Below are positions 1 through 64,000 of a stretch of 64,000 bases of DNA, piece after piece. The notes below the pieces were generated by a model. It searched no databases, was not told the DNA's origin, and worked only from the letters and a program-made list of their open reading frames with translations. Made by a program: the position numbers and the translations under genes. The stretch comes from an uncultured Alphaproteobacteria bacterium (GTDB lineage Bacteria; Pseudomonadota; Alphaproteobacteria; RF32; CAG-239), in the NCBI GenBank assembly GCA_944391705.1, contig CALXUN010000003.1, forward strand, positions 26,208 to 90,207, written 5' to 3'. The stretch's first letter is position 1. The number at the start of each line of letters is the position of its first letter.

Positions 1-272
1 GCGGCTACCAAAATTTCAGCAGTTACCGCCATAAACCGGAAAACCGGTACAATTCAAAACCTGAAAGAAGATATACCTCTTCTGAGGAGCACGAATACAG
101 TTATGAACCGGCTGAAGAATATGCCGCACCGCAAAGCATAAAAGGCACCCGGGTTTATCATGAAGCTTTCGGTTATGGCTATTTGATGTCGGTTGACGGC
201 CAAAAATGTGAAGTATATTTCGATAAATACGGCCGCAAAAAAATCATGAGCAGCTTTTTAAGAAGAGCCTGA
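1..272 (+). CDS. 3' end of a UvrD/Rep/PcrA-family DNA helicase gene (partial, C-terminal Tudor-like tail)
   Basis: Frame 3 reads ...GTRVYHEAFGYGYLMSVDGQKCEVYFDKYGRKKIMSSFLRRA* with stop at 270-272. This resembles the conserved C-terminal 'HxKFGxGxVxxVEG...V.F...G.KKLL' tail of UvrD-family helicases. The 5' end lies outside the window. Confidence 0.5.
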   Translation, partial: GYQNFSSYRHKPENRYNSKPERRYTSSEEHEYSYEPAEEYAAPQSIKGTRVYHEAFGYGYLMSVDGQKCEVYFDKYGRKKIMSSFLRRA

Positions 273-290
273 AACAACAAGCCTGAACAA

Positions 291-2198
291 CTATTTTTCG
301 GAATAAGAAAAAGACTGGCGTGAAATTTTTCGTCCTTCTTTCCTGCCGTACTTTTCATAATGCAGCAACGGATTCATTCCTGCCCGTTTAACATCGGCAT
401 TAATTTCGAGATAAACATTAGTATTAAAATCCGCCCCAGGATTGCGTCCTTCTTTCCAACCATAACGCATATAATGCTCGACCGGATTTTGACCGGACTG
501 TTTCACATCCGGATAAGTTTGTAAATACCATTTTTCATCAAAATATTTTGATTTGGCAATCAAACGATATTCATCGGCAGAAAAACTGTCAGCAGTAGGC
601 TTTCTCCCTTCTTTAATGCCAAATTGGATATAATGCTGCAACGGATTAATCCCGGCTCTGGCAACGTCTTTATATTTTGTCAGATAAAAATTTGTATCAA
701 AATTTTGAGACGGATTATAACCTTTTTTCCATCCCTCATACATAAAATGTTCTACTGCCGACATTCCGGATGTTTTAACTTCAGGATAATGTTCCTGGTA
801 ATACTTTTCATCAAAATATTTCCGGATTTCAACAGAATTATCTGCCATTAAATTTAACTTATCGCCGTCAAAAATCCGTTGCTTAAATTGCAAAATAACT
901 TCTTCAATTTCTGCCTCAGTTAATTTTTTATTTTTCAGTTTTCCGAGTTTGGCATATTCCCGATATTTTGCAACATAACTTTCAATATCCTTTCGAACCT
1001 GTTTTTCATCATAATCTACCTGGAAGCCCCTATCTTGCCAAAACAAAACAAAATTATCATTCGGCACCAATAAAAATGGTCCGCACCCTAAAGCAATATA
1101 TGGCATATCCAGATAACAGTCGACATAAACAATTTGTAAATTTTTTAATTGATTTACCACTCGTTGTCCGCCATTTCTTAATCTTGTCTTTTCCAAAATA
1201 ATAACTTCGCTCCCCTCTTGAGCAAACAGCATATTATGACACAAAGTTCCGGAAACCATGGCAAAATGTCGGCAACCTTTAATTAGAGCCAACTGTTCTG
1301 ACACAGGCAACGTTTCCGGATAAATGATTGTATAACCATTTTGCGCAAAAATATGTTCCAATAAAGGTTCACCAAATTCAGAATCAATGGCTTTTTTTAA
1401 TCTCGTACGAGAAAAATAAATTTTGTCATGATAAACCGGTGTGATACTTTTCATCACCTTATCATATATATTCTTAAATTCTTGTGTATACCAGCCGGCC
1501 TGCACGGTGGAAATTTCCGGGACCACCACACTTTTAAAACACGTCGGTTCTTTAACCGGCATCAATTGCTCATCTTTAATCCCTAACAAGTGGAAAATTT
1601 CCAAATAAAATTGTGGCAATGGCTCATTATATATATAAGTATAGGCTAATTTCAAAGCATGTGTCTTATCATGTTCCAAAACGTACCATAGTCTGGAGGT
1701 TAATTCTATAATAAAATGTCCCCAATGCCGCCAGAACCCCCCGATATAGACCACATCGGCATCACAATTTTTAACCACATCATATTGATAATCAGCAAAA
1801 ATAACTTCATCTGGCGGCAAAGAAGATGCTTCAACATATTGTCCGTCGGCATCCACAACGCCGCCTTGAAACCATGAGCTTCCTTCTCTGAACTTAATCG
1901 GCAAAATAACTGCATTTTCATAAACTTGGCTCTTTGGTTTGTACGGATTCAGATATTTTTTTTGAGCAAAACAAGTAAATGGATTGTAGGTATAATCTAT
2001 ATTGATACGTGCCTGATTTATATTCTCATTTTTCACTGGCATTGCATCTTTTTGACCAGCCATAGAGTCTTGTTCTGAAAAAAGATATTTTTTAAATGAT
2101 TTAAAAATTTGTAAAACCATTCCACGCTGTTTCACTCTACTTTTCAAAGGTATTCTTAAACGACCGTTTAAAATAAACAGAAAACGACGCAAAAACAT
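291..2198 (-). CDS. DUF563/GT61-like glycosyltransferase with three C-terminal ~50-aa tandem repeats
   Basis: 635-aa ORF. The central region ...GYTIIYPETLPVSEQLALIKGCRHFAMVSGTLCHNMLFAQEGSEVIILE matches the DUF563 (capsular polysaccharide / EGF-domain GT-like) nucleotide-sugar binding segment. The C-terminus has three repeats of Y..YPDVK.SG.NP.EHYM.YGWKEGRNP, visible as ~150-bp DNA repeats at about 300-760. Confidence 0.7.
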   Translation of the reverse strand: MFLRRFLFILNGRLRIPLKSRVKQRGMVLQIFKSFKKYLFSEQDSMAGQKDAMPVKNENINQARINIDYTYNPFTCFAQKKYLNPYKPKSQVYENAVILPIKFREGSSWFQGGVVDADGQYVEASSLPPDEVIFADYQYDVVKNCDADVVYIGGFWRHWGHFIIELTSRLWYVLEHDKTHALKLAYTYIYNEPLPQFYLEIFHLLGIKDEQLMPVKEPTCFKSVVVPEISTVQAGWYTQEFKNIYDKVMKSITPVYHDKIYFSRTRLKKAIDSEFGEPLLEHIFAQNGYTIIYPETLPVSEQLALIKGCRHFAMVSGTLCHNMLFAQEGSEVIILEKTRLRNGGQRVVNQLKNLQIVYVDCYLDMPYIALGCGPFLLVPNDNFVLFWQDRGFQVDYDEKQVRKDIESYVAKYREYAKLGKLKNKKLTEAEIEEVILQFKQRIFDGDKLNLMADNSVEIRKYFDEKYYQEHYPEVKTSGMSAVEHFMYEGWKKGYNPSQNFDTNFYLTKYKDVARAGINPLQHYIQFGIKEGRKPTADSFSADEYRLIAKSKYFDEKWYLQTYPDVKQSGQNPVEHYMRYGWKEGRNPGADFNTNVYLEINADVKRAGMNPLLHYEKYGRKEGRKISRQSFSYSEK

Positions 2199-2349
2199 AT
2201 AGTTATAAACAGGGGAGGATATTAAATTTGCAATGAAATTTTTTTAGATTATGATATCGACAAACGTTTAAATTAAACGGTCGTTTATTGTATACAAAAA
2301 AGCACACAAAACATAAAATGTGTGCTCAAAATTTCAAAACATTTTATCG

Positions 2350-3432
2350 CTATTGATTTTTTAGATAAAACAACTGGGCTTCAATAAAATCCTGCAAAAT
2401 TTTGCTGCTTTTATACTCCGGACACCATTGCAGAATATTAAGCATCTGCCGGCGGTCGGGATATTGCCGGCTCAAGGCCTGTAAAAGCTTTCCTTCTTTT
2501 TGCCGGACATCCATAATGGCATGCGGCGTATAATCAATATTTTTTACTTCCGACAAAGTATAATCATATAATTTTTTCCAATCTACCCAGCCCTGCGGAT
2601 CCAAATAAGCTGCCGCACCGTGGTCTTTAATTTGAATTATCAGATTTTTTACAACCTGATAATGGCAATTTAAAATACAATTTTGGGTATCAAGCAAACT
2701 TTCAGACATCGCAGCCGAACGCCTCAAAACAAAGGCTTCCACACTGTCAACCAAATCCCGGTGGCCGGATTGGACGGCCTTAATCATCAAATAAGCCGCA
2801 GCACCGGCATATGCCTGAACATTACCATAAAATCCGGTAATTTTTCTGACTTTTTCATAATTAAAATTCGTCGCTTTCAGCATGGCCGAAATTTTTTCTT
2901 CCGGCAGCCCTTTTTCCCGCCATAACCAGGACTGACGCTCAATATTGTCAAAATACTCCGGATAAAGATATTTTTCCTGCATAACCCGAAACATTGTATG
3001 GACATTGTTATACAAGGCTTCCAAACGATTGTCATCGGAGTGTACTTTTTCAACCCCGCCTAAAACCGCAATAATGTGTTTTTTACCGTCTTCCGATAAA
3101 ACCGAAAAAACATGACCGGAAACTTTCCCCTTGATTAAAGCCGCTGTCAAATCCGCACTTGTTTTTTCATACCGCGCCGGATGACGGACTTTTAAAACTT
3201 TAGCGGTAAAATCGCCGCACTTTTCGGCTTTAAACTTTTCCGGCAGCAAAAAATGCACCTGATATTTTGAATCATTAATATACGGAAAAAAATGACTGAT
3301 ACGTTCGGTTATATACCGGCGAAGCCTTTGCAGGAAAAACTCTTGACACACACCGTCGCCCGAAACGGATTTGACATCCTCCGGTTCCTGCTGCTCCGAA
3401 TGACCATACCCGGCAATTTCGGCAAATTCCAT
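2350..3432 (-). CDS. hypothetical protein (361 aa), no recognisable motif
   Basis: Long ORF. Start chosen at MEFAEIAGYG (ATG at 3432); the 18 codons upstream have no RBS. Co-directional and tightly spaced with the flanking genes. Confidence 0.55.
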   Translation of the reverse strand: MEFAEIAGYGHSEQQEPEDVKSVSGDGVCQEFFLQRLRRYITERISHFFPYINDSKYQVHFLLPEKFKAEKCGDFTAKVLKVRHPARYEKTSADLTAALIKGKVSGHVFSVLSEDGKKHIIAVLGGVEKVHSDDNRLEALYNNVHTMFRVMQEKYLYPEYFDNIERQSWLWREKGLPEEKISAMLKATNFNYEKVRKITGFYGNVQAYAGAAAYLMIKAVQSGHRDLVDSVEAFVLRRSAAMSESLLDTQNCILNCHYQVVKNLIIQIKDHGAAAYLDPQGWVDWKKLYDYTLSEVKNIDYTPHAIMDVRQKEGKLLQALSRQYPDRRQMLNILQWCPEYKSSKILQDFIEAQLFYLKNQ

Positions 3433-3520
3433 ACAGCCTCCTTTGACGAACATACATATTATACCATAAATATATGTTACTTTCAAATGGATTCTAATGA
3501 TATCTGCAATTTACAAAAAA

Positions 3521-4942
3521 TCATACAAATTGTTGCTTTTGACCCAGTAGCGAAGACATAATCAGGCCGGTATGAACAGCCGCATCATCATATTGCTGGC
3601 GATAAAACACTTCTGTCCCTCTCTTGCCGCCTGCAGCATTTTCCAAAACAGTTTTAAATTGCTGCGAACCAAAATCATAACCCAGCCGGCTGCCGGTAAC
3701 ATGGACAATGCTGTGCCCGTATTCGCCGTCTGTAATTTGAACAAGCCTTTCCTTATGGTCAACAACCGTAAATGATATATCATTTTTAAGCGCCACCACA
3801 AAATTGCGCTTATCCGGCATAAGTGAAACTTTTGCTGGCAAAACACCTGTTTTTTGAAACTTACAGGCTTCATACATTTCGGGATTGTTCATTTTGGTAA
3901 AAGGTTCTTTTTTATAATTGTCATCAGCTTCATTAGAGAAAAAATGCACACCCGAATAGTCCGAATATTTTTGTATCGGTAAAAAGCCGTAACTGACCAC
4001 GAACAAATTCTGCAAAGCTTCTCTGGTATCTGCTTTAGAATAAAGCTGTTCCGAAATTTTCCGCATAACCGTTACAATACGATGTGCATCAGCCGTACCG
4101 GCGCAATAACTCATAAAAGTCAGATTAGAAAAATTTTCTTTCAACTGTTTTGTATCATATTTTTCTGCCGAAACAACTTTATTATTATCATCAATCTGCA
4201 TTCTTGGTGCAACAAACGACAAAAATGCACGCTTAACCAAGTCAAAATCCTGAGCTTCTACATAATTTTGCGGATTTTGAATTGTCTTTATCGTAGAACA
4301 AATTTTGGAACATCTGGATTTTTCAATCGGGAAATAAGCAACATAAACATCTGTATTTTGGCCGAAAACCTGTGTATTATCCAAGCTGTTGCGCATATTT
4401 TTGTACAACCATTTTTTCAATTCAAGTTCATCATGCTTGATACGAAAAGGCATAAACAAAATCAGATTTTTCCGGTCAGGGTTAATCGGGGTGCTTTGTT
4501 TTTTAAGAACGGCATTTTCAATTCCGCCCGATAAATCCGCTTTGCAGAAGAGATACCCTGTCTGATCGTCATAAACACGTTTTTCGCCTTTGATTTTTCC
4601 GTTACATGCCACGACATAACGGCTGGAAGCTTCAAATAAACGTACCATATCTTCATCACAGGTATATTTAGCTTCTACATTTTGCAAAACCTTTTGCGCA
4701 TCACGCATATAACCACGCAAAAATAAAGCATAATGAAGAAGGGCTTTTTCATTTATCGCATACCGACCAACATCAAGCGGAGCAACATCGGCACTTACAA
4801 AAAAGCGATTAAGTACCGACAAAAATTCTCTAACGCGGGCAGGTTCTGATGACAATTCCCGCCGCCCGAGAAAAAGGCTCTTGCCCAGCACATCATCATT
4901 AAAAGCTTCTTTAAATATTTTCGCAAAAGGATTGTTCTTCAT
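3521..4942 (-). CDS. hypothetical protein (473 aa)
   Basis: Long uninterrupted ORF with coding-like composition. No motif that I can assign. Confidence 0.55.
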   Translation of the reverse strand: MKNNPFAKIFKEAFNDDVLGKSLFLGRRELSSEPARVREFLSVLNRFFVSADVAPLDVGRYAINEKALLHYALFLRGYMRDAQKVLQNVEAKYTCDEDMVRLFEASSRYVVACNGKIKGEKRVYDDQTGYLFCKADLSGGIENAVLKKQSTPINPDRKNLILFMPFRIKHDELELKKWLYKNMRNSLDNTQVFGQNTDVYVAYFPIEKSRCSKICSTIKTIQNPQNYVEAQDFDLVKRAFLSFVAPRMQIDDNNKVVSAEKYDTKQLKENFSNLTFMSYCAGTADAHRIVTVMRKISEQLYSKADTREALQNLFVVSYGFLPIQKYSDYSGVHFFSNEADDNYKKEPFTKMNNPEMYEACKFQKTGVLPAKVSLMPDKRNFVVALKNDISFTVVDHKERLVQITDGEYGHSIVHVTGSRLGYDFGSQQFKTVLENAAGGKRGTEVFYRQQYDDAAVHTGLIMSSLLGQKQQFV

Positions 4943-4970
4943 TATCTTGCATATTCATGACATTTATTAT

Positions 4971-5702
4971 ATGATGCTTAAAACATTATACCAGTTTGGA
5001 GAATTTGTCTTGTCACATTATGTTCATAAGTGTTACAAAACCGGCAACACCCCGGATAAGCTGATTTTTTTTCTGCACGGCTATAACGGCTGCATTGATG
5101 ATATTGATTATGCCGCCTGCATGCTTAAAGCCAAACTTAATAATGCCTGGCTGATTTTGCCGCAATCAGACCAAACTTGTGAAAAAAATCCGCAAAAAAA
5201 ACAATGGTACAGCCTGTTGGAAGCAGACCCCGAAAATTTGCGCCGCAATCCGCAGACTTCTGTTTCCCGGATTATGGATATTTATGACAAAACCGGAGAA
5301 AGCTTGTTAAAGGTTAGTCAAACCCTTAACCGGGAACTTGATGAATTGCAAAAAAAATATGGTATTGATGACAATAAAACATATATCATGGGGTTTTCAC
5401 AAGGCGCCATGCTGGCAATTTTTATGTCCCTGACACGCCAAAATCCGGTCAAAACCTGTTTTGCTTTATCCGGAGTTGTTGCCGGCAAAAATATACTGGA
5501 GCAAAATTTAAAAGCCAGGCCAAAAGTGTGGATGTTTCACGGCAAAGATGACTTATCCGTACAATATAAAACTCTGGAATACTCTCTTTCCTGGCTTAAA
5601 CAACATGGAATTGAAACCAAAGCTTTTGAATTTGACGGACTGGCTCACCGCATGACCGAAGAAGAAATGGACATTATCTCCCAAGAAATTTTACAAAACT
5701 GA
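4971..5702 (+). CDS. phospholipase/carboxylesterase-family alpha/beta hydrolase
   Basis: FLHGYNG..., the GFSQGAM nucleophile elbow (GxSxG), and a downstream D...H region fit the esterase/phospholipase family. Start moved to the internal MMLKTLYQ at 4971. Confidence 0.7.
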   Translation: MMLKTLYQFGEFVLSHYVHKCYKTGNTPDKLIFFLHGYNGCIDDIDYAACMLKAKLNNAWLILPQSDQTCEKNPQKKQWYSLLEADPENLRRNPQTSVSRIMDIYDKTGESLLKVSQTLNRELDELQKKYGIDDNKTYIMGFSQGAMLAIFMSLTRQNPVKTCFALSGVVAGKNILEQNLKARPKVWMFHGKDDLSVQYKTLEYSLSWLKQHGIETKAFEFDGLAHRMTEEEMDIISQEILQN

Positions 5703-5791
5703 CAGCCCTGCCCGTATTTGTTTTTCTCAACAGTCAAGACTTGTTTTAGCAGCTAAAGCATCTATATCAAAAATCATGAAGGAGAAAAATC

Positions 5792-5857
5792 ATGAAAATT
5801 TGGCATTGGATTATCATTATTGTTTTCATTTTCGCCATAGCAATCACTTTTTTTTAA
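5792..5857 (+). CDS. mini-ORF encoding a 21-aa hydrophobic peptide (MKIWHWIIIIVFIFAIAITFF)
   Basis: AAGGAG lies 8 nt upstream of the ATG. Single predicted TM helix. Not in the ORF track because it is under 60 aa. Confidence 0.35.
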   Translation: MKIWHWIIIIVFIFAIAITFF

Positions 5858-5876
5858 TTAAAAAACGGCACAAAAT

Positions 5877-5957
5877 ATGTTTTGGAAACAAAAACACATA
5901 ATATTTGTTTTATTAATTGCCGCCGTTACCGCCGCGGCAATGGCCTTTTTTAATTAA
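5877..5957 (+). CDS. mini-ORF encoding a 26-aa hydrophobic peptide (MFWKQKHIIFVLLIAAVTAAAMAFFN)
   Basis: Sits immediately downstream of the first mini-ORF. Same architecture (basic/aromatic N-terminus, one TM helix, FF/FFN end). Weak RBS. Confidence 0.3.
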   Translation: MFWKQKHIIFVLLIAAVTAAAMAFFN

Positions 5958-6050
5958 ACCGTCTGTCGGGAAAATCTTTAAAAACTGCATTATATTAACT
6001 CCGTTGTTTTATAAAAAGTCATCATAATTTTTAAAAAATAAAATTTGGGC

Positions 6051-6079
6051 TTGACACATCGGTTAAAAAAGCGTATACA
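6051..6079 (+). promoter_or_regulatory. sigma70-like promoter for the tRNA (TTGACA-17 bp-TATACA)
   Basis: TTGACA at 6051-6056, a 17-nt spacer, then TATACA at 6074-6079. This is ~30 nt upstream of the mature tRNA 5' end. Confidence 0.5.
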
Positions 6080-6110
6080 CAAGCCAACTTAACAAGATAA
6101 CTATACTTAT

Positions 6111-6187
<77 letters not shown>

Positions 6188-6273
6188 GTTGTGAAAGAGG
6201 AAGTTTATACTTCCTCTTTTTTCATATCCAGAATACATTGAAAAGTTAAAGGAACCGCGGACTTCATCTTTTA

Positions 6274-6372
6274 TTTTGATGGTCGCGCCCTATTCTCCAG
6301 TATCTTTGTTTTTTTTGCCAAAATCGGTTCAAAACACCCCAAATATATACTTTTTTGAAGGTCTGAACAGCC
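6274..6372. repeat. left copy of the 99-bp direct repeat
   Basis: Matches 14544-14642 with one extra T in a T-run and one C/T difference. The flanks diverge immediately beyond ...gaacagcc. Confidence 0.9.
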
Positions 6373-6577
6373 CAAACAACGCCCTTCAAGAGATTACCAT
6401 GTTTTTATTGTTTCCACAGGCGCTTTTTGACCAAACTTCCTCTTTTGGTTCTTTTTGTATAAGAGGCAATTATATTGATACAAATATTTTTCTTTTAATT
6501 TCAATCTGATGCGTTTTTTTGAAAATTTTTGGAAACGGTTTTTGATTTTATACGGGTGATCCTGTCGGAGGTTCAAA

Positions 6578-6730
6578 ATGACAGACATTCAAAAAATCAT
6601 ACAACTTTTACTGCCGGAACTTTTGGCTTTGATTGATGGAAAAAATAGTCCGGATTTGTTGCAGAAAGGACTGGATAACAAGAGAATAAAGAGCATTCAT
6701 GTTGTTGAGAAAGGAGTTGAAAATGGTGGA
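6578..6730 (+). CDS. small ORF (50 aa) upstream of and overlapping the DUF2924 gene
   Basis: GGAGG lies 7 nt upstream of the ATG. Encodes MTDIQKIIQLLLPELLALIDGKNSPDLLQKGLDNKRIKSIHVVEKGVENGGN. Not in the ORF track. Confidence 0.3.
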
Positions 6731-7136
6731 AACTGATGTTTTACGGCTCAACGATATGAGTGTTGGCGAGTTAAAAGAAATGTGGCGGCAATATTTTGAC
6801 AGCGAGCCGATTTGGAAAACCAAGCGTTTTTATATTCCCAGACTTGCCTATCGAATGCAGGAACTTGCCTATGGCGGCGTTCCGGAACATATTAAAAGCC
6901 TATTGCTTGGCAAAACAGTTTTGAAACACGCCGAGGACAACGATGGCACGTGCCTTCCTCCGGTTGGAACCCGTCTGGTTAAGACCTACCGCGGAAAAGA
7001 ATATAATGTTATTGTTTCTACCGCCGGCTTTCAATTTGAGGGGATTTATTACAAAAGTCTGTCCGCGGTTGCTTTAAAAATCACGGGCAAACGAATTTCC
7101 GGACGCTTTTTCTTTGGATTGGGAGAGAATAAATGA
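6723..7136 (+). CDS. DUF2924-family protein (typical partner of large serine recombinases)
   Basis: Start MVETDVLRLNDMSVGELKEMWRQYFD... with an AAGGAG RBS. The 3' end overlaps the recombinase start (ATGA). Confidence 0.7.
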   Translation: MVETDVLRLNDMSVGELKEMWRQYFDSEPIWKTKRFYIPRLAYRMQELAYGGVPEHIKSLLLGKTVLKHAEDNDGTCLPPVGTRLVKTYRGKEYNVIVSTAGFQFEGIYYKSLSAVALKITGKRISGRFFFGLGENK

Positions 7137-7938
7137 AAACCATACGATGTGCCGTTTATACCCGAAAATCAACTGAAGATGGTCTGGAAAAAGAATTTAA
7201 CACGCTGGAAGCGCAACGGGAATCCGGCGAAAACTACATTAAAAGCCAGGCTTATCAAGGCTGGGAAATCATCCCCACCCATTATGACGATGGCGGTTAT
7301 TCCGGTGGCACATTGAAACGTCCGGCTTTGCAACAGCTTTTAAAGGATGTTGAGGCTGGAATGGTTGATATGATTGTTGTTTATAAAATCGACAGGCTGA
7401 CACGTTCGCTGATTGATTTTTCAAAACTTGTTGAAATTTTTGACCGTAATCAATGTTCTTTTGTGTCAGTGACGCAGAATTTTAACACTTATGATTCCAT
7501 GGGGCGCCTGACGCTGAATGTTTTACTTTCTTTTGCTCAATTTGAGCGGGAGGTTATTACCGAACGTATCCGGGATAAAGTGGACGCTTCCAAAAAGAAG
7601 GGCATGTGGATAGGCTTTTGCCGGCTGTCCGCGCTCCCAAATACCGGTGTTGTCTGCCGGATATTATCTACACGCCGCAGGAAATTGTTTTTATGGATAA
7701 GCGTCCGCTTAAAGTCCGTCCGAATCAGGAGCAGATATCTTTATGGAAACAGGTGATGCTGGAGTGGCTGCCCATATTATCGGTTGATGAACGCCGGCTG
7801 GTTTGGAAAAGAGCCAACCGTATTCCGTGGAAACTTCTTTGCCGGGAGTTTGGATTATGCAAAAGTAATTTATGTGCCAGGCATTCCAAGGCCTTGATGA
7901 AAATTGAGTTCTTTCTCAAAGGATGTAAAAATGTCTAG
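7133..7938 (+). pseudogene. large serine recombinase, frameshifted and 3'-truncated
   Basis: The N-terminal catalytic domain is intact (YTRKST..., the S nucleophile region, VYKIDRLTRS, ...KKKGMWIG). The reading then moves across two other frames (the frame at 7660-7938 encodes ...RPLKVRPNQEQISLWKQVMLEWL, the recombinase-domain helix). It stops after about 270 codons in total, whereas large serine recombinases run to about 500. Confidence 0.7.
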
Positions 7939-8103
7939 GACATCTTAGCTATAGACACTTTTGTGAAAAAGCCTTATTAATGAGGATATAATCAGGGACG
8001 AAGTATGAAAGCGTCCCTTTTTATGTTTTTTATTGACTTTTTGAAATTTAAGTTCTAAGGGAGATATAAATAAAAATTTTTATGTTTCACCATTAAAATT
8101 ATT

Positions 8104-8646
8104 TTGCGTATGAAAGATGTAAGACCAAAAATCAAACAGCTGATTAGGAATTTTCCAGTTCCGGCATGGGATCCAAATCGACACTGTATCGATTTGCCGC
8201 GAGGTGATGCACCCGATATTCCATTCTGTCATTATACCCCTTTAAAAACGTTTTTCCATCGAGGAAATAAATTTGAAGTCTTGGATTTCAAGTATGACTA
8301 CAGTGGAACACATCTGGAGCCAATATTGCGGATTACAATTGACGGCGTCATGTACCATGTTGCAACGTGTTCCCAATGGGGTGAAGAACTCCTGTATGAA
8401 ATTTTCTTCTGCAAATGTAGCGATCTTCCTAATGAAATGGAACTTCAATACACGGTAAAAGAGCCTCACGAAATATTTGATATTTCGGTTACGGGAACGG
8501 TAGAAATTCATCACGAGTACAGAAGTGATCACCAAAAACACTTGGATACAAAAGATTCTGATGTTATTGAGTTCTTTCAGAACTTGATAAATCTATGCCG
8601 TGATTTTTATCTTGCCAACAAGGCGGAACTGGATTCGATGCTTTAA
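8104..8646 (+). CDS. hypothetical protein (180 aa)
   Basis: ORF with no recognisable motif. Sits immediately upstream of the MetK-like gene. Confidence 0.5.
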   Translation: MRMKDVRPKIKQLIRNFPVPAWDPNRHCIDLPRGDAPDIPFCHYTPLKTFFHRGNKFEVLDFKYDYSGTHLEPILRITIDGVMYHVATCSQWGEELLYEIFFCKCSDLPNEMELQYTVKEPHEIFDISVTGTVEIHHEYRSDHQKHLDTKDSDVIEFFQNLINLCRDFYLANKAELDSML

Positions 8647-8717
8647 TGCTTAATCTGCTCTTTTCCTCTGCATTCAAGATGCAGGGGATTTTTTTTATGC
8701 AAGAAAGGAAATATGCA

Positions 8718-9584
8718 ATGATTAAAACAGCGGAAGCGGTGTCGCTTGGACACCCTGACAAAATGGCGGATTATATTTCGTCTTATATTTTAGACAGGAT
8801 GATTGAACAAGACGCGGCGGTCAAATATGCCGTTGAAGTAATGGTAAAAGATAATACGGTTGTGTTGGGCGGTGAAATCACGGGTGATGTAAACCTGGCA
8901 AGAATTAATTTTTATGTTACCGAAGCGCTGGCGGAAATCGGGTACGATAAGTTTTACAGCCATCGTTGGGGAAATTACGCCATTAATCCCGAGAAACTGC
9001 AAATTATCAATCTTATCGGCAAGCAGTCGGCAGATATTTCACAAGGAGTTGAACAAGACGGCTGGGGTGATCAGGGGGTATTTGTCGGTTACGCTTGTCA
9101 AGGTACGGGCAACATCAGCCGCGAACAATATCTGGCCAAAAAATTATGCAACGCTTTATATGAGTATGCTTTGCAAAACATCCACCTGGGCATTGACATC
9201 AAAACGCAGATTACACTTAATGAGCTTGGCGGTGTGGAAACGGCGGTTGTGGCTGTTCCGATGCTTAAAGATGTTGACCTGACGACTTTTATTGTTTTGA
9301 CGCTGGGAGAGGAGCCGGAAAATATTATTGTCAATGGCACGGGAACATATAAATATCATTCATCCGTGGCCGATTGCGGCGTGGCCGGTCGAAAGCTTGC
9401 GTGCGATTTTTATGGAACGGCTTGCCCGATCGGCGGCGGAAGTCCATGGACAAAGGATGCCAGCAAAGCTGACGTAACACTTAATTTTTATGCCCGTAAA
9501 CTGGCCTTGGAATATCTGCAAGACAATGACGAGTGTTTTGTTTACCTTTCATCTTGTATCGGCCGGGATTTCAACATTGCTTAA
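8718..9584 (+). CDS. divergent, C-terminally shortened S-adenosylmethionine synthetase (MetK)-like protein
   Basis: GHPDKMADYISSYILD aligns with the MetK GHPDKIADQISDAVLD. GGEITG, IGKQSADISQGV, GWGDQGVFVGYA and ...DCGVAGRKLACDFYG..GGGSPWTKDASKADVTLNFYARKLA align with the MetK GAGDQGLMFGYA and [37 protein letters not shown] blocks. It is about 290 aa against about 385 and lacks the C-terminal ~80 residues. AAGGAA RBS. Confidence 0.75.
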   Translation: MIKTAEAVSLGHPDKMADYISSYILDRMIEQDAAVKYAVEVMVKDNTVVLGGEITGDVNLARINFYVTEALAEIGYDKFYSHRWGNYAINPEKLQIINLIGKQSADISQGVEQDGWGDQGVFVGYACQGTGNISREQYLAKKLCNALYEYALQNIHLGIDIKTQITLNELGGVETAVVAVPMLKDVDLTTFIVLTLGEEPENIIVNGTGTYKYHSSVADCGVAGRKLACDFYGTACPIGGGSPWTKDASKADVTLNFYARKLALEYLQDNDECFVYLSSCIGRDFNIA

Positions 9585-18846: not shown

Positions 18847-20061
18847 ATGAAAGAAATCACCGGAAAATATAATACAGCAAAAATTTTTGCCCAAACCATT
18901 GATGACAGCGCGGCAGAACAGATAAAAACCTTATGCGATCAACTGTTTGTCAAAGGGCAGAAAATACGCATCATGCCGGATGTCCATGCCGGCGCGGGCT
19001 GCACCATCGGCACCACAATGACCATCAGTGATAAAATCGTGCCAAATCTGGTCGGCGTAGACATCGGATGCGGCATGGCCGTATATGTCCTGGAAAACCA
19101 AAAGGTTGATTTTGAAAAGCTGGATACGTTTATCCGCCGGGAAATCCCTTCCGGCATGAATATTCGGGCTTACCCGCATAAATTTACCGAAAAAATAAAT
19201 CTGGAAGAACTAAAATGCCGCGAACACATAAATCTGGAACGTGCCATACACAGTCTGGGAACTTTGGGCGGCGGCAATCACTTTATTGAAGTCGATAAAG
19301 ATGACGACGGTTTTCTTCATCTTGTTTTGCACTCCGGCAGCCGTTATCTTGGCAAACAGGTTGCCGAACATTATCAGACGGCAGCGGCAAAAGCACTGAC
19401 AGCCAAAACCGCCGAAAAAATTCCGGCTTTGATTAAACAGCTTAAAGATGAAGGACGGGCATCAGAAATTAAAGCTCAGACAAAGACTTTGAAACATCTG
19501 CTCGGCGGTGATGTTCCCAAATCTTTGGCCTTTGTGGAAGGAGAACTTTTTGATGACTATTTACATGACATGAAACTTGTGCAGCAATATGCTGTCTATA
19601 ACCGCAAAGCCATGGCCGAAGACATCATCAGTGCCTTAAATTTGACGGTAAAAGAACATTTTACCACCATTCATAATTATATTGACACCGAAGCGATGAT
19701 TTTGCGTAAAGGTGCTGTTTCGGCCCGGGCCGGCGAAAAAATTTTAATCCCTGTCAATATGCGCGACGGCAGTCTGATTTGCGTAGGCAAAGGCAATCCG
19801 GACTGGAATTTTTCGGCCCCGCACGGCGCCGGCCGGTTGTTTAGCCGGAGCCAGGCCAGAAAAGCTTTCAATCTGACTGATTTTGCCCGGACTATGAACG
19901 GCATTTATACAACATCAATCAATGAAGATACTTTAGACGAATGTCCCATGGCCTATAAAAATATGGACGAGATTGTTGCCTGTATCGAACCGACGGCAGA
20001 TATTATAAAAATCATCAAACCGGTATATAATTTCAAGGCCGGTGAAACAGCCCGACAATAA
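18847..20061 (+). CDS. rtcB: RNA-splicing ligase RtcB
   Basis: RIMPDVHAGAGCTIGTTM, GGGNHFIEV, and the overall length of 404 aa. Confidence 0.85.
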   Translation: MKEITGKYNTAKIFAQTIDDSAAEQIKTLCDQLFVKGQKIRIMPDVHAGAGCTIGTTMTISDKIVPNLVGVDIGCGMAVYVLENQKVDFEKLDTFIRREIPSGMNIRAYPHKFTEKINLEELKCREHINLERAIHSLGTLGGGNHFIEVDKDDDGFLHLVLHSGSRYLGKQVAEHYQTAAAKALTAKTAEKIPALIKQLKDEGRASEIKAQTKTLKHLLGGDVPKSLAFVEGELFDDYLHDMKLVQQYAVYNRKAMAEDIISALNLTVKEHFTTIHNYIDTEAMILRKGAVSARAGEKILIPVNMRDGSLICVGKGNPDWNFSAPHGAGRLFSRSQARKAFNLTDFARTMNGIYTTSINEDTLDECPMAYKNMDEIVACIEPTADIIKIIKPVYNFKAGETARQ

Positions 20062-20084
20062 AAAAATCCGACGGAGAATAAAAA

Positions 20085-20867
20085 ATGAAAAAAGAAATTA
20101 TCAAGCTTTTAGAGCAGCTGGAAACAGAACATAATATCAAAATCTTATTTGCCGTTGAAAACGGCAGCCGGGCATGGGACATGGAAAGTAAAGACAGCGA
20201 TTATGACGTGCGCTTTGTGTTTTACCGCACATTACCGGAATATATAACCCTTACGCCAAAGCCGGAAGTAATTAACGCCGCATATGATAAAGACTTAAAC
20301 CCCTCACCGGTACAGGGATCGCTTATGGATATGTCGGGCTTTGATATTTTTAAATACTTAAAACTTCTGAAATCTTCCAATCCGACGGTTTTGGAATGGT
20401 TAAATTCGCCGATTGTGTATCTTGGCAGCACGGATATTTCCTTAAAACCGTATATGGCAGAAAATTTCAGTCAGGAAAAGTTGTTTTACCATTATTTTTC
20501 GTTATTTAAAAGCAGTTATAAAACGATGCTTTCCGACGAACAAAAAATGACTTACAAAAAATATTTGTATGCCATGCGCGGTCTGTTAAATGCACAATAT
20601 GTTTATTGGTATGATGAGCTGCCGCCCTTACGGCTTTCGGAAACATTAAAAAAACTTGAAAACAAAATTCCAGCTGAGGTTTCTTCTATGTTGCACCAAG
20701 TCATTAAGTTGAAAACCTGCGGACAGGAAAAAGAAAAAATCCCAAACATCACCGTCTTTGACAACTACTTCACGCACGCTCTGCAACAGGTTTATGACAA
20801 TTTTCATAAAAGACAGGCAGACATTAAAGTTTTTGATGCCTTTCTCCATAAATTGCTGCTGCCGTAA
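20085..20867 (+). CDS. pol-beta-superfamily nucleotidyltransferase, adjacent to rtcB
   Basis: GSRAWDMESKDSDYDVRFV fits the G[GS]x9-13Dx[DE] NTase motif. Confidence 0.7.
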   Translation: MKKEIIKLLEQLETEHNIKILFAVENGSRAWDMESKDSDYDVRFVFYRTLPEYITLTPKPEVINAAYDKDLNPSPVQGSLMDMSGFDIFKYLKLLKSSNPTVLEWLNSPIVYLGSTDISLKPYMAENFSQEKLFYHYFSLFKSSYKTMLSDEQKMTYKKYLYAMRGLLNAQYVYWYDELPPLRLSETLKKLENKIPAEVSSMLHQVIKLKTCGQEKEKIPNITVFDNYFTHALQQVYDNFHKRQADIKVFDAFLHKLLLP

Positions 20868-20871
20868 AAAT

Positions 20872-20908
20872 AAAATCCGGAAGTTTTTAATTTCCGGATT
20901 TTGTTTTT
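20872..20908 (+). terminator. rho-independent terminator
   Basis: aaatccggaa-gtttttaa-ttccggattt stem, then TTGTTTTT. Confidence 0.7.
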
Positions 20909-20923
20909 AGTCAACCATTTTAA

Positions 20924-21457
20924 TTTTCAAATAAGCTTCCTTTTGCTGCGCAAACGGCACGTCAAAAAAATGCTTATTCCAATGTTATTTACCGGCAAAC
21001 AGCCATTGAAGATTATGAATTTCCCGAAAACGCTTTTGACATTGTCATTAGTTCACTGGCTTTTCACTATATTGAAGATTTTTCCGGCCTGTATCAGAAA
21101 ATATACCGCTGTCTGGTTAAAGGCGGCAACTTTGTTTTTTCCGTTGAACATCCTGTTTTTACGGCAGAAGGGAAACAAGACTGGTGGTATAATGCGGCCG
21201 ACGGCACCAAACAACACTGGCCGATTGATAATTATTTCACGGAAGGAAAGCGCCAAACCGTTTTTCTGGGTGAAAATGTCATTAAATATCATCATACTTT
21301 AACGACCTATTTAACCAACCTGTTGCAAACGGGATTTATCCTTACGGATATCATTGAGCCGACACCGACAAAAGAAATGCTGCAAAAAATGCCGCAAATG
21401 GCAGAAGAATTGCGCCGACCGATGATGCTGTTGATTGCGGCAAAAAAAGCGCCATAA
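20924..21457 (+). pseudogene. 5'-truncated class I SAM-dependent methyltransferase remnant
   Basis: Frame 2 reads ...AFDIVISSLAFHYIEDFSGLYQKIYRCLVKGGNFVFSVEHP... (post-motif-I region of a type-11 MTase) through to a TAA at 21455-21457. There is no start codon or GxGxG motif, and stops lie upstream in frame. The listed ORF 20901-21302 is in a different frame. Confidence 0.6.
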
Positions 21458-21459
21458 AA

Positions 21460-21490
21460 GAAAAAGGTTGTTTAAAAAACAACCTTTTTC
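21460..21490. terminator. bidirectional terminator hairpin
   Basis: aaaaaggttgttt-aaaa-aacaacctttttc. Confidence 0.6.
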
Positions 21491-21505
21491 TTTAACGCAT
21501 CACCC

Positions 21506-21847
21506 TTAAAGCAATTTCTTTTCAGATTTCGGCTTTAAATCCAAATCTTTTGCCAGCTGAACATACTGTTCATAGCTGATTTCACGAATGCGACAAAGAT
21601 CTTCTGCCATTTTAAGCGCTTGTTTGCGCATCCGCTTGGATGAATGGCGGGTTATGAGATTAACATCATCACCGGCCTGAAAATTTTTCAAGATCTGAAC
21701 ACCCTCCTGTCCGGGTTTATCCGAAACCACTGCAACAGCTGCCACTTTAACCTTGTCATTATCAGGGATATCTGCCTTAACGGCTGCGTTCGCCCTGATG
21801 CCAAACGCCAACACTGTGCACAACAGCGCCAAAACAAAACTTTTCAT
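21506..21847 (-). CDS. small secreted protein
   Basis: Start moved to MKSFVLALLCTVLAFGIRANA (signal peptide). Confidence 0.5.
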   Translation of the reverse strand: MKSFVLALLCTVLAFGIRANAAVKADIPDNDKVKVAAVAVVSDKPGQEGVQILKNFQAGDDVNLITRHSSKRMRKQALKMAEDLCRIREISYEQYVQLAKDLDLKPKSEKKLL

Positions 21848-21982
21848 AATAAAAATAATTTTAAATCCGACAAAACGATACAAGAGAAAACATTTTTTGT
21901 CAACACGTGTTACACACAATCATACTTTTTTCATTTTACTTTTTTGGTTCCGCCCATAAGATAAAGCATTATACTCACTAAC

Positions 21983-23605
21983 TTGAAAGGAAAGAAGATG
22001 CATATTGTCATTGTCGGCGGCGGTGCCGGGGGTTTAAGCTGCGCCGCCAGATTAAGAAGGCTTGATAATTCGGCGCGGATTACCGTCTTGGAAAAAACCA
22101 ACGAAGTATCGGTTGCAAGCTGCGGCCTGCCGTATTATATCAGCGGCATTATTGCCGACCGCGCAAATATGCAGGTTGCCTCGGCCGCAATGTTAAAAAA
22201 AGTCTTTGATATTGACGTGCGGCTGTGTTGCAGCGTTAAAAACATTGACCCGCAAAATAAAATCGTCATTTTGCAAGACAACGCCGAACTTTCCTATGAC
22301 AAACTCGTCTTGGCACCCGGTGCCAAAGCCTTCATGCCGGATATTCCGGGCATTGACAAACCGCATTGCTTTACGGTTAAAAGCTTAAACGATGCCGATA
22401 ACATCAAATCATACATTGCTCATCATACTATCCGCTCTGCCGTTGTTGTCGGCGGCGGATTTATCGGCATAGAAACGGCCGAAAACCTGTATGAAACGGG
22501 TATCAAAACATTTTTGGCCGAAGCCGCACCGCAAATACTGCCGCCGCTGGATGATGACATGGTTTGCCAGCTGCACAGCCGCTTGCGTCAAAAAGGAATT
22601 GAGCTGCACTTACAAGACGGTTTAAAAGAAATTACCGATTCTGAAGTCAAATTAAATTCCGGCAAATCTCTCCCGGCTGATCTTGTCATTTTAGCTTTGG
22701 GCATACGACCGGACACCTCGTTTTTAGCCCAAAGCGGTATTGAGCTAACCGAAAAAGGACTGATTAAAACCGATAAATATATGCAAACCAACATTCCGGA
22801 CATCTACGCCTGCGGCGACAGTGTTGCTATCAAAGATTTTGTTTCCGGAAAACATGCCATGATAGCACTTGCCGGTCCCGCCAATCGCCAGGGCCGCCTG
22901 ATTGCCGACCACATTGCCGGCCGGGCATACCCCTACAACGCCTCACAAGGCACCGGTATTGTCAAAGTTTTTGATTTAACCGCCGCATTTACCGGCAATA
23001 ATGAAAAACAATTAAAAGCAAACAATATTCCTTATGAAAAAATGCTGGTCTGGAGTTCTTCCCATGCCGGTTATTATCCGAACGCCACGTCGCTTGCCCT
23101 TAAGGTTTTATATGACAAAGATGCAAAAATATTAGGTGCGCAGGCCGTAGGTTATGAAAATATTGATAAAATAATTGATGTTATCGCCACTGTCCAGCGC
23201 TTAGGCGGAACGGCGGCTGATTTGCGCGATGCCGAACTGTGCTACGCCCCGCCTTACTCTTCTGCCAAAAGTCCGGTTAATATTATCGGTATGGCTATTG
23301 AAAATGTCCGTCAAAAACTGGTTAACCCGTATTTTGGCACTGATTTTTCCGATATGTTCGTTTTAGACGTCCGCCCGGCCAAAAATTATGAAGCTGAGCA
23401 TATTCCCGGCGCGGTTAACATTCCGGCCGCCCAAATCCGGGAACGTTTAGACGAACTGCCAAAAGATAAACCGGTTTTGGTACATTGCTTTAAAGGTTAC
23501 ACCAGTTACATTATCTGCCGGATTTTAATGGCAAACGGTTTTAATAACGTCTTCAGTTATGCCGGCGGCTGGCAGCAGTACAAAGCCGAATTTGAGGATA
23601 AGTAA
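21983..23605 (+). CDS. CoA-disulfide reductase / NADH oxidase-family flavoprotein with C-terminal rhodanese domain
   Basis: HIVIVGGGAGG (FAD), VASCGLPY (redox Cys), and a C-terminal rhodanese with VLVHCFKGYTS. Confidence 0.8.
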   Translation: MKGKKMHIVIVGGGAGGLSCAARLRRLDNSARITVLEKTNEVSVASCGLPYYISGIIADRANMQVASAAMLKKVFDIDVRLCCSVKNIDPQNKIVILQDNAELSYDKLVLAPGAKAFMPDIPGIDKPHCFTVKSLNDADNIKSYIAHHTIRSAVVVGGGFIGIETAENLYETGIKTFLAEAAPQILPPLDDDMVCQLHSRLRQKGIELHLQDGLKEITDSEVKLNSGKSLPADLVILALGIRPDTSFLAQSGIELTEKGLIKTDKYMQTNIPDIYACGDSVAIKDFVSGKHAMIALAGPANRQGRLIADHIAGRAYPYNASQGTGIVKVFDLTAAFTGNNEKQLKANNIPYEKMLVWSSSHAGYYPNATSLALKVLYDKDAKILGAQAVGYENIDKIIDVIATVQRLGGTAADLRDAELCYAPPYSSAKSPVNIIGMAIENVRQKLVNPYFGTDFSDMFVLDVRPAKNYEAEHIPGAVNIPAAQIRERLDELPKDKPVLVHCFKGYTSYIICRILMANGFNNVFSYAGGWQQYKAEFEDK

Positions 23606-23641
23606 CCCGATTCCTGCAAACGGATTTTATAAGAAAACAAT

Positions 23642-23672
23642 AAAACCCAGGCTTCCCGGGTTTTATTTTTTT
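23642..23672 (+). terminator. rho-independent terminator
   Basis: aaaaccc-aggcttccc-gggtttt followed by a T-run. Confidence 0.55.
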
Positions 23673-23732
23673 AACCTGTTTATCTTGAATTTAACCGGAC
23701 AAAGCATATAAACAACCCTCAAAGGGAGTTTC

Positions 23733-24878
23733 ATGAATAAAAGTCTGTTTGCATTATCTTTGGGAACATTGGGGCTCGGCATGTCTGAATTCGGCATGAT
23801 GAGCATTTTGACACCGGCGGCACAAAGTTTAGGAGTTTCTATTCCCGTTGCCGGTCATCTGATTTCAGCTTACGCTCTGGGTGTCTCGGCCGGTGCTTTG
23901 CTTTTGGCATTAATAATGCACGGAAAAGCTCTTAAAAAAATGCTTCTTTATTTAATTTTACTGGCTACCGCCGGTAACCTTGGCGCCGTCTTTGCATCCG
24001 ATTATTCTTTAATGCTGCTGGCTCGTTTTATTTCCGGGTTCCCGCACGGCGCTTATTTCGGCATTAGTGGTATTATCGCCAAAAAAATTGCTCCGTCCGG
24101 TAAAGAAACTGAAGCCGTCAGCATTATGATTGCCGGCATGACCGTTGCCAATCTGATAGGTATTCCGGCCGGAACGTATATTGCCCATGTGTTATCCTGG
24201 CATTATTTGTTTTTAATTGTCGTTGTATGCTTTATTTTAACCTTTTTTGCCGTCGGGAAATGGGTTCCCGTGACAGCTCCTCTGCCCGATAAAGGATTTA
24301 AAAGCCAATTCCGGTTTTTAAAAACCGCCGGACCATGGATTTTATTTTTTGCCATTATCTTAGGCAACAGCGGCGTTTTTGCCTGGTATAGTTATATCAA
24401 CCCATTCATGCTCAACATTGCCGGATTTTCTTCCTCTTCCATGGCTATTTTGATGACTGTGGCCGGTTTGGGCATGGTCATCGGCAACCTTTTGGGCGGC
24501 CGGTACGCCGACAAATTTTCCCCGCTTGCGGTTACCATGGTTTTGCAGCTTGGCATTGCCGTTGTTCTCGGTCTGGTCTTTTTTGCCGGCAATCATTCAT
24601 ATTTTGCCGTTTTCCTGATGTTTTTATGTACCGCCGGCTTATTCGGTATGTCCGGCCCGCAACAGGTTTTGATGATTAATCATGCCAAAGGCGGAGAAAT
24701 CCTCGGAGCTTCCGGCGCTCAAATCGGCTTTAATTTGGGAAACGCCCTGGGTGCGGCAGTCGGCGGATTGCCGCTTTTGGTACATTACGACTATGAATAT
24801 ACGGCACTTCCGGGCATTGTTCTGGCTTTTTGTGGTTTTCTTTTGTTGCTTTTATTTCACCACAAATATGCAAAATAA
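23733..24878 (+). CDS. MFS transporter
   Basis: 12 predicted TM helices with MFS-like loops. Confidence 0.7.
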   Translation: MNKSLFALSLGTLGLGMSEFGMMSILTPAAQSLGVSIPVAGHLISAYALGVSAGALLLALIMHGKALKKMLLYLILLATAGNLGAVFASDYSLMLLARFISGFPHGAYFGISGIIAKKIAPSGKETEAVSIMIAGMTVANLIGIPAGTYIAHVLSWHYLFLIVVVCFILTFFAVGKWVPVTAPLPDKGFKSQFRFLKTAGPWILFFAIILGNSGVFAWYSYINPFMLNIAGFSSSSMAILMTVAGLGMVIGNLLGGRYADKFSPLAVTMVLQLGIAVVLGLVFFAGNHSYFAVFLMFLCTAGLFGMSGPQQVLMINHAKGGEILGASGAQIGFNLGNALGAAVGGLPLLVHYDYEYTALPGIVLAFCGFLLLLLFHHKYAK

Positions 24879-24924
24879 AAGCTCCGTTTTTTAGCAGAGC
24901 TTTTTATCTTAGAATTTTTATCAG

Positions 24925-25596
24925 TTATTGCAATTCAAACTGATCTTTACCGACGCCGCACAGCGGGCAAACCCAGTCTTCCGGCAAATCTTCAAACGGG
25001 ACATCGCCCTCATAAACATAACCGCAGACAATGCAGGTCCATTTTTTTTCTTCCATTGTTTTTTCTCCTTTCTGATTAACTTGATTGGTTTTATTTTGTT
25101 CCTGATATTTTTTAAATGCTTCCATAACCTTGTTTTTAAATCCGTCGCGATACATTTTATAAGTCAGGGGTTCGCCGCTGCGGCAGTCACAGGCATCCAC
25201 AACTTTGGCAAAAAACACCGTATTGCTCGGATACTCGAGGCTTTCCGTTACCTGGCAGCGGATTTTGGATAACGCCTGCCGCACATACATCATACCGTCA
25301 AGTTCCATACCGTCGATTGCCGCCCATTTATTTACCGTACGGCTGCTCTGAAAACCAAAAATCCCGACCGTCAGCGGATCAATATCTTGGGGCAGAACGC
25401 TCAAAGCAAACTCACCGGTTTGTTCCACCACTTCTTTGGTATAACTGCTATTCATACATGAAATCATAACAAAATCCGGATTTGCGGCCACCTGACATAC
25501 GGCATCAATCAAAGATCCGGCAAAATATCCGTCTTCACGTCTGGCCGACAATACATATAATCCGTTCGAAATCGTAAATAAAGCTTCCGGCTGCAT
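24925..25596 (-). CDS. high-molecular-weight rubredoxin (flavin-reductase-like domain plus C-terminal rubredoxin)
   Basis: C-terminal [13 protein letters not shown]...[14 protein letters not shown]. Confidence 0.8.
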
Positions 25597-25755
25597 CAGC
25601 TTTCTCCTGTCAAAAACAATATAAAAATCATAATTCCTTTAAATGGCAATGTAAACCCCAAATTGCTACTTTTAGAAACGAAAAAATTTTTCTTGACTTA
25701 ATAATAAAAAAAGATACTATATAGGGTATAGGGGTATACACTATAAGGAAAGACT

Positions 25756-26034
25756 ATGACTTTTTGTTGCCATAATGATGAAAAGAAAAAGCTTGAAATC
25801 CGCTTAAACCGCATTGAAGGACAGGTTCGCGGCATCAACAAAATGATTACCGAAAACCGTGATTGCATGGAAATCTTAAATCAGATTATATCCTGTCAAT
25901 CGGCCTTAAAAGGCGTATGGAAAGAAGTGGTACGCGGGCATTTACAAAACTGCATCACCGACGCCTTAAAAACCGGCAAAAACAGTGAAGCCCTCATAAA
26001 TGAACTTGTTGAACATCTGGAAAAAATGAAATAG
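25756..26034 (+). CDS. CsoR/RcnR/FrmR-family metal-sensing repressor
   Basis: LNRIEGQVRGINKMI...C.EILNQI...C motif pattern. 92 aa. Confidence 0.75.
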   Translation: MTFCCHNDEKKKLEIRLNRIEGQVRGINKMITENRDCMEILNQIISCQSALKGVWKEVVRGHLQNCITDALKTGKNSEALINELVEHLEKMK

Positions 26035-26044
26035 GACAGCCAAA

Positions 26045-26713
26045 ATGGATAATGAAGTATTAAAAAGCAAAACCCTTTTAGTTATTATTGTCACACTTTT
26101 GACCATGGCAGCCGAAATCGGTTTCGGCATTTATACAAAATCCATGGCTTTGACTGCCGACGGTTTTCATATGGGAACACACGCTTTGGCTTTGTTTATC
26201 ACATTTTTGGTCTGTTCGGTTGTTTCCCGGTATAAAGATAAGGAAGATGTCTTAAATGCCCTGGGCGGTTATACCAGCGCATTGTTTTTAGGGCTCACCT
26301 CACTGGGAATACTCTATGAATCGGTTGAACGCTTTATCCACCCTAAGACCATTTCCTTCAATGAAGCAATTTTGGTAACCGTCATCGGCCTTATTGTCAA
26401 CATTATCTGCGTCCTGATTATGTCAGACAAACACGCACATATACATGGTAAAACCTGCCATGCCCATAAACATGAACACACACATGGAGATAAAAAAGAA
26501 AACTTAAATTTTAAGGCGGCATATCTGCATATTCTGGCCGACGCCCTTACTTCGGTCATGGCAATTATTGCTTTAACCTGCGGCAAATATTTCGGGTGGG
26601 TGTTCTTAGACCCGTTAATCGGCATTGTCGGCGGTTTAATTATCTTAAAATGGTCGGTTGATTTAATCAAATCATCTTTTAACATACTAATCAGTTCACC
26701 TTCTCATAATTAA
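26045..26713 (+). CDS. cation diffusion facilitator (CDF) transporter, membrane domain only
   Basis: SMALTADGFHMGTHALAL (TM2 signature), His-rich loop HIHGKTCHAHKHEHTHGD, AYLHILADALTSV (TM5). 222 aa, with no C-terminal cytoplasmic domain. Confidence 0.7.
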   Translation: MDNEVLKSKTLLVIIVTLLTMAAEIGFGIYTKSMALTADGFHMGTHALALFITFLVCSVVSRYKDKEDVLNALGGYTSALFLGLTSLGILYESVERFIHPKTISFNEAILVTVIGLIVNIICVLIMSDKHAHIHGKTCHAHKHEHTHGDKKENLNFKAAYLHILADALTSVMAIIALTCGKYFGWVFLDPLIGIVGGLIILKWSVDLIKSSFNILISSPSHN

Positions 26714-26778
26714 ACTTGATTTTTTTTTAACCTTGTCCTTATATTATTGCCATAATGCAAATATAACAGGAGGATGAT

Positions 26779-27318
26779 ATGTGTTCGAAATTATTGTTTA
26801 TTTTTAATTTGCTCTTGCTGGCAGGTTTCCTTTACATGCTGGCGATACAAAATTTTTTCCGCAAACCGGAAGTTTTTTCCGGGCAAGCCTGGACAGCCAA
26901 AAAGTTCGGCAACACATATTATCTGAGCGTTAAAAACCATGCCGAACTGTCATCAGCCATTGCCGATTTTGTAAAAACACTTGACATCACCGCCGGCGAA
27001 ATTACGGGCATTGGCGCCGTTAATACGGCAACACTGCGTTTTTTTAATCCGGAAACGAAACAATATGTAGATAAAACATTTACCGGCCAAATGGAGATTT
27101 CAAATCTGACCGGAAATATATCCACTCAAAATTCCGAAAAGCTCATCCACCTTCATATAACGCTGGGTGATAAAAATTACAACGCGCTGGCCGGACATCT
27201 GCTGGCAGCAAACATAAGCGGCGCCGGCGAATTTGTGGTTAATGTTGTTTCCGGCGGCAAATTGGAAAAAACATTTGATGAAAACGTCGGTCTCAATTTC
27301 TATGATTTCAGCAAATAA
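26779..27318 (+). CDS. PPC/DUF296-domain protein
   Basis: ...EITGIGAV...HLHITLGD... fits the PCC/DUF296 fold pattern. There is an N-terminal TM segment. Confidence 0.5.
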   Translation: MCSKLLFIFNLLLLAGFLYMLAIQNFFRKPEVFSGQAWTAKKFGNTYYLSVKNHAELSSAIADFVKTLDITAGEITGIGAVNTATLRFFNPETKQYVDKTFTGQMEISNLTGNISTQNSEKLIHLHITLGDKNYNALAGHLLAANISGAGEFVVNVVSGGKLEKTFDENVGLNFYDFSK

Positions 27319-27330
27319 GGAAACAGGCAA

Positions 27331-28182
27331 ATGTCCAGCTGTTTGATTTTGGAAGGCGGAGCCAAGCGCGGCATTTATACGGCCGGGGTCTTGGATGTGT
27401 TATTGGAAAACAATATTATAACTGACGGCGTTATCGGCGTTTCGGCCGGGGCCATTCACGGCTGTTCCTATGTTTCCAAACAAATCGGGCGCAGCATCCG
27501 CTATAATTTAAAATATAACGATGACTACCGTTTCATGAGTTTCAAATCATGGTTCAAAACCGGCAACATGGTTGACACGGATTTTGCTTACCGCGAGCTG
27601 CCGGAAAAGCTTGATATTTTTGATTATGAAACCTTCAACCGTTCAAAAACGGCATTTTATGTAACCTGTTCCAATCTTGAAACCGGTAAAGCCGAACACA
27701 TCCGCTGCCCGGAAATGACGGGAAAATATATGGATTGTTTAAGGGCTTCTGCCTCAATGCCGTTTGTTTCTCAAATTGTTATGATTGACGGCAAACCGTA
27801 CCTGGACGGCGGCATTACCGACAGCATTCCGTTAAAAGCGGCATTTAATCTGGGGTTTGATAAAAACATTGTCGTTACAACCCGTCCGGCGGGATACCAA
27901 AAAAAGCCCTTTACCCTGACCTGGCTGGCCAAAATTATTTATAAAAAATTTCCGCTGTTTATTGAAGCGCTTCGCAAACGTCATTTAATGTATAACCAGA
28001 CGTTAGATGAAATCGCCAAACTGGAAAAAGAACATAAAATTTTCGTTATCCGCCCGAGCCGGTATGTTAAAATCAGCCGTATGGAAACCAACCCGGAAAT
28101 CATTAAAGAAATGTACAATCTCGGCCGTGAAGATGCCAAAAACAGCCTTAAAAGCCTGCAAACATTCCTAAGACAAAGCTGA
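27331..28182 (+). CDS. patatin-like phospholipase
   Basis: LEGGAKRG (oxyanion GGxR/K) and GVSAGA (GxSxG), with a downstream DGG. Confidence 0.8.
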   Translation: MSSCLILEGGAKRGIYTAGVLDVLLENNIITDGVIGVSAGAIHGCSYVSKQIGRSIRYNLKYNDDYRFMSFKSWFKTGNMVDTDFAYRELPEKLDIFDYETFNRSKTAFYVTCSNLETGKAEHIRCPEMTGKYMDCLRASASMPFVSQIVMIDGKPYLDGGITDSIPLKAAFNLGFDKNIVVTTRPAGYQKKPFTLTWLAKIIYKKFPLFIEALRKRHLMYNQTLDEIAKLEKEHKIFVIRPSRYVKISRMETNPEIIKEMYNLGREDAKNSLKSLQTFLRQS

Positions 28183-28216
28183 CGACATTTAAAAAACAGC
28201 AGCGGCAATAAGAAGA

Positions 28217-28510
28217 TTAATCTTCAATTTCCGCTTCATAAGCATAAACGATTTTGCTGTCTTCTTCTTTTTCCGTATTACTCAGCTCACAGACCAGCAG
28301 TTTGTCGGCATCGGCAAGACTGTCAAAAATATCTGCCGGCACGGCGTCCAAAACAATTGTTTCATTTTCATTTCGGATCAGCTCTGCCGAATTATTCTCG
28401 ACATCTAAAACAACCTTAGGATTCTCCGGCATGGTATCTCCGGCATATAAAAGCAGCATAACCTCATCTTCATCATTAACAACAAAATCATAAGTAGCCG
28501 TTTTTTCCAT
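28217..28510 (-). CDS. small acidic protein (DUF1292-like)
   Basis: Start moved to MEKTATYDF, which has AAGGAG 7 nt upstream. Confidence 0.5.
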   Translation of the reverse strand: MEKTATYDFVVNDEDEVMLLLYAGDTMPENPKVVLDVENNSAELIRNENETIVLDAVPADIFDSLADADKLLVCELSNTEKEEDSKIVYAYEAEIED

Positions 28511-28649
28511 AGTTTTCTCCTTAAATTCCATTTAAGAACATATTAAAATGAATTTATAAATTTACAAGCATTTCTTTTATCCGGGTATTTATGTTGATAT
28601 TTTTCTAAAAACTACTGTAATTTTTTTAAATTGGTGATATGTAAAACAC

Positions 28650-29312
28650 ATGTCAAAATTTTTAGACAATATAATCAATCTTTTTAAATGGCCGATAGCG
28701 GTTTATATGCTGGTGTCATTGCCGGCTTTATTTTCTTCCATTGATTTTTTTAATTTCGGAAATTTCAAATTTTTAGCCTGCGGTGCCGGATTTTTTATGT
28801 ATTTTATTGCCCGTACCATGGCCGATTCTTCAGTTAAAACTTCCATGCAGATTATTGCTCATGAGCTGACGCATACTTTTTTTGCCCTGCTGACTTTTCA
28901 TAAAATCGAACATATCCGGTTAAATCCTGATGACAGCGGCGGCGAAATGGGTTTCAAAGGCGACGGCAACTGGCTGATTATCATTGCTCCGTACTTTTTT
29001 CCCCTGTTTGGTTTATGTTATATGCTGATTATGACTTTTTTCCCGAACAATCTTGTTTTTAACGGTATTTTAGGCTATTTTCTCGGATATCATACAGATA
29101 CCGTCGGCTCACAAATTCATGATAAACAAACGGATTTGCCTAAAGTAACTTACAAATTCTGCTGGATGTTCCTACCCGGTGCCAATTTATGGATTATCGG
29201 CAGTTTTCTGGCTTTCAACAGCCGCGGCTGGGAAGGCGTCGCCATTTATTTTGATTTAATCAACCGGCTTAACCTGCAAAATTTCCAATATGTCTGGAAT
29301 CTCGTTTTTTAA
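28650..29312 (+). CDS. membrane protein with HExxH (HELTHTF), a putative membrane metalloprotease-like protein
   Basis: Multiple TM helices with an HExxH motif in a hydrophobic context. Confidence 0.5.
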   Translation: MSKFLDNIINLFKWPIAVYMLVSLPALFSSIDFFNFGNFKFLACGAGFFMYFIARTMADSSVKTSMQIIAHELTHTFFALLTFHKIEHIRLNPDDSGGEMGFKGDGNWLIIIAPYFFPLFGLCYMLIMTFFPNNLVFNGILGYFLGYHTDTVGSQIHDKQTDLPKVTYKFCWMFLPGANLWIIGSFLAFNSRGWEGVAIYFDLINRLNLQNFQYVWNLVF

Positions 29313-30190
29313 TATTCCAGCAGACATTTACCGGCATCAAAAAAAACTTCTTTTCCAACCGGTAAAATATAACGGCTCTGTTGATGCCCGTAAGAAAAAC
29401 CGTACACCGCCGGAACTTTAAGCCCTGAAACAAAATCCTGTACGATTTCTTCCATCGTTCCGTCGCCGGCATCGGCTTCCATACAATTAACAAACTGCCC
29501 GAGAACAATTCCTTTTATCCGTGCAAAACCCGGCTGTAGACTAAGTTGTTTAAGCATTCGCTCCACTTTGTAAGTTTTTTCGCCGACATCCTCAAGCAGT
29601 AAAATTTTATCACTTAAATCCGGGAAATACGGCGTTCCGCATAAACTGCAAAACACGCTTAAACATCCGCCGATCATAACCCCTGTTGCTTTTCCGGCTT
29701 GTAAACACATACCGCCGGTAATTTTTTGTTTATTCCCTGTAAAAACTGCTAATAACGATTTTTCAATTTGTTCATCCAACCTGCCGGACTTAAAATCATA
29801 AGCCGGCAAAAATCCGGTATAAGATACATTGCCGGACTTAGTATAAAGGGCATTTTGCAAAGCCGTTGAATCGCTTAAGCCGAAAACCGGTTTCGGCATT
29901 TTTTGTACCAGAGAATAATCAATTCCGTCCAGCATATTCAGGCCTCCCGCACCGCCGCGAACGCAAAACAGAGCCTTAATATCCGGTCTTAAAAAACACT
30001 CATTGACATCGGCTGCTCTCTGGGCATTACTTCCGGCCATATAGCGATATGTTGAAAAAACATGCGGCATAACTTCAACGGCATAACCTTTATTTTCAAA
30101 CCATTTCAAAGCCGGCAAAATTTCTTTCTCATCAACTGCCGATGACGGCGCAATGAAAGCAATTTTATCTCCTTTTTCAAGCAGCTTCAT
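29309..30190 (-). CDS. ldcA: LD-carboxypeptidase (muropeptide recycling)
   Basis: S66-family layout: IAPSS..., GYAVEVMPHVF, a Ser/His/Glu triad context, and GFSYGHQQ. Confidence 0.8.
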   Translation of the reverse strand: MKLLEKGDKIAFIAPSSAVDEKEILPALKWFENKGYAVEVMPHVFSTYRYMAGSNAQRAADVNECFLRPDIKALFCVRGGAGGLNMLDGIDYSLVQKMPKPVFGLSDSTALQNALYTKSGNVSYTGFLPAYDFKSGRLDEQIEKSLLAVFTGNKQKITGGMCLQAGKATGVMIGGCLSVFCSLCGTPYFPDLSDKILLLEDVGEKTYKVERMLKQLSLQPGFARIKGIVLGQFVNCMEADAGDGTMEEIVQDFVSGLKVPAVYGFSYGHQQSRYILPVGKEVFFDAGKCLLEY

Positions 30191-31556
30191 TTTTTATTCC
30201 TTCCAAAATCTGTCGGCAAAAATCCGGCAGGGAATTATCCCGCGCCCCCATAATGACGATACGGTCTCCCGGTTCAGCCAAAGCAGTTAACCTGTGTTTT
30301 ATTTCTTCCCTGGTCTGATAAAATTCGGCATCAACCCCCAAAGAAACGGCATAATCAACCAAATCTTTGGAGGAAATATCCCTTTTCACCGTACCGCCGG
30401 CATAATATATTTCCGGTATAAACAACCGGTCATCTGAAGACAAAGCATCGGCAAAACTTTGCATAATTTCTTTACCCATCATCCGCATCGGCGAAAATCC
30501 GTGCGGTTGAAACATGATAAGAAGCCTTCCCGGATAATCCCGCAAGGCACTTAAAGAAGCGGCCACTTTTCCCGGATTATGGGCAAAATCATCAATAACC
30601 GTTATACCGTTACAAGTACCGATAACATCAAGCCGGCGCTTGGTACCGGTAAATTCCTGCAAAACTTTTGCCGCTTCAAATTTATCAATACCGAAAAAAC
30701 TGCAGGCGGCAATGGCTGCGGCAGCATTAACAGCATTAAAAGCACCCGGCAGTTTTAATTTAAAATCCTGCCCGTCAATTTTATAACTCAAACCGTCCGG
30801 CCGGGCTTTCATATCATACACATAAACCCCGGCAGCAGGGTTTTGAGCTGAAAAAGTAACCGTATTCGGATTTTTTCCGATTAACATCTTTGAATGCGGA
30901 CAATCCAGATTAATTACCGCACCGCCCGCGGCTTTTGCTACAAAATCGCCGAACAGTTTTTGCAGTTCGTTAATTTCCTTATGGTCAAGAGATATATTAT
31001 TAACCACAGCCACATAAGGCGTATATTTTTCTATGGAACCGTCGCTTTCATCGGCTTCTACCACGCAAGTTTCACCCGAATTAAGAACGACATTGGCTAT
31101 ACCCGGCCGCCCGGCGTAATTTTTTAACAATCCGCCGTTAATAACCAGCGGTTTTTTGCCCAGTCGGTCAAGCACAAAGCCAATCATGGCGGTAACGGTC
31201 GTTTTTCCGCTGGTACCGCCGACGGCAATGCCGTATTTGTATGCATTAAAAATTTCCGCCAGCAAATCCGAACGTTTTTTTATCGGAATATGTTTATCAA
31301 GCGCGGCTTTAACATCAGGAATTGTATCTTCCACTGCCGTCGATACATACAAACAGTCCAAATCATCACTGACGGCTGTCCCGTCCTGCGGAAAGATTTT
31401 AATACCGACGCTTTCCAGAGCCTGTTTGTTTTCCAGGTCTTTACCCTGGTCAAAACTCCTATCCGAACCCCTGACCTCATACCCTTTGCTTTTTAAGACC
31501 TGGGCCAAAGCACTCATACCGCTGCCGGATATACCGCAAAAACTGACTTTTACCAT
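30177..31556 (-). CDS. mpl: UDP-N-acetylmuramate:L-alanyl-gamma-D-glutamyl-meso-DAP ligase (Mpl) / MurC-family ligase
   Basis: GISGSGMSALA (N-terminal dinucleotide-binding fold), GTSGKTT P-loop, and Mur-ligase central and C-terminal domains. Overlaps ldcA, which is the typical mpl-ldcA recycling pair. Confidence 0.8.
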   Translation of the reverse strand: MVKVSFCGISGSGMSALAQVLKSKGYEVRGSDRSFDQGKDLENKQALESVGIKIFPQDGTAVSDDLDCLYVSTAVEDTIPDVKAALDKHIPIKKRSDLLAEIFNAYKYGIAVGGTSGKTTVTAMIGFVLDRLGKKPLVINGGLLKNYAGRPGIANVVLNSGETCVVEADESDGSIEKYTPYVAVVNNISLDHKEINELQKLFGDFVAKAAGGAVINLDCPHSKMLIGKNPNTVTFSAQNPAAGVYVYDMKARPDGLSYKIDGQDFKLKLPGAFNAVNAAAAIAACSFFGIDKFEAAKVLQEFTGTKRRLDVIGTCNGITVIDDFAHNPGKVAASLSALRDYPGRLLIMFQPHGFSPMRMMGKEIMQSFADALSSDDRLFIPEIYYAGGTVKRDISSKDLVDYAVSLGVDAEFYQTREEIKHRLTALAEPGDRIVIMGARDNSLPDFCRQILEGIKNEAA

Positions 31557-31576
31557 GTTTGTCGTCCTAGTAAAAT

Positions 31577-32398
31577 CTATAATGCGTCATACAATTCTTC
31601 CATTTCTTTCCGGCCGGCCGAAAGATTTTTATAATCAACCACGATATATGTCTTGTCATCACCGTCAGCAAGCAATGCCAGCGTTACGCCGACCGAACTG
31701 TTTTCAAACGTTGCATAAAGTGTTGCCTCGCCGGTAATGAGTTTTTGCAAAAATCCGTCGGCGCCTTTGGGCATTTCCTGCTGCGTGCTGACAACAGACT
31801 GCGTGCCGTCGGCATTTGTAACCGTTTCATCAACATTAACCACAGCCGGCGTATAAAACTCATGAGCATTGCCATATTTTTTTTCAAGCAATTGATAATA
31901 CTTGCGGTATTCTTTCAGACCTTTGGCCGCCGTACTGTCATCATCAATAAATTTTCCATAGGCTTCAATCCGCCATAAAGCATCATCTTCACCAAAACTG
32001 ACCAGAACTTCCCTAAATGCCGAAACCGGATTCGGCAAATTTGTGGCAATATACGAATTCGGCATATCTTTTCGCTCAACCGGTTCCAGACGAACGTGCA
32101 GATATTCAATTTCATCAACGGTTGCCAGCCATTTCAGACCCAGCGGCGCCGGCTCGCGGATAACCGGAGCAGCCTTTTCGGTTTCCACCCGTTCCACACG
32201 GAGTTTTTTGCGTTCAACCCGCAAGGCCTTCGGCTTGCTGTCCAAAATTTTTCCGGCCTCAAACTGCCCGTTTTCACCGACCTGTTCCTGCTTCATTTCA
32301 TCAGATACGATAAGATCGCCGAAAAAATCTTCCGCGGCCTGCGCCCTGCTTAAGAAGGCAAGGTTAGCCGCCACAATAAAACCCAAAATCTTTTTCAT
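31577..32398 (-). CDS. periplasmic hypothetical protein
   Basis: Signal peptide MKKILGFIVAANLAFLSRAQA. Confidence 0.5.
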   Translation of the reverse strand: MKKILGFIVAANLAFLSRAQAAEDFFGDLIVSDEMKQEQVGENGQFEAGKILDSKPKALRVERKKLRVERVETEKAAPVIREPAPLGLKWLATVDEIEYLHVRLEPVERKDMPNSYIATNLPNPVSAFREVLVSFGEDDALWRIEAYGKFIDDDSTAAKGLKEYRKYYQLLEKKYGNAHEFYTPAVVNVDETVTNADGTQSVVSTQQEMPKGADGFLQKLITGEATLYATFENSSVGVTLALLADGDDKTYIVVDYKNLSAGRKEMEELYDAL

Positions 32399-32503
32399 AA
32401 AAAATCTCCTTGTATCTTAAAGAAAAAAATTGAACAGTGTTCATTTTTATTATATCTTGAAGTATAATACATCAAATTTGTTAATTTAAATATAAGATTT
32501 AAC

Positions 32504-33097
32504 ATGGGTAAAGACAATATACAGGAAAATTTAGTCAACAAAGGCCGGGCGCTTATTCAGGAAAAAGGCGCCGAATTTTTAACAGCCAGAAAGCTTTCCG
32601 AAGCTTCCGGCTATTCGGTCGGCACCATTTACAACCAGTTCGGCAACATGGACAACTTTATTTTAATCCAAAACTATCTGACTTTGGACGCCCTTTATAA
32701 CCGTTTGGCAAAACTCCGGGCATCAGGCACGGCCTACCAGCGCTTAAACCTTTATGCGCAGGAATTCATTGATTTTGTTTTGGAAAATAAAAATCTGTGG
32801 TTTTTGGTGCACAATTTTCATTTACATAACAACAACCGCCGTTTCTCCAAAATTTATCTGCGCCGCGTGGTAGAAATAACCCAGCTGGTAGAAAATGCTT
32901 TTAAATCATTGTTTCCGGACATTCCTCTCCCGGAACGGATTTTGTCTTTACAGGTTTTGTGGCTGTCTTTATTTTCTTTAAGCGCTTTTTTAACCACCGA
33001 TACGCTTGACAGTTTCTCCAAGATCAACAAACGCTCATTGTGTGAACTGCTTTTAAATACCTATCTTGCCGGCATGAAGGTTTTGGAAAAACTCTGA
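32504..33097 (+). CDS. TetR-family transcriptional regulator
   Basis: N-terminal HTH ...FLTARKLSEASGYSVGTIYNQFGNMD. Confidence 0.8.
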   Translation: MGKDNIQENLVNKGRALIQEKGAEFLTARKLSEASGYSVGTIYNQFGNMDNFILIQNYLTLDALYNRLAKLRASGTAYQRLNLYAQEFIDFVLENKNLWFLVHNFHLHNNNRRFSKIYLRRVVEITQLVENAFKSLFPDIPLPERILSLQVLWLSLFSLSAFLTTDTLDSFSKINKRSLCELLLNTYLAGMKVLEKL

Positions 33098-33112
33098 TTT
33101 TGGAGGCTGTTA

Positions 33113-33673
33113 ATGGATTTTGCCAGACTTTTTTTTCATAAAATCGGATTGTTTCTAAACAGTCCGGACACATTGGAAATGGTTGTCAACAACCGCTTTT
33201 TGATGATTTTGCTGGTCATTGTCCTCTTAAAGATGAAATATGCCACATATTCCAGCATGTGGGTCAGCGCCATTGTAAACATTCCCGGCACAATTTTGCA
33301 TGAAAGCATGCATTTTCTTGTCGGCCTGCTGTTAAACGCTTACCCGACGACTTTTGATTTAATTCCCCGCAAAGACGGTTTCGGCAATTATGTTATGGGC
33401 AGCGTGGGTTTCCGCAACGTAACCTTTTATAATGCCCTGCCGGCAGCATTGGCTCCTTTGTTTCTGCTGCCGATAGGTTATTATTTCAACCGCTGGTACT
33501 TTAACAACATTGATATTTCGCTTGGCAATTACTTGTTATATATTCTTTTGCAAACCGTCATCATTGAAAATGCCGTTCCTTCCACAACTGATTTTAAAGT
33601 CGGGTTTTCGTATCCGGCCGGCATACTTTTATACAGTGCCGTCTTCGTTTTCGCCATAATTTATATTCTGTAG
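33113..33673 (+). CDS. membrane protein with HExxH (HESMHF), related in architecture to 28650-29312
   Basis: TM helices plus an HExxH motif. Confidence 0.5.
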   Translation: MDFARLFFHKIGLFLNSPDTLEMVVNNRFLMILLVIVLLKMKYATYSSMWVSAIVNIPGTILHESMHFLVGLLLNAYPTTFDLIPRKDGFGNYVMGSVGFRNVTFYNALPAALAPLFLLPIGYYFNRWYFNNIDISLGNYLLYILLQTVIIENAVPSTTDFKVGFSYPAGILLYSAVFVFAIIYIL

Positions 33674-33675
33674 AT

Positions 33676-35031
33676 TTAGCTTTGTTCAAGCGCCTGGACC
33701 ACTTCTTCGGTGACAACTTTGGCATCACCGTAAAGCATAATGGTATTATCGGCATAAAACAGCGGATTATCCGCACCCGAATAGCCGGGATTAAGCGAAC
33801 GTTTTACAAAAAAAACCGTTTTGGCTTTTTTAACATCCAAAACCGGCATGCCGTAAAGCGGTGAACTTTTATCGGTTTTAGCTGCCGGATTGGTAATATC
33901 ATTGGCCCCGATAACATAAGCGGCATCGGCAGTGGCAAACTCCCGGTTAATATCTTCCAGCTCAAAGACATCATCATATGAAACATCAGCCTCAGCCAAA
34001 AGCACGTTCATATGTCCCGGCATGCGTCCGGCAACCGGATGAATGGCAAACTTAACCTCAACACCGTATTTATCGCGTAAAATTGCCGCCATTGCCTGCA
34101 CGGCATATTGTGCCTGTGCTGCAGCCATACCGAAACCGGGTACGATAATCACTTTGGCAGCATTTTCCAATATAAATGCCGCATCCCGCGGATCACCGGC
34201 TTTGGCTGATTTCTGTCCTGTAATAACGGATTGTCCGGCAGCATGCCCTCCTTTAAACAAAACTTCCCGAAACGAACGATTCATGGCCTTGGTCATAATC
34301 AAAGCCAAAATCGTACCACTGGCCCCGACAATGGCGCCGGTCATAATTAACACCGTATTGGCAAGCGAAAACCCGATTCCGGCCGCCGCCCAGCCGGAGC
34401 AGGCATTTAAAATTGCAATAACAATCGGCATATCAGCCCCGCCGACCGGCAGAGTAACGGCTGCACCCCAAATTAATGTAACAAGCAGCAGCCAGACGGC
34501 CGCCGCCAGACCTTCCCCGTTTAAAAAGACAGCCCATAACCCGATTAAAGCCAGAGTTATCAATCCGTTAAATACATTTTGGTACCTAAATTGTCCGAAA
34601 GAAGAAAGCCCCCCCTGCAATTTGGCAAAAGCAACCAAAGAACCGGAAAATGCCAAACCACCAACGACCAGGCCGACGGAAGCTTCAAAACCATAAGACG
34701 TTGCCTGCAAAATTTCTGCAAGTCCGATTAAAGCCGATGCCAGACCGCCCAGACCGTTAAAAGCGGCAATCATTTGCGGCAGCGCCGTCATTTTCACTTT
34801 TAAGGCACTGATTGTGCCGACAATGCCGCCGGCACAGATTGCCGCCAGCACGGCACCGTAATGGAACAACGGCAAAAACCAAACCGTCGCCCCGACCGAA
34901 AGCGCCATGCCGATAATGCCCAAAACATTGCCTGATCTGGCTGTTTGCGGAGAAGCAAGCCCGCGAATAGCCAGAATAAACAAACATCCGGCCGCCAGAT
35001 ATAAAAGAAAAAGCTCCTCTCCTTGCATCAT
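33676..35031 (-). CDS. pntB: NAD(P) transhydrogenase subunit beta
   Basis: About 9 TM helices plus the C-terminal NADP(H)-binding domain (dIII) ...IIVPGFGMAAAQAQ... Confidence 0.9.
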   Translation of the reverse strand: MMQGEELFLLYLAAGCLFILAIRGLASPQTARSGNVLGIIGMALSVGATVWFLPLFHYGAVLAAICAGGIVGTISALKVKMTALPQMIAAFNGLGGLASALIGLAEILQATSYGFEASVGLVVGGLAFSGSLVAFAKLQGGLSSFGQFRYQNVFNGLITLALIGLWAVFLNGEGLAAAVWLLLVTLIWGAAVTLPVGGADMPIVIAILNACSGWAAAGIGFSLANTVLIMTGAIVGASGTILALIMTKAMNRSFREVLFKGGHAAGQSVITGQKSAKAGDPRDAAFILENAAKVIIVPGFGMAAAQAQYAVQAMAAILRDKYGVEVKFAIHPVAGRMPGHMNVLLAEADVSYDDVFELEDINREFATADAAYVIGANDITNPAAKTDKSSPLYGMPVLDVKKAKTVFFVKRSLNPGYSGADNPLFYADNTIMLYGDAKVVTEEVVQALEQS

Positions 35032-35312
35032 TTTTTCTCCCTTTTTTTAAACAATGACAGCATTCTCTGCGAAACGGCAAAACCGCCGAAAACATTAACG
35101 GCAGCCAGAAATATTGCTGCCAGGCTTAAAAATTCCGCCATTGGCACACGGACATACGATGCGGTTAAAAGCGCACCGATAATCACAATGCCGGAAATGG
35201 CATTGGATACGCTCATCAAAGGCGAATGCAGCGCCGGGGTCACGCCCCGCACCACAAAATAACCGATAAAACAGGAAAGAATGAAAATTGCCAGCAAATA
35301 TAAAAACGTCAT
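35028..35312 (-). CDS. pntAB: NAD(P) transhydrogenase subunit alpha part 2 (membrane)
   Basis: 94-aa membrane peptide sitting between pntAA and pntB (three-gene split pnt arrangement). Confidence 0.85.
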   Translation of the reverse strand: MTFLYLLAIFILSCFIGYFVVRGVTPALHSPLMSVSNAISGIVIIGALLTASYVRVPMAEFLSLAAIFLAAVNVFGGFAVSQRMLSLFKKREKK

Positions 35313-36391
35313 TGTTTCTTTCTCCTTTTTGCCTGCGGTTTGACAATGCGGATTGCCGCCATAATTTCATCATCGGCTGAAATATTAAAGGCCGTACCAC
35401 CATAAGTGCTTATTAAATTCCAGACATTGCCGGAAAACAGTCGGCTGGCCGAATTGGGAAGTTTTGTTGCCAGATTTTCATCTTGGATAAAAACAATATC
35501 CGGCCGGAGGTTTTTACCGGCTACATTGCCGCCGGATATATCTACCACCACCGGATTGCCGGGCATACCGGCAAGCATTTTATCATCTGCCAGAAGCGGC
35601 GCCTTTTTACCGGCAGAAAAAGCCGTTGTGATTAAAATATCGGTTTGCTTCAACTGCTCGGCGACAATTCTCTTTTGCCTTAAAAGAAAATCCCGGCTGA
35701 CCCCGGCAGCATAACCTTTTTTGTTTTCAAAATCGGCATTGGCATCAACCGTCAAAAACTTTACGCCCAGCGATTCTGCCTGTTCTTTGGCTGCAGCCCG
35801 CACATCGGACACATAAACCACTGCACCTAAGCGCTTCAAGGTGGACGCAGCCTGCAACCCAGCCACACCGGCGCCCAAAATCAAAGCTTTTGCCGGAGCA
35901 ATCGTCCCGGCCGGCGTCATCATCAGCGCCGTGCCGCGGTTGAGTAAGTCAACTGCCAATATGGCCGCCTTGTATCCGGCCAAATTGCTTTGCGATGATA
36001 AAATATCCATCCCCTGTGCCCGGGAAATCCGGGGCATTTTTTCCAATGCCAGCACATCAATTCCGAGTGTAGATAAAGATTGTGCATACTCCGGATGATG
36101 GTATGTTTCCATATCCGCCATTAAAATCTGTCCGGCATGCAGCAACGGAAAATCCTTTTTTGGAAGACACCATATTTTAATCAGAATATCGGCCTGCCTT
36201 AAAATCTTTTCGCGGCTTACAATATTTCCGCCGGCAACACGATAGAACTCATCAGGAAACCCCGCCGATTGACCGGCTTCTTTTTCAACCAATACTTCAA
36301 ATCCGGCAGCCGTATATTTTTTGACCGTATCCGGCACCGCCGCTACCCGGGTTTCGCCTTTTCTTTCCTCTTTTAAAATGCCGATAATCAT
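35309..36391 (-). CDS. pntAA: NAD(P) transhydrogenase subunit alpha part 1 (dI, NAD(H)-binding)
   Basis: MIIGILKEERKGETRVA... and the Rossmann motif LILGAGVAGLQA. Confidence 0.9.
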   Translation of the reverse strand: MIIGILKEERKGETRVAAVPDTVKKYTAAGFEVLVEKEAGQSAGFPDEFYRVAGGNIVSREKILRQADILIKIWCLPKKDFPLLHAGQILMADMETYHHPEYAQSLSTLGIDVLALEKMPRISRAQGMDILSSQSNLAGYKAAILAVDLLNRGTALMMTPAGTIAPAKALILGAGVAGLQAASTLKRLGAVVYVSDVRAAAKEQAESLGVKFLTVDANADFENKKGYAAGVSRDFLLRQKRIVAEQLKQTDILITTAFSAGKKAPLLADDKMLAGMPGNPVVVDISGGNVAGKNLRPDIVFIQDENLATKLPNSASRLFSGNVWNLISTYGGTAFNISADDEIMAAIRIVKPQAKRRKKQ

Positions 36392-36488
36392 AATTTTAAA
36401 ACTTTCTCTGTCGTTGTGTAAAAAAACTTTTCTTTATAGTTATTTTAATATAACATCACTTTGTTTCATAAACAGGGGAACTGCCAAA

Positions 36489-37070
36489 ATGAATATATTA
36501 TGGAAACTTTTCGCCTCGTTTTTTAAAACCGGTCTGTTTACTTTCGGCGGCGGATACGCCATGCTGCCGCTTTTAAAAGCCGAAGTGGTTGAAAAACAGA
36601 AATGGGCAACCGAAGATGAGCTTTTGGATTACTTCTCAATCGGCCAGTGTACGCCGGGAATTATTGCCGTTAACGTTTCCACCTTTTGCGGTTACAAACT
36701 CAAAGGCGTTATCGGTGCCATAACCGCCACCACCGCCATTATCCTGCCGTCGCTTATCATCATCACCTTAATTGCCGCCGTTTTGGAAAAGTATATGCAC
36801 CTGCCGGTTGTTGCCAGTGCTTTTGCCGGAATCCGCTTAGGGGTTACCGCCCTGCTTGCCGGCCTCATTTTCGACATGGGGAAAAAAATATTTTCAAAAA
36901 ACCCACACTGGCACCTGCACGCCGCCATCTTCACTGCAGCCTTTGCTCTGCTGATTTTTGGAAACGTATCTGCGGTTCTGATTGTAATTATGGCCGCCGC
37001 TGCCGGATTTATTCCCCGCTTTTGCCGCATAAAAGAAAAAACAGGACCGGAGGAAAACAATAAAAAATGA
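36489..37070 (+). CDS. chrA: chromate transporter (CHR) family, N-terminal half-size protein
   Basis: FFKTGLFTFGGGYAMLPLL is the CHR signature. Start moved to MNILWKL at 36489. Confidence 0.8.
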   Translation: MNILWKLFASFFKTGLFTFGGGYAMLPLLKAEVVEKQKWATEDELLDYFSIGQCTPGIIAVNVSTFCGYKLKGVIGAITATTAIILPSLIIITLIAAVLEKYMHLPVVASAFAGIRLGVTALLAGLIFDMGKKIFSKNPHWHLHAAIFTAAFALLIFGNVSAVLIVIMAAAAGFIPRFCRIKEKTGPEENNKK

Positions 37071-37585
37071 TATACTGGCTGCTGTTTTACGAATTTTTCA
37101 AAATCGGGCTGTTTGCCATCGGCGGCGGTGCGGTTACAATTCCTTTTTTATTTGATTTAAGTGAACAATATCATTGGTTTACCACCGAACAACTGGTTAA
37201 CATGATTGCCGTTTCGGAATCAACACCCGGCCCGCTGGGTGTTAATATGGCTACCTTTACCGGTTACCAGACTGCCGGAATTTCAGGCGGCATTATTGCC
37301 ACAACCGGACTGACCACACCTTCGGTCATTATTATTATCCTGATTGCAAAACTTTTAAGCCGCTTTGCCTGCAACCCGTATGTACAAACCGTTCTTTCCT
37401 CAATCCGGCCGGGAGTGCTGGCTTTAATTCTTTCTGCCGGCTGGCAGATTGCAGACATCAGCATCACCGGATGGCTGCCGGGTGCCGTTTTTGCCGGTAT
37501 CCTGATTACCAGCCGGATTTATAAAACCAGCCCGATTTTTTACATTCTCTTGTCGGCAGTTATCGGTATTGGCTTGCAATTATAG
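37067..37585 (+). CDS. chrA: chromate transporter (CHR) family, C-terminal half-size protein
   Basis: FFKIGLFAIGGGAVTIPFL. The ATGA overlap with the upstream half marks a short-chain CHR pair. Confidence 0.8.
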   Translation: MIYWLLFYEFFKIGLFAIGGGAVTIPFLFDLSEQYHWFTTEQLVNMIAVSESTPGPLGVNMATFTGYQTAGISGGIIATTGLTTPSVIIIILIAKLLSRFACNPYVQTVLSSIRPGVLALILSAGWQIADISITGWLPGAVFAGILITSRIYKTSPIFYILLSAVIGIGLQL

Positions 37586-37621
37586 ACTTTATGCTTATAA
37601 ATAAAGAGTAAGGAGACAAAT

Positions 37622-38638
37622 ATGAAAGATACGGATACGATTTATGACGTCGTCGGCATCGGGAACGCCATGGTTGATGTTTTGGCCAAAGTCGGGGACG
37701 GTTTTTTAACCGAGAGAAATTTGCACAAAGGCGGAATGACCTTGCTTGATGCCGCCACGGCCGGGAAAATTTATCAGGATATCGTGCCTGAACGCGAAGT
37801 TTCCGGCGGTTCGGCAGCCAACACCGTTGCCGGCATGGCATCATTAGGCGCAGACTGTGCTTTTATCGGCAAAGTCCATGATGACGAGCTCGGCCAAAAT
37901 TTCCGCCGCGACATCGGCGCTGCCGGAATTGATTTTTTCACCCCGCCGCTGCTGGAAGGGCCTGCCACCGGACGCAGCATTGTTCTGGTAACCCCCGATG
38001 CGGAGCGTTCCATGTTTACATATCTGGGTGCTGCAACCCGCTTAACCGCGGATGACATTGACGAGAACATTATTAAAGCATCAAAATATGTTTATCTTGA
38101 GGGCTACCTCTGGGATGAAGACAATTCCAAAGAAGCTGTGTTAAAAGCATGTGAAATAGCTCACAAGTACGACCGTAAAGTAGCTTTTACACTGTCTGAC
38201 AAGGGTTGTATTGCCCGACATCAGCCTACAATGCTGGACTTAATCAAAGATCATGTTGATATTTTGTTTGCCAACGAAAAAGAAATTAAAACGCTTTTCG
38301 GAAACGATGACTTTATGGCAACGCTTGATTTAATCAAACCGATGGTTGAAATGGCCGCTATCACGCGCGATGCCCGCGGTTCGGTAATTGTTAACGGCCG
38401 GGTCAAAATTTTTGTTGAGGCCGAACAAATCAGCGATGTTGTCGATTCGACCGGTGCCGGTGATTTATATGCTGCCGGATTTTTATACGGCATGAATACC
38501 GGACGAAGCCTCGGAACCTGCGCCATGATCGGCAGCATTGCCGCGTCGGAAATCATCACCCATTACGGCGCGCGGCCGGAAGTTTCGCTGCGCGGATTTG
38601 TCCGTAACAAGCTGCTGCAATACGGCAAAAAATTTTAA
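37622..38638 (+). CDS. PfkB-family carbohydrate/adenosine kinase
   Basis: VVGIGNAMVD..., GGSAANT, and the C-terminal DSTGAGDLYAAGF (anion hole / catalytic Asp). Confidence 0.8.
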   Translation: MKDTDTIYDVVGIGNAMVDVLAKVGDGFLTERNLHKGGMTLLDAATAGKIYQDIVPEREVSGGSAANTVAGMASLGADCAFIGKVHDDELGQNFRRDIGAAGIDFFTPPLLEGPATGRSIVLVTPDAERSMFTYLGAATRLTADDIDENIIKASKYVYLEGYLWDEDNSKEAVLKACEIAHKYDRKVAFTLSDKGCIARHQPTMLDLIKDHVDILFANEKEIKTLFGNDDFMATLDLIKPMVEMAAITRDARGSVIVNGRVKIFVEAEQISDVVDSTGAGDLYAAGFLYGMNTGRSLGTCAMIGSIAASEIITHYGARPEVSLRGFVRNKLLQYGKKF

Positions 38639-38702
38639 TTTCCGGGGATAACGCTGCGGCATATGACAGCCGGATACGGATATAAAAGTAAAAAGGCAAA
38701 AA

Positions 38703-39611
38703 ATGAAACGCACCAAACACAAAAACATCAACGGTTGGCTGATAATTGATAAACCGGCCGGGATGGGTTCAACCGATGTCGTCAATCAAACCCGTCGTCT
38801 GCTTGATGCCAACAAAAACGGCCATGCCGGTACGCTTGATCCTTTTGCTACCGGTGTTCTGCCGGTTGCTTTCGGTGAAGCAACCAAACTCATCCCGTAT
38901 ATTACCGACGGCAGCAAAGAATATGAATTTACCTTAAAATTCGGTACCGCAACCAATACGGACGATACCGAAGGCGAAGTTATTGCCCGCTCCGATATCA
39001 TCCCGTCAACAGAACAGGTTTTATCTGTTCTGCCGCAATTTACCGGCACGGTTACGCAGATTCCGCCGGCATATTCGGCCATTAAAATCAACGGCGAACG
39101 CGCTTATAAGCTCGCCCGTAAAGGCAAAACCCCTGACATGCCGCCCCGGCAGGTTGAAATTTATAAACTGGAATTGTTAAATCGGTTAAGCGCCGATTCG
39201 TTTTATTTTCGCGTCTGCTGCTCCAAAGGAACTTATATCCGCTCGCTCGGACGGGATATTGCCTTAAAACTCGGTACTTACGGACATTTGCAAGCACTGC
39301 GGCGTACAAAATGCGCAGTTTTTACGCTTGCTGATACGATTTTGCTGGAAAACTTAAAAAATATGGTGTATGAAGAAGAACGATTGTCAAAGCTTCTTCC
39401 GGTTGAGACATCACTGCGCGACATCGCGGTGATTGCCGTTTCGGAAGAAGATGCTGTCAAACTAAGACAAGGACAAAGCGTTTCGCCCAAAACTTATGAG
39501 GTCAAAAGCCTTATTGGGAAAACGGCAGCCGCCATGTGCCGTGATTGTCTGACAGCCGTCGTAAAAATCGAACCGGAAAGAATTTCTCCGATTCGTGTGT
39601 TTAATTTTTAA
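38703..39611 (+). CDS. truB: tRNA pseudouridine(55) synthase
   Basis: GWLIIDKPAGMGSTDVV and GHAGTLDPFATGVL (catalytic Asp). Confidence 0.9.
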   Translation: MKRTKHKNINGWLIIDKPAGMGSTDVVNQTRRLLDANKNGHAGTLDPFATGVLPVAFGEATKLIPYITDGSKEYEFTLKFGTATNTDDTEGEVIARSDIIPSTEQVLSVLPQFTGTVTQIPPAYSAIKINGERAYKLARKGKTPDMPPRQVEIYKLELLNRLSADSFYFRVCCSKGTYIRSLGRDIALKLGTYGHLQALRRTKCAVFTLADTILLENLKNMVYEEERLSKLLPVETSLRDIAVIAVSEEDAVKLRQGQSVSPKTYEVKSLIGKTAAAMCRDCLTAVVKIEPERISPIRVFNF

Positions 39612-39629
39612 TAAAAGAAGGAATTAAAG

Positions 39630-39899
39630 ATGTCGATAACAAATGAACAAAAACAGGAAATTATTGCCAAATACGGCACCAAACCGAACGATACCGGTTC
39701 ACCGGAAGTCCAGATTGCCATTTGGACATATCGTATTAATTCTTTGATTGAACACTTCAACGTTCATAAAAAAGATTTACATTCCCGTTTAGGGTTAATG
39801 AAAATGGTCAGCCGTCGGCGCCATCTTCTGGATCACTTAAAATCCAAAGACGAAAGCCGTTATCAGGCAATTATCAAAAAACTGGATTTGCGTAAGTAA
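39630..39899 (+). CDS. rpsO: 30S ribosomal protein S15
   Basis: 89 aa, ...[31 protein letters not shown]... Confidence 0.95.
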
Positions 39900-39914
39900 T
39901 TACGGATGCATTAA

Positions 39915-39975
39915 AAAACTGCGGGGCATGGGGCTCCGCAGTTTCATAAAATCCTGACATTTTGTCAGGTGAGGT
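39915..39975 (+). promoter_or_regulatory. rpsO terminator / pnp leader hairpins
   Basis: Two stem-loops (actgcgg...ccgcagt at 39919-39943 and cctgaca-ttt-tgtcagg at 39952-39970) in the rpsO-pnp spacer. This is the classic site of RNase III/PNPase autoregulation. Confidence 0.5.
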
Positions 39976-40002
39976 TTATAGGAAAAGAGAAAGGTAGAAA
40001 AT

Positions 40003-42120
40003 ATGATCGATTTTAAAACATGCCGTCAGGAAATGGATTGGGGCGGACGTAAATTAACATTGGAAACAGGAAAAATCGCCCGTCAGGCAACCGGCGCCGT
40101 TATTGCAACTTACGGTCAGACTGTTGTGGTTGCCACCGTTGTAGCAGCAAAAGAGGCTAAAGCCGATCAGGATTTCTTCCCTTTAACCGTTAATTATCAG
40201 GAAAAATATTATGCCACCGGCAAAATTCCCGGCGGCTTTATGAAACGAGAAGGCAAGCCTTCCGAACGTGAAGTTTTAATTTCCCGTTTGATTGACCGGC
40301 CGATTCGCCCGTTGTTTCCGGATGCTTTTAAAAACGAAGTTCAGATTATCTGCACCACACTGGCTTATGACCAGAAAAATGATTCCGATGTGGTTGCCAT
40401 GGTTGCAGCATCAGCCGCTTTAGCCATATCCGGCATTCCGTTTTTAGGTCCTATCGGCGCAGCCAAAGTCGGCTATAAAAACGGTGAATACATTTTAAAT
40501 CCGACCTTGGAAGAACGCAAAACTTCCGATTTGGAACTGACCGTTGCAGGTACCTCCGAAGGTGTTCTGATGGTAGAATCCGAAGCCAACGAACTTTCCG
40601 AAGAAACAATGCTCGGTGCGGTAATGTTCGGCTTTGAAAACTTCCAGCCGGTTATTAACATGATTAACGAATTAAAGAAACAGGCCGGCAAACCGGCTTG
40701 GGAAGAACCGAAATTCCCGGCAGAATTTGATGAATTGTATGCCCGGGTTGAAAAAGAATTCGGCAAAAAATATGAAGAAGCCTTCAATGAAGTTGACAAG
40801 TTAACCCGCGGCACAATTTTGGGCCAGCTGGCAGAAGAAGTCAAAGCCACGATTGATCCTGAAAATGAAATTGAAGTACGTTATATCGGCGATGTTATTG
40901 AACACGTCATGCATAAAACCATGCGTGAAAAGGTTTTAACGACCGGCCGCCGTATTGACGGTCGTGATACCAAAACCGTCCGTCCGATAAGCTGCGAAGT
41001 TGATGTCCTGCCCACCACCCACGGTTCGGCATTATTTACCCGCGGCGAAACACAGGCCTTGGTTGTGACAACTCTGGGTACTGAAGATGACGCCCAGATT
41101 GTTGATGGTCTGATGAATGAGTATAAACAGGATTTCATGCTGTATTACAATTTCCCGCCGTTTTCCGTCGGGGAATGCGGCCGCTTAGGCTCTCCCGGAC
41201 GCCGTGAAATCGGCCACGGTAAACTGGCCTGGCGCGCCATTCACCCGATGATGCCGGCAGATAAGGAAAAATTCCCCTATTCGGTACGTGTGGTTTCCGA
41301 CATTATGGAATCCAACGGTTCATCTTCCATGGCCACCGTCTGCGGCACCACACTGTCATTGGAAGCAGCTGGTGTTCCGCTTAAAAAACCGGTTGCCGGC
41401 ATTGCCATGGGTTTAATCAAAGAAGATGACGGCCGGGTTGCCGTTTTAACCGACATCTTAGGCGATGAAGACCACTTGGGCGATATGGACTTTAAAGTTG
41501 CCGGTACCAAAGACGGCGTAACAGCTTTGCAGATGGATATTAAAATTACCTCCATCACCAAAGAAATTATGCAAACTGCTTTGGCTCAGGCACATGAAGG
41601 CCGCATTCACATCTTAGGTGAAATGGCCAAGGCCATTGCCGAACCGCGTCCGAATGTATCGCCTCTGGCACCGCGGATTATATCCATGAAAATCCCGGTA
41701 GACAAGATTCGCGAAGTTATCGGCTCCGGCGGTAAAGTTATCCGCGAAATCATTGAAAAAACCAACACCAAGATTGACATATCCGATGACGGCATTGTCC
41801 AAATCGCTTCGGTTAATACAGCTGACGGCGAAGCAGCCATGAACATTATTTATGGTATTGTCGCCGAACCGGAACCGGGAGTAATTTATAAAGGCGTTAT
41901 CACCAAAATTACCGATTTCGGTGCATTTGTACGCTTTGTCGGTTCAACCGAAGGACTGGTTCACATTTCCGAAATCAAAGACGAACGTATTGCTTCCGTT
42001 TCTGATTTCTATAAAGAAGGTGATACGATGTGGGTCAAGTGTTTGGGCGTTGACAACCGCGGCAAATGGAAATTATCTGCCAAGCGCGTCAATCAGGAAA
42101 CCGGTGAAGACCGCGAATAA
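40003..42120 (+). CDS. pnp: polyribonucleotide nucleotidyltransferase (PNPase)
   Basis: Two RNase PH domains plus KH plus S1, across 705 aa. Confidence 0.95.
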
Positions 42121-42134
42121 TTCCGGATTAAGAA

Positions 42135-42170
42135 TAAAAAACCTCGGAAAATTTCCGAGGTTTTTTATTG
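42135..42170 (+). terminator. rho-independent terminator after pnp
   Basis: cctcggaaa-at-tttccgagg followed by TTTTTTATT. Confidence 0.8.
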
Positions 42171-42232
42171 ACGTTTTAACCGCTTTCTTTTACCATAGAA
42201 GAAATCACTAATTACTATAAAATTATTAATAT

Positions 42233-42502
42233 ATGGAATGGTTTTTCTTCGGACTGTTAATCGCTTTTTGCCTTATGTCGGTACTGCCCGGTTTCATACC
42301 GCGCATTAAAACACCGATGGAAGAAGGCGTTGCCGTTTTAGTATATAAAACCGCCGAAGACCATATCTGGGTCGGCGAATATATCAGAAACGGCGAGGTC
42401 TGTATTGCGCTCATATCCTGCCACAAAAAACACCGGGCAGGCGATGAGGTTGAAATAAAACCCGGAAACCATACAACTATTCCGGTTTTTATGGAAGTGT
42501 AA
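42233..42502 (+). CDS. small hypothetical protein with N-terminal TM segment
   Basis: 89-aa ORF. Confidence 0.4.
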   Translation: MEWFFFGLLIAFCLMSVLPGFIPRIKTPMEEGVAVLVYKTAEDHIWVGEYIRNGEVCIALISCHKKHRAGDEVEIKPGNHTTIPVFMEV

Positions 42503-42504
42503 AA

Positions 42505-42650
42505 TAGATATCCCCCAGTAAACTGGGGGTTCTATAACAGCTACAAACCTTACGGTTTGACCACGCTCGTTGGCGTGGAACGGTATCTAACGATACCTTG
42601 GCATTCAGCCCCGAGTAAACTCGGGGTTTTCTGTAAGGCAACTAATAAAA
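42505..42650. repeat. structured ~146-bp repeat element, copy 1 (multi-hairpin; possible sRNA/REP/MITE-like)
   Basis: About 90% identical to 58780-58926. Contains hairpins cccccagt..actggggg, ccacgc..gcgtgg, ggtatc..gatacc and ccccgagt..actcgggg. It is followed by a terminator hairpin at 42653-42680. Confidence 0.8.
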
Positions 42651-42676
42651 GCTGCTTTTAAAGCAGCTTTTATTTT

Positions 42677-43342
42677 TTAATCAAGCAGTTCCAAAGTGTT
42701 TTTCTGCAATTCCAAAATTCTCTCATAATTCTTTTTATCTTTGGCGTATTGATAAATTTCCAAAAGACGGGCACAAATTGCCAACGTATTTTTGCACTTT
42801 TCCAAAACGGATACATTTTCTTCCGTTACAAAATTTAAGGCATGTTCCAGATATTTTGCCTGTAGTCTTAAATCATCCGTTCCGTTGGCCAGCTCCATAA
42901 ATGCCTGACGTTTCATATTATCATCTTCAATCAAGGCCATTTGTTCATGCGTTTTCCGCCATCCGGCCTCATCCTGAAGTTCACCGTAGATGTGGGCAAT
43001 TTTTTCCAACACATGGTGCTTGTCACGGATGTTTTTGGTAAACTCCAGCGCATTTTGGTAATATTCAACCGCATACAGATAGTTATGCGCATCAGCCTGC
43101 TCATTATTTTTTTGTAAAAATATATCGCCGATATTATTATATGTCCAAAACAATATCTGATTGCGTTTGACACTGTCATCAAGCTGACACTGCTTGGAAT
43201 GCGAGCAATAATCTATCACCTCGTTATAAGCCAGCAGTTTATCGTCAATATCACGCATATATTTGGCTTTTTCATAAGCCATACGATATACTTTCATCAA
43301 ATCATTTGAACTTGTAAAAGGCCTGTTGGTATATCTTAACAT
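42677..43342 (-). CDS. hypothetical protein, helical/TPR-like
   Basis: 221-aa ORF. Confidence 0.5.
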   Translation of the reverse strand: MLRYTNRPFTSSNDLMKVYRMAYEKAKYMRDIDDKLLAYNEVIDYCSHSKQCQLDDSVKRNQILFWTYNNIGDIFLQKNNEQADAHNYLYAVEYYQNALEFTKNIRDKHHVLEKIAHIYGELQDEAGWRKTHEQMALIEDDNMKRQAFMELANGTDDLRLQAKYLEHALNFVTEENVSVLEKCKNTLAICARLLEIYQYAKDKKNYERILELQKNTLELLD

Positions 43343-43360
43343 GCTGTATACCCTGTCTGT

Positions 43361-43639
43361 TTACTGCAAACCGCCGGTTTTGAGGCAATATTCATGGCGG
43401 TGCAGTTTATACTTCTGATATACAGGACATTTTCCGCACAAACATCCGCGATCCAGATGAATACAATTGCTTTTTTCAAAAGCACAGAACATTTTTTCAT
43501 AATGGGTGCGGTTAGCCAGTTTTTCTGTCGGCTGATTAACATTTTCCGGCGCATTTTTTAATTTGCAGACTTGCGAATACGACGGACAATACATACAAAT
43601 ACACTTTGAAACATTTTCTTCCGTTTTATCAACTCTCAT
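43361..43639 (-). CDS. small cysteine-rich protein
   Basis: CICMYCPSYSQVC...CAFEKSNC...CLCGKCPV. Confidence 0.45.
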   Translation of the reverse strand: MRVDKTEENVSKCICMYCPSYSQVCKLKNAPENVNQPTEKLANRTHYEKMFCAFEKSNCIHLDRGCLCGKCPVYQKYKLHRHEYCLKTGGLQ

Positions 43640-43730
43640 AACTGTTCTCCCTTTATCCTTTCCAAAGATAGTCCGGACAACGGGAAAAACAAGGCAGAGC
43701 CGACATAAATTTATGGTTTAGGAAAAAATA

Positions 43731-44018
43731 TCAGATACGTTCAAAAATACCATCCTCAATCGGCGGTAGGAAAAAATTGGTAATATTGGGCAAAAAATCT
43801 ATCTTATCCACTCTGGCCAGCCATGGACCCTGATAACAGGACATAACCATCTGTTCTATATTTTCATTCTGACCGCGCATAAAAATTTCCACACTGCCGT
43901 CCTCGGCATTGCGTACCCAGCCGGAAATAGCCCCGATCTGCCGTGCCTGACGTTCCGCCCAGCGCCGAAAACCAACGCCTTGAACCCGGCCTTTTATTTT
44001 TAAATAAACTTCTTTCAT
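43731..44018 (-). CDS. acylphosphatase
   Basis: VYLKIKGRVQGVGFRRWAERQARQIGAISGWVRNAEDGSVEIF matches acylphosphatase signatures 1 and 2. Start moved to MKEVYL. Confidence 0.8.
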   Translation of the reverse strand: MKEVYLKIKGRVQGVGFRRWAERQARQIGAISGWVRNAEDGSVEIFMRGQNENIEQMVMSCYQGPWLARVDKIDFLPNITNFFLPPIEDGIFERI

Positions 44019-44518
44019 GGTCTTAAATATTTTTCTGCAGCTAAAATACTGGCTTTTAAATCTTTCCGGCGCTCTTCTGCTTCCGGAACCCTGCCCCATT
44101 TTTGGATTTGATATAATTCTTCCAGTTCGGCTAATTGAAAAGCTTCTTCGGCATTGATACGACCTTTTACCAGCGCCAAAGCCAATAAAACCGAACGCAT
44201 ATTAACGGCAGCCAAAAAAAGTGCTGCCATCTCTTTATCGGAAAGCCGGTCAATGTATTTACGCAATTCAAGCGAAGTTTCTTTTGTTGCCGGTTGTGCT
44301 TCCAGCCCTGTCGTTGTCTTAAAACGGGCATTGACAGTTTCATCTGCCCACTGCAATATCGGCATCCAGTTTTCTTCCTGCTCTTTTTGCAGTTTTTCAT
44401 CCGGGCTCCAATACAAAAGCACATCATGCAAAGCAAAATCAACCAGCCTGTCTGTAAGCTCCTGACGGTGAAGCCGGACGTCTTCTTCTATCTGATTCCA
44501 ATTATAAGCCATAATCAA
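44015..44518 (-). CDS. ATP12-family F1-ATPase assembly chaperone
   Basis: ...LDRVLLYWSPDEKLQ...AALFLAAVN... is the ATP12 pattern typical of alphaproteobacteria. Confidence 0.6.
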   Translation of the reverse strand: MIMAYNWNQIEEDVRLHRQELTDRLVDFALHDVLLYWSPDEKLQKEQEENWMPILQWADETVNARFKTTTGLEAQPATKETSLELRKYIDRLSDKEMAALFLAAVNMRSVLLALALVKGRINAEEAFQLAELEELYQIQKWGRVPEAEERRKDLKASILAAEKYLRP

Positions 44519-46680
44519 TTTTTCCTTTTAAATAAATTCAAAACGTCCTTAGCCGTATTGGTCAACACATCAACTCCGTCCGAAATGGCATCGCTGGTGC
44601 CCTGATAAACGCCCTGCCCGGTAGCCTTTACCCCTTTGGGTGCCGGAAACATATTCTGATAAGCCGTCCCTTTTAAAGCCGTGTAGCAAGGCGATTCGTC
44701 AACATCCAGAACCAGCTGGGAACCTAAAAACGCCGGACCGGCCGCAGCAACACCCACAACATTCTTAACAACTGCCGAATCATCAATGGCAATTTTCGGA
44801 CTTTCAACGGTACCGGCGATTTTAATCAATGAGGACAATGCTTGTACAACGTTTGTATCCGCCAATTTACCGTTAAACGGGTTAATCGTGAAATCAAGCT
44901 TATCATTTTTCAAATTAACAGAACCGTTCCCGACAACAACAAGTTGCTTTGAATTAAAGACGATGCCTTTCGGAAAGTTTGCCTTCCCGGAAGCAATATC
45001 TGTCCGCACCACGGCACAATTCAATTCCAGATTCTTCTGCTGCTTATCGATTTTCAAATATTTCAACAACTGAGTTACAAAATTTCCGGTCAGATATTTC
45101 AAGGCTCCGGTTTGAATTTTCGATTCGCCGACAATGGCAACCACTTGTCCGTTCAAGCTCTCAACCATCTGACGCGTTGTTGCACCCTGACCTTTCAACT
45201 GTACAGAAAGCGTTGTTTTACCGCCGGAAAGTATGCCAAATGTAGAACTGCCGGCAGGTGTCAGGCTTTTCCACAGATTTTGCAGCACAACATCATCACC
45301 GGTTAGCGACAAATCAAAAACATTATTTGCCGATTTAATAGAAAAGCTGCCCTTAACCGAACCATCTCCGGCATTAAGCGCCAACGGCGAAACAACCAGA
45401 GCACCGTTTTGCAAGGTAGCCGTCATACTGATATCCTGCAACGACAAATCAGGATTAACGACCAATGATTTGATGTTTGCCCGGAGTTTGGCATTAACGC
45501 TGTTCAAAACAGATAAATCCAATGGTGTATCCGGAACAAATTCTGCAGCCGCTGCAGACGAAACCAAAGCAAAAGATGCCGTCTGTACCGGTTTATGCAT
45601 CAGAGTCTGCAAGTCAATAGCATTACTGTCAAACCGGGCGTCAACATACGGTTTATTCCCGCTCAAATCAACATTTGCCTGCCCGCTGATAATATTTCCG
45701 GCCACATTCAAAGGGTTGATTTTAAGTGTTATATTTTTCGGCGTACCGGAAAATTCCGCCGTCAATGAAACTGCCGGCGCCCCAAAATTTCCGGACGGAT
45801 TCTGCACTTCGGCCGAACCGTTGAAACTAAGATCCGTCATCATATTCGTTAAAACAACATCTGCTTTGGCTGATGCGCCGAAAGCCTTTATCTCTGCTTT
45901 TAAGGGATATTTCTCCGCTTTTTGTAAAATGGAATTTATCGAACCGGCAGTTGCCGTACCGGAAATTTCTTCACCGTTATAAATTAAATCAAAGGCCAAA
46001 TCCATATCAGAATCCATGCTTTCTGAGCGCAAAGTCAAGGAGTTAAGCTGTAAATCCGTTTTAGCCTCAGATTGCAAATCCGCATATACCAGCTTGGCAT
46101 TTTTGATATTTATCTGCTTGGCAACAAACCCCGCCAACAACGGTGATACATTACTGTTTTCCGCCACCTGAGCCGTCGAACCGCCTTTCAAACCGTTTTC
46201 AGCCGCCGTTACTTTTCCGGCATCGGCTTTGGCGGACGTTCGAATCACATTATTATTTTCTGAAACAGTATTTGCCGTCGGTTTGGTAAATTCCCAGTTC
46301 GGAACTCCTTGAGCGTTAACAGTCAGATAAATTTCCGGGTCAGTCAGATTGACGGCATCAATAACAATTTCTTTATGCAATAAAGGCAACAGCGATGCGG
46401 AAACCTCCACGCTTCTGGCTTTTATCATATCAGGCTCCGCCGCCCATGAAGCATTACTGAAAGAAACATCATTTAAAACCACGGTCGGAATTAAAGAAAT
46501 TTTCAAACTGGCATCGCCTTTTAAAGACAATTTCCGGCCGGTCTGTTCATAAACAATTTTTTCTGCATATGCTTTATAGGTATTTAAATCAAAAGTCTTG
46601 ATAAAAATAACGCCGCCGATAACAATAATCAGCACCAAAGCCAAAACAGTCCAGAAAACGATTTTCAATAATTTTTTCAT
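44515..46680 (-). CDS. AsmA-family outer-membrane biogenesis protein
   Basis: N-terminal TM anchor plus a long beta-rich periplasmic region, about 720 aa. Confidence 0.7.
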   Translation of the reverse strand: MKKLLKIVFWTVLALVLIIVIGGVIFIKTFDLNTYKAYAEKIVYEQTGRKLSLKGDASLKISLIPTVVLNDVSFSNASWAAEPDMIKARSVEVSASLLPLLHKEIVIDAVNLTDPEIYLTVNAQGVPNWEFTKPTANTVSENNNVIRTSAKADAGKVTAAENGLKGGSTAQVAENSNVSPLLAGFVAKQINIKNAKLVYADLQSEAKTDLQLNSLTLRSESMDSDMDLAFDLIYNGEEISGTATAGSINSILQKAEKYPLKAEIKAFGASAKADVVLTNMMTDLSFNGSAEVQNPSGNFGAPAVSLTAEFSGTPKNITLKINPLNVAGNIISGQANVDLSGNKPYVDARFDSNAIDLQTLMHKPVQTASFALVSSAAAAEFVPDTPLDLSVLNSVNAKLRANIKSLVVNPDLSLQDISMTATLQNGALVVSPLALNAGDGSVKGSFSIKSANNVFDLSLTGDDVVLQNLWKSLTPAGSSTFGILSGGKTTLSVQLKGQGATTRQMVESLNGQVVAIVGESKIQTGALKYLTGNFVTQLLKYLKIDKQQKNLELNCAVVRTDIASGKANFPKGIVFNSKQLVVVGNGSVNLKNDKLDFTINPFNGKLADTNVVQALSSLIKIAGTVESPKIAIDDSAVVKNVVGVAAAGPAFLGSQLVLDVDESPCYTALKGTAYQNMFPAPKGVKATGQGVYQGTSDAISDGVDVLTNTAKDVLNLFKRKN

Positions 46681-47618
46681 TTGCTCCTGCCTTCACTAAA
46701 ATTCAATCCCAAAAATTTGATATCTTCTTTAAAATAATCCGGCAAAGGCGCTTTGACAACCATCTTTTGACGATATACCGAGGATAAATCAATCTGATAG
46801 GCATGTAAATGCAGTTTTTGGCTTAATCCGGCCGGACGCACGCGCTTTTCACCGAAATACTTATCATCTCCCAAAATCGGACAGCCGGCATATTCCAAAT
46901 GAGCTCTTATCTGATGCGTCCGTCCGGTTAAAGGTTGTGCTGCGATTAAAGAAAATTTCTCACCGGCCGTATCCAGTACCTCAAAAGCCGTCAAGGCTTT
47001 TTTGCCATCACCGGCAACTTGCATTTTTTCACCGATTTTTTCCAGCGGTGCCTTAATTTCCCCTCGGTTTTTAGGCATAATTCCCTGGCATAAAGCCAAA
47101 TAAGTCTTTTGCAAAGCATGTTCCCGGAAAGCTCCGGTCAAAAGCTCGGCATACCGCCGGTTGCGCGCCAAAACCAAAATACCGCTGGTATCCTTGTCAA
47201 TCCGGTGTACCAGTTTCGGTCGTTCGCTTAAATCATACATCAGCGCATCCAGCATCCCGTCAATATGCCTTACCGTATTCGTTCCGCCCTGTACGGAAAT
47301 ACCGGAGGGTTTATTTAAAATAATGATATTTTCATCTTTAAATATGACCAGAGAACGAATAAATTCCATATCCGAACGGGATAAAACCCTGTTATCTTTT
47401 ACGGCTTTTTCATTATCAAGCGGCGGCAGACGGATTTCCTGACCGGCTGCCAGCCTGAAATTTGCTTCGGCCTTTTTGCCATCCACTTTAATCTGTCTGG
47501 TACGCAGCAATTTTTGCAAACGTCCCAAAGACAAAGACGGATATTCTTTTAAAAACCAGCGGTTCAAACGGATACCGTCATCTTCCGGCTTAACCTTAAC
47601 AAACGTAACTCCGGGCAT
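46677..47618 (-). CDS. RluA-family 23S rRNA pseudouridine synthase (RluC/D-like, with N-terminal S4 domain)
   Basis: S4 domain at the N-terminus, and the HRIDKDTSGILVLA/HRLDKDTSG motif with catalytic Asp. Confidence 0.8.
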   Translation of the reverse strand: MPGVTFVKVKPEDDGIRLNRWFLKEYPSLSLGRLQKLLRTRQIKVDGKKAEANFRLAAGQEIRLPPLDNEKAVKDNRVLSRSDMEFIRSLVIFKDENIIILNKPSGISVQGGTNTVRHIDGMLDALMYDLSERPKLVHRIDKDTSGILVLARNRRYAELLTGAFREHALQKTYLALCQGIMPKNRGEIKAPLEKIGEKMQVAGDGKKALTAFEVLDTAGEKFSLIAAQPLTGRTHQIRAHLEYAGCPILGDDKYFGEKRVRPAGLSQKLHLHAYQIDLSSVYRQKMVVKAPLPDYFKEDIKFLGLNFSEGRSK

Positions 47619-47627
47619 TTTTATTCC

Positions 47628-47933
47628 TTATCGCTGCTGTATAGCTGAATTGTCTTTGCTGATTGCAAGTGATTTATCCGGACCGGCATTCTTAACCCGG
47701 TAAGAAAGCTTATGCAAAATGCTGTTTGCTTTACGGGCCTCAACCCCTTTAGGCAAAACAGCATTAAGCCGGCTCAATTCTTCCGGCGCAAAACCTTTCG
47801 ACAAGGGCGTCAAACCGTTTTCGCCGTTAACCACAATACCGGCGCCATAAACACCGGCATGATTGATAATTTTATCTGAAATCTTTTCTGCCGTTTCAGA
47901 ACTGACCAGCAGAACATGAGTATAATCAGTCAT
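47628..47933 (-). CDS. small hypothetical protein
   Basis: Start at MTDYTHVLLVS. Confidence 0.4.
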   Translation of the reverse strand: MTDYTHVLLVSSETAEKISDKIINHAGVYGAGIVVNGENGLTPLSKGFAPEELSRLNAVLPKGVEARKANSILHKLSYRVKNAGPDKSLAISKDNSAIQQR

Positions 47934-49251
47934 TATTTTTTCCTTTATTTTTCTGTTTGTTTTTCTCAACCCGCAGATTATCAAAATAATCCACCCGCTT
48001 TTTTATCTCGCGCTCAAAACCGCGTTCAACCGGATAATACAACTTGACCCTTTCGATTCCGTCCGGAAAATAATTTTGCCCGGAAAACCCGTCGTCCAGA
48101 TCCTGATCATAGATATAACCGTCATGATAACCAAGCTGCTTCATCAGCTTGGTCGGCGCATTTAAAATATGTTTGGGCGGCATTAAAGAACCGGTTTTTT
48201 TAGCCAGCGCAAAAGCCTTATCCATCGCTTTATATACCGCAGCCGATTTCGGCGCCGTTGCCAGATATGCCGTCAATTGCATAATGGCAAGCTCTCCTTC
48301 CGGCGATCCGAGCCGTTCATACACTTCGGCGCAAGCCAGGGCCTGGGTTACCGCATTGGGATCAGCCAAAGAAACATCTTCCACTGCAAAACGGATAAGC
48401 CGTCTTAGAATATAGCGCGGATCTTCTCCTGAAGACAGCATACGCGCCACCCAGTATAAAGCTGCATCGACATCCGTGCCGCGCAAAGATTTATGCACGG
48501 CCGAAATCAGGTTATAATGCCCGTCGCGCCCTTTATCATAGACCGGCGCCCGCGAACGTATGATATTAACAATATTGTCTTTATTAAAAATTTCACCGTC
48601 TTTGGCATAAGCCCACACGCTTTCGGCCAGATTAAGGATATACCGCCCGTCGCCGTCGGCCGTATCCTTCATCAGCTGGCGTGCTTCCTCATCAACCGGA
48701 AGCTTCCGGCCGACTTCTTTTTCGGCACGCTGCAAAAGAACCTCAAAATCATCTGAAGTTAAACGGTTAAGCACAAAAACCTGACAGCGTGAAAGCAGCG
48801 CGGCATTAAGCTCAAACGACGGATTTTCCGTTGTCGCACCCACCAAAATAACCGTACCGTCTTCAACATAAGGCAGAAAACCATCCTGTTGTGATTTATT
48901 AAAACGATGAATTTCATCAACAAACAACAACGTCCCTTTTCCCTGATTGGCACGACGTTCCTGCGCATACTGAAACACGCGTTTCAAATCTGCCACGCCT
49001 GAAAAAACAGCTGAAATTTGTTCAAAATAAAGATTTGTATGTTCAGCAATCAGACGAGCAATTGTGGTTTTGCCGCACCCTGGCGGTCCCCATAAAATAA
49101 AAGAAGATATTTTTCCGGTTGCCAACATCCGCCCGATAGGAGAATCCTTGCCGACCAAATGATTCTGTCCAACCACCTCGTCCAACGTACGGGGACGTAG
49201 TCGATCTGCCAGAGGTCTTTTCACCTGATTTGAAAACAGCGTATCTTCCAT
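47926..49251 (-). CDS. rarA: replication-associated recombination protein A (AAA+ ATPase)
   Basis: GPPGCGKTT (Walker A), LFVDEIHRFNK (Walker B), and the RarA/MgsA C-terminal domain. Confidence 0.9.
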   Translation of the reverse strand: MEDTLFSNQVKRPLADRLRPRTLDEVVGQNHLVGKDSPIGRMLATGKISSFILWGPPGCGKTTIARLIAEHTNLYFEQISAVFSGVADLKRVFQYAQERRANQGKGTLLFVDEIHRFNKSQQDGFLPYVEDGTVILVGATTENPSFELNAALLSRCQVFVLNRLTSDDFEVLLQRAEKEVGRKLPVDEEARQLMKDTADGDGRYILNLAESVWAYAKDGEIFNKDNIVNIIRSRAPVYDKGRDGHYNLISAVHKSLRGTDVDAALYWVARMLSSGEDPRYILRRLIRFAVEDVSLADPNAVTQALACAEVYERLGSPEGELAIMQLTAYLATAPKSAAVYKAMDKAFALAKKTGSLMPPKHILNAPTKLMKQLGYHDGYIYDQDLDDGFSGQNYFPDGIERVKLYYPVERGFEREIKKRVDYFDNLRVEKNKQKNKGKNND

Positions 49252-49397
49252 AATTATTTACCGGTTTAATTTTCAAGATATTAAGTCAAAATATTCCGAC
49301 AATCGCAATCGTGTTGCGATTCGCCGGAATAAAGCAAAAAGATAATACCACAAATTTTATGTTCAACAACCTTTATTTTTAAAATTTTTTCTTAAAA

Positions 49398-50666
49398 TCA
49401 ACCACGCTCGCGCTGCCCTCGGCTACGCATCATACTTATCTGATCAAAAACAGCCTGCTCAAAAACTTTGTTTTTTCCGGAATCATCTTTCGACTGCCGC
49501 AATTTATTTTCTTGCTCGATTTTTTTAGCCTGCTCATATGCTGCATAATCCGTAATATCAATATGTTGCGGCGTTGGATTTTCCTTATCTTCAGAACGAC
49601 TGGCCATAACTTCGCGTTTATGTTTTTCAATAATTTTTCGCATTTCGCTATTATGCTTTTTGGCAATAGAATCCTGCTTTTCATCACGAGCCTGATGGAA
49701 CTGCTCCATAATTTCTTCATCTTTCGGATCCGGTCGTCCCACCACGGCATTATAAAGTTGTTTGCCGGATTTCAACAACTGTGCCACCGTAATTCCCGGA
49801 TGTTTGGTTAAATCCCAAACACCGACCGTGCCACGACCGTCAAAAAATTCAGAAAAATCAAGTCCTTTAAATCTTTTCTTTTTCTTTTTAGGCGCCAAAA
49901 TCTGTTTCAATTCCTTCGGTGTCGGCATCCTCCCGAGCGCCTGGGCGATTTGTTCGGGAGAAATAATACACTCGCTTAAATCAAGTTCATAAACATTAAC
50001 GCCGGTAAAATCCACCCCGGTAAAATCCACCCCCCTTAAATCAACCATGCTCAAATCTATTCTTGAAAAATCAAGCAATGTCAGATTCATTCGCTTAAGA
50101 TTAAGCTTGTGAGGATAATAAACGGCCAAAAATTCAACCAAAGCCTGCAGTTCTTCAATGGCCAGCTCATCCATTTCGACATCAAGCAAAATGGCATCTT
50201 GGATATCGGCATCCACCAGCACAACGCCGTTCATTTTTGCGCCGGTAAAGTTTGTTCCCCGCAGTTTTGCCCCTGTAAACACGGCACCATTTAAATTAGC
50301 GCCGCTTAAATTGGCCCCGGACAAATCTGCCGCAGAAAAATCCGCACCGCTCAAATTGGCATTGGAAAAATCCGTTTCCCGCAAATCGGCGCCGGAAAAA
50401 ACGGCTTTCTGCAGATTTTCCCCGGCATAGCGGCCGCCGTATAAGACCTTGCCGCTAAAATTAAAATCACTGTTTTTATCGAAATTTCCCGACAAAGAAA
50501 CCGGAGCCGAAGCCGCCTGTGAAATAGCCTGCCAGGAAAAGCTGTTTTCATACATTTTTTCAACGTCGACATCATCATTCCGCACGGCTTTAACCTTATC
50601 GCGGATGGCTGAAATATGGAATGTTTTTTTATCGGCAGCAGACATCTCATAAAACTCCGCATTCAA
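49398..50666 (-). CDS. pentapeptide-repeat protein with charged C-terminal extension
   Basis: More than 20 A(D/N)LSG-type pentapeptide repeats (ADLSGANLSGANLNGAVFTGAKL...). Confidence 0.8.
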   Translation of the reverse strand: MNAEFYEMSAADKKTFHISAIRDKVKAVRNDDVDVEKMYENSFSWQAISQAASAPVSLSGNFDKNSDFNFSGKVLYGGRYAGENLQKAVFSGADLRETDFSNANLSGADFSAADLSGANLSGANLNGAVFTGAKLRGTNFTGAKMNGVVLVDADIQDAILLDVEMDELAIEELQALVEFLAVYYPHKLNLKRMNLTLLDFSRIDLSMVDLRGVDFTGVDFTGVNVYELDLSECIISPEQIAQALGRMPTPKELKQILAPKKKKKRFKGLDFSEFFDGRGTVGVWDLTKHPGITVAQLLKSGKQLYNAVVGRPDPKDEEIMEQFHQARDEKQDSIAKKHNSEMRKIIEKHKREVMASRSEDKENPTPQHIDITDYAAYEQAKKIEQENKLRQSKDDSGKNKVFEQAVFDQISMMRSRGQRERG

Positions 50667-50713
50667 AACTTTTTTTAGTTTACCCCAATTTTCCTGTTTT
50701 TACAAACAAATAT

Positions 50714-51991
50714 TTATACCTGCCGGCGCCAAAGCCATTTGACGACATATATGCCCGGCAGACTGAACATGGCCGCAACCACAAAAAACACCGGCCAGGA
50801 AACTGCCTCGGCCAGCACCCCGCTCGTGGCCGCAAAGACATCGCGGGCAAAACTCATCAATGAAGAAAGCAGCGCATACTGTGTTGCCGTATAAAGCACA
50901 TTGCACAAAGAAGAAAGATAAGCAACAAATGCCGTTGTCGCCATGCCGGAAGAAAAATTCTCCAGTGTAATAATGCCCGTCAAAAGCCACAGATTATGAC
51001 CGGAAAGCGCCTGTACGGAAAACAACAACGTAGTCAGTCCCTGAATAATGCCACAGATATACAACCCTTTATATAAACCTGTTTTTTTAAGCAATATGCC
51101 GCCAAACAGCCCGCCGGCAACAGCTGCCGCCATGCCGTAAATTTTAATAACATAGGCAATTTCGGTTTTGCTAAAACCCATATCGTCATAAAAGGGAAAA
51201 GCCATCGGCGCAAAATAAGCATCACCCATACGGTAAATAAAAATCAAAAAAACAATCATCAGCCAATGCGGTTTTTTAATAAAATCGACAATCGGGTTTT
51301 TAACCGCCGCCGCAAAAAAAGCTTTCATTCTGCTTATAAACGGCATATCACCGCCTGTGTTATATTTAAAGTTCGTTTCCGGCTCTTTAACCACTAACAG
51401 TGTTATCAATCCGACCAATGAACCGGCGGCCATTAAAAAATATACCGTATTCCAGGTTAAAAAGTCGGCCAGCCATAAGGCACCGGCCCCGGAAAAAATA
51501 AGCCCGAAACGATACCCCAAAACAAAAACAGCCACGCCGGATGCCTGCTCTTCTTCACGATGCTGAAACGTTTCAACCCTGTATGCGTCCAGAACAATGT
51601 CCAAGGAAGCGGAGGCAAAACTCACGGCAAATGCCCACCCCCACATCAAAAAATGTTCTTCCGCCGGATTAACGCCTGCCAGAGCAATGATAAAAAACAA
51701 CAGCAACACCTGCATAAAAAGCGCCCAGCTGCGGCGACGTCCAAGCCGCCATAACACAGGAAGTTTAAGATTATCCAACAAAGGCGACCACAACCATTTA
51801 AATGCATAGGGAATTTTTACCAGTGAAAAAGCACCTATTGCCGCATATGTCCAACCGGCATCTTTCAACCACAGGCTCAATGTGCTGAAAACCAACAAAA
51901 AAGGATAACCGCTGGCAAAACCAAGCATAATCATTGCCAGCATGGTACGGTTTGTGTAAATTTTCCATATGTTTTGCAGCTTATTTATCAT
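50714..51991 (-). CDS. ampG: AmpG-family muropeptide MFS permease
   Basis: MFS topology with AmpG-like loops. Sits in the same genomic neighbourhood as mpl/ldcA. Confidence 0.75.
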   Translation of the reverse strand: MINKLQNIWKIYTNRTMLAMIMLGFASGYPFLLVFSTLSLWLKDAGWTYAAIGAFSLVKIPYAFKWLWSPLLDNLKLPVLWRLGRRRSWALFMQVLLLFFIIALAGVNPAEEHFLMWGWAFAVSFASASLDIVLDAYRVETFQHREEEQASGVAVFVLGYRFGLIFSGAGALWLADFLTWNTVYFLMAAGSLVGLITLLVVKEPETNFKYNTGGDMPFISRMKAFFAAAVKNPIVDFIKKPHWLMIVFLIFIYRMGDAYFAPMAFPFYDDMGFSKTEIAYVIKIYGMAAAVAGGLFGGILLKKTGLYKGLYICGIIQGLTTLLFSVQALSGHNLWLLTGIITLENFSSGMATTAFVAYLSSLCNVLYTATQYALLSSLMSFARDVFAATSGVLAEAVSWPVFFVVAAMFSLPGIYVVKWLWRRQV

Positions 51992-52092
51992 AAGCCCATT
52001 ACATATAAAACGACTTAAATTTAAGTTAAAAAGCTGATTTATTTTTTACCGGCAAACATGAAAAAAGCGCCTTTCGGCGCTTTATAAAAATT

Positions 52093-52701
52093 TTAATATT
52101 CCCTGATGACCTGGCTGTCTTTAACATACATATTCAGATACTGATGAATATTTTGTTCCATCCGGACGTTAAACTCTTCAAAAAGCTTATACACCATCTC
52201 ATTCCAGTACTTTTCCTTATCTTCAATACTGGTATCAATCGGCATGGTCAATTCACGCCAGGCTTCAATAGAGGTCTGAGCCTGCGACTGCCCGTTTGCC
52301 GAACTGATTTTTAACACAACCGCCAAAGTTGCCCGGTATTTCAAGCTGTCCTTGTAAAAGAGCTGCGAAGCTTTTTCCTCGACCTCGGTCACACTTGCGT
52401 CCTTAATAATAAACTCTGCAATACGGTTTGAGGCAAAATCCACGGCTTCCAGACGGTCGTTGGCCCATATACGGGCGGCTTTTTCAATTGAAACCGGAAA
52501 AAGATGTTCAACATTCGGACGGGTAAAAGACGGCGTAAATTCCGAAACGATATCAATTTTGTTGACTTCAAGCTCAATTTTGGGCTGATCGTCAAAACGG
52601 GGTTCTACATAACGCCTCGTTTCGGCAACTTCCTGATTGCCGGCACAAGCGCTTAATATCATAACAGCAGCCGCTGCAAAAATTTTATTCAAACTTCTCA
52701 T
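52093..52701 (-). CDS. lipoprotein (lipobox ILSAC)
   Basis: MRSLNKIFAAAAVMILSAC. Confidence 0.55.
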   Translation of the reverse strand: MRSLNKIFAAAAVMILSACAGNQEVAETRRYVEPRFDDQPKIELEVNKIDIVSEFTPSFTRPNVEHLFPVSIEKAARIWANDRLEAVDFASNRIAEFIIKDASVTEVEEKASQLFYKDSLKYRATLAVVLKISSANGQSQAQTSIEAWRELTMPIDTSIEDKEKYWNEMVYKLFEEFNVRMEQNIHQYLNMYVKDSQVIREY

Positions 52702-52791
52702 TGTTCTCATCCGTTGTTAAACAAAAAAACATGCTCCAAAACCGGAACATATTTTTTCTAATACAATTTTTAAGCAGATGCAAGCACTTAA

Positions 52792-53715
52792 TTAATGTTT
52801 AAGCAATTCATCTTTGTCAAAAACATATTTTTCCGAACAAAAACTGCATGTTGCCGTAATTTTTCCGTCTTCGGCCATTTCTTCAATTTCGTTTTTGCCA
52901 AAGCCGCTTAAGGTTGAAAAAAGCTTGTCCCGGCTGCAACGGCACCCGAATTCATATGGTTTTTCTTTTGCAACAACCAGATTTGAAGAATGGAACAAAC
53001 GGTTCAAAATTTCTGCCGGACTCAATTCGGCATTAAAGACCTCATCGTCCGCCAGACTGTTTATAAAAATCCCCGCTTCATTCCAAGCCTCTTTCAAAGC
53101 ATCTTCATCAGCCGAAAATTCCTTACCGCCTTTTAACGGAACTTTTTGCAGCAAAATTCCGGCCGACTGCCAGCTTTTGCTTTCACCCGCCGGACGTTTG
53201 ACAAACAATTTCAAAATCGTATCAATCTGTTCGGACTGCTTAAAATAGCGCAAAGCCAGTTCGGTCAGGTTTTTTCCTTGCAAATCAACCACACCCTGAT
53301 AAAGCTCGGTTTCAGGCCCCTGATCAATGGTAAAAGCCATATAACCGCCGCCGATAAGATGCGGCACTTCTTCAATTTCATCTTCGGTTTTACGCAGCTC
53401 TTTGGCGTTTTTTAACTTTTCTTCATCAAATTTGGCACACGCCCGGACTTTTCCTTCTGAAGTAACATCGGCAACCAACACCGAAACCGGACCATTACCT
53501 TGAATTTGCAACGTAAACAACCCCTTATATTTCAGTGCATTGGCAAGAAGCACTGCCAATGCCGTTGTTTCCGCCAAAGCCGACGATACGTTTTCGGGAT
53601 AATTATGCCGGCTTAAAATATTTTGCAAAACCCCGTTTAAGCGCACCAGCCGCCCGGCAAAAGCACCGCCGTGAATATGAAAAGGCACGCAAACATCAAA
53701 ATTTCTGTTATTCAC
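52792..53715 (-). CDS. hslO: redox-regulated chaperone Hsp33
   Basis: C-terminal CxC...CxxC zinc centre (FGCRCSRD...CSFCSEKY). Confidence 0.85.
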   Translation of the reverse strand: MNNRNFDVCVPFHIHGGAFAGRLVRLNGVLQNILSRHNYPENVSSALAETTALAVLLANALKYKGLFTLQIQGNGPVSVLVADVTSEGKVRACAKFDEEKLKNAKELRKTEDEIEEVPHLIGGGYMAFTIDQGPETELYQGVVDLQGKNLTELALRYFKQSEQIDTILKLFVKRPAGESKSWQSAGILLQKVPLKGGKEFSADEDALKEAWNEAGIFINSLADDEVFNAELSPAEILNRLFHSSNLVVAKEKPYEFGCRCSRDKLFSTLSGFGKNEIEEMAEDGKITATCSFCSEKYVFDKDELLKH

Positions 53716-53783
53716 TTTCTCTAATCCCTTTATATTAATCTGACATTTATGTACAATTTAGGAAAAATAAAAGGAATTTTCAA

Positions 53784-54329
53784 GTGTCTGAAGTAACAGA
53801 AAACAAACCACGGCAAAAGGTTTTACGCAAAATAACCCGCCAACGTTTAAAAAACATCGGCTTATATTACCTGAAACGTTTTGAATCTTCGGTTGAAAAC
53901 TTACGCCGCGTTTTAAAGCGCCGGGTTGATGATTATGCCCGCCAAACGCCGGATTTTGATAAATTTGAGGCTTACAGCTGGATTGAGGAGCTTTTGACAG
54001 ATTTTGAAAACTGGCATTATCTGGATGACGAGCGTTACGCTGAAATCAAAATCAGGGATTATTTAAATGCCGGAAAGCCCGAACGTTATATTAAAACCAA
54101 ACTCTTTCAAAAAGGCATTTCCGAAGAAACCGTCAACCGTCTTTTGAACAATCAGGAATACGACCCGCGCGAAATGGCCTTAAAGTTTGCCCGCAAGAAA
54201 AAAATCGGTCCTTTCCGCCCCGATGATGAAAGCCGCAGGCAAAATCGTCAAAAAGACATGGCTGCGCTTGTCCGCGCCGGTTTTGACTATGACCTTGTCT
54301 GCGATATTCTAAATGAGGATTTTTCTTAA
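53784..54329 (+). CDS. recX: RecA regulator RecX
   Basis: Three-repeat helical RecX architecture, about 180 aa, immediately upstream of the ruvC/yebC neighbourhood. Confidence 0.7.
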   Translation: MSEVTENKPRQKVLRKITRQRLKNIGLYYLKRFESSVENLRRVLKRRVDDYARQTPDFDKFEAYSWIEELLTDFENWHYLDDERYAEIKIRDYLNAGKPERYIKTKLFQKGISEETVNRLLNNQEYDPREMALKFARKKKIGPFRPDDESRRQNRQKDMAALVRAGFDYDLVCDILNEDFS

Positions 54330-54332
54330 AAA

Positions 54333-55268
54333 ATGTTTCCCGAAATTTTAATAAATCAAAACATTCAGGCTTTTTTTGAATTTATTTATGACCGGCAATC
54401 CGTCTGGCATAAACGTACTTTTTTAAAAGAGCCGGCACCGTGGACGGATGATAAAATTTTACAAGATTTCCGTTTTTGTAACGTATACCGCGAACTTGAC
54501 GGCGGCACACTGGCCATTACCAAATATCTTAGACAACCGCTGACACCGCAACAAAAACTGTTTAACATCATTGCTTACCGCTTTTTTAACCGCCGCGATA
54601 CGATTGAAAACCTGTTCGGTGGCCTGCTTGACCCTGACAAGTTTGATTTTAAGTTTTTAGAGCGGCGTTTTGATGCCCAAAAAGCTGAAGGCAATATTTT
54701 TTCCAACGCCTACCTGATTACCGCCCATGCCTGTCATCCGTCTTACCGGCCGCATGACAAGCATGTTCAAATTCTGTTTATGCTGGATGAATTACGCCCC
54801 AAGATCGATTCGCTGTTAGAAAAACTCCGCTCTTTACCGGCCGGCTGCGGCATTGAAATTTTAAGCCGGAACATCCCTATGGCCGGGCCTTTTCTGGCCG
54901 GGCAAATTTTGCTTGACTGTACCTATGCCGGTGACATCGTCCCTTACACGGCAAACGATTTTTTAGTGGTCGGCCCCGGCGCCCATTGGGGCTTAAACAT
55001 CATTTTTAACCAAAAGCTCAACAAAAAAGAAGCCGAAAAAAAATGCCGGCAGTTGTGGCAGATGCAACCGCAGGCTTTTGATGAACTTAAAGCCCGTACC
55101 GGCAAAGACTGGCAAGCCGTCCGTTGGCAAAACCCCGCTTATTGCGGCGGAAAACACCTCTGCCTGCACGACATTCAAAACAGTTTATGCGAATTTCGCA
55201 AATACTATCGGTTAAAAAACGGCGAAAAAGCCAAAAAACGCTACTACCACCCGGCCAAAGAACAATAA
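54333..55268 (+). CDS. conserved hypothetical protein (311 aa) between recX and ruvC
   Basis: No assignable motif. My vague recollection of phage DNA-hypermodification families (FCNVYRELDGGT) cannot be verified here. Confidence 0.5.
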   Translation: MFPEILINQNIQAFFEFIYDRQSVWHKRTFLKEPAPWTDDKILQDFRFCNVYRELDGGTLAITKYLRQPLTPQQKLFNIIAYRFFNRRDTIENLFGGLLDPDKFDFKFLERRFDAQKAEGNIFSNAYLITAHACHPSYRPHDKHVQILFMLDELRPKIDSLLEKLRSLPAGCGIEILSRNIPMAGPFLAGQILLDCTYAGDIVPYTANDFLVVGPGAHWGLNIIFNQKLNKKEAEKKCRQLWQMQPQAFDELKARTGKDWQAVRWQNPAYCGGKHLCLHDIQNSLCEFRKYYRLKNGEKAKKRYYHPAKEQ

Positions 55269-55751
55269 TCAGCGCCGCGGCGCATTACGGAAATGGGCAT
55301 GAGTAATGGCAATAGCCAAAGCATCCGACGAGTCGTTGTTTTTAGGTCTACACCCCGGCAGCAGCACCTTAACCATGGTTTCAACCTGATCTTTTGCCGC
55401 CTTGCCGACGCCGACGGTTGCTTTTTTAACTTTATTCGGCTCATACTCAAACAACGGGATAGAATATGTTCCCGGCGCTAAGATAACCACGCCGCGCGCC
55501 ATACTTAATTTCAAGGTTGAATGCGGATTCGTATTTAAAAAAACAATTTCAATTGCCGCTTCATCCGGCTTATAAGTTTCAATAACATTGCAAATACTGC
55601 GATATAAAAAGTCCAATCGCTGTTCAATCGGAAGTTTGGCATCGGTTGGAATAAAACCGTCCGCAACATAACGCAGACGGTTGTTTTCCACCTCAATAAT
55701 CCCCCAGCCGGTCGAGGAAAGGCTGGGGTCCAATCCCAAAACCTTAACCAA
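55269..55751 (-). CDS. ruvC: crossover junction endodeoxyribonuclease RuvC
   Basis: VLGLDPSLSSTGWGII (catalytic Asp 7) and the ...SDALAIAI motif. Confidence 0.9.
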   Translation of the reverse strand: MVKVLGLDPSLSSTGWGIIEVENNRLRYVADGFIPTDAKLPIEQRLDFLYRSICNVIETYKPDEAAIEIVFLNTNPHSTLKLSMARGVVILAPGTYSIPLFEYEPNKVKKATVGVGKAAKDQVETMVKVLLPGCRPKNNDSSDALAIAITHAHFRNAPRR

Positions 55752-55772
55752 ATTAAAACCTCTAAATTAAAC

Positions 55773-56537
55773 TTATTCCTGCTCCAACTGTGCCATCACA
55801 TCAGCGGCAATTTCGGCATTATGATAAACATGCTGGACATCATCGTCTTCTTCCAGCGCATCAATAAATTCCAGAAATTTTTTAGCGGTTTCGACATCAT
55901 TAATTTCGGTTTTAACCGTTGGTTTCCAGTCAAGGCGTGAGGCTGACGGCGTACCGAATTGCTTTTCCAAAGCATCGGTAACGGCTGACAAATCATCCGG
56001 CAAAGTTTCGATTTCATGAAATTCTTCATCGGAAACAACATCATTGGCACCGGCCTCCAAAGCCGCCTCAAACATTTTATCGGCCTCGGCTGCCGCAGCC
56101 GGATACTGGATAAAACCGATACGCTCAAAGTTAAAAGTAACTGAGCCTGTTTCACCCATGGCGCCGCCGCGTTTTCCGAAAATCGTACGCACATTGCCTG
56201 CCGTCCGGTTTTTATTGTCGGTCAAAGCCTCTACGATAACGGCGGCTTTATTGGGGGCATACCCTTCATAACGCATGCTGACAAAATCAGCCCCGCCTGC
56301 GGTTTGCGTTGCTTTGGCAATAGCGCGCTCAATATTGTCTTTGGGCATACTTTCGGCACGGGCGGCCTGAATAGCCAGACGCAAACGCGGGTTCTTGTCA
56401 GGTTCCGGCAAGCCGCTTTTGGCAGCAACCGTAATTTCACGGGCAAGCTTGGCAAATACGCGGGCTTTTTTGGCATCTTGTGCGCCTTTACGATACATAA
56501 TATTTTTAAATTGCGAATGTCCGGACATTTTATTCAT
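55773..56537 (-). CDS. yebC: YebC/PmpR-family DNA-binding regulator
   Basis: GHSQFKNIMYRKGAQDAKK... The conserved yebC-ruvC pair. Confidence 0.9.
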   Translation of the reverse strand: MNKMSGHSQFKNIMYRKGAQDAKKARVFAKLAREITVAAKSGLPEPDKNPRLRLAIQAARAESMPKDNIERAIAKATQTAGGADFVSMRYEGYAPNKAAVIVEALTDNKNRTAGNVRTIFGKRGGAMGETGSVTFNFERIGFIQYPAAAAEADKMFEAALEAGANDVVSDEEFHEIETLPDDLSAVTDALEKQFGTPSASRLDWKPTVKTEINDVETAKKFLEFIDALEEDDDVQHVYHNAEIAADVMAQLEQE

Positions 56538-56835
56538 CTCCTAAAAATCTGTTCTTGTTATGGAGCTTATAAACCATGGCGGCTTTTTGGGCAACAATTT
56601 TTTTCAGTCAAAATAAAAAAACTGTAAAAGACTATCTGTTAAAAGGACTTTTTCTTTTCTCTGTCATCCGACTAACCCCTCTTTTTTCCCGTCATGCCTA
56701 CGAGGTGTTTTAGCACCAAATATAAGGCATACACTTTTGCTGTCACACGCAAAAAGCAACAGCAAGTACCGGACAGCCAAACAAAAAAAGCGCCCTTAGA
56801 AAAAACTGGACGCCTGTAAAATTACTTTTTTATTT

Positions 56836-57693
56836 TTAGTATTCGTTTTTGGCCAGTTCGCCCTGATAAAGCAGAAATGCCGGCGTTTTGTCACCGAAAG
56901 TTTTATATTGCTCCATCAGACTGACGGCTTCCTCATCCGTTTTCGGCTCATGCACAACTGCCAATTGTTTTTCATTTTTTTCTGCCGAAGATTTTTTTGA
57001 TACTTCAGCAACAGGCTTTGTTTCTTTTCCATCTGCCTCGGCAATGTTTTCGGATTCGCCGGCAGAAGGTTCGGCAGCGGCTTCATCCTCTTTTGCCCGG
57101 TCAACTTTAATTTCGGCCGGTGTTTTCAAGATTTTATCCAAAATATCCTGAGTCTCTTTAGAGCGGCGGTTGGTAAAAACAATGTTTTGCTTATCGGCCG
57201 GCAGCATATCAAGAATTTTTTCCAAGTTGCCAAGCTGGCGTTTCTTTTTAAGCAGATTAATATCATCCACAACCAGAATATTTATTTCAGAAAGATCAAC
57301 CTTGCCTTCTGCGACAATATCCAAAAGCAAATCCGGCGAAGCAATAATAACATTAGCCTCTTTCAATGCATCTAAAGCATCTTCCTGCCCCGTTTCTTCA
57401 TTAAATTCGTGATACTTGTTAAACACGGCCAGCCGGTCGGAAACCACGACTGATTGTTTTGAATCTGCCGTCACAATCAGGATATTCTGCCCCTGCTTGC
57501 GGGAAATAATATCAATCAGCGGAAAGACATACGAACAGGTTTTACCGCACCTTCCCGGCGCAATTGCAAAAATATCCCGACCTTCCAATACTGACGGAAT
57601 AACATCTTTTTGTACGGTTGTCGGCCGCGTAATGCCCAGTTCTTTAATTGCTTTGATGGTCTGTTTACTTAAACCCAGTTCTTCAAAAGTCAT
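56836..57693 (-). CDS. DEAD-box-helicase-like protein consisting only of a degenerate RecA-like domain 1 plus a Lys/Glu-rich tail
   Basis: Q-motif context (GITRPTTVQKDVIP). Motif I is degenerate (APGRCGKT in place of AxTGSGKT), and VVDD stands in place of DEAD. There is no helicase C-terminal domain (no motifs IV-VI). Confidence 0.6.
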   Translation of the reverse strand: MTFEELGLSKQTIKAIKELGITRPTTVQKDVIPSVLEGRDIFAIAPGRCGKTCSYVFPLIDIISRKQGQNILIVTADSKQSVVVSDRLAVFNKYHEFNEETGQEDALDALKEANVIIASPDLLLDIVAEGKVDLSEINILVVDDINLLKKKRQLGNLEKILDMLPADKQNIVFTNRRSKETQDILDKILKTPAEIKVDRAKEDEAAAEPSAGESENIAEADGKETKPVAEVSKKSSAEKNEKQLAVVHEPKTDEEAVSLMEQYKTFGDKTPAFLLYQGELAKNEY

Positions 57694-57898
57694 TTTCTTT
57701 CCTTAAAAATTTCAAAACACTCTAAAAATATGACAAATAGTATACCATTGAGCGTTTAAGTCAAGCGCCTTGTCTTAAAAAATCAAAGGAAATTAAAGTT
57801 TTTTTAAGAATATTCCGTATATGTTTTTTTTGAAATATGCCGTTCGGTTAATTTTGGCTGTAGGGATATATATCTTTAAGATATGACTAAAGATAGGA

Positions 57899-57927
57899 TT
57901 GCCGGAATTTGCATTTTGCGGTATAGT
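57899..57927 (+). promoter_or_regulatory. candidate sigma70 promoter for the pilin-like gene (TTGCCG-17-TATAGT)
   Basis: Hexamers at 57899-57904 and 57922-57927. Confidence 0.35.
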
Positions 57928-57968
57928 TTGAATTGTTAAATAGAAATATTTTTTTAGGGGAAAATATT

Positions 57969-58646
57969 ATGAAACATATTAATGAAAACGGCCGTTCCAT
58001 GGTCGAAATGTTAGGTGTTCTGGCAATTATCGGTGTTCTGTCTGTCGGTGGTATCGCCGGCTACTCCAAAGCCATGAACAAATACAAAATCAACAAAACC
58101 ACTGACCAGGTTTCGATGCTGGTTGCCAACATCCGCACCCTGTTCTCTTCTCAGGGCGATTATGCCGGTTTGAGCAATGGCCAGGCCATCAAATTCGGCG
58201 TTGTCCCGAATGATATGTATAAAGCTTCTTCTAACAATACTTATGGAAGTAACTACGACATTAGTAATGCTTTTAACGGTAAGGTGTTTATTGCTTCCGC
58301 TGATGCAAGAGGTACAGGTGATAATGAAGCATTCATCGTTTCTTACAACGGTTTGACAGCTGAAGCTTGTGTGACGATTGCCACCGGCGACTGGGGTTCT
58401 GGTCAAGGTTCCGGTTTGATTGCTATTGCAGCTGCAGGCACAAATGGTACAGCTGCAACAACAGGAGGCGCTGCTAGTAAACTGACTGGTATTTATACAA
58501 CCACAACAACAGGCTCGGCAGAGGCTGCTTCAGCCGTTTCTATTCCGGGAAGCAAAGATCATCCGACACCGATGAGCGTTACCAATGCGGTTGATGCTTG
58601 TAACGGAAGTGGTTCGACCAACTCAGTTGCTTGGAAATACTACTAA
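57969..58646 (+). CDS. type IV pilin / pseudopilin-like protein with Thr/Gly/Ala-rich C-terminal region
   Basis: Prepilin leader MKHINENG|RSMVEMLGVLAIIGVLSV (G-1, E+5, hydrophobic helix). C-terminal stretches TTGGAASKLTGIYTTTTTGSAE. Confidence 0.65.
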   Translation: MKHINENGRSMVEMLGVLAIIGVLSVGGIAGYSKAMNKYKINKTTDQVSMLVANIRTLFSSQGDYAGLSNGQAIKFGVVPNDMYKASSNNTYGSNYDISNAFNGKVFIASADARGTGDNEAFIVSYNGLTAEACVTIATGDWGSGQGSGLIAIAAAGTNGTAATTGGAASKLTGIYTTTTTGSAEAASAVSIPGSKDHPTPMSVTNAVDACNGSGSTNSVAWKYY

Positions 58647-58779
58647 TCCTTTGGGTTTGATAGTTTCACCTTCAAAAAGACTCCCTTTCTCAAGGGAGTC
58701 TTTTTTATGTGCCTCTCTTTCCAACCCGTCATACCTGCAAACGATAGTGAGTACAAATCCTCCACATAACTGCTGCTCA

Positions 58780-58926
58780 TAGATATCCCCCAGTAAACTG
58801 GTGGTTCTATAACAGCTACAAACCTTACGGTTTGACCACGCTCGTTGGCGTGGAGCGGTGTTGTTCCAACACCTTGGCATTCAGCCCCGAGTAAACTCGG
58901 GGTTTTCTGTAAGGCAACTAATAAAA
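58780..58926. repeat. structured ~146-bp repeat element, copy 2
   Basis: See copy 1. The third hairpin here is ggtgttg..caacacc, a fully compensatory variant of ggtatc..gatacc in copy 1. Confidence 0.8.
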
Positions 58927-58967
58927 AAACACTGCTTTGAGGCAGTGTTTATAGGGGAAAACCTGTT

Positions 58968-59369
58968 TTAATTAAGCGTACACCCGCTCCCGCAATTACC
59001 AATCAAAGGAACTTCCGGAATTTTTATGTCTTTAACCAGATTTTGTGCTTCCTTGACAATCCGGCAGCTGCCGTACAAAACCGCCATTGCTGACTTTAAC
59101 GGCGCACTGCTGGCAAATTCAAAATATTCACCCGGCTCCAATTCCGGAATTTCGCCTTTAAACCCCGGTGCGTTGTCACAATAACTGTTGCCGCGGTCAT
59201 CGGTAATGTTAAAATCTTTGCCCAAAATCTGAATTCTGCCGTCCGAATTGTTTTCAATCCGCAGATAATACCCGCAGCTGTCAGCCTCATCTTCTTCCAT
59301 AAAAGCCTGACAGGCCGAAATGACGATATCATCTGTTTGCGCCGTAACATATTCCGTGTCAAAATCCAT
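58968..59369 (-). CDS. apaG: ApaG (DUF525) domain protein
   Basis: ...YYLRIENNSDGRIQILGKDFNITDDRGNSY...GEIPELEPGEYFEFASSAPL resembles the ApaG core. Confidence 0.6.
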   Translation of the reverse strand: MDFDTEYVTAQTDDIVISACQAFMEEDEADSCGYYLRIENNSDGRIQILGKDFNITDDRGNSYCDNAPGFKGEIPELEPGEYFEFASSAPLKSAMAVLYGSCRIVKEAQNLVKDIKIPEVPLIGNCGSGCTLN

Positions 59370-59518
59370 AACACAATTCCTTTGTTGCAATTTAACTTTG
59401 TTAACTATTGATTAACTTTTATTGATTCGCAACAACCGATGTGTTTTTTTCACAAACTTATACACAACAAAAAACGGAGATTTTCATCCCCGTTTTTTGT
59501 AGCAAATTTTTTCTTTAG

Positions 59519-59881
59519 TTATACGCGCCCGTATACATCTTCAAAACGGACGATGTCGTTTTCATCCAAATTATCACCGGTCTGAATTTCGATAAAAACC
59601 ACCTCTGATTGACCGTCGTTTTGGATTCGGTGTTTTGTTTCTGCCGGAATATAAACCGATTCGTTTGCTTTGCGCACAAACTTATCTTCACCCAAAGTTA
59701 CGACCGCCTCCCCACCGACAATAATCCAATGTTCGGCACGGTAATGGTGCATCTGTAAAGACAGCTTTCCGCCCGGGATAACACATATCTTTTTAACGCA
59801 ATAATTTTCACCGGCTTCCACAACTTCCCACGTTCCCCACGGACGGGTATCTTTACTACCTTTTTTGTACTTGTTTTCCAT
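59519..59881 (-). CDS. cupin-domain protein (mannose-6-phosphate-isomerase-type cupin 2)
   Basis: The G(x)5HxH...E...H cupin motifs (PGGKLSLQMHHYRAEHWIIVGGEAVV...YIPAETKHRIQN). Confidence 0.75.
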   Translation of the reverse strand: MENKYKKGSKDTRPWGTWEVVEAGENYCVKKICVIPGGKLSLQMHHYRAEHWIIVGGEAVVTLGEDKFVRKANESVYIPAETKHRIQNDGQSEVVFIEIQTGDNLDENDIVRFEDVYGRV

Positions 59882-60024
59882 CGCAATAATACATTAATTA
59901 TGTTAAAACTTTTTTGAAGTTAGCCCGAATCGTTTTTAAAATCAAGGTAAAAACAAAGTTTGTGCTTGATGAAAATAAATATAAATAATATAAAGAAATA
60001 AATAAAATTGAAACGGGAAAAATC

Positions 60025-62253
60025 ATGCAAACAAACGCGGCAAACCAGGCAATGGATATTCTCCGGCAAATTCAGCTGGCTGTTTCCGAAAACGATGAGC
60101 CGGCCGTCAAGCTTGAAAACACCATGCATATTTTAACCGAAAGCTTCGGTGCCGATGCGGCGGTCTGCTATGTTACCGTTGATGAAAATTATCTTGAACT
60201 TTTAAGCCAATACGGCGTTGAAAATGACGCTTTCAAACGCAACATCCGTTATGGAGAAGGTTTTGCAGGCAACATCGCTGCCAGCCGCCGTTCACTTTTC
60301 CGGATAGATAAAAACAACCGTTTTTACAAATCAGCGCTCGGCGTTCCCCTGTTGCGCTGGAACCGGACTTCCGGTATTATTCTTATCGTTCATAAAGAAG
60401 CCTACCAATACAGCCAGGCCGAGGTTGAAACCTTGGAAACCGTTGCTTTGTTTTTTACGGCAACGCTGTTTAGCGAGGAAATGGCCAATTACAAGAAAAA
60501 ATTAATCAAATCACGCGGTTTGAATTTAAAAGACCGGTTAAAAGGCGTTATTTTAAATAAAGGCTACGGCGTCGGTTCCGCCGTTGTTCATCAGCGCCGC
60601 CAGGCTTTAACTAAAATTTTTGCCGAAAACAAAGCCAAAGAGCTGGCGCGCTTAGAAGACGCCAAAGAGCGCATGAACAAAAGCCTGGATGAAAAATTTA
60701 ACACCACCCGTTTAGGCATCGGTGAACATACCGACATTCTGGAAACATACCGCATGTTTGCCCGTGACAAAGGCTGGTACCAGAAAATTTCCGACAACAT
60801 TGAAAGCGGACTGACCGCCGAAGCCGCCGTTGAGCGGGCTTATGAAGATACCTGGAACCGGCTTTCCGGCAGCAGTGATGTATATTTAAAAGAAAGACTG
60901 CATGATTTAAGGGATGTCGCTGACCGCCTGCGCTTGTTTTTAAGCGGCGACGATGAAAAACTCAATTCCAAAACAACGGACGAAGACATCATTATTGTTG
61001 CCCAGACCATGGGACCTGCCGACCTGATGGATTATGATTACAAAAAAATCCGCGGACTGATTATTGAAGACGGCACCCCGACCATGCACGTATCCATTGT
61101 CGCCAAGGCCTTAAACATTCCGGTTATTGCCAAAATCCGCGGCATTTTTAAAGATGTCAAAGAAGGTGAAATCCTGGCGCTTGACGGACAGGAAGGTTAT
61201 GTATATATCAACCCGGCCGACGATATCGTCCAAAAGTTCAAATCTCGCCAGAAAAACATGGCGCTTTTGCTTGAGCAACTCAAAAAATTAAAACGCTACC
61301 CCAACAAAACGCTGGACGGCACCAAAATTAACTTAAGCATTAACGTCGGACTGGACTTTGACTTTGATTATCTCGATTCGACCAAATGCGACGGCGTCGG
61401 TTTGTACCGTACCGAAATTCCGTTCATGTCATCTGAAAAAATGCCCGGCGTTCAGGATCAGGTTGCATTTTATAAGCGCCTGATAGAAAAAGCCGGCCGC
61501 AAAAAAGTTGTTTTCCGCAGTCTTGACGTCGGCTCAGACAAGCTTTTGCCCTACTGGAATGACATGAAAGAAGACAATCCGGCCATCGGCTGGCGCTCCA
61601 TTCGCATTACGCTTGACCGCCGCGCTATTTTGCGCCAGCAGATGAAAGCTTTCTTAAAAGCAGCGGCAGGCATTGAACTCAATGTCATGTTTCCGATGAT
61701 TTCAAGTCTGGAAGAATTTTTGGAAGCCAAAGAAACCCTGCTTTTGGAAATTGAAAAAGAAAAACGCCGCGGTGAAGAAGTGCCCAAAAAAGTAAACATC
61801 GGATTGATGATTGAAGTTCCTTCCATTATCTTCCAACTTGACGATGTTTTAAAAGAAGCCGACTTTATTTCCGTCGGTACAAATGACCTGGCGCAGTTTA
61901 TTTTTGCCTGTGATCGTGGCAACCCCCGTTTAAGCGACCGTTATGACGTTTTATCGGCACCTTTTTTGCGGGTTATGCGCGAAATTGTCAAAAAGGCAGA
62001 CAAAGCCGGTGTTTTATGTTCGGTCTGCGGCGAAATGGCAAGTAACCCGGTTGAAGCCATGGCGCTTATCGGCTTAGGCTTCAGGCGCTTATCCGTTGCC
62101 GGCTCTGCCTACGGCAACATCAAAAACATGATCCGTTCCTTAAGGGTTCAGGACATTACCGATTACGTGCAAACCCTTTTAAAATCGCCTAAACGGACAT
62201 TGCGGCCGCAATTATTGGCTTATGCCCATGATCATGGTATTGCAATCTCATAA
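60025..62253 (+). CDS. ptsP: phosphoenolpyruvate-protein phosphotransferase PtsP (EI-Ntr, GAF plus PEP-utilizing domains)
   Basis: N-terminal GAF followed by the EI phospho-His and PEP-binding domains (...GGRTSHAAI-like..., CGEMASNP...). Confidence 0.85.
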   Translation: MQTNAANQAMDILRQIQLAVSENDEPAVKLENTMHILTESFGADAAVCYVTVDENYLELLSQYGVENDAFKRNIRYGEGFAGNIAASRRSLFRIDKNNRFYKSALGVPLLRWNRTSGIILIVHKEAYQYSQAEVETLETVALFFTATLFSEEMANYKKKLIKSRGLNLKDRLKGVILNKGYGVGSAVVHQRRQALTKIFAENKAKELARLEDAKERMNKSLDEKFNTTRLGIGEHTDILETYRMFARDKGWYQKISDNIESGLTAEAAVERAYEDTWNRLSGSSDVYLKERLHDLRDVADRLRLFLSGDDEKLNSKTTDEDIIIVAQTMGPADLMDYDYKKIRGLIIEDGTPTMHVSIVAKALNIPVIAKIRGIFKDVKEGEILALDGQEGYVYINPADDIVQKFKSRQKNMALLLEQLKKLKRYPNKTLDGTKINLSINVGLDFDFDYLDSTKCDGVGLYRTEIPFMSSEKMPGVQDQVAFYKRLIEKAGRKKVVFRSLDVGSDKLLPYWNDMKEDNPAIGWRSIRITLDRRAILRQQMKAFLKAAAGIELNVMFPMISSLEEFLEAKETLLLEIEKEKRRGEEVPKKVNIGLMIEVPSIIFQLDDVLKEADFISVGTNDLAQFIFACDRGNPRLSDRYDVLSAPFLRVMREIVKKADKAGVLCSVCGEMASNPVEAMALIGLGFRRLSVAGSAYGNIKNMIRSLRVQDITDYVQTLLKSPKRTLRPQLLAYAHDHGIAIS

Positions 62254-62299
62254 TTTTTATGCTTAAATAATAAAAATTTTTTAGATAAGGATAACCGCA

Positions 62300-63223
62300 T
62301 TGGAAAAACAAAACGATACTCCGGTCAAAAATCCAGAAGATGCAGCAACTGTCGGCATGTTCTTAAAATATACGCGCCTCAATCAGAAAAAAACACTTGA
62401 TTCTGTCAGCAAAACCTTGTGTATCCGTAAAATTTACATCAAAGCCATTGAAGACAGCAATTTTGAAGAACTGCCGCCCGTACCGTACGGTATCGGTTTT
62501 GTTCGTTCTTACGCCGAATATTTAGGCTTAAACAGCGACCGTATTGTTCAGTGTTACAAAGAAGAATCCATGCCGCAAAAGAAGGAAGAGCCTATAAAAA
62601 AAGCCACGGTTTCCGACCGCAAAATTATGACAAAGCCAAATTTGCGGCAAATTTTAATCGGCATTGCCGCCATTTTATGCCTTTACTTAATCTGGCTGGT
62701 CTGGTGCAACAAAACGGAAAACACACCCCAAAAAACGGACATAACGGTAACTGAAAGCCAAATTCTTGAAGAACAGGAATTACCTTTGCCGGATTTGCCT
62801 ATTTTAACCGTACCTGAAGAAAACCTTAATACGGTAGTGTCAACAGAAGAAAAAACAATCATGCCATCAGAAGCCCTGACAACAACAGATGAAAGTGAAA
62901 TACCCGCAGCCGATTCGCAGATAAACATTACCAATGACAGTTATTACGGCGATTCGCCGGAAGAAATCCTCCCGGAAACCGATTCCAGGATAGTGGTTAA
63001 ATTCAAAGGAGAATCCTGGTTTGAAGTCCGCGATGATGCCAAAATATACATAACCGGAATTTTTGAAAAAGGATACATTTATAACGTACCGAATCAGCCC
63101 GGGCTGCGGCTTTCCGTCGGTCGTTACTACAACGTTGACATTTATGTTGACGGCAAACTGACAACGGTCGTCCGCCCGCGCAAACAGACAAATGTCGATT
63201 TAGATCCGTTTTTAAACCATTAG
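62300..63223 (+). CDS. rodZ: RodZ-like cytoskeleton protein (N-terminal HTH plus TM plus C-terminal DUF4115)
   Basis: HTH VGMFLKYTRLNQKKTLDSVSKTLCIRKIYIKAIE and a TM helix at about residue 120. C-terminal ...VVKFKGESWFEVRDD... TTG start in the ORF track. Confidence 0.6.
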   Translation: MEKQNDTPVKNPEDAATVGMFLKYTRLNQKKTLDSVSKTLCIRKIYIKAIEDSNFEELPPVPYGIGFVRSYAEYLGLNSDRIVQCYKEESMPQKKEEPIKKATVSDRKIMTKPNLRQILIGIAAILCLYLIWLVWCNKTENTPQKTDITVTESQILEEQELPLPDLPILTVPEENLNTVVSTEEKTIMPSEALTTTDESEIPAADSQINITNDSYYGDSPEEILPETDSRIVVKFKGESWFEVRDDAKIYITGIFEKGYIYNVPNQPGLRLSVGRYYNVDIYVDGKLTTVVRPRKQTNVDLDPFLNH

Positions 63224-63297
63224 CGCAATCGTTATATCGGGAAATGGCTCAGGTTTTTCTGTGCCGTTTCTTTGTTTAAATAAATTAGGAAAAAGAT

Positions 63298-64000
63298 ATG
63301 GAAAAAATACAAAATGTCCGCGGCACTTATGATTTATACGGTGCTGCCAAAAGAAAAGCCAAAAAAGTAATTGCAACCGCTTCCGCAGTTGTTGAAAAAT
63401 ACGGTTTTGAAGAAATTGAAACTCCGGTTTTTGAATTTACGGAAGTTTTTTCACGCAATCTGGGTGACACTTCGGATATCGTCACCAAAGAAATGTATTG
63501 CTTTGAAGACCGCGGCGGCGAAAGTCTGACTTTACGTCCCGAAGGTACGGCAGGCGTCGTCCGTTCGTTTATTTCCGAAGGCATGCAGCAAAATCTGCCG
63601 GTCAAATTATATTATGCCGGACCGATGTTCCGTTATGAACGGCCGCAAAAAGGCCGCCAGCGCCAGTTTACCCAGTTCGGTGTTGAGATGCTGGGCGTTG
63701 CAACGCCCCAAGCCGATATTGAGGTTATTGCCATGGCCTATGAATTTTTGGAAAATTTAGGCTTGGCCGGTGCCGTCACGGTTGAAATCAATTCTTTGGG
63801 CGATGCCGAAAGCCGGAAATCTTACCGCGAAAAACTGGTTGCTTATTTAAAACAGCATTATGATGAATTGTCCGAAGACAGCAAAGCACGGCTGGAAAAA
63901 AATCCGCTGCGCGTGCTGGATTCCAAGGAAGAGTGTGATAAAAAAATTGTTGAAAACGCCCCGCTTTACGCCGACAGCCTCAATGAGGAATCTGCCCGGT
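63298..64000 (+). CDS. hisS: histidyl-tRNA synthetase (5' part; continues beyond the window)
   Basis: [15 protein letters not shown]..., class II motif 1/2 context ([39 protein letters not shown]). Confidence 0.85.

Follow-up and report, generated by a model that had tools for sequence, protein, structure and literature searches.

Is a short, divergent S-adenosylmethionine (SAM) synthetase gene on mobile DNA an active enzyme, a regulator, a decoy, or what is left of a longer gene? The question was raised by a sequence-only reading of the window (the whole 64-kb stretch of alphaproteobacterial DNA analysed here), which described a C-terminally truncated MetK paralog converging on a toxin-like gene. 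The anatomy of the locus points to an inactive relic. We suggest, with a probability of roughly 85%, that window positions 6376-14645 are a wrecked temperate phage of gut Alphaproteobacteria lying beside tRNA-Met, and that the 288-aa MetK is 3'-truncated and most likely dead. This apparent paralog, with its seeming convergence on a toxin gene, is a deletion scar in a decaying prophage, best annotated as a pseudogene remnant.

The MetK-like product and its compact family

The listed open reading frames at the locus are 8104..8646 (+), 8646..9584 (+) and 9549..10652 (-). The 312-aa reading from 8646 is an in-frame extension upstream of the conserved MetK start, ATG 8718 (MIKTAEAV...), which gives a product of 288 aa; the gene has an intact start codon and an AGGAA-type ribosome-binding site. 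All motif blocks quoted in the sequence-only reading are present in the translation. Pfam finds each of the three S-AdoMet synthetase domains in the product with significant scores: PF00438 at E=1.9e-21 over nearly its whole length, PF02772 at E=5.7e-07 (positions 3-59 of 120) and PF02773 at E=6.7e-10 (positions 4-73 of 138), the M and C domains being covered in part only. It also matches the NCBIfam metK model TIGR01034 (E=8e-43, model positions 3-300 of 377) and, together with the motif blocks, these matches confirm a MetK homolog. The TIGR01034 score of 146.8 bits lies below the equivalog cutoff of 309.4 bits, and compact MetKs that fail this cutoff are named only as a 'domain-containing protein'.

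Strong divergence does not set this copy apart but is usual throughout a large compact-MetK family, in which full-length relatives of 332-334 aa are 95-98% identical to the window protein. Proteins on Caudoviricetes records ('S adenosylmethionine synthase [Caudoviricetes sp.]') are 96-98% identical to it, and PHROG 1569, listed there as 'unknown function', matches with E=1.2e-66 and 226 bits over positions 1-282 of 346 only. The PHROG members and the Caudoviricetes proteins belong to the same family as the window gene, which differs from the PHROG members in being a truncated remnant in a dead prophage and not a working phage gene. The compact family shares with E. coli MetK the homology of the three-domain S-AdoMet synthetase fold but is ~50 aa shorter, residues being missing at three places: past the gating loop, within region 190-230 and at the C-terminal tail. 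Unlike either, the window copy is without everything past the 'SYAIG' strand. The best solved relative is the dimeric, divergent MetK of Campylobacter jejuni (4LE5, E=1e-40), compared with 2e-27 for E. coli (1FUG/1P7L). Structural statements on MetK rest on alignment to solved MetKs; an AlphaFold2 model of a full-length family member (P0002) reached a pLDDT of 41 from a shallow alignment of 27 sequences at >=77% identity.

All known ligand and catalytic residues are intact in the window copy. Sixteen are invariant in 53 family members and the window copy, and H14, D16, K17, E42, D118, D163, K165, D238, R244, K245, K265, D266, K269 and D271 (E. coli numbering) are identical throughout. The E. 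coli reference used for numbering agrees with the HMMER alignment at residues 6-315. We infer that the intact compact family is a catalytically competent SAM synthetase. That all known catalytic residues are kept within the 283 retained codons is, taken by itself, an observation against a relic.

Anatomy of the element and its two deletion joints

The features of the locus are as follows (evidence in brackets).

6111-6187, plus strand: tRNA-Met (CAT) (ARAGORN, Rfam, blastn)
6274-6375: left ~101-bp direct repeat, att-like (repeat search; single-copy in the empty-site strain L081)
6578-7136, plus strand: intact left-arm genes for a 52-aa product (6578-6736) and for a DUF2924 protein (6699/6723-7136) (Pfam, tblastn)
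7133-7756, plus strand: large serine recombinase stub (Pfam, tblastn)
7604-7614: deletion joint 1, ~2.8 kb lost (blastn; 11-bp overlap of two homology blocks)
7606-7938, plus strand: DUF6362 fragment, residues 13-122 of 126 (Pfam, tblastn)
7854-8690, plus strand: mosaic moron-like segment (blastn, consensus scan)
8110-8646, plus strand: conserved orphan ORF, 178 aa, intact (five homolog clusters, 60-99% identity; alignment)
8718-9584, plus strand: truncated compact-MetK gene (codons 1-283, 8718-9566, homologous to the 331-356-aa family)
9567-9584, plus strand: last five codons and stop of the MetK-like gene, foreign sequence
9564-9567: deletion joint 2, ~32 kb lost (nucleotide comparison, protein tails, intact viral contig coordinates)
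9549-10652, minus strand: N-terminal RTX stub, ~365 codons, no RTX repeats left (homolog alignment)
10645-11451, minus strand: 268-aa membrane protein, upstream operon partner of the RTX gene (tblastn, 59% identity to L165 1-795)
11856-14636: decayed cargo (Pfam, repeats, composition, blastn)
14545-14645: right ~101-bp direct repeat, end of the inserted element (repeat search)

The ~101-bp repeats bound an insertion of 8.27 kb, and the repeat is single-copy at the empty site of L081, a strain of the same species. The MetK-like gene does lie in a mobile-element remnant, as had been proposed. Homology to related prophage loci starts at 6107/6108, at tRNA-Met (blastn), and the window matches these prophages in three blocks, of which 6108-7614 corresponds to 5226-6732 and 7604-7853 to 9524-9773 of a related phage (L002), while the last ends exactly at 9566.

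The left-arm proteins are 100% and 98.5% identical to those of the same phage (tblastn). The recombinase is homologous only over codons 1-161 of 556 (to 7615), and the remainder of its frame is out-of-context read-through; Pfam matches the Resolvase N-terminal domain alone in a gene whose intact homologs encode 543-556 aa. Lost at joint 1 are the recombinase C-terminus, a GerE-like gene, a 68-aa ORF, a DUF6291 gene and the start of the DUF6362 gene. The ~2.8-kb deletion at this joint took most of the recombinase.

Between the DUF6362 fragment and MetK, the mosaic segment (7854..8690) is absent from the closest phages, which have 200 bp there instead. In it the 178-aa ORF follows a promoter-like site (7963-7992) and precedes a terminator-like hairpin with a T-run (8664-8696; consensus scan). 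The upstream frame had been read as 180 aa; it exists and is conserved, but in all homologs the start aligns with ATG 8110, giving 178 aa. Related prophages carry this ORF at the same position, ahead of MetK. Profile searches of its product found no Pfam, NCBIfam, PHROG or PADLOC match, the viral-contig pattern scan returned nothing for it, and its AlphaFold2 model (pLDDT 73.8) had no fold match. It is an independent, intact orphan moron cassette.

The toxin-like gene downstream is itself a fragment. Homologs that align from residue 1 of the convergent ORF are RTX proteins of 691-1767 aa, and an intact viral homolog, 67% identical, has 2,215 aa and 23 HemolysinCabind stretches. The arrangement before the damage is seen in the IMG/VR contig UViG_3300029619_000255 (40.8 kb), which has a 94%-identical MetK near its left end and, at its right end on the opposite strand, the 2,215-aa RTX gene with the 268-aa membrane partner, adjoining a phage tail gene. 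Prophages of this kind carry a 2,215-aa RTX protein as cargo. The RTX/T1SS remnant was also considered as host DNA abutting the prophage, but this is rejected: both the empty site and the intact viral contig show that the remnant belongs to the element.

At joint 2, MetK homology to the phages stops at 9566/9567 (nucleotide comparison) and minus-strand RTX homology ends at ~9558-9566, with a CGG/CCG triplet possibly shared, so that MetK codon 283 is fused, antisense, to RTX codon ~365. The window protein ends ...SSCIGR|DFNIA*, whereas family members read ...SSCIGRSELP and run on for another 45 residues. On the intact viral contig, ~32.2 kb separate the two breakpoints. A single internal deletion of ~32 kb made this fusion, and accounts for the truncation of both MetK and RTX as well as for their 'overlap'. 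The 36-bp convergent overlap is present at 9549-9584 but is not a designed arrangement: both stubs read across the joint to chance stop codons. The MetK did not evolve to be short; its length is the scar of the same prophage deletion that cut the toxin-like gene, and about 85% of the phage gene, its front part, is left.

The truncation itself is real, although the loss of ~80 residues holds only against E. coli MetK and amounts to ~48-50 against the compact family (331-356 aa, ending ...LNKP[VI][FY]A.LC[RK].G). In alignment the missing residues correspond to positions ~305-362 of E. coli MetK, within its C-terminal domain; profile positions 283-346 are absent, the alignment ends at the equivalent of E. 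coli ~304, and a complete C-terminal domain (E. coli ~269-383) is not present. All 47 complete genome-locus copies have at least 331 aa, and all 80 viral-locus frames, measured between stops without trimming to a start, stay open for 1,002 nt or more; across both sets the window copy is the only short MetK not cut by a contig end. In the domain layout of MetK, on which the argument for lost stability leans, the missing stretch belongs to the C-terminal domain. Losing these residues would most likely keep the protein from forming a stable, active dimer. In MetK the homodimer is the obligatory functional unit, and its large interface holds the active sites (PMC9202080).

The rest of the element is also decaying. 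When 31 phage proteins were searched against the 64-kb window (tblastn), six were found (the 52-aa ORF, DUF2924, recombinase 1-161, DUF6362 13-122, a homolog of the 177-aa phage ORF and MetK 1-283), and no terminase, portal, capsid or tail homolog was among them. Att-type repeats and an empty site are there, as in a functional prophage; intact recombinase, packaging and structural genes are not. The low-GC (27-32%) cargo on the right contains two fragments with Peptidase_C39 only (11856-12380 and 13968-14636), which share ~82-85% DNA identity, and, on the minus strand, a 317-aa membrane ORF (12609-13562).

Given that dN/dS between the window copy and intact copies (0.05-0.13) is the same as among intact copies (0.045-0.14), the truncation appears recent, although the ratio does not separate recent neutrality from continued constraint and dates nothing past 'recent'. 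Relaxed selection on the window MetK was considered and set aside, dN/dS being indistinguishable from that of intact copies. Rfam searches at gathering thresholds covered the window and the regions preceding phage and chromosomal compact metK genes; they returned tRNAs only and no riboswitch.

Rival accounts of the truncated gene

The retained 283 codons contain no internal stop and no frameshift, and with start codon and ribosome-binding site intact a truncated MetK protein could still be made. It is conceivable, though unlikely, that this protein is expressed as a decoy or dominant-negative subunit, using the large dimer interface to pair with the compact MetK of the host (~70-75% identical) and lowering SAM synthesis. 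Such a decoy would modulate SAM-dependent defence or methylation, functionally like the phage T3 SAMase, which also inhibits MetK. It is at the dimer interface that MetK active sites form (PMC9202080), every interface-proximal catalytic residue is kept, phage interference with MetK has precedent (bioRxiv 10.1101/2023.02.27.530186), and the allele occurs in three assemblies from different sequence records. However, the truncation coincides exactly with the joint of a 32-kb deletion that also destroys the RTX gene, in an element that is decaying as a whole, which fits accident and not design. More than 125 loci yielded no second truncated copy, a terminator-like hairpin stands upstream of the gene, another strain of the species lacks the element, and the three carriers are 99.9-100% identical, hence no case of independent retention. 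We give even less credence to a domesticated form of this idea, in which the stub survives as a 'poison subunit' that forms dead-end heterodimers with the host compact MetK; if true, it would throttle SAM synthesis and so tune SAM-dependent restriction, BREX or methylation in a gut alphaproteobacterium. The likeness to T3 SAMase (a SAM lyase) is that of a phage function acting on the host SAM pool in restriction-modification/BREX conflict (bioRxiv 10.1101/2023.02.27.530186); the two differ in fold and in direction, SAM destruction and MetK inhibition against SAM synthesis, so the analogy would be functional only.

A still-active, unusually short accessory SAM synthetase for the host is more doubtful again. 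Its catalytic residues are intact, and the whole family is shorter than E. coli MetK to begin with. In Streptococcus agalactiae, the MetK of prophage 12/111phiA is described as 135 aa shorter than E. coli MetK, is claimed to be functional despite truncation and is reported to affect host phenotypes (PMC8223999), from which it follows that truncated forms are not necessarily inert. That gene is likewise prophage-borne, shorter than the bacterial enzyme and near restriction-modification-type genes (PMC8223999), but the likeness is one of description: phage and host are unrelated, and its shortness is natural as reported, whereas the window copy is short by a deletion scar. Moreover, all other family members have the 48-50 residues missing here, the PF02773 match stops at position 73 of 138, and the ORF ends in five foreign codons. 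The 288-aa ORF is therefore probably an inactive prophage relic and not a specialised short enzyme.

Two further accounts carry next to no weight. A metagenome assembly chimera, with an intact gene in the real genome, might be suspected given that the window apparently comes from a metagenomic scaffold and that assemblies of other samples break near the left end of the phage. It is rejected because the joint recurs in three assemblies, each of a separate sequence record: L071 (100% identical), L072 (99.94%) and L073 (100%); the joint is found with both flanks in ENA ERZ28614322 scaffold_80, ENA ERZ24773258 NODE_3362 (7 mismatches in 12 kb) and Logan ERR4096375. Nor is there more than a sliver of probability that the gene is the organism's housekeeping metK, short by nature. 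Compact MetK genes do adjoin core genes in related MAGs, but this copy falls among the phage MetKs with 100/100 bootstrap support, has phage genes on either side, lies inside an insertion missing from a same-species strain, and is truncated compared with chromosomal copies. The sequence-only reading had named intact catalytic residues together with conserved core-gene neighbours as the pattern that would speak against it; the residues are indeed intact, but the neighbours are phage genes, and it was right that this is not the housekeeping gene.

Intact relatives and the neighbouring methyltransferase

SAM-synthetase-like genes had been thought uncommon on mobile DNA, but the compact family is found on 176 IMG/VR contigs and has a PHROG of its own (1569). 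Compact MetK is common in temperate phages of gut Alphaproteobacteria. Seven virome papers have metK along with 'auxiliary metabolic' in their full text. In complete prophages the 95-98% identical full-length MetKs occupy the same gene order, in brief serine recombinase, DUF6362, MetK, ParB-DNA methyltransferase and terminase. From the left, intact relatives have tRNA-Met, the 52-aa ORF, DUF2924, the large serine recombinase, GerE-like, DUF6291 and DUF6362 genes, an optional moron slot, compact MetK, a second optional moron slot, a ParB_N-N6/N4 DNA methyltransferase, terminase, lambda-like head and tail genes, and the opposite-strand 2,215-aa RTX gene and membrane partner before the right end. 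At the window, the DUF6362 fragment is present upstream of MetK; the ParB-methyltransferase is absent from the whole window because its position falls in the deleted segment.

Compact MetK also occurs in core chromosomal contexts of related gut Alphaproteobacteria MAGs, next to MotAB and HisRS, to MutY, MscS and Skp, or to MlaC and a GT2 glycosyltransferase, and this type looks like the chromosomal SAM synthetase of a gut Alphaproteobacteria clade. In a neighbour-joining tree the window copy falls in the phage clade with 100/100 bootstrap support, and a second capture has 70/100. Phages probably took compact MetK from the chromosomal form of the host clade, possibly more than once.

During infection or induction, an intact phage MetK would convert ATP and methionine into SAM, and we suspect that the likeliest client is the neighbouring phage DNA methyltransferase, which may protect phage DNA from restriction. 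Gene neighbourhood suggests such a coupling of SAM supply to methylation. The ParB_N-N6_N4 methyltransferase lies 0.1-3.9 kb downstream of MetK wherever that stretch is on the contig, in 21 of 21 close viral loci and in most phage-context genome loci (the others being short contigs or contig ends). Against such a coupling, the +/-6 kb around MetK contains no ParB-methyltransferase-like ORF at 33 of the 80 viral loci. That intact compact MetK and the adjacent ParB-DNA methyltransferase may form a self-sufficient phage methylation module is a weaker proposal, but a more probable one than the poison subunit considered above. If true, SAM supply and methylase travel together in a pairing that recurs across host phyla. 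Our literature search returned no paper that characterises the compact MetK family biochemically or describes the MetK/ParB-methyltransferase pairing. That phages co-carry a SAM supply for self-methylation is a testable hypothesis, and the same pairing is seen in distant Lentisphaerota and Kiritimatiellota elements, where the MetKs are 46-48% identical and the methyltransferase lies immediately upstream of MetK, adjoining a Prim-Pol gene.

A truncated SAM synthetase gene and its compact family

The feature is what remains of a phage-borne compact SAM synthetase (MetK) gene that has lost its 3' end, and it lies in the wreck of a prophage. The three open reading frames recognized here by the sequence-only reading are real, as is the 36-bp overlap:

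8104..8646, + strand, upstream ORF
8646..9584, + strand, MetK-like ORF
9549..10652, - strand, convergent ORF, overlapping the MetK-like ORF by 36 bp

Comparison with homologs places the MetK-like start codon at ATG 8718 (MIKTAEAV..., 288 aa), preceded by an AGGAA-type ribosome-binding site. The product matches PF00438 (Pfam, 1.9e-21) and the first part only of PF02772 (positions 3-59 of 120) and PF02773 (positions 4-73 of 138). It covers model positions 3-300 of 377 of the NCBIfam metK equivalog, scoring 146.8 bits against a cutoff of 309.4, and positions 1-282 only of the 346 in PHROG 1569 (E=1.2e-66), a profile listed as 'unknown function'. Campylobacter jejuni MetK, a divergent and dimeric enzyme (4LE5, E=1e-40), is the closest solved relative, the other best being E. 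coli MetK (E=2e-27). The C-terminal truncation noticed earlier is confirmed: the window protein ends ...ECFVYLSSCIGR followed by DFNIA and the stop codon, and its relatives run on beyond the same point (...SSCIGRSELPNAVVKTVKHG...LNKPVFARLCRNGLI) for 48-50 extra residues. When 53 members of the family, the most distant at 46% identity, are aligned with E. coli MetK, all 16 ligand or catalytic positions checked (H14, D16, K17, E42, E55, Q98, D118, D163, K165, D238, R244, K245, K265, D266, K269 and D271) are invariant, including in the window copy.

A protein search returned 3,267 matches among 5.8 billion proteins. The best 120 of these are almost all 331-337 aa long, and in the top ones identity to the window protein is 95-98%; where a source is named, which is seldom, it is 'S adenosylmethionine synthase [Caudoviricetes sp.]' or 'methionine adenosyltransferase domain-containing protein [Alphaproteobacteria bacterium]'. 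The window gene is thus a member of a large compact-MetK family, exceptional in its length only. The family is ~50 aa shorter than E. coli MetK, through loop deletions and a shorter tail. Strong divergence had been taken as a peculiarity of this paralog, but given that the whole family shares it (53-member alignment, 95-98% identical relatives), it is a family trait and not decay of the window copy. The NCBI name 'methionine adenosyltransferase domain-containing protein' is attached to the family, and the score below the TIGR01034 cutoff was obtained for the truncated window copy.

The compact family is borne by 176 IMG/VR contigs and also occurs on chromosomes, beside MotA/MotB and HisRS (L031), MutY, MscS and Skp (L045), or MlaC, a GT2 glycosyltransferase and a low-molecular-weight phosphatase (L037), with no phage proteins found within +/-10 kb of MetK at these three loci. 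These core-gene-flanked copies, from gut Alphaproteobacteria MAGs, are 333-336 aa long (position 10001-11011 in each) and may be the housekeeping enzyme there. Neighbour-joining recovers the window's phage clade as monophyletic (100/100 bootstrap), with no resolved position among the chromosomal copies, and a second phage lineage (L035/L040) clusters with chromosomal copies (70/100). The most economical interpretation is capture of a host-type SAM synthetase by phages, possibly on more than one occasion.

Deletion scars and the boundaries of the inserted element

The window prophage aligns by blastn with the homologous locus L002 in three collinear blocks:

Window 6108-7614 = L002 5226-6732
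Window 7604-7853 = L002 9524-9773
Window 8691-9566 = L002 9974-10849

The first gap between blocks is a ~2.8-kb deletion. At its joint (7604-7614) the flanking homology blocks overlap by 11 bp, and the serine recombinase is cut to codons 1-161 of 556 and fused to a DUF6362 fragment. Positions 7854-8690 are a mosaic replacement bearing a 178-aa ORF. Homology to the phages ends abruptly at 9566, where the window reads ...TGTATCGGCCGG/GATTTCAAC... and the phages ...TGTATCGGCCGG/TCAG.... When 31 phage proteins were searched against the whole window by tblastn, six were found (orf52, DUF2924, recombinase 1-161, DUF6362 13-122, an orf177 homolog and MetK 1-283); no methyltransferase, terminase or structural genes are left.

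The convergent 'toxin-like' gene is the other side of MetK's deletion scar. In an exhaustive HMMER search, the proteins that align with this 367-aa ORF from residue 1 are far longer (P0150, 691 aa; P0152, 1,767 aa; P0153, 1,419 aa) and have RTX GGxGxD repeats farther along, and the similarity of the window ORF reaches ~residue 365, which is the joint. A scan of viral contigs gave one relative, on the 40.8-kb IMG/VR contig UViG_3300029619_000255. Near its left end this contig has a MetK of 94% identity; at its right end, on the opposite strand, are a homolog of the window's 268-aa membrane protein and a 2,215-aa RTX protein with 23 HemolysinCabind and 8 HCBP_related stretches, after which comes a Phage-tail_3 gene. 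In its coordinates the breakpoints lie at ~6,737 and ~38,933, and therefore ~32.2 kb is missing from the window. The overlap of 36 bp stands as described, but it consists of two stubs meeting at one joint (9566/9567), each read into the other's antisense until a stop codon. A CGG/CCG triplet at 9564-9566 may be shared microhomology. In intact relatives of the window prophage (L165 1-7446, the right end of this contig; window 9549-11451), the 2,215-aa RTX protein and the ~265-aa membrane protein are right-arm cargo beside the tail gene; the RTX cargo could possibly be a lysogenic-conversion toxin or adhesin in gut Alphaproteobacteria.

The joint is real, as three assemblies drawn from separate sequence records all contain the exact 312-aa product (the reading from 8646) together with its flanks:

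ENA ERZ28614322 scaffold_80, 19.6 kb at 100% identity, the probable source of the window
ENA ERZ24773258 NODE_3362, 7 mismatches in 12 kb
Logan ERR4096375, same product and flanks

In L081 (ERZ16268129), a strain from a different sample, the left-flank esterase protein is identical but the element is absent: its tRNA-Met region (equivalent to window 5647-6375) runs directly into window 14545-14814. A ~101-bp segment is single in this strain (11328-11428) and present twice in the window (6274-6375 and 14545-14645). Given this empty site and the duplication, the 8.27 kb are one inserted element with att-like repeats, and the mobile-element remnant proposed earlier is borne out. The element consists of the left arm of the phage, both stubs, one membrane ORF and a pair of Peptidase_C39-only fragments, and is no longer able to move on its own. 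A duplication of ~101 bp is of unexpected length where the sole recombinase is a large serine recombinase. The Peptidase_C39-only fragments (11856-12380 and 13968-14636, ~82-85% identical in DNA) resemble the N-termini, now decayed, of ABC exporters of the T1SS or bacteriocin type. The stretch that holds them has a GC content of 27-32% and also contains two unannotated ORFs for multi-pass membrane proteins (10645-11451 and 12609-13562). At 14783-15826, just right of the insertion, a Fic and winged-HTH protein matches the PADLOC candidate defence family PDC-S72 (E=3e-120) and also SoFic (1.7e-10); in the empty-site strain its gene is host DNA directly beside the att site.

Activity of the truncated copy

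Over the retained 283 codons, dN/dS between the stub and intact relatives is 0.05-0.13, and between intact copies 0.045-0.14. Given this match, nearly all of the divergence is older than the truncation; the event is therefore recent, and dN/dS is silent on selection since. The residues missing from the stub align with E. coli MetK ~305-362, which we take to be a strand and helices of the C-terminal domain in the published structure (Takusagawa et al. 1996). MetK works only as a homodimer, whose large flat interface holds both active sites (PMC9202080). With these residues gone and the homodimer obligatory, we infer that the stub would not fold or assemble into an active enzyme. A structure model of the compact family reached a pLDDT of 41, too low for use. 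A terminator-like hairpin with a T-run (8664-8696) lies just upstream of the stub. There is a small probability that the stub has a residual role, for example as a poison subunit, given that it keeps all catalytic residues and its translation signals, and that phenotypic effects were reported for a shortened prophage MetK in Streptococcus agalactiae (PMC8223999). The remnant is most likely inactive.

Overall, the sequence-only reading observed the gene correctly, and its interpretation is borne out in part only. Virus-encoded metK is a kind already known, of which the window copy is a broken new instance, and the value lies mostly in what was learned at the family level, not in this copy.

Intact phages, the methyltransferase pairing and the 178-aa gene

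Gene order in full-length relatives was taken from exact-protein look-ups. It is conserved and runs from a 52-aa ORF, DUF2924, a large serine recombinase (543-556 aa), a GerE-like gene, a 68-aa ORF, DUF6291 and DUF6362 to MetK, then through a variable slot, a ParB_N-N6_N4 DNA methyltransferase and small genes to a GpA-type terminase, gpW, portal, S49 protease, HDPD and major capsid protein. This setting is a temperate phage. The hosts are uncultured gut and rumen Alphaproteobacteria, such as 'Azospirillum sp. 51_20'. Slots on both sides of MetK hold cargo that varies by phage (BstA, Fic/RhuM, GmrSD, a C5 methylase or unknown genes), and this swapping between related prophages looks like a defence or anti-defence hotspot. 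The slots (L064-L070, L006-L010, L001-L005) also hold the 178-aa orphan and unknown 309- and 168-aa genes.

The most constant neighbour of compact MetK is the ParB_N-N6_N4 methyltransferase gene. It lies 0.1-3.9 kb downstream wherever the contig reaches, in 21/21 close viral loci and most phage-context genome loci, the others being short contigs or contig ends and therefore uninformative; overall it was found in 47 of 80 viral loci. In distant elements (46-48% identical MetK; Victivallaceae, Lentisphaeria and Kiritimatiellae MAGs) the methyltransferase directly adjoins MetK, with a Prim-Pol gene nearby, and thus the pairing recurs across host phyla in another gene order. In these elements (L059 5792-11005, L060-L062) MetK is immediately downstream of the methyltransferase, whose stop overlaps the MetK start in L059. 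We infer, from guilt by association only, that intact phage MetK tops up SAM for fast methylation of phage DNA; a literature search found no paper testing this role.

The ORF upstream of the stub starts, by homolog comparison, at ATG 8110 (178 aa). Its homologs form five clusters (60-99% identity), and 81 of the 178 alignment columns never vary, among them APDIPFCHY and a CKC motif; this conservation marks it as a genuine gene. Profile searches of its product matched no Pfam, NCBIfam, PHROG or PADLOC family. AlphaFold predicts (pLDDT 73.8, pTM 0.76) an antiparallel sheet of eight strands and, after it, two helices at the C-terminus, a structure for which a fold search gave no significant match in PDB or BFVD. 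The window cassette has a promoter-like site and a terminator-like hairpin of its own. Two related prophage lineages carry the gene in the slot between DUF6362 and MetK, which it shares with BstA in one of them. A non-phage copy found in metagenomes from cattle and humans has 86.6% DNA identity, with homology only over 8075-8646. It adjoins ThiF, and ~1.7 kb away lies a tRNA-Met that matches the window's exactly. The 178-aa ORF behaves as a mobile moron and not as an obligate partner of MetK. The non-phage loci (L074 1594-2165; L075 34-115 and 1782-2353), where the gene sits beside an unannotated 430-aa gene and ThiF, may represent a further remnant at an attachment site of the same kind.

Follow-up and report, generated by a model that had tools for sequence, protein, structure and literature searches.

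A 141-nt miniature transposon, probably descended from a very small insertion sequence of the IS200 group, at intrinsic terminators of uncultured gut Alphaproteobacteria

Among the closest described systems, IS608 inserts 3′ of TTAC and carries subterminal hairpins with a guide tetranucleotide 5′ of each, with neither inverted repeats nor a target duplication (PMC5934647; PMC7290912); its left end (LE) comprises 19 nt, with the guide AAAG located 5′ of the hairpin (PMC5934647). Derivatives of IS200/IS605 elements that consist of the ends only, the palindrome-associated transposable elements (PATEs), have been described in Haloquadratum walsbyi (PMC3119063) and Halanaerobium (PMC7290912). Here, we analysed a structured repeat of ~146 nt that is present twice in a 64-kb stretch of DNA from an uncultured alphaproteobacterium (the window, by which we mean the whole stretch). 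Both copies are most probably non-autonomous miniature transposons (MITEs) of the PATE type originating from a very small IS200-group insertion sequence (IS). We assign this reading, made from sequence comparison, a probability of about 0.9 because the locus shows a precise presence/absence polymorphism, the element occurs in many unrelated insertion contexts, and there is a transposase-encoding parent with the same ends. Thus, among the candidate identities listed in the initial annotation, it is the MITE that is borne out by the empty and filled sites, the unrelated contexts and the matching ends of the parent IS.

The two copies of the repeat occupy positions 42504–42650 and 58779–58926 of the window. 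The boundaries of the mobile unit could be set at copy 1 by comparison of filled and empty sites, given that the exact 221-aa protein encoded beside this copy was found on 14 public metagenome contigs. The orthologous site is filled in the window and in contigs L001, L002 and L004, whereas contigs L003, L005, L007 and L009 contain a precise empty site, GTGTAAA/ATAAAAGC (the slash marks the junction), from which exactly 141 nt are absent; in three further contigs (L006, L008 and L010), the sequence breaks off within the element, which is typical of multi-copy repeats in assemblies. The inserted unit is therefore 42504–42644, and empty and filled sites differ by exactly this unit, with no target-site duplication. 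Accordingly, the previously reported repeat is present at both places, with its extent refined: the unit ends neither at 42650 nor at 42680. The unit of copy 2, 58779–58920 (142 nt), was delimited by analogy with copy 1; for the exact product of the 140-aa gene beside copy 2 there is no record, and the empty-site comparison concerns copy 1 only. Apart from a G-to-T change at 58802, an A/G difference at 42580/58856 and the fourth hairpin, the two copies are identical. All comparative sequences used here come from metagenome assemblies, and in such data a repeat of 141 nt may be mis-threaded.

Copy 1 lies just after the stop codon (42500–42502) of an 89-aa ORF on the plus strand, in agreement with the earlier statement that both copies directly follow a stop codon. 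For copy 2, this statement does not hold: the 65-aa ORF that ends there (58585–58782) looks spurious because it overlaps a pilin-like gene as well as the terminator of that gene, and the gene that actually precedes copy 2 ends at 58646, with a terminator of its own at ~58676–58706. The other part of the description, namely, a terminator hairpin of the convergent gene next to the element, applies to both copies, with the hairpin located directly 3′ of the element on the plus strand. The transposase-sense (‘top’) strand of copy 1 is the minus strand of the window, so that this copy is inserted at the end of the minus-strand T-tract of the bidirectional host terminator (Table 1), which is unchanged in the contigs with the empty site. 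The insertion places 141 nt of structured sequence between the 89-aa gene and the terminator it shares with the 221-aa gene; the terminator of the latter gene is left intact.

The initial annotation counted four or five consecutive hairpins, and folding of both copies yields five (H1–H5). These fold on both strands and are far more stable than shuffled sequence, with RNA MFE z-scores of −9.0 and −5.4 on the plus strand and −8.0 and −4.9 on the minus strand, and a DNA folding z-score of −9.6. Read along the minus strand, the host terminator hairpin and a T-tract ending in TTAT are followed, across the junction, by TAGTTGCCTTACAGAAAA, the LE hairpin (H5), H4, H3, H2, the right-end (RE) hairpin (H1) and ATATCTAT, after which host DNA resumes. 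The 18 terminal nucleotides of the LE end in a guide-like AAAA that adjoins the foot of the hairpin. The related palindromes that had been noticed near the two ends, CCCCCAGTAAACTGGGGG and CCCCGAGTAAACTCGGGG, are H1 and H5, respectively, and the degenerate palindrome pattern yields 8 matches, compared with 0.2 expected by chance. Aligned together with their 3′ flanks, the end hairpins score 18 in direct and 12 in inverted orientation, and their loops match in direct orientation; being palindromes, they are also similar when inverted. The extreme termini of the element, ATAGATATCC and TAGTTGCCTT, are unrelated and are not inverted repeats.

Table 1. Coordinates of the two element copies, their parts and the adjoining host terminators in the window
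Feature	Position	Strand	Basis or remark
MITE copy 1 (141 nt)	42504..42644	-	Filled in the window, L001, L002 and L004; precise empty site in L003, L005, L007 and L009
RE terminal 8 nt, ATATCTAT, element end CTAT	42504..42511	-	Retained by almost all copies irrespective of the flank
RE subterminal hairpin H1 (first palindrome)	42512..42529	-	Same sequence as the RE hairpin in the 555-bp IS
Internal hairpin H2	42544..42559	-	Folds; partly homologous to the parent-IS hairpin just after the tnpA stop codon
Internal hairpin H3	42561..42578	-	Folds; mostly invariant, one pair changed on both sides
Internal hairpin H4, allele A (GGTATC-TAAC-GATACC)	42582..42597	-	Sequence comparison of copies
LE subterminal hairpin H5 (second palindrome)	42609..42626	-	Folds; compensatory changes in 3/7 pairs, 40 copies
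LE terminal 18 nt, TAGTTGCCTTACAGAAAA	42627..42644	-	Layout as in the IS608 LE; homologous to the IS LE, TAATGCCTTACAGACTA
Target tetranucleotide TTAT kept in the LE flank, copy 1	42645..42648	-	Present in empty sites
Bidirectional intrinsic terminator of the host, flanked by the 221-aa gene (-) and the 89-aa gene (+)	42647..42674	.	
MITE copy 2 (142 nt), H4 allele B, one RE-hairpin mismatch (G->T at 58802)	58779..58920	-	
Copy 2 RE hairpin CCCCCAGTAAACTGGTGG, one C.T mismatch	58787..58804	-	Palindrome pattern
Copy 2 hairpin H4, allele B (GGTGTTG-TTC-CAACACC)	58857..58873	-	Majority allele in the family
Copy 2 LE hairpin	58885..58902	-	Folds; palindrome pattern
Copy 2 target TTAT	58921..58924	-	
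Host intrinsic terminator of the 140-aa gene (58968-59390, -)	58927..58950	-	Copy 2 follows its T-tract

The element belongs to a sizeable family. A scan with CCCCNAGTAAACTNGGGGTT as the query, covering one genome per species, listed more than 118 matching stretches, nearly all of them in MAGs of uncultured gut Alphaproteobacteria; among the matches listed, the hosts from which the MAGs come include humans, deer, horse and cattle, and individual MAGs contain from 3 to 12 or more copies. Copy number and insertion contexts across genomes, proposed from the outset as the natural follow-up by BLAST, were obtained by comparing the element with the loci listed, which contain at least 50 full-length copies with 49 distinct flanks. 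The MAGs of gut Alphaproteobacteria harbour more than 50 independent insertions of the element at unrelated sites.

The same scan points to the parent of the MITE. At about 30 of the loci listed, the match extends over no more than the initial 33 nt of the element. In L020, L066, L077, L108 and L116, a 141-aa ORF, encoded on the strand opposite to the plus strand of the window, lies between this 33-nt end and a homologue of the other end; the whole unit is 555 bp long in L020. The parent IS and the element share an identical 33-nt RE and a homologous LE, the homology of the latter having been read directly from the sequences because the MAFFT alignment of MITE and IS misplaces it. The 141-aa protein matches Pfam Y1_Tnp with E=1e-31 and NCBIfam transpos_IS200 with 122 bits (cut-off 55), and scores 28.9 bits against NCBIfam REP_Tyr_transpos (RAYT; cut-off 80). 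Its sequence includes HVHFVM, the HUH motif, and SRGYFVSS, the region of the catalytic tyrosine, and it is homologous to the TnpA proteins of IS608 and ISDra2 for which structures have been solved. The IS itself is present in multiple copies, which have unrelated flanks and the ends of the element as their boundaries. Two short MITEs, L038 and L063, which combine an IS-type LE hairpin with the MITE interior, link the two forms directly; furthermore, the IS and the MITE are found on one contig in L066. No transposase gene was detected in the 64-kb window by tblastn with TnpA, and none of the loci retrieved from several MITE-rich MAGs, which break at repeats, contains tnpA.

The element shares defining features of the IS200/IS605 family (IS200, IS608 and ISDra2), whose Y1 HUH TnpA mediates single-strand ‘peel and paste’ transposition: the parent encodes an IS200-type TnpA, the subterminal hairpins have the same orientation at both ends, and there are neither terminal inverted repeats nor a target duplication. 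As in IS608, insertion occurs 3′ of a fixed LE-flank tetranucleotide (TTAT for the element, TTAC for IS608), a guide-like tetranucleotide is located 5′ of the LE hairpin, and the spacing between the hairpins and the ends is similar (18 nt at the LE and 8 nt at the RE, compared with 19 and ~10 in IS608). Unlike these elements, the copies in the window have no gene; the parent IS is shorter than IS200 (~555 bp vs 707 bp), and the insertions are strongly associated with intrinsic terminators of the host, a behaviour for which the literature we could search gives no report in this family. With PATEs, the element has in common that it is short and non-coding, keeps the hairpin-bearing IS200/IS605 ends and is presumably mobilised in trans. 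However, it resides in a host clade new for such elements, the uncultured gut Alphaproteobacteria; its interior contains three additional conserved hairpins, rather than simply the joined ends of the parent, with H3 and H4 having no counterpart in the parent IS; and in most copies the LE hairpin has diverged from that of the parent.

The target site is sharply defined on one side only. The LE flank is TTAT at 48 of the 49 independent insertions, with T-rich positions −5 to −9, whereas the RE flank is unconstrained across the same 49 insertions. Where the LE flank reads TCAT, ATAT or TAAT, the RE of the element still reads CTAT, and this constancy of the RE despite the differing LE flank again implies that the target is not duplicated. 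At the LE of the MITE, a guide-like AAAA goes with the target TTAT, the counterpart in IS608 being AAAG with TTAC (PMC5934647). In the IS-type LE, ACTA adjoins the hairpin and the flanks are GTAT, GTTT or ATAT, with no consistent guide–target register found among them. By analogy with IS608, a guide–target pairing rule for this family is only suggestive.

By extension from the mechanism of IS608 and ISDra2, a TnpA dimer supplied in trans would bind both subterminal hairpins while the top strand is single-stranded, and cut behind the TTAT of the flank and behind the CTAT at the terminus. Excision would release the element as a single-stranded circle, with the donor resealed precisely, and the circle would then be pasted 3′ of another TTAT in single-stranded DNA. 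Mobilisation of the MITE in trans by the IS-encoded TnpA is what this analogy predicts. If the hairpins serve as DNA recognition structures in this way, the compensatory changes in the end stems are accounted for.

These changes were assessed in an alignment of 40 distinct copies, in which 95.2% of the cells of the five-hairpin structure are paired. Twelve pairs show changes on both sides, a number reached in 0 of 500 shuffles, and controls with the structure slid along the alignment give 1–5 such pairs. The changed pairs are concentrated in the two end hairpins, with 5/7 in H1 and 3/7 in H5, followed by H4 (2/7), H2 (1/6) and H3 (1/7). This pattern fits stems that act as single-stranded DNA hairpins bound by Y1 TnpA, rather than as RNA. 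Thus, the earlier proposal that covariation reflects selection on structure holds family-wide, where the possibility that further copies would show no more covariation is contradicted by these 12 pairs; by contrast, it does not hold for the pair of H4 hairpins in the window from which it was drawn.

Indeed, the two H4 versions in the window differ less than the initial annotation stated. Instead of a change at every stem position, 3–4 of the 6 pairs are unchanged (pairs 1–3 and 5 are common to both), two pairs differ by compensatory changes (A-T to G-C and C-G to T-A), and one pair is added. Three forms of H4 are present in the family, GGTATC-TAAC-GATACC, GGTGTC-TAAC-GACACC and GGTGTTG-TTC-CAACACC; hence, intermediates exist. 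Moreover, over 20,666 bp, contig L001 and the window are identical except for 8 differences, all of which fall within 42580–42594, and at the copy 1 locus the allele B seen in L001 is found also in L004, from a more distant strain, whereas L002 has allele A. The confinement of all 8 differences to this short block implies that the H4 difference between the window copies did not arise in place, but through block exchange of pre-existing alleles or through assembly mis-threading. The route could be gene conversion among copies, the precise loss of one copy and the arrival of a different one at the same TTAT, or an assembler's mis-threading.

The most serious competitor of the MITE interpretation, although an improbable one, is that the repeats represent small RNA genes, or a structured RNA module associated with 3′-UTRs or terminators, kept for a function at the RNA level, with mobility being incidental. 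Five stable hairpins form on either strand, read-through transcripts of the 89-aa gene would include the element given that the host terminator follows on the plus strand, and there is some compensatory change in the internal hairpin H4; a precedent can also be cited, since sRNAs derived from the IS200 5′-UTR are known in Salmonella (PMC5435999). However, the flanks differ at all 49 sites, so that no shared external promoter is possible, and a scan for sigma-70-like promoters identified none within the two copies. At the copy 1 locus, the element is missing from closely related strains, and covariation is concentrated in the transposase-type end hairpins and not in the interior. Searches for known RNAs point the same way: an Rfam 15 scan of the whole window at gathering scores yielded only tRNA-Met at 6111–6184, a permissive Rfam scan of 42400–42750 gave only sub-threshold matches driven by the host terminator, and ARAGORN predicted neither a tRNA nor a tmRNA at the element. 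The suggested small RNA gene thus finds no backing in Rfam matches or internal promoters. Less probable still is a REP/BIME-type element, as had also been suggested initially; such an element (REPIN) would owe its spread to a domesticated REP-associated tyrosine transposase (RAYT). Like REPINs, the element has GC-rich extragenic palindromes that lie after genes and near terminators, and the associated enzyme is a Y1 HUH protein, from the superfamily to which RAYTs also belong. By its profile scores, however, the partner protein is of the IS200 type and not a RAYT, and its gene, multi-copy with unrelated flanks and bounded by the ends of the element, is that of an IS, as opposed to the single-copy gene of a RAYT. 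Furthermore, the end hairpins are direct, rather than an inverted REP doublet, and belong to a fixed unit of 141 nt with three extra hairpins. On the grounds of score and hairpin orientation, we rejected the RAYT/REPIN model.

Two other explanations have hardly any probability left. ATA is present at both junctions of both window copies and, together with the similarity of the end palindromes in inverted orientation, could be taken for the signature of a classical cut-and-paste MITE, in which the termini are inverted repeats and a TA or ATA target is duplicated (IS630/Tc1-like or Correia-like); yet the termini are not inverted, the CTAT end is retained next to TCAT, ATAT and TAAT flanks, as would not be the case after duplication, and the partner enzyme is of the Y1/HUH rather than the DDE type, so that this model was rejected. 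Equally remote is a segmental duplication in which the repeat accompanied its neighbouring genes, or an artefact of assembly, which the mere two copies in the window and the metagenomic origin of the sequences might suggest. The flanks of the two window copies are unrelated, and the 49 distinct flanks come from many MAGs of independent projects; duplication and artefact alike, including the duplicated segment against which the initial annotation had itself cautioned, are thereby refuted.

The association of the MITE with terminators is strong. At 42 of the 49 insertions (~86%), the 45 nt upstream of the LE contain a strong GC-rich hairpin and then a T-tract that ends in the target, and the mean MFE is −15.6 kcal/mol for the LE flank vs −5.2 for the RE flank (Wilcoxon p=9e-9). 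As a background, such a hairpin precedes 9% of all TTTTAT sites in the window and 16% of the intergenic ones. Preference for long T-runs alone can be rejected as the cause: when unoccupied TTAT sites are stratified by the length of the T-run, 5–14% have an upstream hairpin, so that the background is low at every length, compared with 25/25 MITE sites with six or more T and 6/6 with four T. The flank was long enough for 36 insertions to be checked for a co-oriented ORF, and in 22 of these such an ORF ends 32–72 nt upstream; in most cases, the target strand is thus the sense strand of the gene whose transcription is terminated. A terminator is present also at 4/7 left flanks of the IS.

Accumulation at the 3′ edge of terminators could reflect either preferential targeting or purifying selection that leaves the least harmful landing places. 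Identical copies, hence recent insertions, are also almost all located at terminators. That the IS200-group family actively targets intrinsic terminators, at the TTAT that closes the T-tract behind the hairpin, rather than merely surviving there, is a tentative proposal that we consider less probable than its opposite. Targeting might exploit the non-template strand, which would be single-stranded in paused termination complexes or at hairpin-stalled forks; alternatively, a hairpin followed by about 8 nt ending in TAT might mimic the right end of the element itself. The literature we could search, a body that excludes subscription journals, TnPedia and ISfinder such that a prior description is possible, contains no report of terminator targeting by IS200/IS605 elements.

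Insertion next to terminators is well known for bacterial group IIC introns. Like the element, these introns insert directly downstream of terminator stem-loops, a ‘safe haven’ in which gene disruption is avoided, but they do so through an entirely different mechanism, that is, a ribozyme and a reverse transcriptase (see also PMC7306698); Rfam scans revealed neither features of an intron nor a match to an Rfam intron family at the element. If active targeting is real, a Y1 transposon would have a safe-haven strategy that is assisted by structure and comparable to that of group IIC introns.

The results presented here replace a candidate novel structured RNA with a defined family of mobile elements of gut Alphaproteobacteria. 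This family explains contig breaks in MAGs of these bacteria, and the element can serve as a presence/absence marker between strains. Together, the 555-bp IS and the 141-nt MITE make up a very compact IS200 system, of which the strong association with terminators and the cassette-like H4 alleles are worth recording, and in which the natural compensatory variation of the end hairpins is useful for studying hairpin recognition by TnpA. Finally, should the association with terminators result from targeting rather than selection, it would represent a new principle of target choice in single-strand transposition.

The window has unoccupied sites (see table) at which a terminator hairpin precedes a T-tract that ends in TTTTAT; in type, they match the two terminators behind which the MITE, a non-coding IS200-derived element, is inserted. 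The pnp terminator is such a hairpin plus TTTTTTAT site. A distant relative, whose pnp gene has 76% nucleotide identity to that of the window, carries a MITE copy directly behind the PNPase gene (L111:7034-7163; L-numbers denote public contigs or loci, mostly from gut Alphaproteobacteria MAGs).

Two MAGs of different species carry the MITE at the same insertion site (L101:363-510 and L055:7418-7558), with nearly identical flanks on the side of the right end (RE) and homologous terminators. The elements themselves differ by ~15%, including a compensatory variant of the RE hairpin, H1, and the combination of a shared site with divergent elements suggests, from the sequences compared, either that one site has been used repeatedly or that copies have exchanged sequence.

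In one strain, the 18-nt terminal segment of the MITE's left end (LE), TTTCTGTAAGGCAACTAA, is tandemly duplicated (L002:10700-10735, orthologous to window 42627-42644); the duplicated unit is exactly the interval from the cleavage site to the LE hairpin. Elsewhere, a degenerate LE fragment directly adjoins the RE of a full copy, within L114:3524-3718 and in the flank of L036:4270-4414, an RE-LE junction arrangement reminiscent of a tandem insertion or of a circle junction that became trapped.

A separate segment of the window, 6111-14645, has the appearance of a small integrated island carrying att-like repeats. Direct repeats of ~100 nt with 92-97% identity lie 8.27 kb apart, the first of them ~90 nt 3' of a tRNA-Met gene, and enclose the genes listed in the table. 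Among these, the two Peptidase_C39-domain ORFs are paralogous and correspond to a 300-nt repeat with 82% identity (11861-12160 and 13964-14263).

Coordinates of island features, unoccupied sites, parent IS copies and hairpin motif occurrences
Feature	Location	Strand or note
tRNA-Met	6111-6187	
Direct repeats	6274-6375; 14545-14645	
DUF2924 protein		between direct repeats
Serine recombinase, Resolvase domain	7133-7756	between direct repeats
Divergent SAM-synthetase-like ORF		between direct repeats
Two Peptidase_C39 proteins	11856-12380; 13968-14636	between direct repeats
Hairpin + TTTTAT, unoccupied	17217	+
Hairpin + TTTTAT, unoccupied	20869	-
Hairpin + TTTTAT, unoccupied	21453	-
Hairpin + TTTTAT, unoccupied	23639	-
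Hairpin + TTTTAT, unoccupied, pnp terminator	42133 / 42168	- / +
Hairpin + TTTTAT, unoccupied	58708	+
Parent IS	L020:941-1495	
Parent IS	L066:3504-4067	
Parent IS	L077:3-568	
Parent IS	L116:133-687	
Parent IS	L108	
CCCCNAGTAAACTNGGGGTT	L029/L074	Colibacter massiliensis
CCCCNAGTAAACTNGGGGTT	L053/L056/L057/L061	Neglectibacter MAG
CCCCNAGTAAACTNGGGGTT	L062/L126	Dialister MAG

The autonomous-looking parent IS, which encodes a Y1/HUH TnpA and has ends like those of the MITE, is only ~555-566 bp long and consists of an LE of 69 nt, a tnpA of 426 nt and an RE of 60 nt. It is shorter than IS200, which, at 707 bp, has been described as the smallest autonomous IS known (PMC4513863). The hairpin motif CCCCNAGTAAACTNGGGGTT is present in Firmicutes genomes as well and, in Colibacter, adjoins a TnpA that is only 37% identical to that of the parent IS. 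The end hairpin may be conserved among distant IS200-group elements or may have spread horizontally.
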